Shown here piece by piece: positions 1 to 64,000 of a stretch of 64,000 bases of DNA (positions are counted from its first letter, which is position 1; the number at the start of each line of letters is the position of its first letter). The position numbers and the translations under genes are program-made. The notes under the pieces are model-generated. The model was given only the letters and a program-made list of their open reading frames with translations. It ran no database searches and was not told the origin of the DNA. The DNA lies in assembly GCA_001776935.1 (NCBI GenBank), contig MFDN01000014.1, positions 1,464 through 65,463 of the forward strand. Direction: 5' to 3'. The stretch comes from Candidatus Daviesbacteria bacterium RIFCSPLOWO2_01_FULL_39_23. Its GTDB lineage: Bacteria > Patescibacteriota > Microgenomatia > Daviesbacterales > UBA10151.

Positions 1-49
1 CTTACACATTTGGCTTAAAAGATGCATAGGTATGCATAGCTGAAATTCT

Positions 50-2266
50 TTAATGGATAGAGAATCTTAAAATCCGGTTGGAGAATTTAGTCTCACCGAC
101 CCAAAGGAAAGATCCGTCAAAGGTAAGTGATGCTGGCCAGAAGAGCTTATTCCTACCAATTTCCTGTTTTGTGTCCTGCAGGTTTTCTTCGCCCAAAACA
201 ATATCTGCAGACTTTCCCGCTAAGGCATCCGAGATGTTTGTCCAAACCATCACCCTGCCGAAACCGACATCGGAAGCAATCAGATGATTGTCTCTCGTAA
301 CTACACTTCCCGGGCCGTTGAACCGGATGGGAGCATTTTGACTAATTTTATCGGCAGGAACCAAGGCAAGTTGGCTTGAGGTAGATAGTTTGTCAATTTC
401 CAATACTCCAATGGTTTCTTTACGGGCAACTATGCCCACTAAATATCTTCCGTCACTGTCCAATCGTCCAAGATCATCTATGGGAATAGAAAATATTGGT
501 CTTGAACCTTCATCAGGTACTCCCTCCCAAACATATAGCATAGCGGTTTTGAGGCCTTCTTTTATAGCAGATAGATAGAAATATTTATCATCTTGAGCGA
601 GCCCATTAACGCTGTCATATTCTACACTGCCGATTTTGCCATTAAAAATCTTATCCGGCATCTCACCGTTTATAGGCAGTTTTTTCCAATAACAGATTGT
701 TTTTCTGCCACCAATAAGCAAATTGCCGCCCCAAACTGAGTTGTCCACTGCATGACAGGTGTCGTTAAACGTATAGACAAAATCAGGATAAGCTCCGGAC
801 TCATCCGGCAAACTTTTCCAAACATACATTTTCCTATCAAAATCAGAAGTAGTAACCAAACTCTTACCGTCTGTCGCTAATATCGGATTAGCAACAATGT
901 AATTTGTCTCCAGGGTATTGGTATTAATATCCGGGCTACCAATGGCAAAATCTGGGAAGTCAGTTTGACTAGTTGGAATTTTATTGTAAACAACAACTTT
1001 ATTACCATTACCCATACCTATATAAATGCGGCCATCACCAAAAGCTAAGCCTGAGCTGTCACCTGTTACAAATTGATACCCTGCACCTGTAGTAAAAGGT
1101 CCCATATTGGCAACCCCGATTGTTAAATCGGCTTTGTCTTCTCCTGTTTCCGGTGGTTTGTTCCAGATCATCAAAGGTGATAAAGGTCCAACCAATGCCA
1201 GTTTTCCATCAGGCAAAAATACTCCGGACTGCCAGTCATTCATAACAAAATCATGAGGCACATCTCCATTCGGCCAGTTTTTCCAGACAAAAGTGGCTGC
1301 TCCACCGCCTTCCTTAGACATTTCCTTAGTGGAAACTTTAGCATTATGGTCGGAAACAAACAAATATTTACCGTTTGAGGTAATTGTCCGCGGGGTGCCA
1401 AAATCCTTGTCTCTTAAGATGACATCCGGCTTTTGGTCGGCGTTTGCGGGAAAGGTATTCCAAAGATAGACAGTTCCGGCGCCATGCGTACTGGTTATTG
1501 CCAATTTTTCTCCATCAGTCCAAGCACCCCACGGCCAAATAAGGGAGATTCCACGCTCCTCACCGGGAGAGTTTTTAGTCTCAATGGTAAAATCTGCTGC
1601 CTTGGCATTAGATGTGGGGAAAGAATTCCAGATGAGAATTCGGGCGTTGTTGGTATCGGCTACCACCACCTTATCTTTAGCTATTGAAACACTTATTGGC
1701 CAATTCAGCTGGTCAAGACCTGTCCCTGGATTATTACTTATGAAATCTTTTTGCCCCAAAACAAGATCAGGAGGAGTATTGCCATTGGTTGGTAATTTAT
1801 TCCATATCAAGATCCGGTTATTCCATGTATCGGCAAGCAAAAGCCTCTTTCCATCAGTGGCAATACCGCCGGGATGGTGAAATGAGAGAGCTCCACCTGT
1901 ATTGTTAAAATCTACTCCGGAAAGCATAATATCCGCATCCTGTCCAGTTTTAAACCAACCGTTTGTTGGTTTTTGGGAAACAGTTTTATATTTTGACCCA
2001 GTAGCCTTAACGTTAATTTCACCAGGGCGTTTGGCTTGCTGGAATTGCGGTTCCCCTCTGCTATTTTGGGCAAGCTCAGGCACTACATTGTTTTTCAGGT
2101 ATAAAACCACACCACCCGTCAGTAAAATAAGGACTACCAAGGATACAGCTAGGGAGATTTTGACCAATTTGGCGTTTTCAAGCAAAGAGCCTACATTCTG
2201 TAACCTTTTTATTACTTTTGCAATCCCGTCTACCCTTTTAATTTCGTTTTCAGAAGAAAAATTCAT
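50..2266 (-). CDS. Membrane-anchored beta-propeller repeat protein (NHL/YVTN-like repeats)
   Basis: 738-aa ORF with an N-terminal TM helix (SLAVSLVVLILLTGGVVLYL). Recurrent motifs of the type ADTNNARILIW, ADTWNNRILIWN and SNRILRF fit NHL-type propeller blades. It is the last gene of a same-strand cluster. Confidence 0.5.
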   Translation of the reverse strand: MNFSSENEIKRVDGIAKVIKRLQNVGSLLENAKLVKISLAVSLVVLILLTGGVVLYLKNNVVPELAQNSRGEPQFQQAKRPGEINVKATGSKYKTVSQKPTNGWFKTGQDADIMLSGVDFNNTGGALSFHHPGGIATDGKRLLLADTWNNRILIWNKLPTNGNTPPDLVLGQKDFISNNPGTGLDQLNWPISVSIAKDKVVVADTNNARILIWNSFPTSNAKAADFTIETKNSPGEERGISLIWPWGAWTDGEKLAITSTHGAGTVYLWNTFPANADQKPDVILRDKDFGTPRTITSNGKYLFVSDHNAKVSTKEMSKEGGGAATFVWKNWPNGDVPHDFVMNDWQSGVFLPDGKLALVGPLSPLMIWNKPPETGEDKADLTIGVANMGPFTTGAGYQFVTGDSSGLAFGDGRIYIGMGNGNKVVVYNKIPTSQTDFPDFAIGSPDINTNTLETNYIVANPILATDGKSLVTTSDFDRKMYVWKSLPDESGAYPDFVYTFNDTCHAVDNSVWGGNLLIGGRKTICYWKKLPINGEMPDKIFNGKIGSVEYDSVNGLAQDDKYFYLSAIKEGLKTAMLYVWEGVPDEGSRPIFSIPIDDLGRLDSDGRYLVGIVARKETIGVLEIDKLSTSSQLALVPADKISQNAPIRFNGPGSVVTRDNHLIASDVGFGRVMVWTNISDALAGKSADIVLGEENLQDTKQEIGRNKLFWPASLTFDGSFLWVGETKFSNRILRFSIH

Positions 2267-2284
2267 AATTTAATCATAATCTAA

Positions 2285-3391
2285 TCAGGGAATTTTTGTA
2301 ACATAAACCATCAGGTAACTTCCATCCGAAAGACGGGCTACTGCCGGGTCTTTGAGAACACCGGTTTCCAGTTGTGATGAAGGATCCAAAGTCAGTCGTA
2401 CTCCATCTTCGGCAGTCCAATTTTCCCCATCTGTTGAGAAAAACGAAACAATAGTTCTGTTATCAAAAGCATAAGCCCTGTATCCTCCAGGAATAGCTAT
2501 AGCATTGGTAAATATATATCCCTTGCCGTCCTTAACAAATTCTTTATATTCTTGTTGAGTAAAAGTTTTCCCGTCTTCTGAGGTCGCATGCCAGCCCTTT
2601 TCTATCCCACCGCCACCTACTCCTGCAAAAAAATGCCAGCCAGACGGGGTTCGCAGAGTAGAAGGATCCAGTACGAACCTGCCTGAACCAGAAAATGCCA
2701 CTCCCATTTTGGTAAAGTTAATACCATCCTTCCCTTCGGCATAGTAAGTTCTGGGTCCTTGTCCATCTTCGGGGTCGGATGTCACATACAGCCTAAAGGT
2801 ACCATCATCCAGTATTTGAATATCCGGATCAACTGCAGCAGCCATTCCCCCTTCAAATCCTATCAAACCAAGTTTTTTGTAAATCCAGGTTTTACCATTA
2901 TCTTCCGATATGGCCACTACTGTTTTGTTCTGCTCACCGGCTACAGTCCAACCAACATAATAAAGATAAATTTTACCGTTTTTATCAACAGCTAAATCAG
3001 GAACATCCCCCTGGTCAGTAATAACCTGATTGGTCCTGGTAAAATTCAACCCATCTGTGGATTTGGCAGACATAAGGCGCATTACCCATGGCCCATTTTG
3101 CCCTGGTCCGGTAGTTTTACCGGTCGGTGGCGTAAAGTCAACGGATTTTTGCTCAAATTGTTGTCTACTGTCTTGTTGATTGGTTGTTTGTTGAAAAGAC
3201 TGCTTCTTTTGCGAATACTGCTCTTGAGTTAATGGACCTTGTACTAAGCGTGATGTTTCCTGTTTAAAATACATGAAGATTACACCAAAAAGTAGAACAA
3301 GGATAAATAGTGATACAAACAAGCATATTTTTACCCACTTGTCATTATGAAGTAACAGTGTTACTTTATTTAGAATTGATTCTATAATCAT
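2285..3391 (-). CDS. BNR/Asp-box repeat protein (sialidase-like glycosyl-hydrolase fold), membrane-anchored
   Basis: 368 aa with an N-terminal TM helix. Asp-box motifs S-x-D-x-G-x-T/N-W/F are visible: SEDNGKTW, STDGENWT, STDGLNFT. Confidence 0.55.
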   Translation of the reverse strand: MIIESILNKVTLLLHNDKWVKICLFVSLFILVLLFGVIFMYFKQETSRLVQGPLTQEQYSQKKQSFQQTTNQQDSRQQFEQKSVDFTPPTGKTTGPGQNGPWVMRLMSAKSTDGLNFTRTNQVITDQGDVPDLAVDKNGKIYLYYVGWTVAGEQNKTVVAISEDNGKTWIYKKLGLIGFEGGMAAAVDPDIQILDDGTFRLYVTSDPEDGQGPRTYYAEGKDGINFTKMGVAFSGSGRFVLDPSTLRTPSGWHFFAGVGGGGIEKGWHATSEDGKTFTQQEYKEFVKDGKGYIFTNAIAIPGGYRAYAFDNRTIVSFFSTDGENWTAEDGVRLTLDPSSQLETGVLKDPAVARLSDGSYLMVYVTKIP

Positions 3392-3393
3392 TC

Positions 3394-3654
3394 CTATTGT
3401 TGTCCACTAGGGACTGGGCCACCTCTGTCTGGCCCTTGCGGTTTTTGTTGTAATCCACTTGGTAATGGTTGTTGACCGCCATTTAGTTGTTGCCCGTCCC
3501 TCAGCCCATCTTGAGTTTGTATTCCTGAGGGCTGGTCTGGAATTTTGGGAGCAGTTATTCTTCCTAAGTAAAAACCTGCTCCTCCAGCAATTAATAATCC
3601 AATCAGTATCCAGGTTAAGATTAATGCTTTAGCTGCTTTTGACAAATCATTCAC
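3394..3654 (-). CDS. Small membrane protein with a Pro/Gln-rich tail
   Basis: 86 aa with one TM helix (ALILTWILIGLLIAGGAGFYL). The stop sits 3 nt before the start of the downstream gene, suggesting operon context. Confidence 0.35.
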   Translation of the reverse strand: MNDLSKAAKALILTWILIGLLIAGGAGFYLGRITAPKIPDQPSGIQTQDGLRDGQQLNGGQQPLPSGLQQKPQGPDRGGPVPSGQQ

Positions 3655-3699
3655 CCCCTAACATAACTTTCCGAAAGAACTTTTCATGCTTATTATTGT

Positions 3700-4548
3700 T
3701 CAATTAGTATTTTGTTCTTTCTTTCCGGCATTTTTCATTCTATCGTAAGTTCCCATATACACATATCCACTATATTTAGGGTCTTGAAAATCAATTTGAC
3801 TGTAATCAAAATACGGCCCATTACCCTGAAATTTACAGGGGTTTGCAGCCCGATATGAAAGAGGAATGATAAAATCCTCCCTACTTTCAAGTCCTGGAAT
3901 GGCAGCTTTGTACTCGGCAAAAACCTCATCAGACATGTAAAGGAACATTGAATACATATTCTTTAATGGCTCGCCGTTATTAGCCTTATTTTCGGGCGGC
4001 AAAGCCATGACGCCTATCCTAACATCCAGACTTATATTTGTCGCGTCCGGATAAAACTCATTGGGATCATCAAAACCCACCAGATCGCCTGCTTTTACAG
4101 CAACTGTTCCGTTGTACTGAGGCAACGCTTTGACGTGAGCGAGGTTTATCCTGAATTGGTTAAACGGCCACCAGGGAAGCCTGCTTGATTTGGGCACAAA
4201 TGAAAAGCCCTGAAAATTTAGTGAATTGGTGATGTAGCCATCAAACGGGGCAAAAACTTTCACCTGACCCTGACTCTCAGTCTTAAACTTTGCGTTTGTC
4301 ATTATGTAATGGGCCATACTACTGTCAGGTTCTTTAGTGCTCTGGGACATAGACCGGTGCCCTTGGCAGCTTCTAAACTGACTGAAGGCAATTGTTTGAT
4401 TTAAATCAAACATGTTACGGACAATCAAAAAATCAGCAGGTGGTTTTTCCGGAGCGAATTGGCTAATACCAAAGATGAAAAAAATAAGAACAAAGGGAGA
4501 AACGCAAATCAGAAGTAGTTTCTTCCAATGTCTCTTAATAAAATCCAT
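3700..4548 (-). CDS. Hypothetical membrane-anchored protein
   Basis: 282 aa with an N-terminal TM helix (LLLICVSPFVLIFFIFGI). I recognise no motifs. Confidence 0.4.
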   Translation of the reverse strand: MDFIKRHWKKLLLICVSPFVLIFFIFGISQFAPEKPPADFLIVRNMFDLNQTIAFSQFRSCQGHRSMSQSTKEPDSSMAHYIMTNAKFKTESQGQVKVFAPFDGYITNSLNFQGFSFVPKSSRLPWWPFNQFRINLAHVKALPQYNGTVAVKAGDLVGFDDPNEFYPDATNISLDVRIGVMALPPENKANNGEPLKNMYSMFLYMSDEVFAEYKAAIPGLESREDFIIPLSYRAANPCKFQGNGPYFDYSQIDFQDPKYSGYVYMGTYDRMKNAGKKEQNTN

Positions 4549-4621
4549 ATTTACTCTCTATATATACTATAACAAATTTTCATACTGGTAATGACTAAAA
4601 TATATGTAAATCCTTATTGTC

Positions 4622-5347
4622 TCATGGCTGTTTAGCTCCCTCTAATGCCCCTGGACAATTTTTTTCAACCCAATTCTGCACTTCAGCGGATACCGGCCAG
4701 ATTTTTCCATCCCAGTAAGCGGTTGTCTGTTTGTCTTTTTCGACAATCAAGCGCTCAGGACAAGTATTTAGAGGTAATCCTGAATCTAGTGATTGACTCT
4801 GACTGGTTACTGGCCGCCATGGCCACAAGCCTCGTATCACCATCGTGTAATAAATAAAAATAAGGCCTGCGGCTATCAGAAGTAAAATGATAAGTAACGA
4901 GACCAGAATTCCACGTAATGCCCACTTCGATCTAATTTTTTGGAAAATAAGGTACGGTAAAACCAGAACCAGAAAGTAGATGATCACAAGCTGAAAGATT
5001 GTCCCGAACGAAATGGTGTTGGAGACGCCTACTTCGCCTTCGGGGTGCCAATATACCCACCTTTCCAAAATAAACGCCAAGACAAAGGCAAAAAAAGCGA
5101 CAATTCGCCAATTTAATAAGCGGTACAAAAACCAAAAAATCGATCCTAAAACGGTGTAAATGACCAGTATTAACCCGAAATCCGGCCAAGATTTAATGAT
5201 CGGCTCTTTTGCTCCGTAAGTGCCGAACACCCCACCAAAAATTGCAATGACCAGCGGTAGAACCTCGCCAATGAATACTGAAGATAGCATTAAAAACGGA
5301 ATAAAGGTCAGGGGTAAAATTTTATCGCCACGCCAGATCATATTCAT
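4622..5347 (-). CDS. Integral membrane protein (multi-TM)
   Basis: 241 aa with at least 5 hydrophobic helices. It overlaps the upstream gene by 4 bp (ATGA). Confidence 0.45.
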   Translation of the reverse strand: MNMIWRGDKILPLTFIPFLMLSSVFIGEVLPLVIAIFGGVFGTYGAKEPIIKSWPDFGLILVIYTVLGSIFWFLYRLLNWRIVAFFAFVLAFILERWVYWHPEGEVGVSNTISFGTIFQLVIIYFLVLVLPYLIFQKIRSKWALRGILVSLLIILLLIAAGLIFIYYTMVIRGLWPWRPVTSQSQSLDSGLPLNTCPERLIVEKDKQTTAYWDGKIWPVSAEVQNWVEKNCPGALEGAKQP

Positions 5348-6330
5348 TCTTTTTGATTAGCATAATAGATACCTTTGGTGTGTTGCCCATAGTACATAAA
5401 CCATGTGCCGTTTATTTTTGCGAGCGTTGGATCGGCAGGTGGGTTAGGTGGAAATTTGGTCATTGGGTTTTTGTTATTCGTAAAGTCGAAAACCGGTTGG
5501 GAAAAAGAACCATCTTTGTAAATCATATAGAAAACCCCGGCATAGCTCCAAAAGTAAACTCTAAGCTCCACTTGTCCTGAGGAATCCCATTTTACCCACT
5601 CTGCACCATCAGCCGCCCCAAGTAATGTCTCATTTCTTGAATCAATTGCCAACCCTTTCTTTTCAAATGTTAATCCGTCTTTGGAAGTAGCCCAAAAATA
5701 TACATGTGTGTCTTTGTTGGGAAGTTTTTCGCTGGTCTTATAAGGTTCATTAATTGTGCCGCGATAAAGCATAATGTAATTATCATCATCTAATCGAATG
5801 GTTCCTTGAGCACCTACATTTTCTAAATTAAATCCTGGCTCATTCTTATCAATTCTTACACCTGGTTCATCAGTCCAATTTAATCCGTCAGTTGAAATAG
5901 CACTTTTTATAACACCTGCATTTTGAAAATACATTCGCCATCGGCCATCAGGCAACTTAACAATGTCTGGAAAAGTAGCGAAAGTCTTTCTAATTCCGCT
6001 TTCTTTTTCCCAATTTATCCCGTCTTTTGAAACAGATGAATATACTTCCAACTTATTTCCGGGAACTTCAGGCTCAACAGAATAATATATTCGATATTGA
6101 CCGTTTTCAAGATCAACTACCTCGGCATCAGCATATCGACCTGCAATTATTATTCCTTTTTCTTGCCATTTAGACCCTACTTGTTTTACTTGTTCTGATT
6201 TTTGGTTTTGAAGACTTGGGGTTTGGACATCGCTTTTGGTTTTCAAAAACCGAAAAGAAGCAATAATTGCTATTATCACAATCACTGCAACCAAAATTAT
6301 TATGAGGGGAGCAGAACCTTTTTCTTTCAC
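5344..6330 (-). CDS. BNR/Asp-box repeat protein, membrane-anchored (paralog of 2285..3391)
   Basis: 328 aa with an N-terminal TM helix. Asp-boxes SKDGINWEKE, STDGLNWTDE and SKDGLTFEKK are present. Confidence 0.55.
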   Translation of the reverse strand: MKEKGSAPLIIILVAVIVIIAIIASFRFLKTKSDVQTPSLQNQKSEQVKQVGSKWQEKGIIIAGRYADAEVVDLENGQYRIYYSVEPEVPGNKLEVYSSVSKDGINWEKESGIRKTFATFPDIVKLPDGRWRMYFQNAGVIKSAISTDGLNWTDEPGVRIDKNEPGFNLENVGAQGTIRLDDDNYIMLYRGTINEPYKTSEKLPNKDTHVYFWATSKDGLTFEKKGLAIDSRNETLLGAADGAEWVKWDSSGQVELRVYFWSYAGVFYMIYKDGSFSQPVFDFTNNKNPMTKFPPNPPADPTLAKINGTWFMYYGQHTKGIYYANQKE

Positions 6331-6651
6331 AACTTTAGTATAGCACTTTGATTTATACCTTATCTAATGTTGCATGAGGAAGGAGATGATGAGGATTTGA
6401 AGAAGATACAAGTATTTGTTTACCAGTTATGTTGTGGAATCATGCAACACTTTTATGGGGACAATTGGGAAGTGGATTTTGACGAACTGGATTTGAAAAA
6501 TGAATAAGTTCTTGCTTCGCAATAAAGAAGACTGATTTGACAATCTAATCATGAGTTCGAATCTCGCTGGGGTTGTATGTTTTAAGACTATTTTAAACTA
6601 ATTTTCCTGACAATTTCGAGGCTAAAAGCCTTTAAAAACACAAATATCATT

Positions 6652-6726
<75 letters not shown>

Positions 6727-6798
6727 GCTCGCCATCGCTACGCTCAGGCGTTAGCGGGCGAGCCCATCTAACTTGCGTATGATGACTAATCGGATAAT

Positions 6799-7041
6799 CT
6801 ATATTCTATCTTTCAAAAACTTTCTTCCAAATCCAGTTTTAAAATACTTTTCCCTCTTAATAGCTTTTTCTTTTGAAATACCGCCTTCAAAATAAACTAT
6901 TTCTAAAGGTCGCCTATTCTTAGTTGACAATACACCACCATCATTATGTAATTTTACTCTTTCTCCCAGATTAGATGTAAAGCCTACATAATACTTTCCA
7001 TCTTTTTTACTCTGTAACACATAAGTGTAATAAAATTCCAT
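6799..7041 (-). CDS. GIY-YIG nuclease superfamily protein (small stand-alone)
   Basis: 80 aa. YVLQSKKDGKYYVGFTSNLGERVKLHN matches the GIY-x10-YIG core with the conserved R and N. It sits next to the tRNA. Confidence 0.75.
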   Translation of the reverse strand: MEFYYTYVLQSKKDGKYYVGFTSNLGERVKLHNDGGVLSTKNRRPLEIVYFEGGISKEKAIKREKYFKTGFGRKFLKDRI

Positions 7042-7162
7042 AATACACTTATGCTTAATTATAGCCGTACACTATAATTGTCGCAAGCTCAAATTATACT
7101 TTAACTGGTGCATAATGTTCAACGATGCGATGATTAACGGGAAAAGTTGAATTTGCTGAAGA

Positions 7163-7648
7163 TTATCTTTGAATTTGAGCTGCTTTTTCTTTTCGGATTT
7201 TATTGATTGTATCTAATAGTATGTCTACATCAAATGGTTTTGCAAGGAAACGCTCGACTGCTATACCTTTGGTTTCGCAATAAGCTGAAGCTACTTCTGA
7301 GGGAATTAATGTCGTCGTAACAATTAAGGAGGGGCGATAAGTTTCATCATGTTGAAATTGTTCCCCAGCCATTTTCATAATATCCGGTCCCTTTCCTCCC
7401 AAAAGATTAAATTCAGCGATAAAAAGATCCGGACGAAAACCAGCAGCTAAAACTTTTCGTGCAATTCCAAAAGACGGTGTCCATATATGTTTTACAGTGG
7501 GTAAATCACTTTTATATGAACCATCTCTCGGAAGACCAATTCCCCGAATTAAAAATACACACATTTGTCCCATTGTGGCGTCAGCTTCTAAATGAAGAAT
7601 GTTAAAAGCGCTTTTTTGATTAATTACTTTTGTTTCAGGACATACCAT
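7163..7648 (-). CDS. CheY-like receiver-domain protein (divergent acidic pocket)
   Basis: 161 aa. PDLFIAEFNLLGGKGPDIMKMAG ... PSLIVTTTLIPSE ... ERFLAKPFDVDILLDTI follows the receiver alpha/beta pattern (phospho-Asp region, T, KPF). The N-terminal DD pair is replaced by HLEAD. Confidence 0.5.
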   Translation of the reverse strand: MVCPETKVINQKSAFNILHLEADATMGQMCVFLIRGIGLPRDGSYKSDLPTVKHIWTPSFGIARKVLAAGFRPDLFIAEFNLLGGKGPDIMKMAGEQFQHDETYRPSLIVTTTLIPSEVASAYCETKGIAVERFLAKPFDVDILLDTINKIRKEKAAQIQR

Positions 7649-7698
7649 CTTTTAAGTTGGTTAGTAATCTGGTGAGATTATAATCTATATTATTCCAT

Positions 7699-7727
7699 TT
7701 GACAACATCAAACGTACACTCTATTAT
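7699..7727 (+). promoter_or_regulatory. Sigma70-type promoter TTGACA-17-TATTAT; the TSS is predicted at the ATG of the 7736 gene (leaderless)
   Basis: -35 TTGACA at 7699-7704, a 17-nt spacer, -10 TATTAT at 7722-7727. The ATG lies 9 nt downstream. Confidence 0.5.
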
Positions 7728-7735
7728 ACGAGCCT

Positions 7736-8983
7736 ATGATGGAATTAGAGCAGCGCCTTGCTACATTTAAAAAACTCCAAAAACTAGAGGCAGGCTTGGA
7801 CAAGATTGTCCGCCTGACAGAAAATATTGGAAGCACCCCCATTGTTTCTTCTTTAGATTTAAGTCGTTTTGACGAAAATAATCCTGCGCAAACTGAGGAT
7901 TTGCTAAAGACTGCCATTAAGGCCGGAATTGTGATAGAAAGATTAAATGTTAAGGCTAAACCAATCATAGAAGGAAAGATTAGAGAAATTAAAGGTGGAA
8001 CTGAAGGAAAAAGAATGAGTAGCTTGTTTGATGAAGCTGTTAATGCATTAAACCAAAGCAGCCTCGTTCCGGCAAGAATTGTTGGAAAGGCGGCAAGATC
8101 TGTATTAGTCTACAATACACCAAGAAATTCCAATGGGACTCCCGAGGAAAGGGTTTTTACTCAAGATGGTACTCTCACTAAAACAGAAGGAGCAATACTT
8201 GCAATAGCTATTGCAGAAGCTTCACTGAAACCTGAAGCAAAAAAAATATTTACCTTAGACAGCAAGTTTTCTGGATTTTTTGGTAAATTATGCAGTTCCC
8301 TGCCTCAAAAAGGGTCCGGCGAAATGAGCGTCTCCTCTTATAATGAAGCTAAAAGGGGTATTTTAAATAAGGCTGCTTTAATGGTGGCAGATCCGCAAAA
8401 TAATCATGTAGCACGTGAGGTTAAGTTGTTGTTTGATTGGATAAATAGTTGTACGGACCAAAAGGATGTTTTTTATGAAGCTATATTAGCAGTGGATGAT
8501 TGTTCAGATGCAACTGCCGTAATAGACTTAAGAAGTAAATTTCGGAGTGTTATGCAAGCTCGGTTTGATGAAAAATTCGCGAGAGATTTAGTAGAAGTAA
8601 CCAGAGAGGGAGAAGAAGAATTAAAAAAACATAAAGAATTGGAGGAGGCAAGGAAATTAAAGGAAGCCAAAAGACTAGCAGAAGCCGAAATAAAAAAGCA
8701 ACAAGAGAAAGATAGAAATCAACTGGCAGCAAAGATGGAAAAAATATTGGTAGGTTTGTGGTCAAGAGAGGCTCCTTACATAGAAATGTTAAATGAGGCA
8801 GTAGCAATAACACCTGGATTAGAGGGGAAAAAGAGGCTAGGATTAGTTGAAAAGGCCCTTGCAATAGCTAATTTAGAGCACAGACAAGCAACAGAGTTGA
8901 ACTTTACTGAAGAAGAGATGAAAGTGGTAAAGGATGTTGCTTCAGATATTTATATGAAAAGGATTAAAGAACCTAAAAAATAA
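7736..8983 (+). CDS. Hypothetical protein with a C-terminal coiled-coil
   Basis: 415 aa. The K/E-rich heptad segment KHKELEEARKLKEAKRLAEAEIKKQQEKDR is the only feature I see; no enzymatic motifs. Confidence 0.5.
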   Translation: MMELEQRLATFKKLQKLEAGLDKIVRLTENIGSTPIVSSLDLSRFDENNPAQTEDLLKTAIKAGIVIERLNVKAKPIIEGKIREIKGGTEGKRMSSLFDEAVNALNQSSLVPARIVGKAARSVLVYNTPRNSNGTPEERVFTQDGTLTKTEGAILAIAIAEASLKPEAKKIFTLDSKFSGFFGKLCSSLPQKGSGEMSVSSYNEAKRGILNKAALMVADPQNNHVAREVKLLFDWINSCTDQKDVFYEAILAVDDCSDATAVIDLRSKFRSVMQARFDEKFARDLVEVTREGEEELKKHKELEEARKLKEAKRLAEAEIKKQQEKDRNQLAAKMEKILVGLWSREAPYIEMLNEAVAITPGLEGKKRLGLVEKALAIANLEHRQATELNFTEEEMKVVKDVASDIYMKRIKEPKK

Positions 8984-9048
8984 CAGCTTACTATCCTCTT
9001 ACTTTCCTCTTAATAATCCTATAACAAAAGTAACCTACAATATATATA

Positions 9049-9744
9049 ATGAAGTTTAATGAACTAATCTTAATATTCGGCATTATTGCCATACTCTTTT
9101 TTATGGCAGTTATTGCATATTTTATTATTCCTCACAAAACTGCCAATACAGTTGCTCCTGCTGCTACGCCGGCTTCAAGAGTTTTGGGCGAGACAGTGTC
9201 TGATTTAATTTTGTATACAAACGCAAAGCATAAAATTCAATTTGAATACCCAAAAATCCTTTTTATTGCTCTTGAAACAGAAGATGCTTTAAAGCTTACC
9301 GAGAAAGATTGCCGGGACTCAGAAGATATTTCCTGCGGAGCAGCTAATTCTTTTTTCTTTAGAGGGGAATTGGCGCGAGATTTACCGCTTGAAGATTGGA
9401 TAAAAGAAAATCTGTTTAAAAAAAGCAATTTCTTTCCCAGTCCTTCGGGTTCGGGAGTTGAGGGAATAGTTGACGGGGGAGAGTATTGCTACTCCCGGGC
9501 AAAGCAGGAGCCTGTTGGGGTAGCAGGCCAACAAGCAACTTCTTTTACTTTCAGCAAAGACCAGCTGGCTGAACCGGGAAAATGCGCTTTAAATAAAAGT
9601 TTTAACCTTCTGGATCCGGATGTGAGCGAGGAAATATACTTTAAACACGGCTCTTCTATTATCAGGTTTGAACTAAATTATTCAAAAGATTCGGGTTTGG
9701 ATAAAATATTTCATCAGATTTTAACAACCGCAAAAGCAAATTAA
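9049..9744 (+). CDS. Hypothetical secreted/membrane-anchored protein
   Basis: 231 aa with an N-terminal TM helix (LILIFGIIAILFFMAVIAYFII). Confidence 0.45.
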   Translation: MKFNELILIFGIIAILFFMAVIAYFIIPHKTANTVAPAATPASRVLGETVSDLILYTNAKHKIQFEYPKILFIALETEDALKLTEKDCRDSEDISCGAANSFFFRGELARDLPLEDWIKENLFKKSNFFPSPSGSGVEGIVDGGEYCYSRAKQEPVGVAGQQATSFTFSKDQLAEPGKCALNKSFNLLDPDVSEEIYFKHGSSIIRFELNYSKDSGLDKIFHQILTTAKAN

Positions 9745-9760
9745 GTTATATAATTGAAAT

Positions 9761-10711
9761 ATGAACTGGGTTGATTTTGTCATTGTTGGCGCTTTAATAT
9801 TTTTCGCCCTTACTGCAATAGGAAGGTCATTTTTGTCTGAGCTTTTAGATTTGATAAGCTTTTTATTGGCGGGGTTTTTGTCTTTCCTTTACTATAACCT
9901 GCCGGCAAAATTTTTTGAGAGTCAGTTTCAAATTCCACACGGACTATCTTTAGTACTGGGATTTATGGTAGTCTGGTTTTTTTCCGAGATTTTTTTCTTT
10001 CTTATGGTCAGACTTTTACTGCCTGTGCTTCCTGCTGTTAAGATCCCCGGGTCAAAAATTTTATCTATGGTTCCCGCTGCCCTGCGGGGCTTAGTATTTA
10101 TCAGTCTGGCTTTGGTTTTAACTTCAACTTTTCCTATCCAGCCTGTTATCAAGAAGTCTGTACTGGAATCAGTTTTAGGAAGCAAGATCCTAAAATATGC
10201 CTATAATCTGGAGGCTCCTGTTAAAAGCGTGTTCGGAGGTGTAGCAAACGATTCCTTAACATTTTTAACCATAAAGCCTAAAACAGATGAAAGGGTTAAT
10301 TTAGGCTTTCAAACATCACAACTAACAGCAGATCCGGTGAACGAAGCAGCAATGACAGGATTGGTAAACAAAGAAAGATCACTCCGCGGTTTGAATATTT
10401 TAGTTTCCGATCAAAAGCTCCGGGATGTGGCAAGATTGCATTCGGAAGATATGTTTAAGCGGGGTTATTTTTCCCACTTTTCGCCTGAGGAAGCAACTGT
10501 TGCAGACAGGGTGCAAAAAGCAGGGGTGAATTTTTTGGTTGTGGGAGAAAATCTGGCTTATGCCCCGGGTTTAGAACTTGCCCACAAAGGGCTTATGAAT
10601 TCAGAAGGGCACAGGGTAAATATTTTATCCGAAGACTATCATAAAATCGGTATTGGAGTTATGGATGGAGGAGTATATGGCATGATGTTCACCCAGGTTT
10701 TCAGCAACTGA
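9761..10711 (+). CDS. CvpA-like membrane domain fused to a CAP/SCP/PR-1 (YkwD-like) domain
   Basis: The N-terminus has 4 TM helices typical of the colicin V production protein family. The C-terminus GYFSHFSPEE...GENLAY...GLMNSEGHRVNILSEDYHKIGIGV matches the CAP-domain signature (HRxNIL...GxG). Confidence 0.65.
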   Translation: MNWVDFVIVGALIFFALTAIGRSFLSELLDLISFLLAGFLSFLYYNLPAKFFESQFQIPHGLSLVLGFMVVWFFSEIFFFLMVRLLLPVLPAVKIPGSKILSMVPAALRGLVFISLALVLTSTFPIQPVIKKSVLESVLGSKILKYAYNLEAPVKSVFGGVANDSLTFLTIKPKTDERVNLGFQTSQLTADPVNEAAMTGLVNKERSLRGLNILVSDQKLRDVARLHSEDMFKRGYFSHFSPEEATVADRVQKAGVNFLVVGENLAYAPGLELAHKGLMNSEGHRVNILSEDYHKIGIGVMDGGVYGMMFTQVFSN

Positions 10712-10754
10712 TTCTGTTAAGGTTACACCTTGGTCAAGGTGTAACCTTGGTAAA

Positions 10755-11351
10755 ATGGGACAAAATACAAAACTGCTTATAATAGTGAGTCTTCTGATAC
10801 TTTTCACAGGCTTTGCTTTTGTTTGGTTTGGTTTCAGGCAACCGGAGAGCGCTCCTACGCCAATTACTGAAACAGTACAACCTGAAGCCAGCTCTTCTGC
10901 CCGCCCGTTAGAAGCAGAGCAGGCTACTTTTGGCATAGAAGGAGAACGGGTTTTGGTCAAAAAAGTTGTGGACGGGGATACGATTGAGCTTGCAGATAAC
11001 CGGACTGTCCGTTTTATCGGCATAGATACTCCGGAAACCGTTGATCCGCGCCGGGCAGTTGGATGTTTTGGGAAAGAAGCCTCAAATGAAGTTAAAAATT
11101 TACTTTCAGGCAAAGAAATTATTTTGCAAAAAGACGTTTCTGAAACCGATAAATACAAAAGAATACTCCGTTATGTGTATCTTCCCATTAATGCAGGGGA
11201 AATGCTTTTTGTAAACGATTATCTTGTCAGGGAAGGCTTTGCCAAAGTTTTAACTTACCCTCCTGATGTTAAATTTAATGATGCTTTTAGGCAGGCAGAA
11301 AGGGAGGCGAAAGAAAATAAAAGGGGACTTTGGGGAAGATGCGGTGTATGA
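10755..11351 (+). CDS. Thermonuclease (staphylococcal nuclease / SNase family), secreted
   Basis: A signal/TM segment is followed by VVDGDTIEL...VRFIGIDTPET...YKRILRYVYL...REGFAK...ENKRGLWG, the canonical SNase motifs. Confidence 0.8.
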   Translation: MGQNTKLLIIVSLLILFTGFAFVWFGFRQPESAPTPITETVQPEASSSARPLEAEQATFGIEGERVLVKKVVDGDTIELADNRTVRFIGIDTPETVDPRRAVGCFGKEASNEVKNLLSGKEIILQKDVSETDKYKRILRYVYLPINAGEMLFVNDYLVREGFAKVLTYPPDVKFNDAFRQAEREAKENKRGLWGRCGV

Positions 11352-11384
11352 TAAACTAAATTAAGGGAACTACTTTCTGCAAAG

Positions 11385-11873
11385 ATGAAAAAGTTTGTTA
11401 TTCAGTCTGTTCTTTTGCTGGGGGTTATTATTATTGCGGTTTTTTTGTTTCAATCAAATGCCAGGGTGCCTGAACTGCCTTTTTTGCCGCGGCCTTCTGT
11501 TTTAGGGGAAGTGGAGATTAACGGAGCTTTGCTGAAGGTTGAGATTGCAGACACCCAGGATAAAAGAAGCAAAGGTTTAGGAGGAAAACAGCCCCTTGCG
11601 TCGGATGAAGGAATGCTTTTTATTTTTCCAAAAGCCGACAAGCATCCTTTTTGGATGAAAGGATTAAGTTTTCCATTGGACTTTGTATGGATTCGGGAAA
11701 ATAAAGTTGTGGATGTTTTACAAAATATTCCTCCGCCCCAGCCGGAGCAAACTGATGAATCCTTGCCAATTTATTCTTCCAACGAACCGGCGGATAAAGT
11801 ATTGGAAGTCTTAGCCGGAACAGCAAAAAGGTTGAATATTAAAGCAGGAGATTTGGTAAAGATTGAATTTTAA
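11385..11873 (+). CDS. DUF192 family protein
   Basis: A signal peptide is followed by LKVEIADTQDKRSKGLGG...GMLFIFP...HPFWMKGLSFPLDFVWI, a characteristic DUF192/COG1430 pattern. Confidence 0.75.
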   Translation: MKKFVIQSVLLLGVIIIAVFLFQSNARVPELPFLPRPSVLGEVEINGALLKVEIADTQDKRSKGLGGKQPLASDEGMLFIFPKADKHPFWMKGLSFPLDFVWIRENKVVDVLQNIPPPQPEQTDESLPIYSSNEPADKVLEVLAGTAKRLNIKAGDLVKIEF

Positions 11874-11875
11874 AA

Positions 11876-13378
11876 ATGATTGAGATTCTGCCCCTTAGGG
11901 TTTTAACAGATGAAGATACGCCAATTTTTGGCGCGTTAAATGTGGCGCTTGGCAAAATAAAAAGATCGGATTTTCCGGTTTGCGACGGAATAGTAATCAA
12001 CGCTCCCTGTTTTAAGCTGAAAGCAGTTTTGGAGCATTTTGATTTTGGTTCAAGAGAAGTTTTCGAGCAGTCGTTAACTTTGGTAAAAAAGGAAATCAGC
12101 TCTATTGCAGTGCCTGCAGTATTAGAAAAAGAAACAAAAGGAAAAAAGGGTTATTTCCTTAAAGGAAAGACATATAAATCCGTAAACTCGCTTTGGTCGG
12201 CGCTTCTTTCGATATGGATAGACCAAATAAAGCAAAGGCTTTGGAATAAAGGATTTTATGAAGGAATCACCGAAAACCTAGAACCGCTTTTTACGGCTTT
12301 TGTTAAGAAAGTTCAGGGGTTTGGTTCGGCCTCTTTTGATCAGTTTGAGGATGATACAGTTGTTTTGGTAAAATCCGGCAAACTGCACCCTTCTGATTAT
12401 AAAAAAATTTCAGACCTTGTGACTTTGGCAAATAAGAAATTATTTATTCCGCATGAATATGAGTGGGTTATAGACGCGGGAGTAAAGTTTGTTGGCGTGA
12501 AGCCGCATACTCCAAACCAGGATACTTTAACGACCCAGGCTGTAAAGATAAATCTGAATAGCGTGTCTTCAGTTGTCCCTGTAAGAGAAACAAAAAGCAC
12601 AGTTAAGGTATTTTTTGATCTATCCTCCGGTTTTGCTATAGAAAAAAACATTGACGGCGTTTATATTGCATCTGAAAAGATATTTGATTTAAATTTACCC
12701 AGCAAGTCTTTTGATAACTTGGTATTTAAAATTGTGGAAGCGGCTGTTACTTTTCCCTCCTCACCTGTTTTTTTAAAGCTTGCAGATAAATCAGAAGGGA
12801 TGGGAAAAATCCGGGGGGCTTTGCGGCTTTTGCACCAAAAAAACCTTTTTGAACCTTTGGCAGAAGCTGTTTCTTTTGCCCGTCATAAAAAGGGACTCGT
12901 TAATGTACACATTGTTATTCCTTTTGTCCGGGGGGTTAATGAACTTTTGCAGATTAAAAGAGATTTGGCTGTCAAAAAACTTTCAAGAAAAAATTCTCTG
13001 CAGCTTTGGATGGAGGTTTGTGTGCCGGAAAACATTATTAATATGGAAGAATATTTGCTGGCAGGGATTGACGGGGTGGTTTTAAATTTGAATGAACAGA
13101 TTGCCCATCTTAACGGTTTTGATCCCAAAGAGGAGGAGTTGTCTTTTTATAAAAATGAGGTGGAAGGGCTGATTAAATTTTTGGAGGATCCGATCAGGCT
13201 TTTACATAAATCCAAAATTCCTTTTATAGTTTGCGGAAGCATGGCCCTTTATCCCAAAGTTTTGGAGTTTTTAGTGGAAAAGGGTGTATGGGGAATAGTG
13301 GTGGAACGTTTTGAGGCTCACTCAATCAGGGATTTGCTTCACCAAACAGAAAAAAGAATGATTTTGAGAAGAATGTAA
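11876..13378 (+). CDS. Hypothetical protein; weak resemblance to the nucleotide-binding and TIM-barrel domains of PEP-utilising enzymes
   Basis: 500 aa. N-terminal G.K...L......PVCDGIVI resembles the PPDK/PEPS ATP-grasp entry. No phospho-His (GGxxSH) motif is present. The call is speculative. Confidence 0.4.
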   Translation: MIEILPLRVLTDEDTPIFGALNVALGKIKRSDFPVCDGIVINAPCFKLKAVLEHFDFGSREVFEQSLTLVKKEISSIAVPAVLEKETKGKKGYFLKGKTYKSVNSLWSALLSIWIDQIKQRLWNKGFYEGITENLEPLFTAFVKKVQGFGSASFDQFEDDTVVLVKSGKLHPSDYKKISDLVTLANKKLFIPHEYEWVIDAGVKFVGVKPHTPNQDTLTTQAVKINLNSVSSVVPVRETKSTVKVFFDLSSGFAIEKNIDGVYIASEKIFDLNLPSKSFDNLVFKIVEAAVTFPSSPVFLKLADKSEGMGKIRGALRLLHQKNLFEPLAEAVSFARHKKGLVNVHIVIPFVRGVNELLQIKRDLAVKKLSRKNSLQLWMEVCVPENIINMEEYLLAGIDGVVLNLNEQIAHLNGFDPKEEELSFYKNEVEGLIKFLEDPIRLLHKSKIPFIVCGSMALYPKVLEFLVEKGVWGIVVERFEAHSIRDLLHQTEKRMILRRM

Positions 13379-13498
13379 GTTGTATTTTGAAAGCGGTGAA
13401 GTCACAAGTAACCAAAAAATATTGATTGTTTTGTGTACACCAACCTAAATGATTGAGTTTAAGGACTTAATCACAAAATAATCACTAAGTGAGGAAGT

Positions 13499-14185
13499 TT
13501 ATTGAAGGTGAAATAATAAAATATATTCCCCTTTGGGTCCACCGGCTGGCGTATTTAAATCCTCAAGCCACTTGCTGATAGCTTGTTTCTTAACAGACTG
13601 ATGGATTTTAGTTAGTTCCTTGGCTAAAATAACCTCAATATCCCCAAAAATTTCCTTCATGTCAGATAAATCAGTACGGAGTTTATAAGGAGAAACAAAA
13701 AAAATAACAGTAGCATTTAGCTTCCCACATTCGATGTGGGAACGCAGATTTTTCAGTAAGTTTAGTCTTTGGCCGCTTTTTTCAGGCGGGTAGCCTAAAA
13801 ACATAAATTTATCAGGAGGAAGTCCGGATAAAGTTAATGAGGTGATTACAGAAGATGGGCCCGGGAGGGAGTCAACTTCCAGTCCCAAATTAATGCATTC
13901 CCTTACTAATTTATACCCGGGATCAGATATTAATGGGGTGCCGGCATCAGACACCAAAGCTAAGTTTTGACTGCATTTTAGTCGATCGACAATTATGCGT
14001 ATACTTTGAGCTTCGTTGTAGTCATTTAAAACAAGCAAAGGTTTTTGAATTTGGTAATGATTTAAAAGTTGAGCAGTCCTGCGGGTATCTTCACAAATTA
14101 TTGCGTCAACTTCTTTTAAAGTCTCAAGTGCCCTTAAAGTGATATCTTTTAAATTACCGATAGGTGTTGGAACAATATATAGCAT
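13499..14185 (-). CDS. rsmI: 16S rRNA (cytidine1402-2'-O)-methyltransferase RsmI
   Basis: MLYIVPTPIGNLKDITLRALETLKEVDAIICEDTRRT...LVSDAGTPLISDPG is the tetrapyrrole-methylase / RsmI signature. Confidence 0.85.
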   Translation of the reverse strand: MLYIVPTPIGNLKDITLRALETLKEVDAIICEDTRRTAQLLNHYQIQKPLLVLNDYNEAQSIRIIVDRLKCSQNLALVSDAGTPLISDPGYKLVRECINLGLEVDSLPGPSSVITSLTLSGLPPDKFMFLGYPPEKSGQRLNLLKNLRSHIECGKLNATVIFFVSPYKLRTDLSDMKEIFGDIEVILAKELTKIHQSVKKQAISKWLEDLNTPAGGPKGEYILLFHLQ

Positions 14186-14201
14186 AAAGGGAAGCAGGGA
14201 C

Positions 14202-14822
14202 TTATTTTCTGAATCTTTTTATAATACTGGCCCGGATTTCCGCATCAACCAGCATATGATGTAAAGCAGGCAGAATGGAGGCAATAATTATCAGTCCGAT
14301 AATCGGTAAAAGGTATTTATCAACATCAGGGATTAGGTTTCCTAAATAATACCCTGTTAAAGTCACGCCGATTGCCCAAAGCAATCCTCCTATTAAGTTG
14401 AAGCTGACAAATTTTTTGTAGTCCATTTTTCCGGCTCCTGCCACAACAGGTGCAAATGCCCTGATAACCGGCACAAACCTTGCTAAAATAATTGTTTTGC
14501 CGCCATGCTTATCGTAAAATTTCTGCGCCCTATCAAGATGCTTTTTTTGGAAAAGAAGGGAATTCTCTTTGTTAAAAATCTTCGGTCCCAGTTTTGATCC
14601 GATAAAATATCCGGCAGTATCACCTGCTACAGCAGCAATAAAGCAACCTATTATTAGTAAGGTGATATCTAAAAAACCTTTGGAGGCTAAGATTCCGGCG
14701 GTAAAAAGCAGGCTGTCGCCGGGGAAGAAAAATCCAACCAGCATTCCTGATTCCAAAAAAACAATGGCAAAAACCCCAAAATAGCCGGCAGTCTTAATTA
14801 AAGATTCAAGGTCAAAATGCAT
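14202..14822 (-). CDS. DedA/SNARE-associated family membrane protein
   Basis: GDSLLFTAGILA...RFVPVIRAFAPVVAGAGKMDYKKF are the DedA motifs. Confidence 0.85.
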   Translation of the reverse strand: MHFDLESLIKTAGYFGVFAIVFLESGMLVGFFFPGDSLLFTAGILASKGFLDITLLIIGCFIAAVAGDTAGYFIGSKLGPKIFNKENSLLFQKKHLDRAQKFYDKHGGKTIILARFVPVIRAFAPVVAGAGKMDYKKFVSFNLIGGLLWAIGVTLTGYYLGNLIPDVDKYLLPIIGLIIIASILPALHHMLVDAEIRASIIKRFRK

Positions 14823-14906
14823 TAAGACAGTATAACAGAAAAAATATTACATATATATTGTTACTTGTGCAGATTTATATTATAGTTAAAAATAATCTGC
14901 TTTTTC

Positions 14907-15167
14907 TTGCCCGAAATAAACATGGGAATATGTGAGAGATGTCCTTTATATAAGAAAATCAAGCTTTATGAAAAAGCAGGAAGAGATCGTGATTTGGCAA
15001 GGCAAGAGGGCAAAACACAAGGGATTGGTAATGACGTGGAGGGATTGGTAGAGCATTTTGCAAACACAGCAGAGATGCTTAAAATTGCTTGCAAGTCAGA
15101 ACTTTTATGCAGAAAGTATTTTCCCGAATTGGTAGTTCAGCAAGAAATGGCAAGTGTTAAAGTCTAA
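14907..15167 (+). CDS. Small hypothetical protein (Cys-containing)
   Basis: 86-aa ORF with CERCPLYKK...CK...C. It converges on lexA and overlaps its stop. No SD was evaluated, so the call is weak. Confidence 0.25.
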   Translation: MPEINMGICERCPLYKKIKLYEKAGRDRDLARQEGKTQGIGNDVEGLVEHFANTAEMLKIACKSELLCRKYFPELVVQQEMASVKV

Positions 15168-15781
15168 GCAAACCTGCGGATAACCCCCACACATTTTCCC
15201 TGAATTTTTACATCAGTTGCATAAATCGGCTGCATGGTGGAGTTGGCAGGTTCCAACCTTATCCTGTTGGGTTCTTTGAAGAATCTTTTTAAGGTGGCAA
15301 GTCCGTTTTCCAAAAGTGCCACTACAATATCTCCGTCAATTGCGGTATTTTGTTCCTCAATAATGACATAATCGCCGTCTAAGATACCCTCTTCTATCAT
15401 AGAATCACCCTTAACTTGTAAAACATAAGAGCGTTTTTTACCCGAGACCATAGAAGACGCCACTTTTATTGAGGCATCAGGGTCTGTATAGGTCATTATT
15501 GGCTGGCCTGCTGCAATAAATCCCAACACCGGCAATTCTATTCCTGCTAGAGCAGCAGAAATCTTTTGGTCAACAACCTCAATCCCTCTGACAGCGCCTT
15601 CGAATTTTTTAATGACGCCTTTTGTAACCAATGCCTGCAAATGTTCGTGTACTGTTGCCAAAGAAGAAACCCCGATGCTTTCGGCAATTTCTCCAAGGGT
15701 TGGGGAATAGCTGTACTTTTCAATGTATTGCTTTATAAAATCAAGGATTTGTTTTTGTCTTCTATATAATGTTATTGGCAT
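15164..15781 (-). CDS. lexA: LexA repressor (SOS regulator, S24 peptidase)
   Basis: An N-terminal winged HTH (LTKRQKQILDFIKQY...SPTLGEIAESIG) is followed by a C-terminal VKGDSMIEEGILDGDYVIIE...K catalytic Ser/Lys dyad region. Confidence 0.9.
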   Translation of the reverse strand: MPITLYRRQKQILDFIKQYIEKYSYSPTLGEIAESIGVSSLATVHEHLQALVTKGVIKKFEGAVRGIEVVDQKISAALAGIELPVLGFIAAGQPIMTYTDPDASIKVASSMVSGKKRSYVLQVKGDSMIEEGILDGDYVIIEEQNTAIDGDIVVALLENGLATLKRFFKEPNRIRLEPANSTMQPIYATDVKIQGKCVGVIRRFA

Positions 15782-15876
15782 AACCCCACACTACCAATAA
15801 AACCCGAAGGTGTCAAGATAGCAATTTCTCTTACAATTCCCTTACCGCTGTTTTGTAGTTCTCTAACACTACTGCT

Positions 15877-15900
15877 GTATTCTACTCATCATTAGAACAC
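15877..15900. promoter_or_regulatory. Inverted repeat GTATTCTA-N8-TAGAACAC in the lexA / giant-gene divergent region (candidate operator)
   Basis: The 8-bp arms are 7/8 complementary and lie about 95 bp upstream of the lexA start and immediately upstream of the ATG at 15903. It is not a canonical CGAAC-N4-GTTCG box. Confidence 0.3.
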
Positions 15901-15902
15901 CT

Positions 15903-18900
15903 ATGGCGGATTTTTTAAACGGCAATAAAATTTTTAATACTTTCAAAGAGCAGGTTTCAATATACCTAAATTCTTACAGTAAGCTTACGTCTCTGTGGTT
16001 GTTACCTTACAAACTTAAAGTAATCTACACACTATTGGAAAAAAATATGTTTAAGTTTTTTGCAAAGAAATCTATTACCCTAATTTCAATATTTTCATTA
16101 TTTATAAATATAATTTCACCTTTGGCTTTAGCCGGTCAAATTTATGCACAGGAAGCTTCCCCTGCTCCGGTTGTGGAAGAAGCCCCGGCTCCCTCTGCTA
16201 ATCCAGGCGAATCGCCAGTCCCAACTACTAATGAAAACACCCCGGCAGAAGCTTCTCCAGCTCCGGAGGTATCACCAACTCCTGAGCCTTCTCCGGTTGT
16301 AAGCCCTGAACCATCCCCTTCGCAGGTTTCAGAACCGGTATTGGAAGAAACTGCTAATGAATCTTCACCGGCAGCTGTTGTAGACCCGACTCCACAGGAG
16401 CAAACTTCTGCCACACCTGTTTGGCAAAATATTGCAGATAAAGAATTTACTACTTCTGAAAATGTAACTTTGGGTAATGAATATACTGCTCCCCAAAACG
16501 ATAAAGTAAAAGTCCAGTTTACAAAATTACCTGACCCTTCGGGAAAACTTACTATTAAAGAAGTAAAACTTACTCCTGAAGAAATGACATCTTTGGGAGC
16601 ATTTTCAGATACAGCCTACGACATCACCTCCACTATGTCTGATAGTACTTTTGAATATGACCTGACCCTGCCTTTACCGCAGGAGGCTCAAAACAAGGAA
16701 GTTGAAGTTAAAGCAGCAGAGACAGAAGAACAAATCTCACAGGCAACAGAAGTAACCGAGCAAAAGGAAAAGAAAACCCAGGATACTATTACTATAAAAG
16801 GCTTAAACCACTTTACAGTCTTTGTTATCACCACCCCAAGCCCTGATACTACTCAGAGAGTACTTATTAATGAAATACTGCCAAACCCGACTGCGGGTGC
16901 TGAATGGGTAGAATTTTTCAACAATGGCACTACCTCCGTAAACTTGGGGGCAGGTACAGGTTGGACAATTACAAACTCAGTAGGCAGTATACAGTCTCTT
17001 AGTGCACTGGGTACTATTCCTGCAGCAGGACGAGTAGTATTTGATGCTCCAGCAGGCTGGCTTTCCAATACTGCTCCGGAAACAATTACCATATCCAATG
17101 AGCTGGGCACAGTAGTTGATACTGTTACCGTATCTTTGATTGCTCCGGGTTTTGCAATTGACCACTATCCTTTAGCCGGAGAATCTGTTGGCAGAAGAAC
17201 AGACGGAGTTAACGAATGGTTGATTTTCACTACCCCGTCCAAAGGAACTGCCAATGTAGTACCGGTAGTTGGTGGGGCCGGACGGTTAGCTGAAGTTGGG
17301 CCTGTTGCCCCTGCAGGAGGACTTAGGGCAGGTTCCCCTAACTGGTACAGGGATAACAATAATTTAACACTTGAGCTGATGGAAGCAGCTGATGCAAACG
17401 GAATCTCCGCTCCTGTTGAGGCTGGCAATCCGTTTTCAGCCCAGATTGGTTTTGGAGCTGAAGGCTTCTGGTGGTCAGCTGAAGCTGATTTAACAACTTC
17501 TGCAGGCAGCGCGCTTTTAGTACAGGCAATTGAAGCAGCTTTTGCCGGTGAGTCAGCAGTTGACGGTGAACAGTCTTCTTTTGCCAGGATTAGGATTAGA
17601 GTTGATGTTGGCGAGCCGGGTACCTATATTGTTACTTATCCTTATGGTCAAAAGACCTATACTGTTACAACCCCTGGAGTTAGAGCTATTAATGATACTG
17701 TAGATATTGGCTGTTTTGCCCAGCCAGGCGTGAGCTGTGACCAGGTCGGTCAGCCTAACTTCTCCACACTGCTAAATGGCGGAATTGGGCCATTTTTAAC
17801 CTGGGATACTTTTAATTCGACCGGACCTTCTGACCCTGCTTTAAATATTGGCGGCAGAAGGTATGTGGGAACTGTTGCTACTCCGCATACAGTTAAAGGT
17901 TCCCCGACCGGTAATAATTTCTTCAGGATTCAGGGTCCGAATATCGGAGGCCCGGGGATCAATGTCATACAAACAAACCTTTTTACAGTCACCGGAAGAT
18001 TGGCAGGAGCAGGAGCTCCCGTTATAACCCTGCACGGTGCTAACCCTGTTAATGTATTGCAGAATGCGCCTTATACTGCAACAGAAGATGCCGGAGCCAC
18101 AGCTTTGGATGATGTGGATGGTAATTTGACAGCGAATATTCAAATAACCGGATTGCCGGTTAATACCGCCACAATAGGCGCTAAAACAGTAACTTATACA
18201 GTTACAGACAGTGCGGGCAATACTGCCACAGCCACAAGGACAGTAAATGTTGTAGAAACATCGGCAGTTGATGGAGTTGCCCCTGTAATAACCATTGCCG
18301 GTAATAACCCTGCCACGGTAGTAGCAGGAACTGCCTATATTGATGCAGGAGCTACAGCTTTGGATAATGTTGACGGCGCAGTGGCTGTATCTACAACAGG
18401 TTTGCCGGTTAATACATCAGTAGTTGGTTCTGCTACGGTTACATATACTGCAACTGATGCGGCCGGCAATACTGCAAGCCTTGACAGAATCGTCAATATA
18501 GTGGCAGATAATGTTGCCCCGACTATTACCATTACAGGTTCAAACCCGGTGTTTGTCTTCATCGGTGGAACCTATACGGATGCCGGTGCTACTTGCACAG
18601 ACAATGTAGACGGAGATTGTACTGCCTTAATAATCACTTCCGGTGCTGTGATTGATACTTCTGCTGCAGGTTCTCATACAGTTAATTATGCTTATACAGA
18701 CGCTGCCGGCAATAACACCAGCGTTAACAGGACTGTCAACGTAGCTGCTACCCTGCCCGCCGGATTGGTTGAAGTCGGACCTGTTGCTCCTGCAGGAGGG
18801 TTGGGGGCAGGTTTCCCGGAGTGGTACAAAGATTCAAACGCTTTAATCTTAGATTTAATGGAAGCGGCTGATCCTCACAGCATTTCCGCTCCTGTTGAAG

Positions 18901-21803
18901 CAGGTAATGCTTTCTCTGAAACTCTTGGCTTTGGAGCTGAAGGCTTTTGGTGGGCGACTGATGCTGATATGGCTACCTCAGGCCCTAATGGCGCAATTTT
19001 AGTCCAGGCAGTTGAAGCAGCTTTTGCAGGCGAATCAGCAGTTGACGGCGAACAGTCTGCCTTTGCCCGGGTCAGGATCAGAATAGATGTCGGAGAGCCG
19101 GGCACATACACTGTCACCTATCCGTTTGGAACAAAAACATATGATGTATTAACTGTAGGGCCAGGGTTTGAAATTAATGATACTTCTGATATCGGCTGCT
19201 TTGCCCAACCAGGTATAAGCTGTGACCAGGCAGGCCAGCCAAACTTCTCGACCGTATTAAGCGGTGAAATAGGACCATTCCTGACCTGGGACACCTTTGA
19301 CCCAAACCCGGTTCTTTCTGATCCTTTGCTGACACATTCTGTTACTAACAGGAGATATGTAGGCGACGGTATAACACCGCACATTGTTAAAGGCAGCCCG
19401 ACCGGCAACAACTTCTTCAGGATTGAAGGACCAAATATCGGAGGGGCTGGAGTTAACTCAGTCCAGACAAATTTGTTTACAGTAGTCGGCAGACTGGATA
19501 ATGCTGTTAATCCTAATGCGCCTGTTATCACCGTAGTCGGCGCAAACCCTGTCACTGTTTTGCTGAATGATCCTTACACTGCAGTACAAGATGCCGGCGC
19601 CACAGCCACAGATGTGCCTGATGGTGATTTGACTGCTTCTATTATAGAAAGCGGACTTCCGGTTGACACTTCCACTGTTGGAGCTAAAACTGTCACATAT
19701 ACAGTCACAGATGCTAACGGCAATACTGTAAGCGCCACAAGAACAATTAATGTGGTGGCTGCTCTTCCTGCTGATGTGACGCCTCCGGTTATTACTGTGC
19801 TGGGTGCAAATCCGATCACAGTTACAGTCGGATCAACCTATGCTGCGGCAGAAGATGCCGGTGCCACAGCTTTTGATGCTGTAGATGGTGTGGTAGTTGT
19901 AGCAGAATCGGGGTTGCCTGTTGATACCTCAACAGAAGGCGCCAAAACAGTCACATACACTTCCACAGACGCTGCCGGCAATACGGCTACTATCACAAGG
20001 ACTGTTAATGTGACATCTGCGCCTGTTACCACCGGTTCCATAAGGATCATAAAAGATACCGTATTAAATAACGCCCAGGATTTTGAATTCAGGTTAAGGC
20101 TTGGTGCGTTTGACCAAACTTTTTTCCTTGATGATGATTCTGATAATACGCTTCCTAATGTGCGCGAATTTGAAGGCCTGGCTACAGGAGCCTACAACCT
20201 TCAGGAGATCGTAAACAGTAATTGGAACCTAATTTCCATAAGCTGCAATGATCCTGATTCCGGTACAACCTTTGACTTAGGTGCATCCACCGCCACAATT
20301 GACCTTGATGCCGGTGAAAGAGTCACCTGTGAATTTACCAATGCCCCGCGCCAGTCAATTGCCGGTGAAAAGTTTTCTGACCAGAATAATAACGGGGTTA
20401 AAGAGGCAGGAGAACCTGGACTTTCCGGCTGGACAATTTATCTTGATACTAATGATAACGGTGTATTGGACGGCGGAGAGACTTCCGTAGTCACTGATTC
20501 AGAAGGAGATTACCAGTTCCTGAGTGTTAGCAATGGGGTGGTAAATGTGCGTGAGGTTACTCAAAGCAACTGGCAGCCAAAAACTCCATCCGGCGGGAAA
20601 TATGTCTTAACAATGACTTCAAACTCCAGTTTCATCAGTAAGGACTTTGGTAATGCCCAAATACTCACAATACCGGGTGCAAGCGGCAGATTTTTCTCAA
20701 CCGGCGGCCCTGTAAACTCCACCACCTCAGTTGTAGCTGATGATGATAATACAATTTCTGTGGCAGGCAATGGTGGCACTACTACTATTCTTATTCCTGA
20801 AGGTACTGTTATCACCAAATCAGACGGCGGCACTATTGATTTCAGCCAGCTCACATCTGCAGTATTAGCTGCTTCAGCTGTCTCAGGCTTGGGTAGCGGA
20901 GTGGTAGTTGATGGAGTCCTGCAATGGGGTATTCCAAACTTAGGTTTATTATTCAGCCAGCCAATTACCATTAATTTCTTTATCGGCACAGCTTTCAACG
21001 GCCAAACCTTAAATATTCAAAGGTCAATCTCAGGCAGCGGAGGCTGGACTACTGACGGCATTGTTGCTCCTGCTACCTGTACAGTATCAGCCGGAGTCTG
21101 CAGCTTCCAAACCACTAAAGCATCGTTCTTTGCATCTACACATAATGTTCCTGCTGACAATAATACAGGCAGCGGAACTTCTGGCAACAATAACAGCACT
21201 ACCTCAGCCCCTACCTGTAATGATGTCAAACCAGGTTCTGCACCAACTCTTTTGTCAGCTGTTGCAACCGGAGCCAATGAAGTGACCTTAACATGGAGCA
21301 AAGCTGCTGACCCGGTCACCGGATACATGATAGCTTTTGGACTTACCTCAGGAGATCTAAGATTTGGCGATCCAAACCAGGGCAGCAAAAATGATACTCA
21401 AAGAGTTATCAAAAACCTGTCCGGAGGCACCACATACTTCTTCAGAGTCAAAGCTGCAAACGGCTGCAATGCAAGCGACTATTCAAACGAGATAGCTGTA
21501 AAAGCAACCGGGCAGGCATTATCCACTAATATTCCTGCAGGGTTTCAGGAAGGGGTCTTAGGAGCACAAACTGATCAGGGCAGCACCGGTACCGGAGGGG
21601 CAATTGATTATCCGTCTCCTACCCCAAGCGTGGATGATGTATTAGGTACAGATTCGCAGAATGTGGGAGTAGGACAAGATCAAGCTCAAGGTCAAACAGC
21701 CGGAGCAAGATCCAATACCCCCCTGGCTGTGGGAGTAGCCTTAGTTTTGCTCACAATTCTGGGTGTTGGATATACATTATACAGGCGCAATAAACTTCAA
21801 TAA
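15903..21803 (+). CDS. Giant cell-surface protein with signal peptide, Pro-rich linker, Lamin-tail domain, tandem Ig-like (DUF5011/HYR-type) repeats, SdrD-B/CnaB-like and FN3 domains, and a C-terminal TM anchor
   Basis: 1966 aa. The likely true start is the ATG at 16047 (MFKFFAKKSITLISIFSLFINIISPLALA signal peptide). An LTD motif (VLINEILPNPTAGAEWVEFFNNG) is present. There are at least 7 repeats of the type ANPVxVxxNAPYTAxEDAGATAxDxVDGxLTA...GAKTVTYTVTDxAGNTA. An internal duplication of about 470 aa (LAEVGPVAPAGGL...GTYxVTYP) is visible. The C-terminus is PLAVGVALVLLTILGVGYTLYRRNKLQ. Confidence 0.8.
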   Translation: MADFLNGNKIFNTFKEQVSIYLNSYSKLTSLWLLPYKLKVIYTLLEKNMFKFFAKKSITLISIFSLFINIISPLALAGQIYAQEASPAPVVEEAPAPSANPGESPVPTTNENTPAEASPAPEVSPTPEPSPVVSPEPSPSQVSEPVLEETANESSPAAVVDPTPQEQTSATPVWQNIADKEFTTSENVTLGNEYTAPQNDKVKVQFTKLPDPSGKLTIKEVKLTPEEMTSLGAFSDTAYDITSTMSDSTFEYDLTLPLPQEAQNKEVEVKAAETEEQISQATEVTEQKEKKTQDTITIKGLNHFTVFVITTPSPDTTQRVLINEILPNPTAGAEWVEFFNNGTTSVNLGAGTGWTITNSVGSIQSLSALGTIPAAGRVVFDAPAGWLSNTAPETITISNELGTVVDTVTVSLIAPGFAIDHYPLAGESVGRRTDGVNEWLIFTTPSKGTANVVPVVGGAGRLAEVGPVAPAGGLRAGSPNWYRDNNNLTLELMEAADANGISAPVEAGNPFSAQIGFGAEGFWWSAEADLTTSAGSALLVQAIEAAFAGESAVDGEQSSFARIRIRVDVGEPGTYIVTYPYGQKTYTVTTPGVRAINDTVDIGCFAQPGVSCDQVGQPNFSTLLNGGIGPFLTWDTFNSTGPSDPALNIGGRRYVGTVATPHTVKGSPTGNNFFRIQGPNIGGPGINVIQTNLFTVTGRLAGAGAPVITLHGANPVNVLQNAPYTATEDAGATALDDVDGNLTANIQITGLPVNTATIGAKTVTYTVTDSAGNTATATRTVNVVETSAVDGVAPVITIAGNNPATVVAGTAYIDAGATALDNVDGAVAVSTTGLPVNTSVVGSATVTYTATDAAGNTASLDRIVNIVADNVAPTITITGSNPVFVFIGGTYTDAGATCTDNVDGDCTALIITSGAVIDTSAAGSHTVNYAYTDAAGNNTSVNRTVNVAATLPAGLVEVGPVAPAGGLGAGFPEWYKDSNALILDLMEAADPHSISAPVEAGNAFSETLGFGAEGFWWATDADMATSGPNGAILVQAVEAAFAGESAVDGEQSAFARVRIRIDVGEPGTYTVTYPFGTKTYDVLTVGPGFEINDTSDIGCFAQPGISCDQAGQPNFSTVLSGEIGPFLTWDTFDPNPVLSDPLLTHSVTNRRYVGDGITPHIVKGSPTGNNFFRIEGPNIGGAGVNSVQTNLFTVVGRLDNAVNPNAPVITVVGANPVTVLLNDPYTAVQDAGATATDVPDGDLTASIIESGLPVDTSTVGAKTVTYTVTDANGNTVSATRTINVVAALPADVTPPVITVLGANPITVTVGSTYAAAEDAGATAFDAVDGVVVVAESGLPVDTSTEGAKTVTYTSTDAAGNTATITRTVNVTSAPVTTGSIRIIKDTVLNNAQDFEFRLRLGAFDQTFFLDDDSDNTLPNVREFEGLATGAYNLQEIVNSNWNLISISCNDPDSGTTFDLGASTATIDLDAGERVTCEFTNAPRQSIAGEKFSDQNNNGVKEAGEPGLSGWTIYLDTNDNGVLDGGETSVVTDSEGDYQFLSVSNGVVNVREVTQSNWQPKTPSGGKYVLTMTSNSSFISKDFGNAQILTIPGASGRFFSTGGPVNSTTSVVADDDNTISVAGNGGTTTILIPEGTVITKSDGGTIDFSQLTSAVLAASAVSGLGSGVVVDGVLQWGIPNLGLLFSQPITINFFIGTAFNGQTLNIQRSISGSGGWTTDGIVAPATCTVSAGVCSFQTTKASFFASTHNVPADNNTGSGTSGNNNSTTSAPTCNDVKPGSAPTLLSAVATGANEVTLTWSKAADPVTGYMIAFGLTSGDLRFGDPNQGSKNDTQRVIKNLSGGTTYFFRVKAANGCNASDYSNEIAVKATGQALSTNIPAGFQEGVLGAQTDQGSTGTGGAIDYPSPTPSVDDVLGTDSQNVGVGQDQAQGQTAGARSNTPLAVGVALVLLTILGVGYTLYRRNKLQ

Positions 21804-21844
21804 TCCTTTCAATTCGGGTCTTTTTCGTGTTAGAATATATTTTT

Positions 21845-21892
21845 CAGTCATCAGTCATCAGACAGGAAAATCTGAAGACTGAAAGCTGACGA
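21845..21892 (+). repeat. Imperfect palindromic hairpin element (CAGTCATCAG / CTGAAGACTGA units) directly upstream of uvrB
   Basis: TCAGTCATCAGTCATCAGAC-AGGAAAA-TCTGAAGACTGAAAGCTGACGACT. A related copy lies at 60793..60844. Confidence 0.5.
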
Positions 21893-21897
21893 CTATT

Positions 21898-23859
21898 ATG
21901 AATTTTAAGCTTATTTCAGATTTTAAGCCGACCGGAGATCAGCCGCAAGCCATACAAAAGTTGGTGACAGGGATTGAAAACGGCAAAAAATACCAAGTGC
22001 TTTTAGGTGTCACAGGTTCAGGCAAAACATTCACTATGGCAAATGCCATAGCGCGTGTGCAACGGCCCACCCTGATTATTTCCCACAATAAAACTCTGGC
22101 AGGGCAGTTGGCACAGGAATTCCGCTCTCTTTTTCCAAGCAACGCAGTGGAATATTTTGTTTCCTATTATGATTATTATCAGCCTGAGGCATACGTTCCC
22201 CAATCAGACACTTATATAGAAAAAGAAACGGAAATTAATGAGGAAATTGAGAAACTAAGGCTTTCCACCACAGCTTCTTTGATGACCCGCGAAGACGTTT
22301 TGGTAGTAGCTTCAGTTTCAGCTATCTATAACCTGGGTTCACCTGTTGAATACGGTCAGGCAGTTTTAGAACTTAAAGCAGGCATGAAAACAACTTTTGA
22401 CGCGGTCTTAAAATTTTTAACTAAAATTTATTATCAAAGAAATGACATTGATTTTAAGCGCTCCACTTTTAGGGTGCGGGGAGACACAGTAGACATTTTC
22501 CCTTCCCATTGGGAAAAGGCTTTAAGGGTGGAATTTTTAGGCGAAAGTGTTGAAAAGGTTTCCTTTTTAGATCCTTTAACCGGTGATGTAACTCCGACTA
22601 ACGAAACGCAGATTGTTTATCCGGCAAAGCATTATGTAACCCCCGAACAAAGGTTAAAGCCTGCTTTAGTTCAGATAGAGGGAGATTTAGAATCAAGAAT
22701 TAAGCAGTTAGAATCAAGCGGTAAATTACTGGAAGCGCAAAGACTTGCACAAAGGACAAATTATGATTTGGAGATGATCCGGGAATTCGGTTACTGCAAC
22801 GGAATAGAAAATTATTCCCGCTATTTTGACGGACGCAATCCCGGAGACCCGCCTTTTACCCTGCTTGATTACTTTCCTAAAGATTATCTTATTATTTTGG
22901 ATGAATCCCATATCACGCTTCCGCAAATACGCGGAATGTATAACGGCGACCGCTCCAGAAAAGAAACTTTGGTGGATTTTGGGTTCAGACTGCCTTCTGC
23001 TTTGGATAACCGGCCTTTAAAATATGATGAATTCATGCGCAAAATAAACCAGGTTATTTTCACCTCAGCCACCCCGGATGAGTATGAGTTGTCTTTATCC
23101 GGAGCAGACAGTGTTGCAGAACAGCTTATACGGCCTACCGGAATTCTGGATCCGCAAATTAGTGTCCGCCCGATTAAAGGACAAATTGAGGATTTAATAA
23201 AAGAAATTGAAAAAAGAACACAAAAAGGCGAAAGGACACTCGTAACTACTTTAACCAAAAGAATGGCTGAGGACTTATCAGATTTTTTGAAAGAGAGGGG
23301 AATTAAGGTAAATTATTTGCATTCTGAAGTTTTAACTTTAGAAAGAAGCGATATTTTGCAGGCTTTAAGACTTGGAGAATATGACGTGATTGTCGGGATC
23401 AATCTGCTCAGGGAGGGGCTGGATCTGCCGGAAGTGTCTTTGGTTGCTATTTTGGATGCAGATAAAGAAGGCTTTTTGCGTTCCCGGACTTCTTTGATAC
23501 AAACCATGGGAAGGGCTGCAAGGCATATAAACGGCACTGTGATTATGTATGCAGACAATATGACCGGTTCAATGAAATCAGCCATCGGCGAAGTGCAAAG
23601 GAGAAGAAAAGTTCAGGCAGAATACAATAAAAAACACGGCATCACCCCAAGAAGCATTACTAAACCCATGCGGGAAAGACTGATTGAAAAGATAGAGGAA
23701 GAAACCGGAGAGCAGGTTTTAACAGTTGAAGATATACCTGTAAACGAGAGGGAAAGAATTATTAAAAATTTGGAAGAACAAATGAAACTGGCAGCAGAAG
23801 GCTTAGACTTTGAACTGGCAGCCAAATTAAGAGATCAGATAAAAGAGTTAAATATTTAA
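21898..23859 (+). CDS. uvrB: Excinuclease ABC subunit B
   Basis: Walker [14 protein letters not shown], the helicase motifs and the C-terminal UVR domain ([13 protein letters not shown]) are present. Length is 653 aa. Confidence 0.95.
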
Positions 23860-24064
23860 GGAGTTCTATCAAATTCGTGATTTATTCTTAAATCTCTTAG
23901 ATACTTTAATAAATCCTGAGGGGTTCTGTAAGAGGCTATCACTGCCAGATATGCTTCAGGATATCTATCAATAGGGTTACGCAGAGGTATCTTTAGTGAA
24001 CCTTCCGGGTCAATGCGTCCACGTCCTTCTGTTATTTTCTCAACCATAACTTGATAATAACATA

Positions 24065-24130
24065 TTAATGCAAGTATACCTCTTTAAAAAGATTGCAAAA
24101 TAGGTTAAAATGGAACCTCATTTTTCGGGA
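24065..24130 (+). repeat. About 65-bp conserved promoter-like element, copy 1 (AGTATAyCCyCTTTAAAAG-TTGCAAAATAGGkTAAAATGGAACCTCATTTTTCGGGA)
   Basis: Near-identical to 29208..29270 (about 55/62 identities). It contains TTTAAA-17-TAAAAT and the palindrome AAAATG-N6-CATTTT. Confidence 0.6.
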
Positions 24131-24301
24131 TAAATTCGCTTTCCTGTCATTCTGGGGCGAAGCCGGAGAATATAATTTCCACAATTTCCACCTGGGAGGT
24201 GGCCCAGGTGTTGGAGTGTTAGACTGTTGTCGACTGTTATAGGATATTCTGCAACTAAAATCCACCTCCCGGGTGTTAAAGTGTTAAATGAACTGCTTTA
24301 G

Positions 24302-24544
24302 TTAAATAGATATTATGATTCCCCCAATTACTCTTTTGCCGGCTGATCTGCCTCCGCCGCCGAATTCAATATAGTGGTCACCTAAAGCAGATTCCAAAAT
24401 ATCCGTTTCTACAGTTTCCGGACTTGCCTGTAACTTTTTTACTTTTAACCTTTCAATAAACATTTCCCGGGAAATTCCGCCGGTGGAAAGCGCAGCTGAA
24501 GTAACTAATACTGAAATTTTTGCATCAGGAAATCTTCTTTTCAA
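24302..24544 (-). CDS. Hypothetical small protein
   Basis: 80 aa with a Gly-rich C-terminal part (EFGGGGRSAGKRVIGGIIISI). It is the last gene of a 3-gene minus-strand module. Confidence 0.4.
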   Translation of the reverse strand: MKRRFPDAKISVLVTSAALSTGGISREMFIERLKVKKLQASPETVETDILESALGDHYIEFGGGGRSAGKRVIGGIIISI

Positions 24545-24574
24545 AGCTTTTTGTTTTTTTAGGATAGTTTCAAC

Positions 24575-26140
24575 TTAGTTTTCCAAAATAGTGGGAGTAT
24601 TGGTACCGTAAACCCTGTCAAGCACAAATGCTGCTTCTGAAGAGCCATCAGATCTTTTAATCGGCTCAAAAAAAGCAATCTGGTCAGCAATGCTGCCTGT
24701 TGCTTTGTTTTCAGACTGGCTGTAAATATAGAATTTATTAATATCTCCAAAAGTCAAATCAGTATCGTTATTGGCACCTGAAGAAGCTATACAGGAAAGG
24801 CATTCGCGGATATTTTCCATCATCACATTAAAACTTTGGGTAGCCGTACTGGTGATTGTTTGCTGAGTGCTTTGAGCATAAATTATACTGCCTATTTCTT
24901 TTAATCTATTTTGGAGCTCAGGATTTCCAATATCGCTGCTTTGCCTTAAGCTGTTAAATTTATTCTTAACAGTTTCATAAATTTCTTCCAGCTTTACTAT
25001 TTGTTCCCTGATTTTACCGGTATATTGTAAAAGTGTTTCTTTTTCCTCAGCTGTTAATTCATCCTCATTTTTGACGATCAGGTTATCCAGGTAGTTTAGA
25101 TCCTGGCTGAGCGCAATAGCCCCGGAGGTTGGTTGAAAATCTTCCCCTAATCTTTGGAAAATTTTAATTACTGCCTCCGAAGGCTTTAGGAATTCTCTCA
25201 GCAGGGAAATTTTAGGTTCTGCTTCTGATTGTTTTATGAGGCCGACAAAATTAACTACTGCTGCCAAAGGCTTTATTTCATCCTGGAAATATTTTTTTAG
25301 GGACTCCGGATTCAGGGCTAAGTTATTTTGTTGTGCTGTATCAATTACAATTTGCCGTATTTTTTCCTCTTCTTCGCTAAATGCAATGGTTCTTCCGGGG
25401 TTGGCCAGCTGCTGGTACATTTTAGCCATTGTTGCTCCCACTGCTTTATTGCCAAAGTCCAAAAGTAGCTTCATGCGTTGTTTGTCTAAAGGTTCGGGGT
25501 AAAGGTCTAAATCTTCCAGGGTTTTTAAGTTTAAAATTATATTGGTAAGTTTAATGTCAATTGTCTCAATGTTACCGACTACTATGCTTGAACTTTCTTC
25601 CTGCAGCAGGCTAAAAAATTCCGGCAGATCTTCTGCTGGTAGCCCAAGGCTTTGCGCAAGCTGAGTATTCATTTCCGTTCTCTTTTTTAAGAGTTCTTTA
25701 ACTATCTGAGCTTTTTCCAGAGCTAAAAACTCATCCGGGTTAATATTTTTTCCTCTTCTGAAATTTTCCCATGAATCATTGAGCATCAAAGATAAATAGA
25801 ATCCCAGGATAGTTTCATTTTGCGCTGAACGATGGCTTAGATTGGCAAGATATTTAGAAATATTGGTAAATGACCTGATATGGTCCAGTGTAAATTGATC
25901 AGGAATCTTAATGATGCCAAAGCGGTCCTTAAACAACATGGCAATTCCTTCCAGCAGTCTTTTTTTATGGGCTTCAAACGGATTTTCGGTTGAGCCTAAA
26001 GCAGTGCCAAAACTTCTGATTTCGTGCCTTAACTGCAGCAGCTGTTTAGGATCAAAGTACTTAGTGCCGGATTTAACCTGTTCCAAAAGAGCCAGTTTTG
26101 CCCGGTATAAAGGGTAGATATCTTTGGCAAATTGTTTCAT
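24575..26140 (-). CDS. Large hypothetical cytoplasmic protein (alpha-helical, no recognised domain)
   Basis: 521 aa with no TM segment and no Walker or catalytic motifs seen. It starts 11 nt after the stop of the 1015-aa gene upstream. Confidence 0.55.
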   Translation of the reverse strand: MKQFAKDIYPLYRAKLALLEQVKSGTKYFDPKQLLQLRHEIRSFGTALGSTENPFEAHKKRLLEGIAMLFKDRFGIIKIPDQFTLDHIRSFTNISKYLANLSHRSAQNETILGFYLSLMLNDSWENFRRGKNINPDEFLALEKAQIVKELLKKRTEMNTQLAQSLGLPAEDLPEFFSLLQEESSSIVVGNIETIDIKLTNIILNLKTLEDLDLYPEPLDKQRMKLLLDFGNKAVGATMAKMYQQLANPGRTIAFSEEEEKIRQIVIDTAQQNNLALNPESLKKYFQDEIKPLAAVVNFVGLIKQSEAEPKISLLREFLKPSEAVIKIFQRLGEDFQPTSGAIALSQDLNYLDNLIVKNEDELTAEEKETLLQYTGKIREQIVKLEEIYETVKNKFNSLRQSSDIGNPELQNRLKEIGSIIYAQSTQQTITSTATQSFNVMMENIRECLSCIASSGANNDTDLTFGDINKFYIYSQSENKATGSIADQIAFFEPIKRSDGSSEAAFVLDRVYGTNTPTILEN

Positions 26141-26151
26141 TTGAGCTGGTT

Positions 26152-29100
26152 TTAACTTTGTAAAACTGCCAGATAATCTGAAAAAAGACTGGGCGCAGCA
26201 ATCAAAATATCACGGGAAATATTGTAAAAATCCGTTCTATCTTCATTAGACCATTTTTCTTTTGCAAATTTCTCTTCCATAATATAAATTCCATGGAATA
26301 CTTCAGATTTAGTTCTTTGCGCCGTGGTATCGCGGGCAAAACTATCATGCAGGCTAAGAATAAAATTGCTGAGAGATTCAAGCTGGCTAAGGGGTCCTGC
26401 ATCGCCATAAAGTGAAATTATTCCCGGTACTGCTAATAAGGAGAAAGGCATAATTTCTACACCTCCGCTTTTAAGATACTTTTCCCAGATGCTTCGGAAT
26501 TGATTAAGACAAAAATCCCTAGTTTTTGGTTCTCCAAACAGGGCAATGAGTTTTTCTTTTTGTGCAGTATTACTAAGGAGATGGTGATAGGGGTTATTCA
26601 TAATTTCAATGTAAGCCATTAACAAAGGCATCCAATTTTGCCCATTTATTGTGACTGTTTCCTGATCAAGCATTTGTTTGAGAGATTCTTGTTGTTTGAA
26701 TAAAGTAGCCTGGCAAAAATTCTTAAGCATTCTCTTGTCAATTTTTCCCAAACGCCCCAAGCTTTTTCCAAGTTCCGCGTCTTGCGTTAGATTAAGATTG
26801 AAAAACCCTTTTTCTTCGGCTTCTGTAAAGATTTCTAATCCTTCATCTGTCTCAAGGAATATTTCCGGGTAGCTTTCTGCCAAAGAAAAATTAGGATTTT
26901 TAAAGACCGGTCCGGCTTTGGAAGATAGCTCCAAGGCTCTTGCTTTAGTAAGTTTACCTCTGTCCACGAGATTTAGCATTTTAAAAATGATTGTTTTGTC
27001 AAAATCACGGTAACTTACAACCATGTCCTGAAAAAAATGTGAGGTTTGTTCGCCTTGAAATTGATATAATAATTGATGAAGGAGTGACAAGTCAGTGGTT
27101 AAGGCCGGGCAAATTTGCCAGGCTGTCAAAAGAGGCTCGAGCAAATTCGCATCAAAGCTTGATTCTCCTATTCTTGAAATCAACTTACCGTCTGTTAAAT
27201 AGATAATTACTCCCTTATTATGCTGATTTTGGATGATTTTTTGCGCTAATTTGTAAAATCTGTTTTGGATAATGTTTTTAGCCTCAGCTGCTTCTTTTTC
27301 CAGTCTACATTGTTCAAGCGACGGCCCCCATTCATCTATCATGTGCCCTGCATCAGACCATCCGACCGTATGCGCCGGTCTTTCCAGCTGGCCGGAAACA
27401 GACTTGAAGCACAGGAGTAATTTTTCTCTTAAGCTATTCAAAAAATACGCTCCGCTAATTTTTGCTGCCTGCTCAAAGACTTTTGATTCAGCCTCTGTGA
27501 TAACACCATTTTCTTCTAGTAAACCAAGGAGAGGAGTGATGGTTAGGCTGTCTGTTGCCATCTCCTTTAATGCCGGGTCTACCCCGGGTTCGTTTATGAT
27601 TGAAAGTGCAAGATTTGTTGCAGCTTCCCTGAATTTGGAGCGGATACCCCACTGCTGCAGGCCTTCCGGAATTTTTCTGGTTAATACCTCCCTGGCTGAT
27701 TTTAAGCTTGGATACACAGTTTCAGCTTGATCTAAAATAGAAGACCAGTCAGGCTTTTTGTTAAGTAAATTTAAAGCTCCAATTGCAGCATCAACTCCGT
27801 GGCTGGTATTTGCGGCTGCTGCTATCAATACTAAATTTCTGATAGTAGAAGGATGCGGGTATTCAGCAATAAAGTACACAACATGGCCTTGGTCGTCTTT
27901 AAGAGAATCCTTAAGTGCAAGTGAATAAAACAAGTTATCCTGCTCGCTGACAGCATCGCCCAGGACTTGAGCAGCAGCTTCTGATGTTTTGGCTGCCTGC
28001 CAGAAAGCCATTTTTGAACTAGAAGGGTACCTTATTTCACTATAAATTTCTTCCCAAAATTTTATATGACCTATAAAACCAGAGTTGCTACCATAGGTGC
28101 GATTATGCCGCAGATTGCTAATCTTGATATATTTTAATAAACCTTGGTGGAAATTACCAGAGCCCTCTGTTAGGTGGGTCTCTATTGCACTGCTTAGTAA
28201 ATAAATGTCACGCACAGCCATGTTATTGAGTAACTCGGCTACCAATGTTTTATTCATATCTTCCAAAAGCGGCTGGCAGCTTATTTTGAAGTCAGCAATT
28301 GTAAAACTTCCAGCATCATCAATATCTGCTTCAAGCAATTTTTTTAATCTGTCAACAGGAGTTTGACCAGCCTTATTTTGTTTTGTTGGACTAGTTATAT
28401 AATCCCGAAGAACTGTGTAGTATTTTCTTTGATCAGCCCAAATAAATGGATGCTCTTTGGGAATTTTTCTAAGCTTTGGTAAGATTACTTTTAAGATGTA
28501 AGTTTTAGCAAAGTCTGCTGGCAGGGTGCCGTCTGTAATAATTTCATCCGCCATTTCTTTGTACCCTTCTGAGATAGCTGAAAATTCCTGCTTAATTTCC
28601 TCTAAGATTGTTGCTTCCCGTTTTTGAGTCAGTTCATTTTGATTACCCTCGATTCCATTTATTGCTTTTTGTTTTTGTTCAAGCTGGCTTGCTGCTTCCG
28701 CAGCCTGGGCATCAAGTGAATCTTTTTGTGCTGAAAGTTCTTTTCTTTTTCTGCGGGTAAAAAATCTTCTGAGTCCGCGGATTTGGTCAACCTCCTGATG
28801 TTGTGCTGCAACTTCTTGGGCATTTTCTGTTAAGCGTTGGTATTCCCGCTCAATTGCAGATTTTTCCTGAGCTGTTTGAGCTTTTAACTGAAGAATACAT
28901 TGCAAAGCAATACTGCTTCTTGCCAGGTATTCGGCTGCAGAGCCCGGGGGTATTTTTTGCAAATCTTCCAATAAGTCTTGCAGATTTTGAGGAGAGGTTT
29001 TAATTTCGCTATCAGGCTCCGGAGGCGTTACAGTCAGGTTATTTATTAAGGCAGGAGCATTTTCAACATACTGGCTGGTTCGGGCCCTTAAGGAGTTTAG

Positions 29101-29199
29101 TTTGGTAGCTAAAATAGCTGTTGGAGAGGCAGGAGTGGTTTGTAATTCAGGGCTTTTGGTTGGATCTTTAGGCGGTTCAGGCTCAACAGTTGTAGGCAT
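26152..29199 (-). CDS. Very large hypothetical cytoplasmic protein with coiled-coil regions (no recognised domain)
   Basis: 1015 aa. The N-terminal region is Pro/Thr-rich, and Q/E/K-rich coiled segments span aa 120-200. No TM segment and no NTPase motifs. Confidence 0.55.
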   Translation of the reverse strand: MPTTVEPEPPKDPTKSPELQTTPASPTAILATKLNSLRARTSQYVENAPALINNLTVTPPEPDSEIKTSPQNLQDLLEDLQKIPPGSAAEYLARSSIALQCILQLKAQTAQEKSAIEREYQRLTENAQEVAAQHQEVDQIRGLRRFFTRRKRKELSAQKDSLDAQAAEAASQLEQKQKAINGIEGNQNELTQKREATILEEIKQEFSAISEGYKEMADEIITDGTLPADFAKTYILKVILPKLRKIPKEHPFIWADQRKYYTVLRDYITSPTKQNKAGQTPVDRLKKLLEADIDDAGSFTIADFKISCQPLLEDMNKTLVAELLNNMAVRDIYLLSSAIETHLTEGSGNFHQGLLKYIKISNLRHNRTYGSNSGFIGHIKFWEEIYSEIRYPSSSKMAFWQAAKTSEAAAQVLGDAVSEQDNLFYSLALKDSLKDDQGHVVYFIAEYPHPSTIRNLVLIAAAANTSHGVDAAIGALNLLNKKPDWSSILDQAETVYPSLKSAREVLTRKIPEGLQQWGIRSKFREAATNLALSIINEPGVDPALKEMATDSLTITPLLGLLEENGVITEAESKVFEQAAKISGAYFLNSLREKLLLCFKSVSGQLERPAHTVGWSDAGHMIDEWGPSLEQCRLEKEAAEAKNIIQNRFYKLAQKIIQNQHNKGVIIYLTDGKLISRIGESSFDANLLEPLLTAWQICPALTTDLSLLHQLLYQFQGEQTSHFFQDMVVSYRDFDKTIIFKMLNLVDRGKLTKARALELSSKAGPVFKNPNFSLAESYPEIFLETDEGLEIFTEAEEKGFFNLNLTQDAELGKSLGRLGKIDKRMLKNFCQATLFKQQESLKQMLDQETVTINGQNWMPLLMAYIEIMNNPYHHLLSNTAQKEKLIALFGEPKTRDFCLNQFRSIWEKYLKSGGVEIMPFSLLAVPGIISLYGDAGPLSQLESLSNFILSLHDSFARDTTAQRTKSEVFHGIYIMEEKFAKEKWSNEDRTDFYNISRDILIAAPSLFSDYLAVLQS

Positions 29200-29207
29200 G
29201 ATTAGTA

Positions 29208-29270
29208 TCAGTATATACCCCTTTAAAAGTTTTGCAAAATAGGGTAAAATGGAACCTCATTTTTCGGGAA
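29208..29270 (+). repeat. About 65-bp conserved promoter-like element, copy 2, upstream of uvrA
   Basis: See copy 1. The uvrA ATG lies about 50 nt downstream. Confidence 0.6.
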
Positions 29271-29318
29271 TCCTTCGACTCCCCTTCGGCTTCGCTCAGG
29301 GTCGCTCAGGATAAAAGT

Positions 29319-32261
29319 ATGGCTATAGACAAGATAATAATCAAAGGTGCCCGTGAGCACAATCTAAAAAATATAGATTTGGAAATTCCTAAAAACAAAC
29401 TGGTGGTTTTAACCGGCATTTCCGGCTCCGGCAAATCTTCTTTGGCTTTTGATACTTTATATGCAGAAGGCCAAAGGAGATACGTGGAATCCCTTTCTTC
29501 TTACGCCCGGCAGTTTTTAGGGGTAATGGATAAGCCTGATGTGGATCTTATCGAAGGGCTTTCCCCGGCCATTTCCATTGATCAAAAAGGTGTTTCGCAC
29601 AATCCGCGTTCCACTGTTGGTACCACCACTGAAATTTATGATTATTTAAGACTCTTGTTTGCCCGCATCGGCCATCCGCATTGCCCTGTTTGCGGAGCAG
29701 AAGTCTCCAAAATGAGCGTGGAGCAGATAGCAGAAAAAGTGACAAGTGATAAGCAACAAGTTACAAGTAAAGGAAGGAGGATAATGGTTTTGGCGCCTGT
29801 TGTAAAAGACCGGAAAGGGGAATACAGTCAGCTTTTTGAAGACTTAAAGAAAAAAGGATTTTCAAAAGCCCGGATTGACGGTCATATAAGGGATTTATCC
29901 GAGGATTTAGTTTTAATTAAAACTAACAAACATACGATTGACTTGGTTGTAGACCGGCTGGTCTTAGAGTCAGAAGTCAAGAGTCAAAAGTCAAGTGAGG
30001 CAAATTCTAGACTCTCGACTCTAGCTACTAGACTCTTGCAGAGTATTGAGACAGCGCTAAAATTTGGCGAGGGATCTGTAATTATTTCTGAAGTTTTGGA
30101 TGCGTCTTTGGAGTTTCCGCAAAACCCGAAAAAAATGAAAGATCACCTGTACTCTGAAAGATTTGCCTGCCCGGTAGACAATATATCTTTGCCGGAAATT
30201 GAACCAAGGCTGCTTTCTTTTAATTCTCCCCATGGTGCCTGTCCTAAATGTTCAGGTTTAGGCACACTTCTTGAGATAGACGAAACCACTATTTTAAACC
30301 CGATTCTTTCCATTGAAGAAGGCGGGATACTTCCCTGGTCAAAGCTGGCAACATCTGATACCTGGTTTACCAAGCTTGTAACTGCAGTGGGTAAAGAATA
30401 CGGGTTCGACCTTAGTACAAGGCTTGGGAGTTTGACGCCTGAGGCTAAGCAAATCCTGCTTTTTGGTTCAGGCGACAAGGAATTTAAAGTGGAAGGAAGA
30501 AACAGACAGGGTAAATGGACGCACTTTTATTCTGAATTTTCCGGACTTGTCGCCTACCTTAAGCAAAGGTATGAAACTTCTGAATCAGACTTTGTCAAAG
30601 CGGAGATAGAAAAATATATGTATAAGGAAACTTGCCCCAAATGTAAGGGCGCAAGGCTGAAAGATGAGGCTTTATCAATCACAATAGACAGTTTAAATAT
30701 TGCAGAAGTAACCGGACAGTCAATAGTGCAGACCCTTGAATGGATAAAATCAATTCAAATCAATGGTCGGGAAGCGCAAATTGCCACCCCTGTTGTGAAA
30801 GAGATTAAGGCCAGACTGCAATTTCTGATAGATGTCGGTCTGGATTATCTGACTTTGGACCGGGCTGCGCAAACTTTGGCAGGAGGAGAAAGCCAGCGGA
30901 TCAGGCTTGCCTCACAAATTGGCTCAGGTTTATCAGGTGTTTTATATGTTTTGGATGAGCCATCAATAGGTTTACACCAGCGCGATAACGCGCGTCTTAT
31001 ACAAACACTTAAAAAATTACGGGATTTAGGCAATACGGTGGTGGTTAATGAACACGACGCTGAGACAATGGAAGCTGCGGACCTTTTGATAGAAATCGGT
31101 CCGGGAGCAGGCGAGCACGGCGGCAACATAGTGGCTATAGGTACGCCTGATCAGATCAAAAAAAACGCAGCATCTTTAACAGGCCAATATCTTTCCGGTA
31201 AAAAAAGAGTGACTGTTCTCAGTCACCCCAAAGATGCCCCAGAGCGACAGGCGAAGGATCTTATTAATGGTAAATTTCTTAAGATTAAGGGAGCCAGTGA
31301 GCATAACTTAAAAAATATCAATGCAGAATTTCCTTTGGGTAAATTTATTGCTGTCACAGGCGTTTCAGGATCGGGAAAGTCAACGCTAATTCATGACATT
31401 TTGTACCGGGCTCTGGCGCAAAAAATATACCGCTCCCGCGAAAAGGCAGGGGCTTATAAAGAAATGGAAGGCGTAGAAAATATCGACAAAGTGGTGCTTG
31501 TGGATCAATCTCCTATTGGCCGGACTCCCCGATCTAATCCTGCCACCTATACCGGCGCTTTTACATTCATAAGGGATCTTTTTGCCAATTCTCCCGAAGC
31601 AAAAATAAGGGGATATGGACCGGGCAGATTTTCTTTCAATGTTAAAGGAGGACGGTGCGAGGTTTGTGAAGGGGAAGGAACTTTAAAGATTGAAATGCAG
31701 TTTTTGCCTGATGTATATGTGACTTGTGAGGCCTGCAATGGTAAAAGATACAACAGGGAAGCGCTTGAAATTCATTTTAAAGAAAAAACAATTGCAGATG
31801 TTTTGGATATGACAGTTGAGGAGGCTTTAAAGTTTTTTGAAAATATTCCTTATATAAAAAATAAACTGCAGGTTCTAAATGATGTAGGTCTTGGTTATAT
31901 CAGGCTGGGCCAGCCTGCGCCCACTTTATCCGGCGGAGAAGCTCAAAGGATCAAACTTTCATCTGAATTATCCAAACGGCCCACAGGACATACCATGTAT
32001 ATTTTGGATGAGCCCACCACGGGTTTACACTTTGCAGATATAGAAAGACTGCTGGCAATCCTTAGAAAACTTGTAAATTTTGGTAACACCGTGATAATCA
32101 TTGAACATAATCTGGATGTTATCAGGAATACTGACTGGATTTTGGACTTGGGACCGGAAGGCGGCGATAAAGGCGGAAAAATAGTTGCTGAAGGCACGCC
32201 TGAAAATATCGCCAAGCTTAAAGCTTCCCACACCGGTCAGTATCTGGCAAAGATAACATGA
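29319..32261 (+). CDS. uvrA: Excinuclease ABC subunit A
   Basis: Two ABC ATPase modules ([14 protein letters not shown] and [13 protein letters not shown]), a zinc-finger (CPVCG) and signature LSGGE motifs are present. The ORF track begins at 29232, but the conserved N-terminus [19 protein letters not shown] starts at 29319. Confidence 0.95.
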
Positions 32262-32292
32262 CAGCGGGAAGCCAAACTGCTAAAATTAAACA

Positions 32293-34251
32293 ATGTTTAG
32301 AAAAACGCTGGTAGTTTTACCCCATTTTTTGAGATACGTGATACGTGATACGAAATATGTTATTTTTATACTGTTTTTACTTATCACTTGTCACTTATCA
32401 CTTATCCCTCCTGTGTTTGCTGCAGAGGAATTTGCAACCTCCTATGATGTGTTATACGACATAGGTGAGGACGGCATTGCTACTATTACTGAAAAAGTTA
32501 ATCTGCGTAATTTAACCTCTGAATATTATGCCAATCAATTTAAGCTGACTATCGGCGCCACTCAGATTTCCGATATTAAGGCTTCGGATGCAGGCGGCAG
32601 CTTGGAAATTGCAAGCGAGCAAAAAGAAAATCTGACTACAATCAGCGTTAAATTCAATCAGCAGGTGGCAGGTCTTGGGAAAAATTTACCCTGGACTATT
32701 TCATTTAAATCTAAAGATTTCGCTGAAAAAGTCGGCAAGATTTGGGAGGTTAGGGCGCCCCGGATTTCGCCCACTTCCAACCCGGAAAGTTATAACTTAA
32801 CATTGTCTGTTCCCAAAATCTTTGGTGATCCTTCGCAAATTTCCCCAACCCCGAAAAGCCAGACAGTTTCAGGAAATAAACTATTTTTAACATTTGATAT
32901 GGAGCAACTGAAGTCTTCCGGAGTATCCGCCACTTTCGGCCAGAACCAGCTTTTTGACTTTGATCTTACTTATCATTTGGAAAATAATAATCTGGTGCCT
33001 GTCCGCACTAATATTGCCCTGCCTCCTGACACTTCTTTTCAGGATGTTATTTATCAAAGGATAGAACCTAAACCGCTGAATGTCACTCTGGATAATGACG
33101 GTAACTATTTAGCCTGGTTCCGTTTGGAAAGAGGTCAAAAAATGGATGTTAAAGTTTTTGGATCTGCAAAGCTTTATTCAAGTTCCAAAGTTAAAAATCC
33201 CTTTTTAGAAGAAAGCTTAAGAAATAAATATACTTCTGCGGATAAATATTGGGAAAAAGATAATCCGCAAATTATCAGTAAAGTAAATGAGATTTTGGGT
33301 AAAAATCCTCCTCCGGATAACGGGGAAAAGGCGAAACTTATTTTCCGTTTTGTAGTAAACTTTTTGAAATATGATTCCTCGCGGCTTGAGGGCAACATAG
33401 AAAGATTCGGAGCAGTTACTGCGTTAAATAATCCGGATACTGCCGTATGCATGGAGTTTACAGACCTTTTTATAGCGCTTGCAAGAGCCGCCGGCATTCC
33501 TGCGCGTGAATTAAACGGATACGCCTACAGCGCCAATAATGCTTTGCGCCCGCTTTCTTTAACAAAAGATATCCTCCATTCCTGGCCGGAATATTGGAAC
33601 GCAAGCCGCGGATGGGTGATGGTGGATCCAACCTGGGAAAATACCACGGGTGGAGCGGATTATTTCAGCAAGTTGGACCTTAATCATTTTGCCTTTGTGG
33701 TAAAAGGTTCGTCTTCATCCGAACCGATTCCTGCCGGGTCTTATAAATATACGGGTCAGGAAGATACGCGGGATGTTAAAGTTTCTCTGTCTGATACGGA
33801 CTTTTTGGGGCATCCTCAGATTGATGTTGTTTTAGAGTCCCTCAATCCGGTTATTTCCGGTTTTCCCGGCAAGCTGGTTATTAAGGTTACAAATACCGGC
33901 AATTCTTTTTTTCCTTCCGATTCCCTGACAATAAACTCGAACAAACTGACAATCCAAAACTCCAAAACCCAAAAGTTGGGTATAATTCCCCCTTTTGGAA
34001 GTTCGGTATTTGAATTTAATGTCAGGACAAAATCCTTATTTGATTCTTTTACAGATCAAATGACAATTGCCATAGGCAATCAAAAATTTACACAGGAAGT
34101 GAAGGTAGCTCCTTTTATTTTATTTCAAACAGTTCCGCTGATTATTTCTGCAGTTGCCGCTTTTATGGTTTTGGTGTATGCGGTGATTTTAGGTGTCTTC
34201 ATTTACCGGAAGCGGATTCTTAAAGCAAAGCTTCAAGCCGGTAAATCATGA
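32293..34251 (+). CDS. Transglutaminase-like domain membrane protein
   Basis: A signal/TM segment is followed by a core VCMEFTDLFIALARAAGIPARELNGYAY...SWPEYW...GWVMVDP (Cys-His-Asp transglutaminase-like triad context) and a C-terminal TM helix. Its stop overlaps uvrC by 4 bp. Confidence 0.7.
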   Translation: MFRKTLVVLPHFLRYVIRDTKYVIFILFLLITCHLSLIPPVFAAEEFATSYDVLYDIGEDGIATITEKVNLRNLTSEYYANQFKLTIGATQISDIKASDAGGSLEIASEQKENLTTISVKFNQQVAGLGKNLPWTISFKSKDFAEKVGKIWEVRAPRISPTSNPESYNLTLSVPKIFGDPSQISPTPKSQTVSGNKLFLTFDMEQLKSSGVSATFGQNQLFDFDLTYHLENNNLVPVRTNIALPPDTSFQDVIYQRIEPKPLNVTLDNDGNYLAWFRLERGQKMDVKVFGSAKLYSSSKVKNPFLEESLRNKYTSADKYWEKDNPQIISKVNEILGKNPPPDNGEKAKLIFRFVVNFLKYDSSRLEGNIERFGAVTALNNPDTAVCMEFTDLFIALARAAGIPARELNGYAYSANNALRPLSLTKDILHSWPEYWNASRGWVMVDPTWENTTGGADYFSKLDLNHFAFVVKGSSSSEPIPAGSYKYTGQEDTRDVKVSLSDTDFLGHPQIDVVLESLNPVISGFPGKLVIKVTNTGNSFFPSDSLTINSNKLTIQNSKTQKLGIIPPFGSSVFEFNVRTKSLFDSFTDQMTIAIGNQKFTQEVKVAPFILFQTVPLIISAVAAFMVLVYAVILGVFIYRKRILKAKLQAGKS

Positions 34252-35558
34252 TCCCCTCATTTGTAGAAAAAACCCGGGTTCCAAAAAAACCCGGCGTCTA
34301 TATTTTTAAGGATAAAACAGGCAGGGTTTTATATGTCGGAAAAGCAATAAACCTGTACAACCGCGTATCCTCATATTTTTCCCACGTTAAATCAGGCAAA
34401 ATATCCTCACTTGTGGATCAAATCAGTGCCGCAGAAACTATAACTTGCGAATCCGAACTTGAGGCTTTGATTTTAGAAGCCAATTTCATTAAAAAATATT
34501 TACCTCCTTTTAATGTCAGACTGGTGGATGATAAGGATTACTTATATATAGTCATAACTAAAGAAGATTTTCCCAAAGTTATTACAGCCAGAAAAAAGGA
34601 ACTTGAAGGTGCGGAAAAATACTGGGGGCCTTTCCCTTCTGCCCGGACAGTTAGGGATACATTAAAATCTTTACGCAGAATCTTTCCCTGGTGTAGTCAA
34701 AAAAAGCTCTTTGCTGTTAGCCGTTCGCTATTGGCAGCTAATAGCCAAAAGCTAATAGCCAATAGCTATAAACCTTGTTTTTACTATCACTTAGGTTTGT
34801 GTCCGCCGGGTGCATGTATGGGGTTAATTTCCGAAAAAGACTATAACAGGATTATTAGCAGATTTTCTAAATTTATGGACGGCAAAAAAGAACAGCTGTT
34901 GTCTGATCTTACAAAAGAAATGATGCAGGCCTCAGGTAAGCAAAAGTTTGAAGATGCAGCGAGGATCAAAAAGACTATTAACGGGATTTTGTATATGACC
35001 CAGCCCCAAAGGACCAACCTTTATTTGGAAAACCGGAATTTTTTGGAAGAAGAAAGGGAGCTTGCTTTAAAAACTCTGCAAAAGGATTTAAATTTAAAAA
35101 CTTTGCCGCAAAGGATAGAAGGATATGATATTTCCAATATCTCAGGCAAAGAGGCCACAGGTTCTTTGGTTGTTTTAACAAACGGGGAGATTGATAAATC
35201 CCAATACAGAAAATTTAAGATTCATATTACCGGCAGACCTAATGATGTAGGTATGCATAAAGAGATGCTGATAAGACGCTTAAACCATCCCGAGTGGCCT
35301 ATGCCCGATTTAATTATTGTTGACGGCGGCAGGAGTCAGGCAAAAGCTATGCAAAGCATACTACATACTACCAGCTACATAATACCAATTTTTGGCCTTG
35401 CAAAAAGGATGGAGTGGTTATACCCGCCTGAGGGAGAGATAATAAAACTTCCAAAAAGAAGCCTTTCCTTGAAGCTCCTGCAAAAATTACGGGATGAATC
35501 ACACAGATTTGCCTTGAGCTATCACAGAAAACTTCGTGATAAGATAATGATAGGATGA
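34248..35558 (+). CDS. uvrC: Excinuclease ABC subunit C (short form lacking the C-terminal HhH domain)
   Basis: GIY-YIG N-terminus (GVYIFKDKTGRVLYVGKAINLYNRVSSYF), a Cys-rich region, and the endonuclease region ending ESHRFALSYHRKLRDK. Length is 436 aa, against about 600 for typical UvrC. Confidence 0.85.
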   Translation: MIPSFVEKTRVPKKPGVYIFKDKTGRVLYVGKAINLYNRVSSYFSHVKSGKISSLVDQISAAETITCESELEALILEANFIKKYLPPFNVRLVDDKDYLYIVITKEDFPKVITARKKELEGAEKYWGPFPSARTVRDTLKSLRRIFPWCSQKKLFAVSRSLLAANSQKLIANSYKPCFYYHLGLCPPGACMGLISEKDYNRIISRFSKFMDGKKEQLLSDLTKEMMQASGKQKFEDAARIKKTINGILYMTQPQRTNLYLENRNFLEEERELALKTLQKDLNLKTLPQRIEGYDISNISGKEATGSLVVLTNGEIDKSQYRKFKIHITGRPNDVGMHKEMLIRRLNHPEWPMPDLIIVDGGRSQAKAMQSILHTTSYIIPIFGLAKRMEWLYPPEGEIIKLPKRSLSLKLLQKLRDESHRFALSYHRKLRDKIMIG

Positions 35559-35956
35559 AAACTGTCCTCCGCTATTTTTTAATAAACCTTGTCTCTCTTT
35601 TTGCCACCACTAAAATTATTCCGGGTTTAGCATACAGTGGAGGAGTAAAAAGTCTCTTTTTGGGGGCGGTGGCATTTATGCTGATAAATTTAATTCTGGT
35701 TCCGCTCATCAAAATCCTCTTTCTGCCGCTTAATCTTTTAACCCTGGGAATTTTTGCCTGGCTTACTAATGTGATAGCGCTTTATGCTTTAACAACCATT
35801 GTGTCTGATTTTCAACTTCTGCCATTTTCTTTTAGTGGAGCAAACCTGAGCGGAATAGTGATTCCGCCGCAGGAGCTCTCACCCTTTTTAGTGGCAATTG
35901 TTGCTTCATTTTTGATCGGCATGATAACTCATTTTTTACAGTGGTTAAGCCACTGA
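35555..35956 (+). CDS. DUF360 / phage-holin-4_2 family membrane protein
   Basis: 133 aa with 4 TM helices. The motif LPLNLLTLGIFAWLTNVIALYALT is typical of the PF04020 family. It overlaps uvrC by 4 bp. Confidence 0.5.
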   Translation: MKTVLRYFLINLVSLFATTKIIPGLAYSGGVKSLFLGAVAFMLINLILVPLIKILFLPLNLLTLGIFAWLTNVIALYALTTIVSDFQLLPFSFSGANLSGIVIPPQELSPFLVAIVASFLIGMITHFLQWLSH

Positions 35957-35971
35957 AAACCCCATAGCAAT

Positions 35972-36838
35972 TTGACTTTTATACTTTACTATCATATGAT
36001 ATTAGGAATGGTTAAATTTTTCATTGGCGGATTTTTTGTCCTTTTTTCTTCAGTACTCCTTAGTACTCCTGTTTTAGCCGGAGGACAACTGGTTAATCTT
36101 GTAGCAGATAGCAATGGTTATGTTAGTGAAGATAACTACGGCCGGATCATGAGAGTCTTCCTTAATTCCGGGCCCGGCGGGTTTCCCTGTAAAGGTGCAG
36201 AAATTACTTTTAAATTCGTAGATCCTAAAGATGGGGATTATATCAACACCGGTTCAGGTGGTCCAACTTTTGTGATGCAGGATGATCCTCAGCCATTCTA
36301 TAGAAATGGAGTCAGGATAGGTAGTATTTGTGGTACTTATGCGAAAATGTCCTCAAAAATTTTTGGAGAGAGAATGGTTACTGTTGCTGTTAAAAATGGT
36401 GATCGGGTTTGGCCTGCCTCTGATGCACCGGTAATTAAGGTGCATTTTGACGGAAAATATCATGGTGATAATGCTTATGATAATCAAAACTACAGGAGTT
36501 CTTTTGAAAACTATGGTTGGTATGGGGATCTTTCAGTGCTATCTTCTCCCAGCACTACATCTATGCCGGCAGCATCAGTCACTCCTGTCAGATCCGCCTT
36601 TCCTGTTGCAACTGTAGTTCCTGTTCCCGTACAGCCAATAATTTCAAAGCCGCCTGTCATCAAAGGTATAGAGCCGATAAAAGTAGTAGTTGATACTAGT
36701 GCTTCTGCAGCCTTGCAGCAGAAAATAGAGGATTTAGAAAGAAAACTTGAACAATCTCAACAAAAGCAGTCACTTTTAGAAAGCAGGATTAACCAGCTTG
36801 TTTCCTGGATTAAATCAATTTTCCCCTTCTTTAAGTAA
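35972..36838 (+). CDS. Secreted hypothetical protein with a C-terminal coiled-coil
   Basis: A signal peptide is present, and the C-terminus reads QQKIEDLERKLEQSQQKQSLLESRINQL. Confidence 0.45.
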   Translation: MTFILYYHMILGMVKFFIGGFFVLFSSVLLSTPVLAGGQLVNLVADSNGYVSEDNYGRIMRVFLNSGPGGFPCKGAEITFKFVDPKDGDYINTGSGGPTFVMQDDPQPFYRNGVRIGSICGTYAKMSSKIFGERMVTVAVKNGDRVWPASDAPVIKVHFDGKYHGDNAYDNQNYRSSFENYGWYGDLSVLSSPSTTSMPAASVTPVRSAFPVATVVPVPVQPIISKPPVIKGIEPIKVVVDTSASAALQQKIEDLERKLEQSQQKQSLLESRINQLVSWIKSIFPFFK

Positions 36839-36861
36839 TATTCCTGTTGTATAATAGATTG

Positions 36862-37077
36862 ATGCAGGCAGTAGTTTCTTTAATTCAAATAATATTGGCA
36901 ATTCTTTTAATTATTGTGATCATTATCCAGCAAAAAGGCTCCGGGTTGGGCGCTTCCTTCGGAGGAGATATGTCTTTTTACCGGACTAAAAGAGGAGCAG
37001 AGAAACTTCTTTTTTACGCCACCATAGGCATTGCCGGCGGTTTTATCCTCTCCTCGCTTATAGGATTAATGCTTTGA
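36862..37077 (+). CDS. secG: Preprotein translocase subunit SecG
   Basis: MQAVVSLIQIILAILLIIVIIIQQKGSGLGASFGG is the SecG signature. The ORF track starts at a TTG at 36847. The ATG at 36862 lies 7 nt after a TATAAT, which suggests a leaderless transcript. Confidence 0.8.
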   Translation: MQAVVSLIQIILAILLIIVIIIQQKGSGLGASFGGDMSFYRTKRGAEKLLFYATIGIAGGFILSSLIGLML

Positions 37078-38468
37078 CTTATTTTATGAACTTAAGGTCT
37101 CTGAGGCTATTTTTTTTGATCCTTATTGAGTATTTAAAAAGAAATATATACTGGGTGCTTGGTTTTTTTGCAGTGGTTTGCATTTTTTCTTTTCTGCAAT
37201 TTAAATTCAATCTGATTCATGCGCCGAATGTAATAAAAATAGGGATAATAGGCACATATCAGCAGCATGATTTGCCTCAGGAACTGACAAGGCTTATTTC
37301 CGAAGGCCTTACAACAGCGTCTGAGGAGGGTAAAATTATGCCTGTTTTAGTTAGCGGATGGGAAGTGAATAACGATGCAACTCAATATAAGTTTAAGCTC
37401 AAAGATAATCTTAAATGGTCTGATAATACGCAAATTTCTTCCTCAGATTTAGATTTTGCCATCCCAAATACCGTTGTGTCGTTCCCTGAAAAAGGGATAA
37501 TTCAGTTTAATTTGAAAGAATCATACTCTCCCTTTCCTTCGCTTTTAGTAAAGCCCGTATTTAAAAAAGGTACGCTTTTGGGCACCGGACCATACAAAGT
37601 TCAGAAAGTTGAAAAAAGCAGGATTTTTATCACAAAAATTACCCTTTCTCCAATTGACCCAAAATTACCGGGTATAATCATCCGTTTTTACCCCAGTGAA
37701 AAAGTTGCTGTTACGGGTTTTAATTTAGGAGAGGTGCAGGCGATTTTTGGTCTCAGCAGTCCGACAGCCTTTGCCGGCAATTCTCAGGTGGCCTTAAAGC
37801 AAAAGCCTGATTATTCAAAGATTGTGACTATCCTGTTTCAGGCCGAAGATCCTTTGTTGCAGAACCGATCCCTTCGTCAGGCGCTTGCTTATCAACTTCC
37901 TCAAATACCGAATGAGGAAATTGCCAATAATCCCTATCCCCCAAAATTATGGGCTTATAATAGCAGTTCTAAAAAATATTTCTCAAATCCGGGGGAAGCG
38001 CAGGATGCTTTGAAGCGGGCAAAGTCAAATATTTCGCAGGAAAAGCTAAAGTCAGAAATAATTTTAACTACAACTCCTAACTTAAGCGAAGTGGGTAAAA
38101 TTGCGGTTGATGCCTGGAAAGGACTGGGTTTTGACGCAAAGCTTCGGGTGGAATCCGGCATTGCACAAAATTTTCAAGCCCTGCTTATCACCCAAAGTAT
38201 TCCTGTGGATCCTGACCAGTACTTTTTATGGCATGCAACACAAACAAAAACCAATTTAACAAAGTATAATTCCAAAAGGGCGGATAAAGACCTGGAAGAC
38301 GGAAGGAAAATAATCTCCGAAGATGAAAGGCGCGAGGCTTACTTTGACTTTCAAAAAACCCTGCTGGAAGATACCCCGGCCGTATTTTTATACTTTCCCA
38401 AATACAACATTGCCTACCTTAAAAAAACAGAACCGCTTTTAAGCTTGGTTTTGGGCGTCCGTAATTAG
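37074..38468 (+). CDS. Solute-binding protein family 5-like (peptide/nickel ABC-type substrate-binding fold), membrane-anchored
   Basis: An N-terminal TM helix is followed by QYKFKLKDNLKWSDNTQISSSDLDFA, which resembles the SBP_bac_5 signature (TYxFxLRxxVKFHDGT). No cognate permease is nearby. Confidence 0.5.
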   Translation: MTYFMNLRSLRLFFLILIEYLKRNIYWVLGFFAVVCIFSFLQFKFNLIHAPNVIKIGIIGTYQQHDLPQELTRLISEGLTTASEEGKIMPVLVSGWEVNNDATQYKFKLKDNLKWSDNTQISSSDLDFAIPNTVVSFPEKGIIQFNLKESYSPFPSLLVKPVFKKGTLLGTGPYKVQKVEKSRIFITKITLSPIDPKLPGIIIRFYPSEKVAVTGFNLGEVQAIFGLSSPTAFAGNSQVALKQKPDYSKIVTILFQAEDPLLQNRSLRQALAYQLPQIPNEEIANNPYPPKLWAYNSSSKKYFSNPGEAQDALKRAKSNISQEKLKSEIILTTTPNLSEVGKIAVDAWKGLGFDAKLRVESGIAQNFQALLITQSIPVDPDQYFLWHATQTKTNLTKYNSKRADKDLEDGRKIISEDERREAYFDFQKTLLEDTPAVFLYFPKYNIAYLKKTEPLLSLVLGVRN

Positions 38469-38471
38469 ATT

Positions 38472-38852
38472 TTAAGCGTGAGCTTTGTGAGTTTGGCCGT
38501 TGCCGTTTGTTTTTAAAAGGGGGCTTTTGCGTAAAATATCAACTTCGTGTTGCAGGCTGCGCATTTGATGGGCCATATAAATTATTGCATTGTGGGCTTT
38601 ACCCTCATCTTCGCCAATTTTTTTCATGTATTCTTCTGTTTCCCTTAAACTCTGGGTGTTTTTAGTAACGGCAGATTGAACGGAAAGAGCTATGTAAATC
38701 ACCTCCAAAGAGGTGGCGGCTGCCAAAATAAGCAAAATGGCCTCGGTGGCGAGGCCAAATACCCTAAGGGTAAAAACTCCCCCAAAAAAAAGGGTGTTGG
38801 TAATCAGGAAAAAGAAGAATTTTTCAGATGGAGTAAGCTTTCTGACTGTCAT
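38472..38852 (-). CDS. Small membrane protein (DUF1003-like)
   Basis: 126 aa with two TM helices, then SVQSAVTKNTQSLRETEEY and a helical tail. This resembles the DUF1003 layout. Confidence 0.4.
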   Translation of the reverse strand: MTVRKLTPSEKFFFFLITNTLFFGGVFTLRVFGLATEAILLILAAATSLEVIYIALSVQSAVTKNTQSLRETEEYMKKIGEDEGKAHNAIIYMAHQMRSLQHEVDILRKSPLLKTNGNGQTHKAHA

Positions 38853-38982
38853 ATATTTCCTCCTCTAATACAACAAAAAAATCTCCTAACCTGCTCTTTT
38901 TAGGTATCTTAGAGATTTCAAATTTCATTGTCTACCCAACTGACCTTTATGTCAACCCCCCAAAATCAGGTTCAGAAAAGGC

Positions 38983-40077
38983 TTAGAACCAACCCTTTTT
39001 ACGGAAATAAAGGTACATCAAAAGTGCAGGAATTGTTGCCAAAATCATAATAATTATTAGAGTGGTGTATGTTCCAAAAAAAGTCCATGAACCCCCTTCG
39101 ATTCCGCCTGGAAGCAGGATATTCATACCGTAAAATGTTCCGACAATTGTAGCAGGGATTGAAAGGGTAAAAATTATTGTCAGTACGGACAAAATTGTGT
39201 TGGTTTTTTCGGTATTGATTGTAAAATCCGCATCTTTGTAAATATCAACTGTTTCCCTTGCTTCTTCCAAAGTTTCCCATGTCCTGTCCACTCTGTGGGT
39301 TATATCGGTATAGTAAACAGACAGATTGCTCTTTGAAAATTTTGTAACTCTTGCCGACATATCTGCAAGCAAAGCCCTCAGTGGACCAATAACTCTTCTC
39401 AGGCTGATTATTTTTCTTCGTAGTTGCCCAACCTGATAAACTCCTGAGACTTTATCATCAAACACGATGTCTTCCACCAGATCTACCTCGGTAAGTATTG
39501 AACGCAGGAGCGGGGACAATCCTTCAGTTAACTGTTCAATGATTGTATACAAAAGATGAGAAGAAGAGTTTCCGATATAGGCTTTGCGGCGGTCTTCATT
39601 GTCTTTGCAGTCTTCAAAAATCTTAGAAATTACGCTGTTTTCGTTTTCATGTATAGTAACAAGATAGTTGTGCCCCAGAAAGAAACAAAGTTGATTCATG
39701 CTTATGCTTTGATCAGAAATGTTGAGCGAAGGGAAGCGCAGGAGTATAAATATATACCTGTCTTCATCATTTTGTTCAATCTTGGGAAATTGGCTTTTAG
39801 ATACGCAGTCCTCAAGGTGCAGGGGATGGAAAGGGTATTTTTGAGCAAGCTCGCTGATTTCTTTGCGGGTGGGATTTTTAACATCCACCCATGTTATTTT
39901 GCCATGATTCACCGCCTGTATTTTTTCCTCTTTAGGCGCTGCATCTTCGTTTTTTTCACTGCTTTCTTTGACATTCAGAAAGCTTAAATAATATTTAAAT
40001 GCGCCGGCAATCCTTTTATGGGGTTTGCCGAGCAGGATTTGGATTTCTTTTAAAGTATCTTTTAGGTTCCTAGGCAT
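38983..40077 (-). CDS. corA: CorA-family magnesium/cobalt transporter
   Basis: A cytoplasmic domain is followed by two C-terminal TM helices carrying the FYGMN signature (GTFYGMNILLPGG). Confidence 0.8.
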   Translation of the reverse strand: MPRNLKDTLKEIQILLGKPHKRIAGAFKYYLSFLNVKESSEKNEDAAPKEEKIQAVNHGKITWVDVKNPTRKEISELAQKYPFHPLHLEDCVSKSQFPKIEQNDEDRYIFILLRFPSLNISDQSISMNQLCFFLGHNYLVTIHENENSVISKIFEDCKDNEDRRKAYIGNSSSHLLYTIIEQLTEGLSPLLRSILTEVDLVEDIVFDDKVSGVYQVGQLRRKIISLRRVIGPLRALLADMSARVTKFSKSNLSVYYTDITHRVDRTWETLEEARETVDIYKDADFTINTEKTNTILSVLTIIFTLSIPATIVGTFYGMNILLPGGIEGGSWTFFGTYTTLIIIMILATIPALLMYLYFRKKGWF

Positions 40078-40185
40078 AGCTTTCTCCTTTTAAAAAAGCG
40101 TAGGAAGAAAGGTTTCGTGTGTTCTTCTACGCTCCAGCAAGTTAAGTTTAGTCCTTATGATAAAAAGTTGTCAATACGGTAAAGA

Positions 40186-40638
40186 TCAGGGGGACGGAGG
40201 GGTTTTTCTGGTGTAAGTAGCATATATGCAGGCAGCGTCTAAAAGTTTTTCCTGCATGGTGTCAAAAACTTCTTTATAGGAGGCATTTTCCGGCAAAGGC
40301 AGTTTGTCATTTAAAGCAAAAAGCTTAAAAAAGTAGCGATGGGTGCCGGAAGGCGGACACGGTCCCTTATATGTTGTTTTGCCAAAATCATTCAATCCGA
40401 GCATGCCTCCATCCGGCACATCTGCTTCCCGGACTTTTTTTGTTTGAGGTTCAATATTAAATACCAGCCAATGGATAAAGTTGCCCGGAGCATCAGGGTC
40501 TTCTACAATTAAAACCAGACTTTTTGTATTTGCCGGTACCCCGGAAAATTCCAAAGGAGGACTGATATTTTCTCCTTCACAGGTGTATTTTTGAGGAATT
40601 TCTTTTTCCGGGGCAAAAGCAGGACTTTGAATTTTCAT
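40186..40638 (-). CDS. Phosphatidylethanolamine-binding protein (YbhB/YbcL family)
   Basis: LVLIVEDPDAPGNFIHWLVFNI...GPCPPSGTHRY shows the PEBP DPDxP and HR motifs. Confidence 0.8.
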   Translation of the reverse strand: MKIQSPAFAPEKEIPQKYTCEGENISPPLEFSGVPANTKSLVLIVEDPDAPGNFIHWLVFNIEPQTKKVREADVPDGGMLGLNDFGKTTYKGPCPPSGTHRYFFKLFALNDKLPLPENASYKEVFDTMQEKLLDAACIYATYTRKTPPSP

Positions 40639-40795
40639 ACCAGATGCCTAAAATATAAACTTCCCCGGTTAATTTTAAACTACGATTAAGCAAGAATTAG
40701 GTAAGAGAGTTTACTTGCAAAATTATTACAAAATTCCTACCATGTCTTTAAAAACTCCTGCTAATGTAGTATACTTCGCCTCCTAAAAAACAATT

Positions 40796-41269
40796 ATGGC
40801 TATTCCAGAAATTATGGTTAATCAGAGAGAGAAAGAAGTGCAAAGAGCCCTTGGACAATCAGGTATTCAAGAAGATGTTCAACCAGATGTTAAAGAGAGA
40901 CATGATATGCCTTTTATTCATTTTGTTAAATCCCGGGGTGGTATTACATTAGCCAAAATTGTTACAGAAGAATTTAGATCCGGGGACGAAAAAGTAGTAT
41001 GCGAGAATGCGGACTTTATTATCAGGCCTTTGTTAGCGTGTAGAGGCCGTATAAGGGAGGATTGTGAAATCATTTGGCATAATAAAGAAAGCGGAGAACA
41101 TTATAGAGTTGGCATGATTAATTCATCGGGTTGGAAGGATCGTTCCTGGCGTCATACCACCTTCCATAGCTTAGTAGCAAGAAGAGTACGAAGAGTGAAT
41201 GAACGTCTTGGTGTTATCCCAAGTGGCAATATTCTTCGTTCAGTTATTTTGCCTGCACGGAACCCCTAA
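40796..41269 (+). CDS. Hypothetical Arg/Trp-rich protein (member of a multi-copy family in this window)
   Basis: 157 aa. It shares blocks (HDMPFIHFVKSR / RRVRRVNERLGVIPSGNIL / SSGWKDRSWRH / LLACRGRIRE) with ORFs at 47488, 47897, 48336, 52457 and 62695. Confidence 0.45.
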   Translation: MAIPEIMVNQREKEVQRALGQSGIQEDVQPDVKERHDMPFIHFVKSRGGITLAKIVTEEFRSGDEKVVCENADFIIRPLLACRGRIREDCEIIWHNKESGEHYRVGMINSSGWKDRSWRHTTFHSLVARRVRRVNERLGVIPSGNILRSVILPARNP

Positions 41270-41341
41270 AAAAAGTTTTTACATATCAAACTCTTACCTA
41301 ATTTTAATCCTATTTTGATGCATGATTGCCATAATTAAAAG

Positions 41342-42106
41342 ATGGATAAAGACAGTTTAATGCGCATTGGTGATAAAGTTCTTTCAAAAATTCCTTTGCT
41401 TAAAAAAAAAGCCAAAATTGTAGCTAAAAAAGAAGTTGCCAAAGAAACTTTACTGGTTAAATTTAAAGTGGCTGAGGGAGAGGTAAATTTTAATCCCGGC
41501 CAATTTGTTTTTGTAGAGCTTCCAAAACTTCTTTACCCTGATGAAAACGGAAACCGGCATCACTTTACTATCTTAAATTCCCCCAATGAAAAGGGAATTA
41601 TTTCTATAACCACAAGAATCAGGGATACAGGTTTTAAGAGAACTCTAAGAGAGCTGCCAGAAGGCACGGAAGTTGAGGTCGGCCCTATTGCAGGATTTTT
41701 TACTTTGCCTAATGATGTTTCCAGGCCTTTGGTTTTTATAGCTTTGGGGATTGGAATCACACCATACATAAGTATGCTCCGCTATATTGAGGAAGAGGGT
41801 TTGAAGCATAAGGTGACTCTTATTTATTCTGATTCTGATGAGGAATCTTTGTCATATTTGGATGAGCTGAAGAAAATGGAAAAGAAAAATAAAAATTTTA
41901 AATTGGTTGTGACTATAACGGGCAAGAAAAAAAGTGGCCATGAAAACAGACATGTGAATGCAGACTTTATAAAAGATTATATTGATAACCCTAATAAATG
42001 TACTTTTTTTGTTTCAGGTCCGCCGAATGCAGTAGAATCTGTCAGTAAATCCTTAAAGGACGCAGGCATTGAAAATGTAAATACCGAAAACTTCAGCGGA
42101 TATTAA
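41342..42106 (+). CDS. FAD/NAD(P)-binding oxidoreductase (ferredoxin-NADP reductase-like fold)
   Basis: FNPGQFVFVELP...RHHFTI (FAD-binding), GPIAGFF, FIALGIGITPYISML (NAD binding) and FFVSGPP are present. Confidence 0.65.
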   Translation: MDKDSLMRIGDKVLSKIPLLKKKAKIVAKKEVAKETLLVKFKVAEGEVNFNPGQFVFVELPKLLYPDENGNRHHFTILNSPNEKGIISITTRIRDTGFKRTLRELPEGTEVEVGPIAGFFTLPNDVSRPLVFIALGIGITPYISMLRYIEEEGLKHKVTLIYSDSDEESLSYLDELKKMEKKNKNFKLVVTITGKKKSGHENRHVNADFIKDYIDNPNKCTFFVSGPPNAVESVSKSLKDAGIENVNTENFSGY

Positions 42107-42116
42107 TGTTGCCCGG

Positions 42117-43220
42117 TTAAGAGGATTCAGTTGGACTAGGGTTTGGAATATAGCCCCAGTACTGTTCAAATGCCTTCCTTGGATTTGCCTCCACATTATC
42201 AGTGGCAAACTGATTTTTCTTGGTTTTGGGATCTTTTAATAAGTTAAAAAGATCTTTTCTTGTTCCAACAAAAGTATGCGGATGTCCATCTACCAACTTT
42301 CCGATGGTCAGGTCAACTACCACTGCATTAGTATCTTTATAAACAACCACAAAAGGATGCTCTTTGCTGATAGGAGATGCGCTTGTATGAATTTGGGCAT
42401 TGACCCCCATAGCCTTAAGGTTCCGGTAAATTTCCCAGCTAAAAGTTCCGCTATGATTAAAGAGATAGTGTCTGACTTCCGGATTAACCTTGTCAGGATC
42501 TATTGATAAACCTTTATTGGTTGGTGTGACCTTAAATTTGGCAACCACTCTATTTTTTTCATCTTGTCCAAATCGGGTTTGCAAAGCCTTTTCTACGACC
42601 CTTTCCACAGATTTAACATTCAACTTGGTTCTTGCGCCCCTGGAAAAATCTTCTCTTCCCTCAATCATCCAGTCAAGGGCATCTGTAGTCAAAGGAGAGC
42701 CGGGAAAGTCATTAAGCAGGATTTCTTCAATACCCAGCTCAAATTTTCTGGCTACCAGCGTAGGATCCTCACTATGGCAATGGATGTTTTGGACATAAAT
42801 TGCAAAACCTTTTATCAATAGGCCGGAGGCGACTTTTCCCGGATGATCTTTATTTTCTGCCGGAAATTTCAACTCACCGCTGATCAGCTGCCTTCTAATT
42901 GCCCCAAAGGTTTCAGGGCACCTGTGGTCTGACATCACAGCAGGAGCTATTTTAATTTCCGTTAAGTTGGGCAATAGCTCGCCGGCTATTAATTCTTTGA
43001 AAGCGACGACGTTTGCATAGTAGTTTTGATCAGGGTTTCCCCCAGATGCTAAGATGGCATTTAATCTATTCAGAGCCAGATTAAAATGCTGATACCTTAC
43101 AGCAAACTCGGAAATATCATCTTTTATCATTGCTATATGTGGGGCCACAGGTTCAATGCCGTCAAAATGTCTTTCGGCTTTTGCGAGTAACCAGCTGCCA
43201 TTGTCTACTTCTGCTTTCAT
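42117..43220 (-). CDS. Hypothetical protein
   Basis: 367 aa with no TM segment and no recognised motif. It lies downstream of the 43262..43936 gene, near tRNA-Lys(CTT). Confidence 0.45.
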   Translation of the reverse strand: MKAEVDNGSWLLAKAERHFDGIEPVAPHIAMIKDDISEFAVRYQHFNLALNRLNAILASGGNPDQNYYANVVAFKELIAGELLPNLTEIKIAPAVMSDHRCPETFGAIRRQLISGELKFPAENKDHPGKVASGLLIKGFAIYVQNIHCHSEDPTLVARKFELGIEEILLNDFPGSPLTTDALDWMIEGREDFSRGARTKLNVKSVERVVEKALQTRFGQDEKNRVVAKFKVTPTNKGLSIDPDKVNPEVRHYLFNHSGTFSWEIYRNLKAMGVNAQIHTSASPISKEHPFVVVYKDTNAVVVDLTIGKLVDGHPHTFVGTRKDLFNLLKDPKTKKNQFATDNVEANPRKAFEQYWGYIPNPSPTESS

Positions 43221-43261
43221 CGATTAGGAAGTATACCAAGAAAGTTCCAAAAGTCAAAAAT

Positions 43262-43936
43262 TTACTGGTGGCTGGGGATAAAAACTTCATTGACAATTTT
43301 TTGCAGGTTAGAGTTTGTAGCCAGACGGTCTGAATGTGCCAGTACTCGCCTTTTTGCGGCATCAGATTGGTATGGTTTTATCCCATCTCTGATATATCCG
43401 GCCTCTTTGGCAATTTCTTCCGGTAAAGGGTCATAATAGGGATTTTCCGGGTGACACTGTCTTACCGCAAGAATGCAGCAGCCAATAAAAACAGATGTTT
43501 TTTCTATTTCCGTAATACCCCTCTGGGATTCAATTTGCGAGATTATTTTTTGCATCGGCTCCGGATACCCCACTACAGGCACGGGTAATAATTGAAGAAA
43601 AAGATAAGGTTTTGTATTTTTTGGATGTTTTGGGGGATTTTTGTAGGGTATTCTCTGCTTGTGTTCAGGAGAAGTATTCTCCGCTTCCGGCAATTCCCGT
43701 GATGCCAGATAGGCGTCGAATGATCTACGTGCAGTACAAATTGTAGTTCCCGCCAAATCACCATGCAGGGTATTAGTAATCGCAGGTATTTCCGGATCAG
43801 CAGGCTTAATAGGGTCTTCAATTGCAGAAGGCCTATTTGAAGGACCAGAAGGAGTTGTAAACTTGAGCTCAGCGCGAACGCGCTTAAAAAATTCGGTATC
43901 GTCAGACAAATCAAATTCAGGCTTTGGTCCGGGCAT
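43262..43936 (-). CDS. Hypothetical protein
   Basis: The ORF track extends to 44104 but would then overlap the tRNA-Lys. The first ATG clear of the tRNA is at 43936 (MPGPKPEF...). Confidence 0.4.
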   Translation of the reverse strand: MPGPKPEFDLSDDTEFFKRVRAELKFTTPSGPSNRPSAIEDPIKPADPEIPAITNTLHGDLAGTTICTARRSFDAYLASRELPEAENTSPEHKQRIPYKNPPKHPKNTKPYLFLQLLPVPVVGYPEPMQKIISQIESQRGITEIEKTSVFIGCCILAVRQCHPENPYYDPLPEEIAKEAGYIRDGIKPYQSDAAKRRVLAHSDRLATNSNLQKIVNEVFIPSHQ

Positions 43937-44000
43937 AACAAGGCGATTATACCTTAAAAGTAGCCATTTGTGCGGGAAGTTGTTAGAATAGGATTTGTAA

Positions 44001-44072
44001 TGGGCCGGTAGCTCAATGGTAGAGCAATGGACTCTTAATCCATCGGTTCTGGGTTCAAATCCCAGCCGGCTC
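44001..44072 (+). tRNA. tRNA-Lys (anticodon CTT), CCA not encoded
   Basis: GGGCCGG-TA-GCTC-AATGGTA-GAGC-A-ATGGA-CTCTTAA-TCCAT-CGGTT-CTGGG-TTCAAAT-CCCAG-CCGGCTC-A. The acceptor stem is identical to that of the Lys-TTT tRNA. Confidence 0.85.
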
Positions 44073-44147
44073 ACAGACAAAGGACTCTTGCAAAGATCAC
44101 ACATAATTCTTCTTTAAATCTTAAACTTTTGTGACAAGATTATCTAA

Positions 44148-44876
44148 ATGAATAAACCAATTTTCCTCATAGGACTTCTAATCCTTTTACTTTCCGGTGC
44201 AGCTTTGTATTTCCTTTCTGTAAAATCTGATACAACACAGGATAGAATAACTAATCCAAGTCCAACTGCCGAAAAGCAAAAACCCCTGACAAATGAGATG
44301 AGCTTTTTTGTAACCAGTGTTAGCCCCGGCAAAGGCGCGGATTTGGGAGGTCTTACAGGTGCAGATAGTTATTGCCAAAAGCTGGCTGAAGATGCCGGTG
44401 CAGGAAATAAAACCTGGCGGGCATATCTTAGTACTACTGCTACTGACAATATGTCTGCTGTTAATGCCCGGGACCGGATCGGAAACGGGCCCTGGAAAAA
44501 TTTCAAAGGAGAAATAATAGCAAATAATTTAGAAGATCTTCACAGCGATGCCAATAATATAAATAAACAAACTGCCTTAACTGAAAAAGGCGAGGTGGTA
44601 AACGGCAGGGGAGACACACCTAACAAGCATGATATGCTCACAGGTTCTACGCCGGAGGGCATGGCGTTTACCAAAAGCGAAGACACAACCTGTAAAAATT
44701 GGACCTCAAGTACGGAAGGATCAGCCATGCTGGGCCATCATGACAGATTAGGCACCAGCGATACTGAAGCTGCAAAATCCTGGAATTCCTCCCACCCTTC
44801 GCGGGGCTGCAGCAATGAAAACCTGGTCTCAACCGGCGGAGCCGGCCTGTTTTATTGCTTTGCTATTGAAAAATAA
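44148..44876 (+). CDS. Secreted protein, possible lectin-like / DUF1566-like C-terminal fold
   Basis: An N-terminal TM/signal segment is present. SYCQKLAEDAGAGNKTWRAYLS and the ending C...W...C...FYCFAIEK hint at a C-type-lectin-like fold. The call is weak. Confidence 0.4.
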   Translation: MNKPIFLIGLLILLLSGAALYFLSVKSDTTQDRITNPSPTAEKQKPLTNEMSFFVTSVSPGKGADLGGLTGADSYCQKLAEDAGAGNKTWRAYLSTTATDNMSAVNARDRIGNGPWKNFKGEIIANNLEDLHSDANNINKQTALTEKGEVVNGRGDTPNKHDMLTGSTPEGMAFTKSEDTTCKNWTSSTEGSAMLGHHDRLGTSDTEAAKSWNSSHPSRGCSNENLVSTGGAGLFYCFAIEK

Positions 44877-44899
44877 ACCCTTAGAGTATACTGGATTTA

Positions 44900-45592
44900 A
44901 TGCTGTATTTTCTCCTTTTTATAACAGAACTTATTTTGCTGTTTGTGTTATCAGGAAAATTAATCAATTCCTTAACTTCCATATTTTTCAGGATAACGCG
45001 CAGCCACCGGGCAGCAATTCACATTATGGCCATAATTTTTTTGCCCGGAACTATTTTTCATGAACTGGCCCATCTTTTATTTGCCGGGGTTATGCTGGTG
45101 CCTGTTGGAGAGCTGGATGTGGTGCCGCAAATAGAAGGACAATCAGTTAAGCTGGGAAGCGTACAAATTGCTAAAACAGACCCTTTAAGAAGGACAATTA
45201 TAGGCGTTGCGCCGGTTATTTTCGGCCTGCTATTAATCTTTACTGCCCTGTATTTTATTCAGTCTTCGGGTGAATTTATCTGGTGGCAGGCTGCTTTGGT
45301 TTTATATTTAGTCTTTGCCATTTGCAATACCATGTTTTCCTCAAAAAAAGACGTAGAAGGAGTAATCGGATTTTTAGTCGCAATATTTCTGGTATGTATA
45401 CTCTTAATTGCTTTTTTGTATTTCATAAATCCTTTGAGCCTGCAAAAAGTCTGGGTCTGGCTAAGCAATTTAAACTTAAACTTTGCAGAAAACTTTTTTA
45501 AATCAGCTGATCTTTACCTGTTAGTCCCCCTTGCTTTGGATGCGCTGATAGTTTTTACAGGCAGGTCTTTCAAAAGATTGTTCAAAAGTTAA
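44900..45592 (+). CDS. Integral membrane protein with an HExxH motif (putative zinc metallopeptidase, DUF3267-like)
   Basis: 230 aa with about 5 TM helices. FHELAHLLFAG sits at the start of a TM helix. Confidence 0.45.
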   Translation: MLYFLLFITELILLFVLSGKLINSLTSIFFRITRSHRAAIHIMAIIFLPGTIFHELAHLLFAGVMLVPVGELDVVPQIEGQSVKLGSVQIAKTDPLRRTIIGVAPVIFGLLLIFTALYFIQSSGEFIWWQAALVLYLVFAICNTMFSSKKDVEGVIGFLVAIFLVCILLIAFLYFINPLSLQKVWVWLSNLNLNFAENFFKSADLYLLVPLALDALIVFTGRSFKRLFKS

Positions 45593-45648
45593 TACGACTG
45601 GTATACTCAAGCTCAAAATGATATAATACATATTACCTGCATAATGCA

Positions 45649-45670
45649 CCCCGCACAGGCGGGGTTTTTT
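45649..45670 (+). terminator. Rho-independent terminator
   Basis: CCCCGC-ACAG-GCGGGG followed by TTTTTT, downstream of the 44900..45592 gene. Confidence 0.65.
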
Positions 45671-45698
45671 AGTTGGATTATGTTCAAAATAAATTACT

Positions 45699-47480
45699 AT
45701 GACAAACATAAGAAACGTTGCTATTATTGCTCATGTTGATCACGGCAAAACTACTTTAGTAGATGCCCTGCTTCGTCAATCAAAAACAAAGCTAGGAAAA
45801 GAATTCTCCGACTCCTCTGAGCTTATTATGGACAGCAATGATTTGGAAAAAGAGCGGGGGATTACCATTTTTTCTAAAAACGCCTCTGTAAACTGGAAAG
45901 ATACCAAAATTAATATCATAGATACTCCGGGTCATGCTGATTTTGGCGGGGAAGTTGAGCGGGTTTTAAAAATGGCTGACGGAGTCTTGCTTTTAATAGA
46001 TGCCAAAGAAGGCCCGATGCCCCAAACCCGTTTTGTTTTAAAAAAAGCTTTGGAGATGGGTCACAAAATTGTAGTTGTGATCAATAAAATAGACAAGCCC
46101 GATGCAAGAATAAATTATGTTATCAATAAAACTTTTGATCTGTTTTTAGAGCTGGGAGCAGATGAAGAAACTGCATATTTTCCGACTATTTATTCTTCCG
46201 GAAAGCACGGCAAAGCCGGGCTGGAAACAGATTTATCCAAAATGGATGATATTACACCTGTTTTTGATGCTATCCTGGAGCATATTCCGGCTCCTGCGGA
46301 TGATATCACAAGACCTTTGCAGATATTAATTACCAATACCATCTATGATAATTTTAAGGGCAGGATTGCAACAGGCAGAGTTTACAGCGGCACTGTTAAA
46401 GCAGGTCAGGAAATTGCCCACATAAACAGGGAGGGTGTTGTAAAAAAATTCAGGTTAACTTCTTTGATGGGATTTGAAGGCTTAGAAAGGGTCAATATAA
46501 ATGAAGCTCATGCAGGCGATATTATTGCCCTGTCCGGTATTCCAGATATTACCATTGGTGAAACAATTGCTGATCCGATAAACTCAATTGCCTTGCCGGT
46601 TTTGGAAATTGAGGAGTCAACTGTCAGGATGAATTTTGGGGTGAATACTTCCCCTTTTGCAGGCAGAGAGGGTGAATTTAAAACTGCCCGTCAAATCCGG
46701 GAAAGGCTTTACAAAGCAGCAGAAGCAGATGTAGCTTTAAATGTGGAAGACGGACCCTTAGGCGATCAAGTAGTCAGCGGCAGAGGAGAACTGCATCTTG
46801 CGATTTTAATAGAGAGATTAAGAAGGGAAGGGTATGAGTTCCAGGTCGGGAAACCGCAGGTTATTGAAAAAATGCAAGGCGGGAAGCTGGTGACCCCTTT
46901 TGAGAAAGTGGCAATAGAAGTGCCGGAGGAGATGTCCGGCACAGTCATGCAAAAAATGGGCCTGCGTCACGCAGAACTCCTGGACATGAACACGGAAAAC
47001 GGAGTGACTTTCCTCTTATTCATCATTGCCACCAAGGAATTTTTCGGATACAGGTCTCAATTTATGACAGACACAAAAGGCCTGGGGATTTTAAGCAGTT
47101 CTTTTTTAGAATATAGGGAGGATCTTGGAAGTAAATTTGAAAGAGGTCAGGGGTCTTTGGTGGTGCATGAGACAGGAAACACCAAACTATATGCTTTAAC
47201 AGGAGCACAGGATCGGGGAACCTTGTTTGTCGGCCCTGGGCTGGAAGTCTATAAAGGCCAGGTGATTGGAGTTTCTTCAAGAACAGGGGATATTGCCATA
47301 AACGTCTGCAAAGAAAAACAGCAGACAAATCACCGCTCCTCCGGTGAAGGGACATCCGAGCATTTTAATACCCCAAAATTGATGAGTTTGGAAAACGCCA
47401 TAGAATACATTGATGACACTGAGCTGGTAGAAGTCACCCCCAAAAATATCAGGATCAGAAAAATTGATTTAGGTAAATAG
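45699..47480 (+). CDS. typA: Translational GTPase TypA/BipA
   Basis: [26 protein letters not shown] and EF-G-like domains are present. Length is 593 aa. Confidence 0.95.
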
Positions 47481-47487
47481 TACTAAA

Positions 47488-47733
47488 TTATCTTACTCGA
47501 GTCGGGCGTTTACAGGAAGCTTGGCGTACTACGTCAGGTTTGTCAGTCAGTCCTGCGCCGTTACCTATTCTGGCAGTACACTTATAAGGCAATATGTTGC
47601 TAGGGTATAATCTTCTTCTTGCTTTTTGGTTAACAACAGCCAAGCTTGGCTTGTCATCCGGATTCCACTGATTAAGGGGGTACCGACATAGTCCCTGTTG
47701 AAAATATCCACAGCCTTCTACTTTACTTTTCAT
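47488..47733 (-). CDS. Small basic hypothetical protein (family member)
   Basis: 81 aa. The QKARRRLYPSNILPY block resembles RRVRRVNERLGVIPSGNIL of the 40796 protein. Confidence 0.3.
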   Translation of the reverse strand: MKSKVEGCGYFQQGLCRYPLNQWNPDDKPSLAVVNQKARRRLYPSNILPYKCTARIGNGAGLTDKPDVVRQASCKRPTRVR

Positions 47734-47867
47734 GGCTATAAAAATAGCACAAGTTATAAGATATCGTGAATAAGTAATAATTCAGGCTAATCTTTTTCCT
47801 GGTGCTTTTCATCCTGATCCTCATATTAGTTTTAGAATTTCATTTAATTCCTAAATCCTATAGTAGC

Positions 47868-47896
47868 TTGCATGACGCTCTAAAGTTTAGTATAAT
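47868..47896 (+). promoter_or_regulatory. Consensus sigma70 promoter TTGCAT-17-TATAAT; the predicted TSS coincides with the start codon region
   Basis: -35 at 47868-47873 and -10 at 47891-47896. ATGs at 47897 and 47906 suggest a leaderless start, probably at 47906. Confidence 0.5.
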
Positions 47897-48316
47897 ATGC
47901 AGTCTATGGTTGAACCAGGAGGCTGGAGAAGAGGAAATTTTAATAATTTAATAAGGGAAACAATCTTTCCATCTGGTATGAGAAGGGAAGAAAGAGTAAA
48001 TCCGTGGTTAAGATCAAAAAGAATTTATGATACATATCCTGATTCATTTAGGGAGAAATATGAATGGGAATTACTTCCGAAAGAAGATCCTCTAAGAGGT
48101 GCACAGCAATCAGCAATGAGGATTGGACATAGAGGTGCCTCCCTGCGTTTCGCAAATAGAGAAAATCAGTGTGTAATTGCAGTTGATTGTTTGGATCAAT
48201 CCCATTTGAATATAAAGATAGTGGATGATATTAAAAAAGAAGGTCCTAATGGTGTGTATGGACTAGATTATGAATCTTTAGTTGTAGCTAGGTATAAATC
48301 CCAGAAATTTAATTGA
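47897..48316 (+). CDS. Hypothetical Arg/Trp-rich protein (family member)
   Basis: 139 aa. It carries GGWRRGNFNNLIRETIFPSGMRREERVNPWL and ENQCVIAVDCLDQSHLNIKIV blocks shared with 40796, 48336 and 52457. Confidence 0.45.
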   Translation: MQSMVEPGGWRRGNFNNLIRETIFPSGMRREERVNPWLRSKRIYDTYPDSFREKYEWELLPKEDPLRGAQQSAMRIGHRGASLRFANRENQCVIAVDCLDQSHLNIKIVDDIKKEGPNGVYGLDYESLVVARYKSQKFN

Positions 48317-48335
48317 GCTGGTTTTAAAAGCGGAG

Positions 48336-49121
48336 GTGCATGAACCAGCTTTTGCAACAGAAAATCATGCAGATAATCCTCCAATTCCCGATTGGCGCGA
48401 TAATCTCTTCGTGTTCCTGGGTTATTTAAGAAGTAAAGATGAAGATTTCTTAGCGGGAAGCGGAGAAGCTAACAGTGATAAGTATCAAAAGGTTGTTGAT
48501 GATATGTTTTCTGGTATTAATAATCCGAAACTAAATAGTGCGAACGAGACGGCTCATCTATTGATTGAAAGACTACTTAAACACATTCCTCCCGATGATC
48601 AGGATGAAGCGGGTAAATTCTTTAGCAGCCTTGCTTTGAAAAAACTTTTTGCTGCAAATTTATTAATGAAAATTAAAAATTGCGAAGTAGATTCCCTTAG
48701 TGAATTACCTGATTTTGATATTGATGATTTTCTTAGTTCTCAATTAGCGTTTGAAATAGAATATATTGCGGATACAGATACTTTACCACAGCAATTGCTT
48801 GTTCTTGATAAATTTACCGATAAAGGCTTTAACTGGCGAGAAATGGAATCTGAAGATTTAGATGAGGGAGTGGAAAGAGGCTCTGGGTGTATAGAATATA
48901 GGGAGAGTATTTCTATACAAGGAGATTTATTCACTGTAAAAAGGATCCGCGATATGATAGTAGTTGATTGTTTAGTGAGAAAAGGAAGAAAACGTTGGCA
49001 GGCTATTTTGCCTTTATATTTAGACTCCGAAAAAATTGATGTAATTGCAAATGATTTAGATAGGGACTTTAGGGAGGCAGAATTTCTTTTGGGAACGGTT
49101 TTTCGCCGACCAATTGATTGA
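48336..49121 (+). CDS. Hypothetical acidic protein with a C-terminal family block
   Basis: 261 aa. The C-terminus IVVDCLVRKGRKRWQAILPLYLD matches the shared RKGRxRxW block. Confidence 0.45.
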   Translation: MHEPAFATENHADNPPIPDWRDNLFVFLGYLRSKDEDFLAGSGEANSDKYQKVVDDMFSGINNPKLNSANETAHLLIERLLKHIPPDDQDEAGKFFSSLALKKLFAANLLMKIKNCEVDSLSELPDFDIDDFLSSQLAFEIEYIADTDTLPQQLLVLDKFTDKGFNWREMESEDLDEGVERGSGCIEYRESISIQGDLFTVKRIRDMIVVDCLVRKGRKRWQAILPLYLDSEKIDVIANDLDRDFREAEFLLGTVFRRPID

Positions 49122-49152
49122 ATATTGAGTATAAGTTAATTAGCTATGCAGG

Positions 49153-49225
49153 CGCGCCCGGAGGGAATCGAACCCCCAACCGCTTCGTCCGAAGCGAAGT
49201 GCTCTATCCGTTAAGCTACGGGCGC
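49153..49225 (-). tRNA. tRNA-Arg (anticodon TCG)
   Basis: The reverse complement folds as GCGCCCG-TA-GCTT-AACGGAT-AGAGC-A-CTTCG-CTTCGGA-CGAAG-CGGTT-GGGGG-TTCGATT-CCCTC-CGGGCGC-G. Confidence 0.8.
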
Positions 49226-49362
49226 AAATCGGTCAAGTCTTTTTATCGCCTAAGGGGAGATAAGATAAGCATTTGACTGACGTAAGTTAATTCTAACAAA
49301 TAGGGGATCTAAAGTATAATTCCCATTTGACAAATACCTAACGATCGTCAACAATTTGATTA

Positions 49363-49870
49363 ATGATAAGAAAAAGATCAAAGTTGGTTAATGCCGCGCT
49401 TTTTGCCTTGGAAAAGTCTGTTTGGGTCGGAGCTACTTTATGCGATTTTGCCTATTATACTCACCAATATGTTTATGGTGAACCTGGCGGAGCTGATAAA
49501 TATGAATTTTATCAGGTTATCAGCAGATTAAGGAAAGAGGGCTTTATTGAAAAAATTAAGGATATAGATCAGGAAAAGATTATCTAAAAATAAAGAATTG
49601 CCTAAAAAAGAAGAAATGGGATGGTAAATGGAGGCTTGTTGTTTTTGATATTCCGGAAAGCAAAAGAAGATTAAGAAATACCTTAAGGCAAAAATTGAAG
49701 GAGTGGGGTTTTAAATATTGGCAAAAAAGTTTATGGGCAAGCAAAAACGATATTGCAGATCCTCTTAGGGAATTTATAAATAAATTGAGGCTTTCAGATT
49801 TTGTACTGGTAGTAGTCTCAAACGACCTTGGTATTTGGCAAAGTAATCAAAAAACTGACGATCGTTCATA
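49363..49870 (+). pseudogene. PaaX-like transcriptional regulator, frameshifted (N-terminal wHTH ORF plus a C-terminal PaaX_C reading frame)
   Basis: The ORF at 49363..49587 ends in an A-run (CTAAAAAAGAAGAAA). The next frame then reads KKKKWDGKWRLVVFDIPESKRRLRNTLRQKLKEWGFKYWQKSLWAS, matching the PaaX C-terminal consensus (WDGxWxLVxFDIPE...GF...QxSVW). It is flanked by direct repeats ACGATCGTCAACAATTTGAT (49342) and ACGATCGTTCATAATTTGAT (49858). Confidence 0.55.
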
Positions 49871-49917
49871 ATTTGATGAATTTTAATTTAGAATTAAATT
49901 ATTTTAAGAAATAGAAA

Positions 49918-50745
49918 TTAATCTACCAAAGAAAGTAACTTAAGCGCCCCGCAAAAGCCTGCATCATGGCCTAATGTACCTAAAACTACTTCTGGTATCT
50001 GAGGAAATATTTTTAGTTCTTCAGTAAGGTGGGCTTTAACTCTGTCTAAAGGCAGGCTTTGTGATACAGATCCTCCCAAAACTAAAATATCAGGGGACCA
50101 ATGCACAATTGTATTATTTATCCCGATAGCTGCATATTTTGCTATTTCATCCCAGGCAGCAGGATCTTTTAAATCTTCTGCTTTTTGTCCGTAAATCCTT
50201 TCAATATTTTCCCCTCCGATATAGCTTTCCAGATGACCTTTGCCGCCGCAGTTGCAGGGTTTTCCGGAAGGTACAATAATTTGGTGGCCTGTTTCAAATC
50301 CTAAAGCATTTTCATCTATTTTGCCATCTTCTATTTTAGCTCCATTAACCCCTGTCCCAATATTTATAAAAGCGACAATTTTATTGCCTGCTCCTGCTCC
50401 GAAAACAGCTTCCCCTAATCCTCCTAAAGCAGTATCGTTTTCCAGCAGAACCCTGCACTCAAAGACGCTTTCCAGTTGAGTTTTAAAAGGTTTTTGAATC
50501 CATCCGGGAATGTGGGGAGATGCAACAAGCATAGATTTCGTTTTATCCAATGGCCCTGCAACAGATCCTGCTACGGCTGTTATTTTCTCTCCGCTGGACA
50601 GCTCTACTACAACTTGTTTTAAAGCCTCAATACCATTTTCAAACTCTTTTGGAGTTGGAACAATTTTGGATGATTTGATTGTTCTTCCGTCAGAGGATAT
50701 TGCTATCCTCATATTTGTTCCGCCGATATCAAAAACTAAAAACAT
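49918..50745 (-). CDS. ROK-family sugar kinase (glucokinase-like)
   Basis: MFLVFDIGGTNMRIAI (ATP-binding), the ROK zinc motif CNCGGKGHLESY, and GLGEAVFGAGAGN are present. Confidence 0.85.
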   Translation of the reverse strand: MFLVFDIGGTNMRIAISSDGRTIKSSKIVPTPKEFENGIEALKQVVVELSSGEKITAVAGSVAGPLDKTKSMLVASPHIPGWIQKPFKTQLESVFECRVLLENDTALGGLGEAVFGAGAGNKIVAFINIGTGVNGAKIEDGKIDENALGFETGHQIIVPSGKPCNCGGKGHLESYIGGENIERIYGQKAEDLKDPAAWDEIAKYAAIGINNTIVHWSPDILVLGGSVSQSLPLDRVKAHLTEELKIFPQIPEVVLGTLGHDAGFCGALKLLSLVD

Positions 50746-50880
50746 AGGGTATAGCGTATAGGGTACAGCGTATAGTTATAAAAATCAATCTCACTTATTT
50801 CTTACTTTTTCCTCATGTATTCCATAACTTATAGACTTAGAATCAAATGTATCTTAAGGAAAAAGGAGGTGATAAAAGAA

Positions 50881-51042
50881 ATGGTTACAAAAACATTAAT
50901 TGGCATGGGTACATTAATAATTGCTTTTGCAATAACCTTGGGGTTGGCATTGGCACAGTCACCAAGCCCAACAGCAACAGCCAGCCCGGCTGCCAGCCCG
51001 CAAGCACCTGCCGGAGCGCCGGCTACAGGCATGGGTTATTAA
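50881..51042 (+). CDS. Small membrane/secreted Ala/Pro-rich protein immediately upstream of the sortase
   Basis: 53 aa, starting at an ATG with a strong SD (AAAGGAGGTGAT). A TM/signal segment is followed by SPSPTATASPAASPQAPAGAPATGMGY, which ends in a PxTG-like motif. Confidence 0.4.
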   Translation: MVTKTLIGMGTLIIAFAITLGLALAQSPSPTATASPAASPQAPAGAPATGMGY

Positions 51043-51066
51043 TGAGTGTTGTGATAACATAGCGAA

Positions 51067-51684
51067 GTGAAAAAGAAGTTATCAATTGTTTGGATTGTTA
51101 TTATTTTTGCTGTATTAGGAATGGTTGGAGGTACAGTTTTTGTAAACCGGAATCTTCAGGTATTACAGCAAACTGTGCCTCAAGCCGTACAAAAAGAGGC
51201 TGTAACGCCCATACTTGCTCAAAGTAAGGAAAGCGTGCAGGCGGCTGAGCCGCGGCTTATCAGTATTCCTAAAATTAATATCACTGCAGATGTGGAATCT
51301 GTTGGCGAGGATGAAAAAGGCAGGATGGCAGTTCCCGGGGAAGTAATGAATGTGGGATGGTATAAACTTGGCTATAAGCCCGGAGAAAAAGGCAGTGCGG
51401 TATTTGCAGGACATTTGGATAAAGTTACCGGTGAACCGGCAGTTTTTTATGATATCAGTAAATTATCAGCAGGTGATGAAATTATTGTAACGGACAAAAA
51501 CGGCAAAAAATTAACTTTTGAAGTTATTAAATCCCAAGTTTATCCCTTTGATGAAGTCCCACTTAAGGAGGTATTTCTTAGTACTGATAAAATCCGGTTG
51601 AATTTGATCACCTGTACAGGATCATGGAATAAAGATGATAAAAACTACTCCAACAGACTGGTTGTTTATTCTCAGCTGAAGTAA
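51067..51684 (+). CDS. Sortase (class E/F-like transpeptidase)
   Basis: An N-terminal TM helix is followed by the catalytic His region (AVFAGHLD), Cys (LNLITCTGSW) and Arg (NRLVVYSQ). Confidence 0.75.
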   Translation: MKKKLSIVWIVIIFAVLGMVGGTVFVNRNLQVLQQTVPQAVQKEAVTPILAQSKESVQAAEPRLISIPKINITADVESVGEDEKGRMAVPGEVMNVGWYKLGYKPGEKGSAVFAGHLDKVTGEPAVFYDISKLSAGDEIIVTDKNGKKLTFEVIKSQVYPFDEVPLKEVFLSTDKIRLNLITCTGSWNKDDKNYSNRLVVYSQLK

Positions 51685-51685
51685 T

Positions 51686-51724
51686 CCCACCTCGGAGGTA
51701 GGAGTACAATGACACGTAGGGTTT
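51686..51724. repeat. REP-like palindromic element, copy 1 (CCCACCTCGGAGGTAGGAGTAC...ACGTAGGGTTT)
   Basis: It is 20/21 identical over its core to the copy at 56839. It lies between the convergent sortase and rpe genes. Confidence 0.65.
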
Positions 51725-52424
51725 AGAAGGCTTCCAAGACTTTCAAAAGTTGCGCAAGATTTTCATCAGGATCACCTTTCATTAAAAAAGAGCCCAAAAT
51801 AAGCGAATCTGCTCCTGCTTCCAAAATTTCTCCGGCATTAGTATCTTTAACAGCTCCGTCAACAGAAATTTTTACCGGCCATCCTTTTGATTTTATTTCC
51901 CTGATTTTATGTATGGTTTCCGGTACAAAAGGCTGGCCCTGAAAGCCTGGGGTGACTCCCATAACCAAAACTCTATCCACAATTTGAGAATACGGCTCTA
52001 GAGCTTTAATGTCAGTATCAGGATTAATTGCCAACACGCTTTCTGCAACCCCTCTTTTTATCAGCTCAATATATCCGGCAATATCTTCATCTGCTTCAAT
52101 ATGAATAATTATCCGGGCAAATCCCAGTTCCAAACATCTTTTAATCCAGCTTTTTGGCTGTTTGACCATAAGATGTGCCTCTTTTTTTAAAGCCCCAAAA
52201 TCCATATTTGCTAAATCATCCGGATTAATGCTTTTGTTGGGTACTAAGATATTGTCCATAAAATCCACATGAACCCAGCCGGAGTTTAAAGTCTTAGAGC
52301 TTAATAATTTATTTAGATCAACTTTAAAGTCCTCAATATTTTTGCTTAAAATCGCAGGAATAATTTCTTCGGGGATTTTAACCATTTGAAACATTTTAAC
52401 ATAAGTCTTTTTGCTTGCTTCCAA
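51723..52424 (-). CDS. rpe: Ribulose-phosphate 3-epimerase
   Basis: WVHVDFMDNILVPN...HLMV...DGAV shows the RPE TIM-barrel motifs. Confidence 0.9.
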   Translation of the reverse strand: MEASKKTYVKMFQMVKIPEEIIPAILSKNIEDFKVDLNKLLSSKTLNSGWVHVDFMDNILVPNKSINPDDLANMDFGALKKEAHLMVKQPKSWIKRCLELGFARIIIHIEADEDIAGYIELIKRGVAESVLAINPDTDIKALEPYSQIVDRVLVMGVTPGFQGQPFVPETIHKIREIKSKGWPVKISVDGAVKDTNAGEILEAGADSLILGSFLMKGDPDENLAQLLKVLEAF

Positions 52425-52456
52425 AGATAAAAAAGAGTAAGATGAGCGTCCTCTAA

Positions 52457-53308
52457 ATGATGGAACTAATAGAATCGACTAAGTATAAATTACCGGATAG
52501 CAGTCGTCATCTTCCAAAAAATCCAAGGCCCTTGGCCAGACCAGATATTAGGAATGATCTCGTAGAAGGTGATCCCGGAGTGATGTTTTCCTCCTTAGAA
52601 CCTCTAATGGGTGAATTAGGATTTTGTGAGGATAAGAAATTCCGTGATAGGGTTTCCCGTAAGGGCAGGTGGCGCATTTGGACTCGAGTTGTGGATATAC
52701 CAAATTTTCCTGAAGGCGAGACACGTGTTAATTCATTCCTGGCCTATTACAAGCCTGATAAGATAGCAACAGCTCCAAGGGTACTGTTGAGGCAATCGTT
52801 GAGTTCCTTAGATGAGGAAGAGATTTCAAAAGATCTTGCGGAATTTACAAGGCATTTTGTAGAAAGACCAACACTTCGAAGACTTCCTAATACAGCTTTA
52901 GCAAACCAAAGAGGGTTTCAATATGCAGAATCTGCTGCTTTAGGAGCTTTGGTAGGAGGAGTTGTTCAGGCATTGAGAGGCAGGGGAGTTTCCGAAGGAA
53001 GAAATCCCTCTGTTGCGAGGGGGGTGCTTATTGGGGGTATTGCATTTCCGGTAATTACAGGTGCTTTGCATTACATGGGAGAAAGATCCGCCCGAAGCAG
53101 GATACCTCGTATAGATCAATACCAGGCAGGTGAATATGTTTGGGATGCTTTAGTTGCTGAATTCAGGCATAGGCTTACTGTATCTATTCAGCAAGATGAT
53201 TTCAGAAGGGATTGGATTAATCGAGCGGAGTTTAAAGGACTACCGCCTGAAGACTTAGCTGTAAAATATTTAGAGAACTATTATGGTGTGGACGGGCAGA
53301 AAAAGTAA
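52457..53308 (+). CDS. Hypothetical Arg-rich protein (family member)
   Basis: 283 aa. The block VSRKGRWRIWTRVVDIPNFPEGETRVNSFL is shared with the 47897 and 48336 proteins. Confidence 0.45.
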   Translation: MMELIESTKYKLPDSSRHLPKNPRPLARPDIRNDLVEGDPGVMFSSLEPLMGELGFCEDKKFRDRVSRKGRWRIWTRVVDIPNFPEGETRVNSFLAYYKPDKIATAPRVLLRQSLSSLDEEEISKDLAEFTRHFVERPTLRRLPNTALANQRGFQYAESAALGALVGGVVQALRGRGVSEGRNPSVARGVLIGGIAFPVITGALHYMGERSARSRIPRIDQYQAGEYVWDALVAEFRHRLTVSIQQDDFRRDWINRAEFKGLPPEDLAVKYLENYYGVDGQKK

Positions 53309-53368
53309 GGGAAAATATGACTTTTGTTATTGACTATTGGATAAAGTTTTGTTAGGCTCATAGGATCA

Positions 53369-55207
53369 ATGGAGATTAAAAAACTTGAGACTTTTGCAAA
53401 ACTAATCAGGTATTTTATTTTAACTTCCACCACTAAAGCGGGCACAGGTCATCCCACGTCTTCTCTTTCTGCAGTAGAGTTAACCACCGCCCTTATGTTT
53501 GGCGGTTTTTTTAGATTTAACCTTAAAGATCCAAAAAATCCCAGAAATGACCGTTTAATTTTTTCTAAAGGGCATGCATCTCCGCTATTTTATTCTCTGT
53601 ATGCTGCTGCCGGTGCAATTACAGAAGAGGAGTTATTAACTTTGAGAAAATTTGGGAGCAGATTAGAAGGTCACCCGACTATGGATTTCCCCTATACGGA
53701 GGCGCCAACGGGATCCTTGGGTCAGGGCTTATCTGCAGGTGTGGGCATGGCTTTAAACAGCAAATATTTGGATAAAACTAACTACAAAACCTATGTTTTA
53801 CTGGGGGATTCTGAGATGGCGGAGGGGTCTGTTTGGGAAGCAATACAATCTGCAAGCTTTTATAAATTGGACAACCTGATTGGAATCTTAGATGTGAACC
53901 GTCTGGGCCAAAGCCGGGAAACCATGCTGGGGCACCATATAGAAATTTATCAAAAAAGAATTGCCTCTTTTGGCTGGGAAACAATTGTTGTTAAAAACGG
54001 CCATGATTTTAAGGAAGTTATAGCAGCCCTTGAAAAAGCTGTAAAAGTTAAAGAAAAGCCGGTCATGATTATTGCCAAGACCCTAAAAGGCAGGGGTGTT
54101 TCTTTTCTGGAAGACAAAGACGGCTGGCACGGAAAAGCAATTCCGGAAAAAGACCTGCAGTCTGCCTTAAGCGAACTGGGTGAAATCGATAAAAAAATCC
54201 GCGGCAAGATTGCGTTACCTTCTAAACCTAAACCTCAAACTAAGCCATCCACCCCCCAACCCCCACAACCTATTACCTATTCCATAGGTGATTCCATCGC
54301 AACCCGTAAAGCCTACGGAAACGCCTTAATCAGGCTTTTTCCCAAATATCCTAATATGGTGGTGATGGACGGAGAAACTTCCAACTCTACTTATTCAGAA
54401 CTTTTTGCCAAAGCCAACCCCAAAAATTATTTTGAAATGTTTATTGCAGAACAAAATATGGTCGGAGCAGCTACAGGCCTTTCCAGAATGGGTAAGATTC
54501 CTTTTATTTCCACTTTTGCTGCCTTTTATGCCAGGGCTTTTGACCAAATCAGGATGGCTCAATACGCAGACACCAATGTTAAATTTGTCGGTTCGCACGC
54601 AGGGGTTTCAATCGGTGAAGATGGTGCCTCGCAAATGGGGTTGGAGGACATTGCCATGTTCCGCAGCATTTTAGGCAGTGTTATTTTATATCCTTCTGAC
54701 GCAGTATCTGCCGACCGGCTGACGGAAGAAGCGGCAAAACATAAGGGCATTGTTTATATCCGGACAACCAGAAAAGAAGCACCGGTAATTTACGGTAGTG
54801 GCGAAAAATTCCCGATTGGCGGCAGCAAAACTGTTAAAAGTAGTCCTTTTGATAAAGTTACTGTAATTGGAGCCGGTGTAACGCTGCATGAGGCTTTAGG
54901 AGCCTATGAGATTTTAAAAGAAAAAGAAATAACAATTAGGGTAGTTGACCTTTATTCAATTATGCCTCTGGATATTAAAACCCTGCAAAAGTGCATGAAT
55001 GATACACAGGCAATTATTGTGGTGGAGGATCACCATACAGGTGGCGGAATAGGGGAAGCTGTAGCTTCTGTGTTGTCCGGTTCAGGTAAGCCGGTTATAA
55101 AAATGGCTGTAGAAAAAATGCCCAGAAGCGGCAAGCCGGATGAGCTCTTGGAATATGAAGGAATCTCCGCTTCTGCAATAGTCAAAAAAGTGCAAAAAAT
55201 AGTATAA
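53369..55207 (+). CDS. tkt: Transketolase (single-chain, compact)
   Basis: TPP-binding GHPTSSLS, GDSEMAEGSVWEA, and a C-terminal pyrimidine/transketolase-C region. Length is 612 aa. Confidence 0.9.
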   Translation: MEIKKLETFAKLIRYFILTSTTKAGTGHPTSSLSAVELTTALMFGGFFRFNLKDPKNPRNDRLIFSKGHASPLFYSLYAAAGAITEEELLTLRKFGSRLEGHPTMDFPYTEAPTGSLGQGLSAGVGMALNSKYLDKTNYKTYVLLGDSEMAEGSVWEAIQSASFYKLDNLIGILDVNRLGQSRETMLGHHIEIYQKRIASFGWETIVVKNGHDFKEVIAALEKAVKVKEKPVMIIAKTLKGRGVSFLEDKDGWHGKAIPEKDLQSALSELGEIDKKIRGKIALPSKPKPQTKPSTPQPPQPITYSIGDSIATRKAYGNALIRLFPKYPNMVVMDGETSNSTYSELFAKANPKNYFEMFIAEQNMVGAATGLSRMGKIPFISTFAAFYARAFDQIRMAQYADTNVKFVGSHAGVSIGEDGASQMGLEDIAMFRSILGSVILYPSDAVSADRLTEEAAKHKGIVYIRTTRKEAPVIYGSGEKFPIGGSKTVKSSPFDKVTVIGAGVTLHEALGAYEILKEKEITIRVVDLYSIMPLDIKTLQKCMNDTQAIIVVEDHHTGGGIGEAVASVLSGSGKPVIKMAVEKMPRSGKPDELLEYEGISASAIVKKVQKIV

Positions 55208-55330
55208 TTAGTGTAGCAATTAGGCATTATTCTTCGATCCGGCCCTGCCGGAGAGAAGTTTCCTTAATAATATTCATCATTAATATTTTTAAGGTATGTT
55301 CTCGGATGCACTCGAACAATAATTTAAAGT

Positions 55331-56173
55331 ATGAAACCTAATAACCTTAAAACCAAAATCTTTTTAGACAGCGGTGATCCCAAGGAAACTGAAGAAATCA
55401 AAAACCTGCTGGGTTTTTTGGACGGCCAAACCACCAATCCTTCTTTAATTGCCAAAAACCCTGATGCCTTGGGCAAAAAATTCTCCAAAGAAGAAATCGC
55501 CTCATTTTATAAAGATGTAGTTGAAAAAGTTAATTCAATTATTCCGGAAGGCTCAATTTCCATAGAAGTTTATGCGGATAAAGATTCTACCTCTGATGTT
55601 CTTTTGGAAGAAGGCCGCAAAATGTTTTCCTGGATCCCAAATGCCCATATTAAATATCCAATCACAAAAGCAGGCCTGGAAGCAGCAGAAAAATCCGTGA
55701 AAGAGGGGATCAGGTTGAATATGACTCTCTGCTTTTCACAGGAACAGGCAGCTGCTGTTTATTCTGCAACAAGTGGGGGGGGAAATACCTATGTTTCCCC
55801 TTTTGCCGGCAGGTGGGATGATAAAGGCTTTAACGGTATGGATTTAATAAAAAACATTTTAAAAATGTATGAAAACGGTGACGGACACGTAAAAGTTTTG
55901 GCAGCCTCTATCAGAAATATGGATCATTTTTTGTGTTCGCTTGCTATGGGAGCAGATATTATTACAGCTCCTTTTAAAATCCTGAAAGAATGGGCAGATA
56001 ATGGAATGCAAATCCCCGGGCCTGATTATGTTTATCCCAAAGGGGAGTTAAAAGAAATTCCTTATCAGGAAATTAGTTTGGATAAGCCATGGCAGGAATA
56101 TGAAATCTTACACGAAATGACAGACGCAGGCCTGGAAAAATTCTCCACAGACTGGAACAACCTTATTGCCTAA
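55331..56173 (+). CDS. Transaldolase / fructose-6-phosphate aldolase family protein
   Basis: FLDSGDPKETEE (the FLDTA-type start), the Schiff-base Lys region IKYPITKAGLEA, and VSPFAGR are present. Confidence 0.8.
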   Translation: MKPNNLKTKIFLDSGDPKETEEIKNLLGFLDGQTTNPSLIAKNPDALGKKFSKEEIASFYKDVVEKVNSIIPEGSISIEVYADKDSTSDVLLEEGRKMFSWIPNAHIKYPITKAGLEAAEKSVKEGIRLNMTLCFSQEQAAAVYSATSGGGNTYVSPFAGRWDDKGFNGMDLIKNILKMYENGDGHVKVLAASIRNMDHFLCSLAMGADIITAPFKILKEWADNGMQIPGPDYVYPKGELKEIPYQEISLDKPWQEYEILHEMTDAGLEKFSTDWNNLIA

Positions 56174-56175
56174 AA

Positions 56176-56214
56176 TCCTACCTCCGAGGTAGAAATGAGG
56201 CTATACCTAGGGTT
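56176..56214. repeat. REP-like palindromic element, copy 2 (CCTACCTCCGAGGTAG...ATACCTAGGGTTT)
   Basis: It lies immediately downstream of the stop of the RAYT-like gene. Its core is the inverted version of the copy-1 core. Confidence 0.6.
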
Positions 56215-56217
56215 TAT

Positions 56218-56631
56218 CTATTCCTCCAAAGCTAAGTGTTTTATTAATTCTAATTTTTGAGCATAGTCAACTTGGTCTAAAACAAACTCTTCATACGTAT
56301 GTTCGCTTTTGAACATAGAAAGAACAAAATCTTTGGAACAGGCTTTATCAAACTGCGAACTAATATAATTCTGATAAGAGGACCAGGGATACTCTTTCAA
56401 ATCCTTTACAAGGAAGGAGGCGATGGGATTTAGGTGAATATATCGTGAGACATGAATTAATTGTTCATCAGATTCAATCCTCAGAGCCTTAAATTGACCT
56501 TGTAGCAGAGGCCCTACCCGACTATATCTGGTATTAAAATATTTTGTATAACTGTTAGATATCTTGCTGATAAATTCAGAAATACCATTATCCTGAATCT
56601 GCCGAATTAAAAAATGATAGTGGTTGGGCAT
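56218..56631 (-). mobile_element. Truncated IS200/RAYT-like HUH (Y1) transposase gene
   Basis: MPNHYHFLI (HuH motif) ... RVGPLLQGQFKALRIESDEQLIHVSRYIHLNPI (the conserved RYIxxNP end of Y1 transposases). The upstream in-frame sequence stays open for about 45 codons (…KKIIEILCYCL-MPNHYHF) with no ATG, GTG or TTG, so the N-terminus looks lost or degenerate. Confidence 0.6.
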
Positions 56632-56815
56632 TAGGCAGTAACAAAGTATTTCTATAATTTTTTTATTTTTCTCAAACTTAAAATCCTTAAATCTATTAAG
56701 CTGAGAAAATTGAGGTTTAGGACCTTGATACTGATAATAGTAATAAATACATGATAAATCTGATCGTTTACTAGGGGAGTTTTACGATAGGGCATTAATA
56801 AGACTAAATCACATA

Positions 56816-56876
56816 AAACCCTACGTGTCAATATGTTTTCACCTCGGAGGTAGGAGTGCGTTGATACCTAGGGTTT
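56816..56876. repeat. REP-like palindromic element, copy 3 with extended stem (AAAACCCTACG...CACCTCGGAGGTAGGAGTGC...ATACCTAGGGTTTT)
   Basis: It lies upstream of the RAYT-like ORF and at the 3' end of the HAD gene. The outer arms AAAACCCTA / TAGGGTTTT are complementary. Confidence 0.6.
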
Positions 56877-56882
56877 TAGTAT

Positions 56883-57584
56883 TTAAGCATTTAGAAACTT
56901 GAGGATTTTGTCTTTTTCTTCCAAAGATTCAACTGCTAAATCAGCATGCATAAGCTCGTGAATTTTATGATGTCCTGCTCCTACTGCTATTACCGGTATG
57001 CCGCCGGCTCTGGCGCAGGCAATATCCAAGGGAGCGTCTCCAATAATGACCAGCCTTTCCAAGGGTACATCTTCTTTTAATATTTTACTCACCTGTTGGC
57101 GGGCGATTTCAATTAAATCTACCCTTTTAAACGCCATTGAACCAAAAGCCCCGAATGAAAAAAAATCTTTAATTCCGGCCCTTGCGAGCTTATTCCACGA
57201 TATCTCAGCAACATTGCCGGTTAAAAGCCCAAGGGTATCTCCGTGTGCTTTCAGCGCTGATAACAGAGCAACAACTCCCGGCATCGGTGTATAGGTTCCT
57301 TCATTTGCATGTTCATTAAAATACTTAATCATTGCTTCAATCGCCTGAGGCATTTTAATTTTTGCTTCTTCTTCTGAAACTCCATGTAATGCCAAGGTTT
57401 CGATTAAAATCTGAGTATCTATTTTTCCCTGTCCCATTACTTCTTTTTGCGAAGCAGTTGGCTGGTTATAAACAGTATGCAAAGCATAATCAAAAGCCTC
57501 GTGGTGAACTTTGTTTCCGATATCCCCGCCTTTAAGCAATGTCCAATCTACATCAAAAAGAGGGATTTTAAATTTATCCTGCAT
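56883..57584 (-). CDS. HAD-superfamily hydrolase (phosphatase)
   Basis: Motif I FDVDWTL and motif IV IIGDAPLDIACARAGG are present. The start is set at the ATG at 57584 (MQDKFKIPLFDVD) to avoid overlap with the HD gene; the ORF track extends to 57665. Confidence 0.8.
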   Translation of the reverse strand: MQDKFKIPLFDVDWTLLKGGDIGNKVHHEAFDYALHTVYNQPTASQKEVMGQGKIDTQILIETLALHGVSEEEAKIKMPQAIEAMIKYFNEHANEGTYTPMPGVVALLSALKAHGDTLGLLTGNVAEISWNKLARAGIKDFFSFGAFGSMAFKRVDLIEIARQQVSKILKEDVPLERLVIIGDAPLDIACARAGGIPVIAVGAGHHKIHELMHADLAVESLEEKDKILKFLNA

Positions 57585-58200
57585 TTTTAGGTTCCTTGTA
57601 GAATTCCGGGTTATTGAACAAATTAACAATTTCAATCTTTGCAGTTTTGTAAGGCACGGCATCAAAACAATCGCAGTATTGGTTAAACATGGCTTCTATA
57701 TAAAGCCCGCCTGATTTTGATTTTACATCATTTAAATCAACCTTGTTCTCAAAATAAGAAGCCGGAAAACTATCATGAAAGCTGATAACTTTGGCTATAT
57801 AAGAGATGACTTCATCCGGTAAAGATAACCCCTGAAGTAGTTGGGGGACAAGCCCGGATCCTTTTTGCTCATGTCCCGGACAGCTGGTTTGGACGTTGGC
57901 ATCTGTTTTTAAAATTCCCGGCAATGATTTACCTATATCATGAAGCAGGGCAATTAAAATCAAAATGTCAGCACTTTTTATTCCGGTAATATCTTCATTT
58001 ATAAATTTAAAAAATAAATCTTTTGCCAGTGGATTGGTAATAAATTCTCCGGTAATTTCTCTTTGGGCAATATCTTTTGTTTTAATAGAATGAGAGTAGG
58101 CATCCTCATGGTTATGATAGCCGTTATTTTCGACAACGCTTTTTAGTTTTAAAAACAGGGGGTTTTGAATTATTTTTGAAATTGTACTCTCAAGGTCCAT
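57574..58200 (-). CDS. HD-domain phosphohydrolase
   Basis: HSIKTKDIA...LIALLHDIGK shows the H...HD motif. Confidence 0.7.
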   Translation of the reverse strand: MDLESTISKIIQNPLFLKLKSVVENNGYHNHEDAYSHSIKTKDIAQREITGEFITNPLAKDLFFKFINEDITGIKSADILILIALLHDIGKSLPGILKTDANVQTSCPGHEQKGSGLVPQLLQGLSLPDEVISYIAKVISFHDSFPASYFENKVDLNDVKSKSGGLYIEAMFNQYCDCFDAVPYKTAKIEIVNLFNNPEFYKEPKNAG

Positions 58201-58247
58201 AATATTTTAATTATACATAATGCAAAGGTGTGTTAAAATAGATTTTT

Positions 58248-59264
58248 ATGGATAACCTTGACCCAAAAAATGTGCTTGGTTCAACAGAAATGTTTGCTTT
58301 GCAGTGCAAACAAATTTGGGAAGAAGCCAAAAAATTAGAATTTCCCTCTGAATATCAAAATATTGAAAATATTATAGTTTGCGGTATGGGTGGTTCTGCT
58401 TACGGGGGTTATATAATTTCTTCCCTTTTTAAGGATAAATTAAAAGTCCCGATTGTTTCAAACAATGATTATACAATTCCTGCATTTGCCGGTGAAAACA
58501 CATTAGTTGTTCTTTCCAGCTATTCAGGATCAACAGAAGAAGTTTTATCCTGCGCCCAAAAAGCCAAAGAAGCAGGCTGTAAACTCACAGCCCTAACAGG
58601 CGGAGGAAAGCTTGAAGAATTTCTCAAGGACGCAGGTGCTCCTGCTTTGATTTTTGAACCAAAACACAATCCTTCAGGCCAACCCAGGCTGGGGACAGGG
58701 TATATGGTATTGGGAATGATAGCCCTTTTAAATAGGTCAGGCATACTTTCAGTTTCAGATAAGGAAGTTGCAAAAGCCATTTCTGAACTTGAAACTGATA
58801 CTGAGAATATCAAAAGTAAAGCAAAAGAAATGTCGGAAAAAATCAAAGGCTTTATTCCGGTGATTTTTTCAGCAGAATTTTTAGGAGGCAATAATCACAT
58901 AATAAGAAACCAATTTAATGAAACCTCAAAGAGTTTTTCTGCTTTTGCACCATTGCCGGAATTAAACCATCATCTTTTGGAAGGCTTTAAAAATCCGGAA
59001 GATAAAAAGCTGTTTGTATTATTTATTTCCTCAGACCTATATTCGGATAAATTAAAAAAGAGGGTTGAGTTAACCAAAGATGTAATAGAAAAAAATAATG
59101 TTTCTTTTGATGAATACAAGCCGGCCGGGTCTTCCAAACTTGCCCAAATGTTAAACACTTTAGCTTTCGGAGGCTACTTAACCCTGTATCTAGCCTTTTC
59201 TTATGGCCTGGACCCAAGCCTTATCCCCTGGGTAGACTATTTCAAAGCCCAAATGGAAAAATGA
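58248..59264 (+). CDS. Bifunctional phosphoglucose/phosphomannose isomerase (SIS domain, archaeal type)
   Basis: IVCGMGGSAYGGYII (SIS phosphosugar binding) and a second SIS-like half are present. Length is 338 aa. Confidence 0.7.
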   Translation: MDNLDPKNVLGSTEMFALQCKQIWEEAKKLEFPSEYQNIENIIVCGMGGSAYGGYIISSLFKDKLKVPIVSNNDYTIPAFAGENTLVVLSSYSGSTEEVLSCAQKAKEAGCKLTALTGGGKLEEFLKDAGAPALIFEPKHNPSGQPRLGTGYMVLGMIALLNRSGILSVSDKEVAKAISELETDTENIKSKAKEMSEKIKGFIPVIFSAEFLGGNNHIIRNQFNETSKSFSAFAPLPELNHHLLEGFKNPEDKKLFVLFISSDLYSDKLKKRVELTKDVIEKNNVSFDEYKPAGSSKLAQMLNTLAFGGYLTLYLAFSYGLDPSLIPWVDYFKAQMEK

Positions 59265-59565
59265 TTTTATGGAAATACCTGAAAAAGGATCCGATATAAG
59301 ATTTACCAAAACTGCAGGTAATGTTAAAAAGGTTAATATCCCTGCCTATGGTGATGTATATGTTTGTCCATATCCTCCATCTGACTTTCCAGATACGCAA
59401 AAAGCAGCCAAGGCAATAATATACGCTAAAAAGGGAATAAAACGAAAGTAACAACCTTACGAACATTACTACTACGACCGTATGTTTAATGTGAACAGTA
59501 AGATAGTTTCGTATATCTATCCTTGGGGTGGCAAGCTAAACCTTCACTGAGTCCTCACATCTGAG

Positions 59566-59586
59566 TTCCCACATCGGATGTGGGAA
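59566..59586. repeat. Palindrome TTCCCACAT-CGG-ATGTGGGAA flanked by AAGCTAAAC direct repeats
   Basis: A perfect 9-bp-arm hairpin lies 8 nt downstream of the permease gene stop. A related copy sits inside rsmI at 13722..13742. Confidence 0.55.
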
Positions 59587-59593
59587 GCTAAAC

Positions 59594-60784
59594 TTATTCA
59601 TATCGCAAAGCAGTAATTGGATCCAGTTTGGCAGCGCGGATGGCTGGGGCTACTCCAAAAATTATTCCCACAATGGCTGAAAATCCAAAAGATAAAAGCA
59701 CCGACCACCAGGGGACTGTGGTTGTAAAAAACCGGCCAATGATAAGGGAAATCCCAAAGCCTAAAACAATCCCGATTATCCCTCCTAGTCCAGATAAAGT
59801 GATTGCCTCAATTAAAAACTGGTTCCTGATATCAGATGGCTTTGCTCCCACAGCTTTCCTGAGTCCAATCTCCCTTGTCCTCTCCGTAACAGAAACAAGC
59901 ATAATATTCATAATTCCAATACCTCCTACAATAAGGGATATGGCTGCTATTCCTCCTAAAGCCAGGCTTAAAACTCCCGTAATTTGAGAAATTGTAGATA
60001 AAGCCTGTTCCTGGGACTGAACAGTAAACTCATCTTCTGATAATCTCCTTTTTAATATTGCAGTAGCTTTATCCTGTACGATTTTTACCTCATCCGAATC
60101 ATTTGCGGAAATATAGATAGTATTAAGCCTGTCTATCCCGAATTGCCTTTGAGCTGTCTGAAAAGGTACATATATCGAATTATCCTGGTCAATCCCAAAA
60201 ATTGATCCCCGCGGTTCCAGCACACCGATAACCTTATATTTTATGGCGGCAACATCAATTATCTGATTTAAAGAAGTTCCTTCTCCGAAAAGGGTTGTTT
60301 TAGCACTTTGTCCGATAACCGCCACTTTTCTGGCTGATTGCTGTTCTGAAGAATTAAAAAATCTGCCCTGAGTAAGTTTTATGGAAATAATTTTAGGATA
60401 ATTTGATTCAACACCAAAAACTGCTGCGCCTTTGTCATTTTTATTACCGAATTTTAAAGTGGCGTTTCTCTGGATAGCCGCAGAAACATCTGCCTCACCT
60501 GCAAGTTTGCTTCTTAAATTAACTGCGTCACTGTAAATTAAGCGGTTTGCCTGCACACCACCCGGAGACCTGGCCCCGCCAATTCTACCCGGAATCACAA
60601 ATAATAAATTAGATCCTAGCCCCTGAATTTGTGCTGTAATAAAAGTCTGCAATCCTGTAACCATGGAAATGAGTAATATCACGGACATCACGCCGATAAC
60701 TATCCCGAGCATGGTTAAAAACGACCTTAACTTATTGGCAAGAATGGCTTTAAAAGCTGATGATGTGATTTCTAAAATATCCAT
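59594..60784 (-). CDS. ABC transporter permease, MacB/FtsX family
   Basis: An N-terminal TM helix, a large periplasmic MacB-like domain and a C-terminal FtsX 3-TM bundle. Length is 396 aa. Confidence 0.85.
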   Translation of the reverse strand: MDILEITSSAFKAILANKLRSFLTMLGIVIGVMSVILLISMVTGLQTFITAQIQGLGSNLLFVIPGRIGGARSPGGVQANRLIYSDAVNLRSKLAGEADVSAAIQRNATLKFGNKNDKGAAVFGVESNYPKIISIKLTQGRFFNSSEQQSARKVAVIGQSAKTTLFGEGTSLNQIIDVAAIKYKVIGVLEPRGSIFGIDQDNSIYVPFQTAQRQFGIDRLNTIYISANDSDEVKIVQDKATAILKRRLSEDEFTVQSQEQALSTISQITGVLSLALGGIAAISLIVGGIGIMNIMLVSVTERTREIGLRKAVGAKPSDIRNQFLIEAITLSGLGGIIGIVLGFGISLIIGRFFTTTVPWWSVLLSFGFSAIVGIIFGVAPAIRAAKLDPITALRYE

Positions 60785-60792
60785 ATTGGTAA

Positions 60793-60844
60793 GTCGTCAG
60801 ATAAAATCAGAAAAGTCTGAAAGCTGAAGACTGATGACTGATAG
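60793..60844. repeat. Imperfect palindromic element (GTCTGAAAGCTGAAGACTGATGACTGAT) between the ABC ATPase and permease genes
   Basis: Related to the element at 21845..21892: it shares CAGTCATCAGTC and TCTGACGAC units on the gene strand and sits immediately upstream of the permease ATG. Confidence 0.5.
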
Positions 60845-61510
60845 CTATTTCATTATCTCTCCATCCTTTATCCTGACTGTCTTCTTTGCGTGTCTGGCTA
60901 TATCAACCTCATGTGTAATCATAATGATAGTTTTTCCTTCTTTGTTTAACTTTTGGAAAATATGCATTATTTCATCGCCTGATTTTGAATCCAAATTTCC
61001 TGTTGGCTCATCTGCCAAAATTATTTCCGGCTCATTTACTAATGCTCTTGCTATCGCCACCCTTTGCTGCTGGCCCCCTGAAAGCTGATTTGGATGGGAA
61101 AGCAGTTTATCAGACAAACCAACCTGTTCCAGAGCCTTTTTTGCTCTCTCCTGTCTGTCTTTTTCCGGAACTCCCGCATAAATTAAAGGCATGGCCACAT
61201 TATCCAAAGCAGAAGTCCGGGGTAGTAAATTAAAAGATTGGAAAATAAAACCGATTTTTTTATTTCTTATTTCTGCCAGATGATTTTCATTAAGATGCGC
61301 TGTATTTTGGCCGTCAAGTTCGTATGAACCGCTGGTTGGTTTATCCAAAAGGCCAATTATATTCATTAAAGTTGACTTGCCTGATCCGGATGAACCGATA
61401 ATGGCTAAAAACTCTTCTTTTTTTACTTCCAGGTTGATATTGCTTAGAGCCTGGAATTTCACATCTCCTGTTGAATAAACCTTATTTACTTTAGAAAATT
61501 TAACTAACAT
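60845..61510 (-). CDS. ABC transporter ATP-binding protein (MacB/LolD-like)
   Basis: Walker [10 protein letters not shown], signature [15 protein letters not shown], and Walker [12 protein letters not shown]. Confidence 0.9.
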
Positions 61511-61552
61511 TTGTGTTAAGGTCGCACCTTGACAAAGGTGCGACCTTGGTAA

Positions 61553-62653
61553 CTATCTCCTTCCGCCTCCACCGATTCTTAAAATTCCCTGCAAAGGATT
61601 TCTGGCCCTGTTATTTGGTATACCTTGCGCAGGGGGATTTAAGACTACCCTGTCTTCTTCTTTTAAGCCTTCTTTAATTTCTACATCAGTATCAGATCTG
61701 ATTCCGGGTACAACCTTCTGAGAACGAACTCCATCGGGTGTTTGAATAAGAACAGTATTGTCTTCTCTTAAAGCTTCCTGGGGAATGGTTAAAACATTTT
61801 TTTGCTCGGATAATATTACTGACGCCTGGCCGTTTAAGCCATTAATGAACTCCATTTTGGATTCATCCAATTTTATCCGGGCAGTAATTACAGTAGCGCC
61901 TGTTGATGTGGATTTGGTTTGAGGCAGAATTTGTTCCACACTGCCTTTAAAAATTTTATCCGGATAAGCGTCTAATATAACCTCAGCCGGTTGCCCTTCT
62001 GACAGCTTGCTTATATCCGCCTCATCTATGTCAGTATCAAAATAAACCGCAGAATTATCCACTATTTGTACGATCAAATCCGTTCCGGAGACAGACTGGC
62101 CAACTGTTTCTATAGCTTGAGTCACTATTCCGTCTAAAGGCGAAATAATTACAGCATCCTGAAAAGCCCTCTGGGCAGCTTTGACATTGTCAAAAGCTGA
62201 ATCTCTTGCTGCCTGGGCAGTAGTTCTGGTAACTTTTTGAGCAAATGACTCATCACTTGAGTGATCCTTTACATCATCCTCTGCTTTTTGGGCAATTGCC
62301 TGCTTGTCCCGTAAAGTATTTTGAGCCTGCTGTAGAGTTATGGCAAGGCCCTGTGTATCCAGTCCTGCAATTACCTGTCCGGTGCTGACTGTATCTCCTG
62401 TTTTAACATTCACATAGCTTAATTTACCGGATGATTTAAATTTCAAACTGACGCTGTCTTTGCCTGTTAAGCTGCCGGAGGATGAAACTGTGGATTTTAT
62501 ATCCTGCTTTTTAACTTCGGCAAACTGCAAAGGAGTCTGCTTTTTTTGTCCAAAAGTATTCAAAATGAAAAAGCCAGCAATAAGAAGTATTATTAACAGT
62601 AGGATTTTCTTTTTGGAAGGCCTTAAAATCCCAGGGATCTTCATAATCCGCAT
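61553..62653 (-). CDS. Periplasmic efflux adaptor subunit (HlyD/MacA-like)
   Basis: An N-terminal TM helix, a biotinyl/lipoyl-like hairpin (VKTGDTVSTGQVIAGLD), a coiled-coil and a beta-barrel. It is the first gene of the 3-gene efflux operon. Confidence 0.7.
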   Translation of the reverse strand: MRIMKIPGILRPSKKKILLLIILLIAGFFILNTFGQKKQTPLQFAEVKKQDIKSTVSSSGSLTGKDSVSLKFKSSGKLSYVNVKTGDTVSTGQVIAGLDTQGLAITLQQAQNTLRDKQAIAQKAEDDVKDHSSDESFAQKVTRTTAQAARDSAFDNVKAAQRAFQDAVIISPLDGIVTQAIETVGQSVSGTDLIVQIVDNSAVYFDTDIDEADISKLSEGQPAEVILDAYPDKIFKGSVEQILPQTKSTSTGATVITARIKLDESKMEFINGLNGQASVILSEQKNVLTIPQEALREDNTVLIQTPDGVRSQKVVPGIRSDTDVEIKEGLKEEDRVVLNPPAQGIPNNRARNPLQGILRIGGGGRR

Positions 62654-62694
62654 ATTTTAATATATAGGATAGAAAAAATAAAGTATGGGAGGAG

Positions 62695-63177
62695 TTATTG
62701 AGGTTTTCTTAAACCGACATATTCTGAATAATGCATTTTTACTCCAGCTGCGGCTTCTAATGTATAAACTATCTTCGTACCTAAATCCAGCCATTCACCG
62801 GATTTACCAAATTCTCTCCATTCATTCGTCGATTCATCTGATATGGAAAGTATAATGGAGTTATCGCTTGGTCGATAGCATGTTCTTTCTTCAAGATTGT
62901 TGCCCAGGGATCTTCTTTTAAGTACCAAATAGGAAGGCACAATAACTCCTTGCTCCTGGAGGGATGCCGCAAGTGCTCCGATGGTTCTTCTGACCCGCCT
63001 ATTTGCTTTACCCTGATCCTCCGAAATCGCTATTCTTTTGCTTTCAACAGTCGATTGACTCCTGACAACAAAGGCATGCAGGTCGCCTTCTTTCTTGCCG
63101 ATAGCTCTTTTCTGCTTTGTTACAACACCTTCTGCAGTTGCGAGTGCCTCTTTAATTCCTTCTTTATTAGTTGCCAT
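62695..63177 (-). CDS. Hypothetical Arg-rich protein (paralog of the 40796 protein)
   Basis: 160 aa. It shares the HAFVVRSQ...KRIAISED block and the NRRVRRT...GVIVPS block with 40796 (HFVKSR...AKIVTEE / ARRVRRV...GVIPS). Confidence 0.4.
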   Translation of the reverse strand: MATNKEGIKEALATAEGVVTKQKRAIGKKEGDLHAFVVRSQSTVESKRIAISEDQGKANRRVRRTIGALAASLQEQGVIVPSYLVLKRRSLGNNLEERTCYRPSDNSIILSISDESTNEWREFGKSGEWLDLGTKIVYTLEAAAGVKMHYSEYVGLRKPQ

Positions 63178-63297
63178 TTTTATAAGGATTAACCGATAGT
63201 TAAATTATATGCATATTCATTGAATTGTCAAGCGTCTTATGTCAAGTCGCACCTAGTAGACATTACCACTGTAAAGATACCTTCTAGGGGTTAAACT

Positions 63298-63996
63298 TTA
63301 ACGGTTTACAAAAAGAACTGCATTGGGGATATTTCTGCCGGGTCCAACTTTGTAACCTCCATGCCATAGCGCGGTTGAACCGCCCTCATCCAAATTTAAG
63401 GCATCTCCCATATCCAATGCTTTTAATACTTTGGCAGATTCGCCCATAGTGGCGCCGTATATAACACCGATATAAACCATATTGCCTTTTATTCCTATAA
63501 AAGTTCTTGGTCCTTTTTGGCCAAACTTTGGCTCTGAGGGATTTTCAGTAAAGTTAATATTCCCTCCGGTAATTAAAAGCGGATAATTGGCAATAACACT
63601 GTCAGGAGAGGTATCGCGTCCCCATTCTAAAGACCTGCCTACAAATCTGGCAGAGCCTTGAGAAAAGATTGCTGCAGGAATATTGGAATAGACATTATTA
63701 TCAGAATTAAAGTAACGTTTATTTTTATTCATCACAAGCGTGTCAAAAGAGTTAGTCTTGCCCGAGCAGCTTGAATATTCAGGCGGACAAAAAAAAGATC
63801 CGTTGATGCCTGCATAGGCCCCGTTTCTCCCAACATAATCCCCCAAAGGCATTACAGGACAGTTATTGGAGCAATCAGATTCTGATGCAGTATCTACAAT
63901 CACTTTAGTGGTATTCAAATCAGCAGCAATAATATCAACCTTGTAATTTTGTCCTTCTGCATTGACTGTTTGTCTTGTATATCCGGGCCCGGGCAA
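63298..63996 (-). CDS. Phosphodiester glycosidase family protein (DUF2233/NAGPA-like), probably 5'-truncated by the window edge
   Basis: The C-terminal ALNLDEGGSTALW motif is typical of PF09992. The ORF start lies within 5 nt of the window end. Confidence 0.5.
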   Translation of the reverse strand: MPGPGYTRQTVNAEGQNYKVDIIAADLNTTKVIVDTASESDCSNNCPVMPLGDYVGRNGAYAGINGSFFCPPEYSSCSGKTNSFDTLVMNKNKRYFNSDNNVYSNIPAAIFSQGSARFVGRSLEWGRDTSPDSVIANYPLLITGGNINFTENPSEPKFGQKGPRTFIGIKGNMVYIGVIYGATMGESAKVLKALDMGDALNLDEGGSTALWHGGYKVGPGRNIPNAVLFVNR

Positions 63997-64000
63997 AGTG

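Follow-up and report, generated by a model that had tools for sequence, protein, structure and literature searches.

A heptamer-built, in-frame palindromic insertion in the uvrC gene of a Daviesbacteria species and the hairpin-rich setting of its NER genes

The uvrC gene in the Daviesbacteria DNA analysed here (one stretch of 64 kb, referred to throughout as the window) contains at positions 34705–34767 an in-frame insertion of 63 nt, equivalent to 21 codons or about nine heptamer units, which is an imperfect palindrome (no strand assigned), is able to form a hairpin, has a heptamer periodicity and is present as a single copy in the data at hand. As judged from homologous sequences, the insertion is specific to one species, and with a probability of about one half it represents selectively near-neutral repeat DNA that arose in place, by slippage and strand switching, in a loop that tolerates such additions. 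The slippage, the strand switching and the neutrality are what we infer, and the heptanucleotide periodicity is considered the key to the origin of the element. The insertion has company, as the uvrA, uvrB and uvrC genes of Daviesbacteria collect hairpin-forming insertions in surface loops and this is a habit of the whole lineage.

The open reading frame of uvrC (34248–35558, plus strand) encodes a protein of 436 aa, the nearest homologs of which are Daviesbacteria UvrC proteins. [quoted passage not shown] There is no Pfam match to the (HhH)2 DNA-binding domain, the protein ending 14 residues past the RNase H domain, and the absence of HhH, which had been pointed out in an earlier note on this DNA, is lineage-wide, with 120 of the 120 closest UvrC homologs having lengths of 402–456 aa. 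The Cys-rich Fe-S motif, identified by translation and alignment at 34692–34817 (plus strand), has the form C149-X27-C177-X3-H-X3-C185-X4-C190, where the codons for Cys149 and Cys177 are at 34692–34694 and 34776–34778, respectively. All four Cys and the His of the UvrC consensus, CX6-14CX3H/QX3CX3C (PMC10085695), are kept and the spacing is outside the consensus both in the first spacer (X27), which is about twice the longest consensus spacing (14), and in the last (X4). A UvrC variant with 99% identity (P0001) was also seen and was matched to no contig in the search.

Three properties of the region between the first two Cys indicate that it is tolerant of inserts. The loop ranges from 6 to 41 residues in 119 Daviesbacteria homologs (median 13, minimum 6, compared with 27 in the window), the AF2 model of UvrC has pLDDT values of <50 across residues 150–188, and the motif has been described as one that "protrudes away from the core" (PMC10085695). 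Because the insert is located between the first two Cys ligands in this protruding part, UvrC that carries it is probably still functional. The claim in the earlier note that a palindromic sequence has been inserted in frame between Cys1 and Cys2 is borne out by these lengths, and its estimate of ∼16 added residues is close to the 17–21 or so that are obtained by comparing loop lengths.

An inverted-repeat search gave two arms of 31 nt each (34705–34735 and 34737–34767) that are 77% complementary and are separated by a 1-nt spacer. The earlier note had described only positions 34727–34766, and this core is real, since the perfect 9-nt arms GCTATTGGC (34727–34735) and GCCAATAGC (34758–34766), which pair with each other and have no assigned strand, and the internal direct repeats can be read directly in the sequence, but the full palindrome is larger and its heptamer periodicity had been missed. 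The direct repeats AGCTAATAGCCAAA / AGCTAATAGCCAAT constitute a 14-nt tandem repeat with 93–94% identity. TRF reports the tandem array at 34736–34768 (plus strand) as a direct repeat of AGCTAATAGCCAAA × 2.4 with 94% matches, and also as the heptamer AGCYAAW (period 7 × 4.4, 79% matches), while the left arm contains four complementary heptamers (nGCYnTT × 4). The order of units is four nGCYnTT, a 3-nt centre and four to five AGCYAAW, giving two arrays of opposite polarity with at least three tandem 7-nt units, as in a heptanucleotide SSR. The array is nearly self-complementary because its AGCT core is its own reverse complement.

The RNA of the sense strand is predicted to fold with −26.3 kcal/mol (z = −4.2), a stability that 0 of 200 dinucleotide shuffles attain, compared with z = −2.5 for the antisense strand and z = −2.0 when DNA energy parameters are used, and the element ranks 8th among ∼6400 sliding 70-nt windows with a GC content of only 40%. 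The strongest hairpin of the window (51121–51190, sortase) is not an insertion relative to its homologs. The sense strand of the element is open in the used frame only, in which it encodes the peptide LFAVSRSLLAANSQKLIANS between Cys149 and Cys177. Neither an intrinsic terminator (GC-rich stem followed by a T run) nor a promoter was found at the element, Rfam covariance models matched only tRNAs in the 64-kb window at gathering score, leaving the element unmatched, and the hairpin inserts of three relatives (L063, L039, and L008) gave no Rfam match at E ≤ 1. Nothing seen at the element points to an intein, an intron or a diversity-generating retroelement, as splice or homing-endonuclease features and an adjoining reverse transcriptase gene were not observed and the variation is in length.

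The earlier note had treated the palindrome as an element that might have further copies, which is not supported by the DNA covered here, as no second copy was found in the window (which we estimate to be roughly 5–6% of a genome of CPR size) or among related loci totalling 1.4 Mb. The 9-mers of the element have 13 matches in the window where 15.2 are expected and the 10-mers have 4 where 3.85 are expected, and blastn-short with the 72-nt region against the window and 81 loci yielded only chance 11–14-mers. Four assemblies have the same uvrC DNA and show no unit-number polymorphism at any heptamer array, and the identical UvrC protein is found on many contigs (29 counted). A literature search for the repeat sequences themselves returned nothing relevant.

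In the alignment, the 63-nt insertion is absent in every relative at ≤69% UvrC identity, and beyond the same species, or its own 90%-identity cluster, the searched collections hold no UvrC relative above 69% identity. The loop is identical in all full-length members of that cluster, and those of the 119 other Daviesbacteria UvrC proteins contain unrelated inserts or none. The case that had been named as contrary to an insertion, namely an insert that is phylum-wide with conserved protein and non-palindromic DNA, is accordingly not what is seen in these 119 homologs, which are without this loop. The same site has been filled in different ways in other species. The loop of one relative (L005) also has 27 residues and the same hairpin design, built from GTCTACA units, and another (L081), when compared with the empty site in L017, shows a clean insertion of 54 nt that is arranged as X - loop - X′ - X and is made from the PCF(Y) codons themselves, while "KTRxRPCF" hairpins are found in the uvrC loop of many relatives. 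Older inserts (L008 and L020) no longer have a hairpin (z about −0.5), as expected without selection for structure. A GTAG tag near the hairpins of L002 and L027 was dropped from consideration because it is native coding sequence (NVAEQ / KRRPCF). When mapped on an NJ tree built from 121 UvrC proteins, the insert families are scattered among short-loop lineages; the tree is too star-like at 63–69% identity for gains and losses to be counted, and the trio P0090 / P0024 / P0072 is the only clean recent gain on it. The UvrC Cys loop, together with other Uvr loops, is a hot spot for hairpin inserts.

The 13-kb uvr cluster of the window contains three other heptamer-arm hairpins in addition to the uvrC element, and the four have four different unit sequences. 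These include an in-frame hairpin in uvrA (29958–30036, plus strand), found by TRF as inverted heptamer arrays AGAGTCA × 4.3 / TCTAGAC × 4.4, which has a fold of −28.1 kcal/mol (z −3.0), is a lineage-specific insertion in the UvrA alignment and is the more likely identity of the "first" in-frame palindrome to which the earlier note alluded. The other two are a hairpin with TCAGTCA heptamer arms in the uvrB leader (21844–21894, plus strand, z −3.9), shortly before the start codon of uvrB (21898), and one that TRF resolves into GATACGT × 2.9 / ACTTATC × 4.0 (32333–32406, plus strand, z −3.2) at the 5′ end of a transglutaminase-like gene between uvrA and uvrC. Across Daviesbacteria, 235 kb of uvrA/uvrB/uvrC contain 49 heptamer arrays and 404 kb of other coding DNA contain 4 (0.12–0.42 per kb in uvrA, uvrB, and uvrC versus 0.010 per kb), and the density of perfect hairpins with a stem of at least 9 bp in uvrB and uvrC is 2.6–4.4 times that of other coding DNA, these being counts that ignore shared ancestry. 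One hairpin family, CAAtCCCGGTTTG-TCAAnnCAAAnn-CAAACCGGGaTTG, is shared by the uvrB genes of four genomes and the uvrC gene of a fifth, and its stem is kept by compensatory changes (7 of 15 pairs; 0 of 500 shuffles reach the observed score).

In the origin that we favour, growth of repeats in place, replication slippage in 7- or 14-nt steps would first add units, a fold-back (template-switch) event would then convert part of the array to its complement and generate the 31 + 31-nt hairpin, and within a gene only those products that keep the frame and are free of stop codons would survive, in this case 63 nt, or nine units and 21 codons. Heptanucleotide repeats are the most abundant class of long SSR in many bacteria and have been attributed to polymerase slippage (PMC4679880, PMC4692102), and a whole hairpin can result from a single template-switching event (PMC10710096). 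That the hairpin design recurs with several unrelated unit sequences fits such a generating process better than it fits one transposed family. The local inverted duplication at the same loop in L081 and the inverted partners of AGCYAAW arrays in metagenomes (described below) are in keeping with this origin as well. On the other side, both arms are inside the insert and no donor sequence was found in the flank, unlike in L081, the generating steps are ones we infer across a distance to the nearest relatives of ≤69% identity, and the array is not visibly unstable at present, given the lack of length polymorphism in the four assemblies. Moreover, slippage alone does not explain why heptamer arrays are concentrated in the uvr genes, and an extra assumption, be it tolerance, local mutational context or function, is required.

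It is possible, but unlikely, that the uvrC insert is instead a small non-autonomous REPIN- or MITE-like mobile hairpin, perhaps old and diverged, that was placed by an HUH Y1 transposase (RAYT or IS200-like), working on hairpins in single-stranded DNA, and was kept after landing in frame in a tolerant loop, as with the Rickettsia palindromic elements (RPEs). The genome does contain a RAYT-like gene (56218–56631, minus strand), a Y1 (HUH) transposase gene by its match to Pfam Y1_Tnp, the only NCBIfam match of which is NF047646, REP-associated tyrosine transposase, below the cut-off (57.9 versus 80 bits for the RAYT-like homologs), but it is N-terminally broken, encoding 137 aa versus 213–223 aa in relatives. 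It is flanked on both sides, at about 56170–56218 and 56812–56880, by REP-like hairpins AAACCCTAGGTAT..CTACCTCsGAGGT, but these have no similarity to the uvrC element (GCTATTGGC/AGCTAATAGCC). The gene is outside the uvrC element and is context for the pattern seen across the lineage, in which 14 of the 44 Daviesbacteria sources, namely the window and 13 fetched loci, have a RAYT-like homolog ≤10 kb from uvrC. The flanks of 11 full-length copies were read, and ACCTnnnAGGT-type hairpins adjoin the gene in these, in most cases on both sides. The uvrA and uvrB genes of relatives contain REPIN-like doublets that are related to the hairpins around the RAYT-like gene. In 767 kb, 28 occurrences of the motif CACCTCSGAGGTG were counted where 0.35 are expected, 18 of these being in frame in uvrA or uvrB and none in other coding DNA, and in L022 one inverted doublet of ∼50 nt is present in both genes.

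Movement of hairpins between genes would likewise accommodate the family that spans uvrB and uvrC with a covarying stem, but a sequence-specific transposase is not expected to leave four hairpins with four unit sequences in one cluster, and no further copy of the uvrC element was found in the 64 kb or in related loci. Expected marks of insertion were also searched for at the element. No target-site duplication and no separate terminal inverted repeats were seen, the whole element being one inverted repeat, no flanking direct repeats were found beyond a weak AAAAGCT match (70%), and neither GTAG nor CGTC, one of which is conserved at one end of REPs (PMC3733652), abuts the stem within 34700–34772. 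In metagenomes, the pattern AGCYAAW × 3 gave very diverse contigs in a scan that cannot show homology and, among the matches listed, 21 of 120 arrays have an inverted partner within ≤100 nt versus 0 of 120 control flanks. Unrelated bacteria, among them a second CPR lineage in the same aquifer sample, have extragenic hairpins made of inverted AGCYAAW arrays, and horizontal spread, in place of growth at the site, could also account for such heptamer-class hairpins. The likeness of the uvrC element to them is largely forced by the search pattern and hairpin symmetry, and this applies to the 80–85% alignments to L171, L123, and L190 too.

It is doubtful, and slightly more so than mobility, that the hairpins and heptamer arrays of the uvr genes (uvrB leader, uvrA and uvrC) have a cis-acting role based on structure or repeat number, either as double-stranded RNA targets (e.g., of RNase III) that would keep NER expression low or as slippage-prone heptamer tracts that would toggle the reading frame (phase-variable repair). 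Such a role would be consistent with the gene-specific enrichment of arrays and perfect hairpins, but the counts are those that ignore shared ancestry, and the presence, position and sequence of the inserts vary by species, with many species having short base-state loops. The location of one hairpin in the uvrB leader, the covarying stems of the uvrB hairpin family and the stronger fold of the sense strand (z −4.2 versus −2.5) point to structure, yet the hairpin is lost in older inserts and no terminator-like tail and no Rfam family were found. Similarly, gain or loss of one 7-nt unit would shift the frame, but the arrays consist of few and imperfect units (4.4, with 79% matches), no length variants are seen among the four assemblies, and the many contigs that carry the protein (29 counted) all have it in identical form. 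Less probable again is that the NER genes of Daviesbacteria are specifically marked by hairpins and heptanucleotide tracts as a control layer based on structure or repeat number, which would consist of the translated hairpins in uvrA/uvrB/uvrC, the uvrB-leader hairpin and a domesticated RAYT gene in the cluster. It could act by dsRNA processing of uvr transcripts or, as a built-in mutator switch, by changes of frame through which repair is turned off and on, and if so, the uvrC insert would be a working part and not junk. Ordinary loop variation, in which ∼20 residues were selected as a peptide (such as an amphipathic stretch close to the Fe-S cluster) and the symmetry of the DNA is incidental, is very improbable since, although the insert is in frame, stop-free and fixed in the species and loop length varies across the lineage, it does not predict the 31-nt complementary arms, the z of −4.2 or a 7/14-nt periodicity that cuts across codons, the peptide is conserved in no relative and no structure is predicted for it by AF2.

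By itself, the uvrC insert is a curiosity that puts ∼20 extra residues between two Fe-S ligands. The wider pattern is that in one CPR lineage translated hairpin DNA resides by preference in the three NER genes, where it takes the form of heptamer-arm hairpins, local inverted duplications and REPIN-like doublets, often with a RAYT-like gene in the uvr cluster, and no earlier description of this pattern was found. It raises the question of why repair genes in particular are involved. If the pattern is genome-wide, the "selfish DNA inside proteins" of Rickettsia would have a counterpart in the Candidate Phyla Radiation, and REP/REPIN-type sequences would be seen to reside within genes and not between them. 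Sites that are empty, filled or decaying would then form natural series in which to study how hairpin insertions originate and are absorbed by proteins.

Several known systems resemble the uvrC element in part. Palindromes in the mitochondrial coding sequences of Nematomorpha also have both arms translated but are long and perfect repeats of up to 284 bp in animal mitochondria (PMC6649704). Template-switch (quasi-palindrome) mutations are local inverted duplications with a near-perfect stem (PMC10710096), a signature that is matched by the X - X′ - X form in L081, for which L017 provides the empty site, whereas in the window such an event is presumed. REPINs (inverted REP doublets) share with the element a pair of inverted units that fold into a hairpin as ssDNA or mRNA (PMC3116915, PMC5581495), and the REP-RAYT likeness extends to the RAYT-like gene with REP-like flanks, here and in many relatives, and to the doublets in the uvrA and uvrB genes of relatives, but REPINs are by definition extragenic, are high-copy and match the RAYT flanks, while the uvrC element is intragenic, single-copy here and unmatched to those flanks. 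The heptanucleotide SSRs (cyanobacterial, Beggiatoaceae TAACTGA, and Xanthomonas GGGAATC) also consist of tandem 7-nt units and are sometimes inverted pairs capable of forming a stem-loop (PMC4679880, PMC4692102), but they are overwhelmingly intergenic, whereas the uvrC array is translated as part of a conserved enzyme, where the need to keep the frame limits the number of its units. In RPEs and in-frame intragenic MITEs, as in uvrC, an in-frame palindrome that is absent from orthologs adds a peptide to the product of a conserved gene and the protein is not destroyed, and such in-frame insertions into conserved genes are unusually frequent for RPEs (PMC10969869). An RPE measures about 150 bp, belongs to a multi-copy family and encodes a conserved peptide, unlike the uvrC element, which is 63 nt, single-copy in the data and heptamer-built and is unrelated in sequence to its sister hairpins. 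The uvrC insert is classed with a known kind, the in-frame palindromic insertions, as a heptamer-built form of these.

The hairpin-forming element inside uvrC is 63 nt long (34705-34767), equal to 21 codons, and is built from two 31-nt arms (34705-34735 and 34737-34767) that are 77% complementary and separated by a 1-base spacer. The earlier note had placed a palindrome with perfect outer arms and internal direct repeats at 34727-34766. Its letters agree with the window, GCTATTGGC (34727-34735) is fully complementary to GCCAATAGC (34758-34766), and the direct repeats are a 14-nt tandem repeat (AGCTAATAGCCAAA / AGCTAATAGCCAAT), but the 9-nt arms belong to a longer feature than the one described. 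TRF applied to 34736-34768 gives period 7 x 4.4 (AGCCAAT) and period 14 x 2.4 (94% matches). In register, the left arm reads AGCTCTT TGCTGTT AGCCGTT CGCTATT, followed by a 3-nt centre, and the right arm reads AGCTAAT AGCCAAA AGCTAAT AGCCAAT AGC..., giving nine units per 63 nt, four heptamers in one polarity and four to five in the other. Because the AGCT core is self-complementary, such an array nearly equals its own reverse complement, and the element is thus a tandem repeat and an inverted repeat at once. The sense RNA folds at -26.3 kcal/mol with a score against shuffled sequence of z = -4.2 (0 of 200 dinucleotide shuffles equal it; z = -2.5 for the antisense strand and -2.0 with DNA parameters), which ranks it eighth among ~6400 sliding 70-nt windows of the 64 kb despite a GC content of 40%.

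The encoded peptide, LFAVSRSLLAANSQKLIANS, lies between Cys149 and Cys177 of a four-cysteine motif, and the proposal that it is an insertion is borne out, as the element's sequence is limited to its own species and the loops of other Daviesbacteria hold unrelated inserts or short spacers. The loop is identical in every full-length member of the 90%-identity cluster of this UvrC; the next homologs in the search have at most 69% identity, with no relatives at 69-99% in the collections searched. The Cys1-Cys2 spacers of 119 other Daviesbacteria UvrC proteins measure 6-41 residues (median 13), 52 of them exceeding 14, with recurrent unrelated inserts ('QSRFVNSIPNRDWK', 'FLD..AKTRQRPCF', 'PPRLQAKY', 'SQGxALR') whose families are scattered across a poorly resolved UvrC tree. 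On these sequence grounds, the Cys1-Cys2 loop is an insertion hot spot. At the DNA level (80 uvrC loci, 42 from Daviesbacteria, plus one further locus), many relatives' loops are strong hairpins of unrelated sequence, as in L002 (ATCCCGGTTTG-12 nt-CAAACCGGGAT), L003 (CTCGCAAGGCC-AGG-CCTTGCGAG), L004 (CTCCAGGGC-CTC-GCCCTGGAG), L024 (AAAACACGG..CCGTGTTTT) and L063, where a 41-residue insert folds at -65.6 kcal/mol. Locus L005 has in the same loop a heptamer hairpin of the same design with a different unit. Loci L081 (10001-11302) and L017 form a clean filled/empty pair: the former has 54 nt more, arranged as X - loop - X' - X, in which X duplicates the codons for the downstream conserved PCF(Y), and this insertion carries the signature of local inverted duplication. 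The same inverted duplication is seen again in 'KTRxRPCF', whose KTR codons (AAAACAAGG) are the PCF codons (CCTTGTTTT) reverse-complemented. In the older-looking copies of the 'RFVN..RD' family (L008, L020) the hairpin is gone (z about -0.5).

A second variable spot in uvrC, at gene nt ~1050-1125, has a period-14 array (x 1.9) at 35361-35387 in the window and heptamer arrays of differing units in about 20 Daviesbacteria loci.

The idea that the element is one of many repeated copies did not hold: a sensitive search with a 72-nt query (34701-34772) over the 64-kb window and 1.4 Mb of related loci returned only chance 11-14-mers, and its short words are not over-represented within the window. 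When metagenomes were scanned for three AGCYAAW units, at least 120 contigs matched, with GC of 0.28-0.70 among the matches listed. An inverted copy within 100 nt (at least 17 of 21 bases complementary) was present in 21 of the 120 contigs listed versus 0 of 120 control flanks, and most of the inverted pairs among the matches listed are extragenic, heptamer-armed hairpins. The element is 80-85% identical to several of these over about 55 nt, and the observed alignment score of 65 compares with unit-order shuffles that average 40.7 and peak at 69. The match is mostly forced by the search pattern and the hairpin symmetry, and therefore points to recurrence of an architecture, not to homology. 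One such extragenic AGCTAAT-type hairpin lies directly 3' of rpsG in a Candidatus Buchananbacteria contig (L147, 2012-2039), whose sample (JGI 3300025317) also yielded an assembly with the window's uvrC; comparable ones occur in contigs of 31-70% GC (e.g. L123, L190, L171, L201, L163).

Within the window, period-7 arrays occupy six loci (seven TRF arrays, as one uvrA locus has both arms listed), five of them within the 13 kb spanning uvrB-uvrC. Four of those in the uvr cluster, the uvrC element included, are heptamer-arm hairpins of four different units. The others are a TCAGTCA hairpin (21844-21894, z -3.9) in the 94-nt gap directly 5' of the uvrB start codon at 21898; an AGAGTCA x 4.3 / TCTAGAC x 4.4 hairpin in frame in uvrA (29958-30036, + strand, -28.1 kcal/mol, z -3.0), probably what the earlier note had counted as the first in-frame palindromic insertion; and a GATACGT x 2.9 / ACTTATC x 4.0 hairpin (32333-32406, z -3.2) at the 5' end of a transglutaminase-like ORF between uvrA and uvrC, translated within an N-terminal segment that most homologs lack. 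An AAGTGAC x 4.6 array also lies inside uvrA (29737-29768), and AGAGTCA-type arrays occur in uvrB and/or uvrA of seven relatives (L014, L015, L021, L023, L027, L038, L039).

This pattern extends to the nucleotide-excision repair (NER) genes of Daviesbacteria generally, as judged from 64 kb of this genome and, for relatives, 10-kb flanks. The SATPxxYE-EQLxRPTG segment of uvrB has 12-37 residues in 16 of 32 genes against a base state of 9-10, the short state being that of the window, and z is below -2 in 69% of the 16 with inserts and in 0 of the 16 without. UvrA has 28 lineage-specific insertions (46% with z < -3, versus 0-10% of control segments); UvrA, UvrC and two other ortholog groups have hairpin-prone insertions, while those of the transglutaminase-like protein and one other group are not hairpin-prone. 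Perfect hairpins (stems of at least 9 bp) number 0.26 per kb in uvrC, 0.155 in uvrB, 0.08 in uvrA, 0.059 in other coding DNA and 0.25 in intergenic DNA. The skew of period-7 arrays is much stronger, with 24 in uvrC (0.415 per kb), 12 in uvrB (0.186), 13 in uvrA (0.115) and, across 404 kb of remaining coding sequence, 4 (0.010), although these counts treat orthologous sites as independent, ignoring shared ancestry, so that the nominal Poisson probability makes the skew look stronger than it is. The contrast is weaker in non-Daviesbacteria loci (uvrC 0.126 versus 0.033 per kb).

The case for an origin of the uvrC element from mobile DNA would draw on REP-associated tyrosine transposase (RAYT)-like genes nearby. 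A Y1 HUH transposase gene in the window (56218-56631, - strand, Pfam Y1_Tnp) covers the C-terminal two thirds of the protein; its only NCBIfam match is REP-associated tyrosine transposase, under the model cut-off. Both flanks of this truncated gene (56170-56880) have AAACCCTAGGTAT..CTACCTCsGAGGT, and together with CACCTCSGAGGTG-like palindromes at 24189, 24263, 51688 and 59570 there are six sites versus 0.44 expected. Of the 43 Daviesbacteria loci fetched, 13 have a RAYT-like homolog no more than 10 kb from uvrC, in many cases placed between uvrA and the transglutaminase-like gene. The 11 full-length copies whose flanks were read (213-223 aa, with an ORF of 249 in L015; L009, L018, L006, L016, L017, L005, L063, L038, L015, L014, L007) lie in or beside the uvr cluster, at about 3-14 kb in each locus, an arrangement conserved across Daviesbacteria. 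They are adjoined, most on both sides, by species-specific (C/A)ACCTnnnAGGT(G/T) hairpins, the REP-RAYT-REP layout known from REPINs, or inverted REP doublets (PMC3116915, PMC5581495). With at most one mismatch, CACCTCSGAGGTG has 28 sites in 767 kb versus 0.35 expected (uvrA 9, uvrB 9, intergenic 9, transglutaminase-like gene 1, other coding DNA 0). In L022, one ~50-nt inverted doublet (CACCTCCGAGGTG-23 nt-CACCTCGGAGGTG, also in L008, L017 and L023) is in frame twice, in uvrB (3988-4036) and uvrA (6589-6637), and looks like a REPIN residing inside genes. Another family, marked by a TCAAnnCAAAnn loop that is conserved, occurs in uvrB of four genomes and uvrC of a fifth; compensatory substitutions maintain its 13-15 bp stem, both partners having changed in 7 of 15 pairs with 93% of cells paired, and 0 of 500 shuffles came up to the observed score. 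Part of the NER-gene pattern is, by motif and layout, intragenic REPIN-like DNA. The window's uvrC element has neither the CACCTCSGAGGTG-type motif nor the TCAAnnCAAAnn-loop motif, and a mobile-element origin for it is less likely than an origin in place.

Several other hairpins were noticed. Inserts with termini GTCATTsnGAG...CTCnsAATGAC occur in L063, in frame in two NER genes (uvrC, 7767-7892, and uvrA residues 257-276), and at the uvrA 'DKxVI' site of L008, L015, L016 and L039, and encode peptides such as VIARSEAT.Q and ..RNDx. We take them to resemble a hairpin repeat widespread in many bacterial phyla; they matched no Rfam family, and a literature search on the repeat gave no match. Two intergenic perfect palindromes (10719-10748 and 61518-61547) form one family (AAGGTTACACCTTG.. 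and AAGGTCGCACCTTG..), their stems differing by a compensatory TA to CG change. A GC-rich hairpin (6701-6770, 67% GC, -29.8 kcal/mol) adjoins a tRNA gene (6655-6726). The window's strongest hairpin (51121-51190, -33.9 kcal/mol) falls where a class F-like sortase (51067..51684) has the linker that follows its membrane anchor; it was rejected as an insertion, since homolog linkers are of similar length and a 74%-identical relative retains both arm peptides.

That the element serves uvr expression through its structure, or phase variation, is less probable again. The fold is stronger as sense RNA; the element matches no family in Rfam and no terminator or promoter. Just one of the three sense frames is open across it, the one in use, and a change in unit number is neutral for frame only in multiples of three heptamers. 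Four independent assemblies have no differences in uvrC DNA; set against the window, they show 0-2 substitutions and two or three indels, all away from repeats. Among assemblies of the species, L082 is missing 150 nt at about 40592, and L084 has a 1-nt insertion at 26161, with which the gene caller gives one 1541-aa ORF, not 521-aa and 1015-aa ORFs.

The UvrC itself (34248..35558) combines a GIY-YIG domain, a UVR motif and an RNase H domain of the UvrC type. It lacks the HhH domain, as the earlier note had said, and since the 120 closest homologs all measure 402-456 aa, this lack is a lineage trait. Many public assemblies contain the identical protein (29 contigs counted), and one source gives the organism as Candidatus Daviesbacteria bacterium GW2011_GWC2_40_12. 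In characterised UvrC the four-cysteine motif binds an Fe-S cluster, with the consensus CX6-14CX3H/QX3CX3C, and juts out from the enzyme core (PMC10085695). Here the spacing is C-X27-C-X3-H-X3-C-X4-C, and in an AlphaFold2 model (100 homologs) residues 150-188 have pLDDT <50 and no secondary structure. Cys3-Cys4 (34800-34817) reads CPPGAC (X4) versus CPGAC (X3) in all other aligned Daviesbacteria homologs and a published CX3C (PMC10085695); the extra CCG codon is also in the widely sampled exact protein. A purely protein-level explanation of the insert is highly improbable, as it leaves the DNA symmetry unaccounted for.

We favour an origin in place, in which a quasi-palindromic heptamer with an AGCT core would expand by slippage acting together with fold-back template switching, the need to keep frame would filter the products, and the receiving uvrC loop would tolerate any insert. 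This reading draws on the 7/14-nt periodicity with its young 14-nt duplication, the single copy of the element in the data searched, the four different units of the four sister hairpins, the shared design at the same site in L005, the local inverted duplication at the same loop in L081 and the older inserts that lack a hairpin. Also in its favour, heptamer SSRs are abundant in bacteria and ascribed to polymerase slippage (PMC4679880, PMC4692102), and template switching is able to build a hairpin in one step (PMC10710096). Against it, the generating steps are ones we infer for the uvrC element, and slippage alone gives no account of the preference for uvr genes. Like the Rickettsia palindromic elements, the uvrC element is palindromic DNA taken up in frame by a conserved protein (PMC10969869), but unlike them it is not multi-copy in the data searched. 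Like a REPIN it is a hairpin doublet, but it differs in copy number, in lacking an extragenic location and in lacking identity with the RAYT flanks. Save for the absent strain polymorphism, it fits the definition of a heptanucleotide SSR.

Follow-up and report, generated by a model that had tools for sequence, protein, structure and literature searches.

The Y1 gene and its flanking repeats

The window, a 64-kb stretch of a Daviesbacteria genome, carries between a transaldolase gene (stop codon 56171-56173) and a HAD-hydrolase gene (end at 56883) the remains of a gene for a protein of the HUH/Y1 type, with copies of a palindromic repeat on both sides. A further copy of the repeat lies some distance away, between two convergent genes. 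The features are as follows.

51683..51726, plus strand: repeat unit A, solo (covariance model 63.2 bits, E 1e-21)
56174..56217, plus strand: repeat unit B (covariance model 61.9 bits, E 4e-21)
56218..56795, minus strand: pseudogene of a RAYT-like HUH/Y1 protein (ORF, Pfam, NCBIfam, protein and DNA alignments)
56218..56631, minus strand: 137-aa ORF, starting at an internal Met that is residue 78 of the intact protein
56741..56747, minus strand: deletion junction GTATTTA/TTACTATT (DNA alignment; same junction in JGI contig L004)
56803..56831, minus strand: possible promoter, TTGACA (56831-56826), 17 nt, TTTAGT (56808-56803), read from the sequence
56814..56878, both strands: doublet C, 65 nt, units 56814-56857 (minus) and 56835-56878 (plus), 57.5 and 55.5 bits

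The 137-aa ORF encodes an HUH/Y1 protein minus its N-terminal third. The HUH motif and the RYIHLNPI that the sequence-only reading had pointed out are both found, as MPNHYHFLI and SRYIHLNPI. Besides the HUH motif (NHYH) and the Y motif (RYIHLNP), the ORF has kept WSSY and the helices of the C-terminus; strand beta1, helix alphaA and the strand before the HUH motif are missing from it (secondary structure from the model of orthologue P0005). We found 3433 homologues of the ORF, the closest intact one being 72% identical; intact orthologues are 213-216 aa long. The same reading took the gene to be N-terminally truncated or decayed. The gene is indeed broken, but its N-terminus is present: the true start is the ATG at 56795, and the first 17 codons (MPYRKTPLVNDQIYHVF) are preserved in a frame different from that of the rest, which runs down to the stop at 56218-56220. 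The damage was done by an internal deletion of 67 nt (junction at ~56744/56743), which took out 23 codons (NRGVAKLPIFTDKRDYNRFLETI) and shifted the frame. It is flanked by TTTA microhomologies, within which the exact junction is ambiguous. Columns 159-225 of the DNA alignment are missing from the window sequence only, and the lost segment codes for the invariant NRG motif and helix alphaA. The gene carries no other lesion, 17 + 174 codons being open. The gene at 56218..56795 is a pseudogene through internal deletion and frameshift, and the 137-aa ORF at 56218..56631 should be annotated as such. Since invariant residues are encoded in the missing 67 nt, we rejected programmed frameshifting as an explanation.

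The palindromes form one family of sharply bounded units of 42-44 nt. Each unit consists of the hairpin TCCyACCTCsGAGGTrGGA, 12 nt and ACsTAGGGTTT; after the hairpin comes a conserved non-T tail of 21 nt ending in ACsTAGGGTTT. A search of the 64 kb with a covariance model built from 58 copies gave four full units at three sites, at 55-63 bits; the next matches in the window (24 bits or less) are only the palindromic core on the opposite strand, and the 12-mer core has 5 matches in the window against 0.21 expected. The copy that had been placed at 51686-51724, between sortase and rpe, proved to be unit A (51683-51726, 63.2 bits), which overlaps the stop codons of both convergent genes, sortase-like (plus) and rpe (minus), by 2-4 nt. 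Unit B makes up the whole gap between the transaldolase stop and the pseudogene stop; its orientation is opposite to that of the gene-proximal upstream unit, and it lies at the orthologous position in L001, L008 and L009. Doublet C lies between the end of the HAD-hydrolase gene and the pseudogene start. The palindromes reported immediately 3′ and 5′ of the ORF are therefore real and related (units B and C), but the 5′ copy, given as 56816-56876, is two inverted units with one common central hairpin, together a palindrome of 61-65 nt. The minus-strand unit of doublet C belongs to the TATTGACAC spacer class, and in L001 and L045 the same doublet precedes the intact gene.

Doublet C is predicted to fold well (−10.7/−11.7 kcal/mol, z −2.6/−3.7), as a stable hairpin followed by TTTTA. 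Single units fold no better than shuffled sequence (z −0.7 to −1.5); they are defined by conserved sequence, not by hairpin stability. Covariation in the hairpin is modest (one pair with UA 27, CG 13, UG 9 and other 9; score exceeded in 20 of 500 shuffles). The 5′ GT[AG]G foot of canonical REPs is absent: the stem is preceded by (A/T)A, and GTAG or GTGG occurs in the unit only within the 3′ arm GAGGTrGGA (alignment A4). A terminator consensus scan of 55900-57100 called no terminator-like site, and the palindromes form one family and are not Rho-independent terminators, the alternative that the sequence-only reading had kept in view. An Rfam scan of the whole window returned three tRNAs only, with no family match at the repeats.

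The gene-proximal upstream unit also contains a candidate promoter, whose TTTAGT hexamer ends 8 nt upstream of the ATG at 56795. TTGACA, at a spacing of 16-17 nt from a T-rich hexamer, is conserved in L001, L005, L008 and L009. A promoter consensus scan of 55900-57100 did not call TTGACA-17-TTTAGT, because the second hexamer has no A at position 2. Judged from the letters and their conservation, the spacer of the gene-proximal unit probably supplies the −35 box of the gene.

Protein family

The ORF matches Pfam Y1_Tnp (PF01797) at 24.7 bits, above the cut-off of 23, over profile positions 49-119 of 121, and so is significantly similar to HUH/Y1 proteins, as had been proposed. Its sole match in NCBIfam is REP_Tyr_transpos (NF047646; 47.5 bits, E 1.6e-12), which singles out the RAYT model and nevertheless stays below the curated cut-off of 80 bits. 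The intact orthologues score 59.7, 53.2 and 42.6 bits against this model, all under 80, yet it is their only NCBIfam match; the IS200 models of NCBIfam matched neither the window ORF nor the intact orthologues. Pfam gave Y1_Tnp alone at E 0.01 or better, and found no C-terminal HTH domain (Bac_DnaA_C, HTH_23, HTH_28).

NHYH, YIHLNP and WSSY are invariant across 20 orthologues, and NHYH and RYIHLNP are also present in the window ORF. Y-x-x-x-N-P is the signature of class 2 (TnpA-REP) and Y-x-x-x-Q that of IS200 (PMC6006769, Table 1); the Y motif of the family, YIHLNP, has the former and not the latter. Similarity of the protein to PDB entries is weak in sequence: a profile of the 20 orthologues found E. 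coli TnpA-REP (4ER8) as its best match at E 0.019, and ISDra2 TnpA at E 0.5. A structure model of orthologue P0005, of moderate quality (pLDDT 69, pTM 0.71), has 4ER8 at rank 1 in Foldseek (E 1.6e-4, TM 0.64 on the target), the sole match with E<1e-3; IS608 and ISDra2 rank after it, at E 1.3e-3 or weaker. The 216-aa protein is predicted by this model to have helices at 163-212, beyond the HUH/Y1 core. In sequence and predicted fold, the protein resembles E. coli TnpA-REP more closely than it does IS200 transposases. Of the description as a truncated RAYT/IS200-like HUH transposase, similarity to HUH/Y1 proteins stands, with TnpA-REP as the closest relative; strict RAYT membership is not supported, with scores below 80 bits, repeats that lack the canonical 5′ foot and copy numbers of ~10 per genome instead of hundreds.

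Orthologous loci and dispersed units

Intact 216-aa orthologues occur in other Daviesbacteria, often in the same neighbourhood, with HAD-hydrolase and pentose-phosphate genes. The order HAD, Y1, then pentose-phosphate, PGI and sortase genes is common to the window and L001, and in part to L009, and the neighbourhood is retained among species whose proteins are only 69-77% identical. The same units lie on both sides of intact orthologues 66-77% identical to the window protein (L001, L008, L009), which were retrieved by protein, and also flank the Y1 gene in L028, L039, L040 and L045. Units were thus present on both sides in 8 of the 8 Y1 loci examined, the window and seven with intact genes. 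The gene-proximal flanking units are inverted in the window, L001, L008, L009 and L120, and direct in L005, L130 and L166, of the P0105 lineage. We saw one Y1 locus per sampled genome set and a second copy in none; among the sampled loci, the Y1 gene appears to be single-copy and syntenic.

A second protein lineage, that of P0105 (~59-60% identical), has another hairpin on its flanks, GTCCACCCTTGGGGTGGA-N11-ACCTGCGGA. Reading of 24 contigs for P0105 gave three listed places (L005-L007) with essentially identical neighbours, and nine others that were grouped with these for their similarity. The GTCCACCCTTGGGGTGGA hairpin type is carried by the P0105-like loci L005, L130 and L166 (86-100% identity) and by L120 (61%), and the CCTACCTCsGAGGT type by orthologues near P0005; the hairpin type co-varies with the protein lineage. 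The GTCCACCCTTGGGGTGGA variant is dispersed too, occurring among the matches listed in at least about 30 low-GC contigs without a Y1 gene. These counts come from matches read directly, more than half of the matches listed in the metagenome scan for this variant being chance matches in high-GC contigs.

An exact pattern of the first unit type (20 specified bases and one two-fold degenerate position) occurred ~50 times across 19 assemblies, each one of the Daviesbacteria type, with up to 10 strict copies per assembly. We classified 63 distinct unit sites: 16 beside a Y1 gene, 32 between genes or at their ends, and 15 in frame within genes. Units are therefore commoner without the gene (47 of the 63 sites) than with it, and about a third of the non-flanking sites (15/47) lie in frame within genes, in either orientation. 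Most intergenic units abut a stop codon, often within 0-25 nt; A and B both lie between convergent genes. Near-identical units are found at unrelated loci of one genome (L033, L040, L051, L054).

In related genomes, units stand in frame within the MurT, DinB and RluA genes, where a unit adds 14-15 aa and a doublet 21-22 aa. Of 120 MurT orthologues, 29 have an insert in the loop FGRVEK-[..]-GYIFLIKNP, drawn from at least four different palindrome families, and orthologous sites such as that in MurT retain the unit across species. Comparison of empty (L177, L178) with occupied (L022, L029, L031) MurT DNA revealed no readable target duplication or exact boundary, the flanks having diverged. Likewise, the window orthologue (11876-13378) of the unit-bearing host gene of L042 has an unrelated linker of the same length, and not a clean empty site. 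The MurT copies are 95% conserved in nucleotide sequence against 65-81% for their flanks, which we did not use as evidence of selection, because the loci were found with a pattern that fixes 20 of the 36 positions. In the window, a second, different palindrome family lies in frame in the RsmI gene (13716-13749). The remark in the sequence-only reading on in-frame palindromes elsewhere was accordingly correct, except that the one in the window belongs to this other family. Its suggestion of an active or recently active system is not supported for this genome, in which the enzyme gene is dead and a single unit, A, lies away from the gene in 64 kb.

Interpretation and comparison with known systems

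We consider it likely that this is an inactivated locus of the REPtron/TIRtron type in a Daviesbacteria-like CPR bacterium, with a single-copy, vertically inherited RAYT-class HUH/Y1 gene bracketed by its cognate 42-44 nt unit. The gene is closely preceded by one unit in its own orientation and closely followed by another that is inverted; in the window genome an additional inverted unit upstream makes the 65-nt doublet. As its homologues E. coli TnpA-REP and IS608 TnpA suggest, the intact protein may bind the hairpin on single-stranded DNA, and may cut and rejoin beside it by means of the HUH metal site and the catalytic tyrosine. Over evolutionary time, units and doublets would have spread to gene ends and, in frame, to surface loops of proteins. 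With the enzyme gene destroyed by the 67-nt deletion, the three repeat sites in the window genome would be immobile relics. Relic units may still act as transcript-end hairpins, and a secondary host role of this kind is compatible with a REPtron/TIRtron-like origin.

The same stretch could instead be a decayed autonomous insertion sequence of the IS200/IS605 type, ~700 bp long, with the palindromes as LE/RE subterminal hairpins and the third copy as a solo end or a derived MITE. Its size (56174-56878, 705 bp) and HUH/Y1 gene are compatible with this, the best Pfam model bears the title 'Transposase IS200 like', unit B and the plus-strand unit of C are direct repeats on one strand, and the flanking units of the P0105 lineage (L005, L166) are direct, as at IS200/IS605 ends. 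We nevertheless regard it as improbable, since the Y motif is of class 2 and not Y-x-x-x-Q (PMC6006769), no IS200 NCBIfam model matched, and the protein has 216 aa with a C-terminal helical extension, against ~150 aa. Furthermore, the gene keeps its neighbourhood across species at 69-77% protein identity and across the P0105 contigs, a second copy is absent from all sampled locus sets, the gene-proximal upstream and downstream units are inverted in most loci, and units without the gene far outnumber those with it.

Alternatively, the palindromes might be regulatory or transcript-end elements of the host (terminators, mRNA-stabilizing hairpins or an operator) that surround the gene by chance, the Y1 protein having no part in their spread. 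The proximity of most intergenic copies to stop codons, the position of A and B between convergent genes, the TTTTA after the stable hairpin of the doublet, the TTGACA at promoter distance from the ATG and the retention of the unit at orthologous sites such as MurT would all suit such elements. We give this account little chance, however, as no terminator-like site was called, a conserved non-T tail of 21 nt comes after the hairpin in single units, 15 of the 47 non-flanking sites are inside coding sequence in either orientation, Y1 orthologues are flanked on both sides in 8 of 8 loci, the hairpin sequence varies with the protein lineage, and near-identical units occupy unrelated loci of one genome. 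Still less credible is that a fault of sequencing or assembly produced the frameshift, the organism itself having an intact, active gene. The otherwise undamaged gene, 72% identical to its best intact orthologue, would be expected in that case, but a clean 67-nt deletion between TTTA repeats is unlike a homopolymer slip and takes away the invariant NRG motif and helix alphaA, and a separate record, JGI contig L004 (aligned with the window over 3895 nt at 99.95% identity, and possibly from the same sample or population), shows the identical junction.

Beyond the inactivated REPtron/TIRtron-type locus, we suggest tentatively, and at rather less than even chances, that in Daviesbacteria, whose genomes are very small, several co-existing short palindromic families repeatedly colonize the same surface loops of essential proteins (MurT, DinB, an RluA-type synthase, RsmI), that the elements are kept at orthologous sites across species, and that one or more of the families have a domesticated Y1 nuclease to service them, its single-copy gene having the promoter inside its own repeat. 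If true, CPR bacteria would have an equivalent of the Rickettsia palindromic elements, one whose mobilizing enzyme is identified. For annotation, oddities of 14-22 residues in MurT, DinB, RluA and RsmI of Daviesbacteria should be read as repeat-derived.

REP/RAYT is the best-studied case of a host-retained transposase that services a population of tiny repeats, and such systems are known mainly from Proteobacteria, Cyanobacteria and Bacteroidetes. A search of the full-text literature that combined REP/RAYT or palindromic repeats with the names of CPR taxa brought up no account of such systems from Patescibacteria. A REP/RAYT-like logic in Daviesbacteria (a gene apparently single-copy and syntenic among the sampled loci, a flanking cognate hairpin, lineage-specific variants, and dispersed copies, some in frame in essential genes) would mean that even strongly reduced genomes retain such systems. 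The compact, well-bounded 42-nt substrate and the 216-aa enzyme are suited to biochemistry.

The closest known system is the REPtron of E. coli TnpA-REP with its REP/BIME repeats (4ER8; class 2 of Quentin et al. 2018; RAYT groups of Bertels et al. 2017), which shares the HUH/Y1 domain with the Y-x-x-x-N-P motif and is the best profile and fold match among solved structures. A REPtron-like arrangement had been proposed from the sequence, and the conserved flanking units, their dispersal and the separate hairpin of the second lineage agree with it. As in REPtrons, the gene is apparently single-copy and syntenic (in the sampled Daviesbacteria loci), cognate hairpin repeats flank it and are also dispersed singly and as inverted doublets, the repeat type tracks the protein lineage, and the repeats are mostly at gene 3′ ends. 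The likeness is incomplete, however: the Daviesbacteria protein scores under the NCBIfam cut-off and, at 216 aa, continues at its C-terminus into additional helices; the unit ends in a long conserved 3′ tail, ACsTAGGGTTT, and lacks the 5′ GT[AG]G foot; the two units of a doublet have one hairpin between them instead of one each; there are ~10 copies per genome instead of hundreds; and the system is found in a CPR bacterium, whose genome is small.

TIRtrons and their TIRYT proteins (Di Nocera et al. 2013, PMC3733652) have been equated with subclass 2.1, which is Group 1 of Bertels (PMC6006769). Subclass 2.1 has NH[YF]H, Y[IV]HLNP, SS in the tail and ~238 aa (PMC6006769, Table 1), to which NHYH, YIHLNP, WSSY and 213-216 aa correspond in Daviesbacteria, a placement by motif comparison. 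Like a TIRtron, the gene lies between inverted repeats of ~40 nt with a self-complementary tract, which form a moderately abundant dispersed family; the 16-mers flanking Bertels Group 1 genes likewise average 12 occurrences. Unlike in TIRYTs, Pfam detects no HTH/DnaA_C-like C-terminal domain in the Daviesbacteria protein, and the TIR motif GGGGWSAS is absent from its inverted units of ~42 nt. Quentin et al. found no REP-like sequences near subclass 2.1 genes (PMC6006769), whereas the Daviesbacteria gene always has its hairpin repeat.

With the IS200/IS605 TnpA proteins (IS608, ISDra2) the Daviesbacteria system has in common the HUH/Y1 fold, the ~700 bp between the outer repeats, and a hairpin with linker at both ends, direct in some lineages. 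It differs in the Y motif, the longer protein, the apparently single-copy and syntenic gene (in sampled loci) and repeats that are usually inverted and mostly without the gene. The in-frame insertion of units and doublets in protein genes recalls the Rickettsia palindromic elements (Ogata et al., cited in PMC3733652), as does the second palindrome family in frame in the RsmI gene of the window. Intragenic REPs have also been recorded in the Y-family polymerase and pseudouridine synthase classes (Di Nocera et al. 2013, PMC3733652), and the Daviesbacteria inserts lie in genes of both. The Daviesbacteria unit is much shorter than RPE-1; several unrelated palindrome families occupy one MurT loop, and, in contrast to the Rickettsia elements, a cognate Y1 gene is identifiable.

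Inactivation of the Y1 gene in the window

We found that the ORF read earlier as an HUH transposase is indeed of the HUH/Y1 (RAYT-like) type: it passes the Pfam Y1_Tnp threshold (24.7 bits against 23), covering only profile positions 49-119 of 121, and has the NHYH and RYIHLNP motifs. Its sole NCBIfam match, REP_Tyr_transpos, reached 47.5 bits (E 1.6e-12), below the cut-off of 80.

56218..56631 (- strand): Y1 ORF, 137 aa, with MPNHYHFLI and SRYIHLNPI

Searching a database with the conceptually repaired protein yielded 3433 homologues (E <= 1e-5); the nearest intact proteins among them have 213-216 aa and are at most 72% identical to it, and those that are named belong to Daviesbacteria or Microgenomates. 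Alignment with intact homologues revealed that the first 17 codons (MPYRKTPLVNDQIYHVF, ATG at 56795) survive in the window in a different frame, that the next 23 residues (NRGVAKLPIFTDKRDYNRFLETI) are absent, and that the remainder is collinear. In the DNA alignment, 67 nt between two TTTA microhomologies are deleted, the junction lying at ~56744/56743. The gene had been described as decayed or N-terminally truncated; its first codons persist in the other frame and the lesion is internal. This deletion and the accompanying frameshift make the window gene a pseudogene. Residue 78 of the full-length protein is the first of the 137-aa ORF, which is without strand beta1, helix alphaA and the pre-HUH strand of the structure predicted for the intact orthologue P0005. 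The identical junction is present in a JGI contig (L004) that matches the window at 99.95% identity over 3895 nt.

The 12-mer core of the palindromes occurs five times in the window, against 0.21 expected. The three copies reported by the sequence-only reading align as direct repeats on the + strand, and the one 5' of the gene is overlapped by an inverted partner. A covariance model made from 58 distinct copies recovered one unit type at all three sites: four units score 55-63 bits, and all other matches in the 64-kb window at most 24 bits. The unit, (A)TCCyACCTCsGAGGTrGGA, a 12-nt spacer and ACsTAGGGTTT(T), has sharp ends.

51683-51726: unit A, solo, between convergent genes, touching or overlapping both stop codons
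56174-56217: unit B, 3' of the Y1 gene, between convergent genes, touching or overlapping both stop codons
56816-56876: doublet (two inverted units sharing one hairpin), a 61-nt palindrome; 65 nt (56814-56878) including model flanks

The doublet folds at -10.7/-11.7 kcal/mol (z -2.6/-3.7), and single units fold no better than shuffled sequence. Scans found nothing resembling a terminator (in 55900-57100) and no match to an Rfam family at the repeat sites.

Intact orthologues and dispersal of the unit

Loci of intact orthologues were found by protein identity. At L001, which encodes P0005 (69-77% identical in two alignments), a doublet lies upstream with its end ~20 nt from the ATG, and 9 nt past the stop codon an inverted unit begins; L008 and L009 have one upstream unit in gene orientation and one inverted downstream. 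The downstream unit is inverted at most loci, and direct in L005, L130 and L166. A HAD hydrolase upstream, pentose-phosphate genes downstream, and PGI and a sortase nearby are common to the window, L001 and, partly, L009. The 24 contigs read for the orthologue P0105 include three displayed places (L005-L007) that have largely the same genes as neighbours, and nine more were collapsed as similar. Among the sampled loci, this pattern reads as that of a vertically inherited single-copy gene and not as that of an insertion sequence.

In an alignment of unit copies (A4), four discrete classes can be told apart in the 12-nt spacer that separates the hairpin from the conserved tail (GTGAAGCTAC, GTACGATGAG, AyrTATTGAC and GTGATCGGAC), of which at least TATTGAC and AGCTAC recur across species and in a second hairpin variant. 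The TATTGAC class is the one adjoining the Y1 start codon: the gene-proximal upstream unit always has ...TATTGACAC..., which puts TTGACA 16-17 nt ahead of a T-rich hexamer, with ~8 nt then to the ATG. The upstream unit may plausibly contain a promoter for the Y1 gene.

The second hairpin, of like architecture (GTCCACCCTTGGGGTGGA, 11 nt, ACCT(G/C)(C/T)GGA), flanks the genes of the P0105 lineage (~59-60% identical). Among the matches listed in a metagenome scan, it lies on ~35 low-GC contigs, with tail and spacer classes as in the first; the majority of these contigs lack a Y1 gene, and P0105-like genes adjoin the hairpin on four (L072/L130, L120, L166). On a fifth, L097, such a gene lies ~1 kb from a second-hairpin unit. 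High-GC matches were dismissed as chance. Distant Y1 paralogues (34-38% identical) at L066 ~379-747, L108 ~18-485 and L150 ~220-873 adjoin the GTCCACCCTTGGGGTGGA hairpin, there preceding a different tail (catggggg...); another is at L041 499-1140, in a genome that also holds a window-type doublet. More pairs of protein lineage and repeat probably exist.

An exact-pattern scan (20 specified bases plus one two-fold degenerate position; one genome per GTDB species) gave ~50 matches, distributed over 47 loci in 19 assemblies. Every assembly is of Daviesbacteria or Microgenomates type, and up to 10 strict copies occur per assembly; the covariance model recovers some further, degenerate copies. After merging of doublets and duplicates, 63 distinct sites remain: 16 are flanks of eight Y1 genes, 32 lie between genes or at their ends, and 15 are well within long ORFs. 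Near-identical units occupy unrelated loci within one genome (for example, L033, L040, L051, L054). Loci with the Daviesbacteria-type unit (L010, L017, L020, L021, L024, L026, L033, L035-L041, L051, L054; records CAYQAW01, CAZYPW01, CAZFZP01, CAZGFG01, CAZJNI01) are nevertheless titled 'uncultured Gammaproteobacteria bacterium (binchicken)'. Since the Y1 proteins of these assemblies have 82% identity to P0005, the titles are probably wrong.

Palindromes inside reading frames

Long ORFs of related assemblies contain the unit (42 nt) or the doublet (63 nt) in frame, which adds 14-15 or 21-22 residues, respectively, often at a site common to several species. The antisense reading is (L/Q/K)NP(T/R)SHRTPTSEVG(Y/F) and the sense reading S(H/Y)L(R/G)G.N.MTPRV(F/L).

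In-frame unit or doublet sites
L015 1499-1542
L017 1019-1062
L021 7605-7648
L022 1858-1901
L026 5526-5569
L029 4032-4075
L031 3492-3535
L034 4180-4244
L035 4875-4918
L037 5860-5903
L038 2243-2307
L042 6920-6963
L046 167-210
L047 4586-4629
L048 6184-6227

Hosts include MurT (one site in five genomes), a Y-family polymerase (one site in four), an RluA-type pseudouridine synthase and an O-antigen-ligase-like protein (two genomes each), a holB-like gene and others. Alignment to solved homologues places the MurT and DinB inserts in short, gapped loops; in the RluA-type synthase, alignment ends just before the insert, leaving the insert itself uncovered. Among the 120 best MurT orthologues (P0121-P0240), the loop FGRVEK-[..]-GYIFLIKNP is empty (KLPFGY) in 91 and filled in 29, by at least four palindromic families (LNPTSHRTPTSEVGY, LQPSRLHRK.., FPHSKW(G/E)A, LPRLETGKAG). 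The loop is either an insertion hot spot or the sole tolerated site; no target duplication is readable there in the DNA of L022, L029, L031, L177 and L178. Precedents are the Rickettsia RPEs and intragenic REPs, some of which lie in genes for polymerases and pseudouridine synthases (Di Nocera et al. 2013, PMC3733652). It is mainly this in-frame colonisation of essential genes in relatives that raises the significance of the system.

One MurT-loop family, TTCCCACAT.CGATGTGGGAA, also occurs in the window, as TTCCCACAT(T/C)(C/G)GATGTGGGAA with ~7-nt conserved flanks; its copies are 94% complementary, and its hairpin shows a compensatory C-G -> A-T change when compared with the RAYT-associated hairpin.

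59559-59592: intergenic copy
13716-13749: in-frame copy within an RsmI-like gene, 13499..14185 (- strand), at a place where E. coli RsmI (5HW4) is 6 residues shorter

Other repeats were observed in the window. A third palindrome family (10712-10753 and 61511-61552; TTnTGTTAAGGTyrCACCTTG...CAAGGTGyrACCTTGGTAA) is intergenic, exactly filling gene gaps, with compensatory changes between both copies. Two adjoining ~1.5 kb segments at 17286-19756, 72-79% identical with internal 51-nt repeats, look like tandem paralogous genes. A 56-nt repeat (24075-24130 and 29214-29269; TATACCyCTTTAAAA...GGTAAAATGGAACCTCATTTTTCGGGA), 91% identical and 5.1 kb apart, may be a shared promoter or leader.

Comparison with REPtron and TIRtron systems

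The central proposal of the sequence-only reading, a REPtron-like locus (TnpA-REP/RAYT plus REP repeats), gains support, as the same units flank intact orthologues and are dispersed, and the hairpin type co-varies with protein lineage. We consider it probable that the locus in the window is REPtron/TIRtron-like; the 67-nt deletion has inactivated it in this genome. By homology, the hairpin would be recognised on single-stranded DNA, followed by HUH/Tyr cleavage and joining; dispersal and co-variation suggest that the units may be mobile. Such systems seem undescribed in this phylum: full-text searches combining REP/RAYT or palindromic repeats with CPR (candidate phyla radiation) names found no description, the sole co-mention being an archaeal gene.

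Among solved structures, the orthologue profile best matches E. coli TnpA-REP (4ER8; E 0.019), with ISDra2 TnpA at E 0.5, and for an AlphaFold model (pLDDT 69, pTM 0.71) Foldseek ranks 4ER8 first, then IS608 and ISDra2 TnpA. NHYH, YIHLNP, WSSY and the length agree with subclass 2.1 (Bertels Group 1) of Quentin et al. 2018 (PMC6006769), where flanking 16-mers are just moderately repeated and which is there equated with the 'TIRYT' proteins, associated with terminal inverted repeats, of Di Nocera et al. 2013 (PMC3733652). In contrast to TIRtrons, the Daviesbacteria repeats are without the GGGGWSAS TIR motif; in contrast to canonical REPs, the unit is without the GT[AG]G foot; and Pfam detected no C-terminal HTH in the Daviesbacteria Y1 protein. 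The system is accordingly filed as REPtron/TIRtron-like. While we do not claim strict membership of any curated subfamily, our analysis suggests that the locus works like a REPtron/TIRtron.
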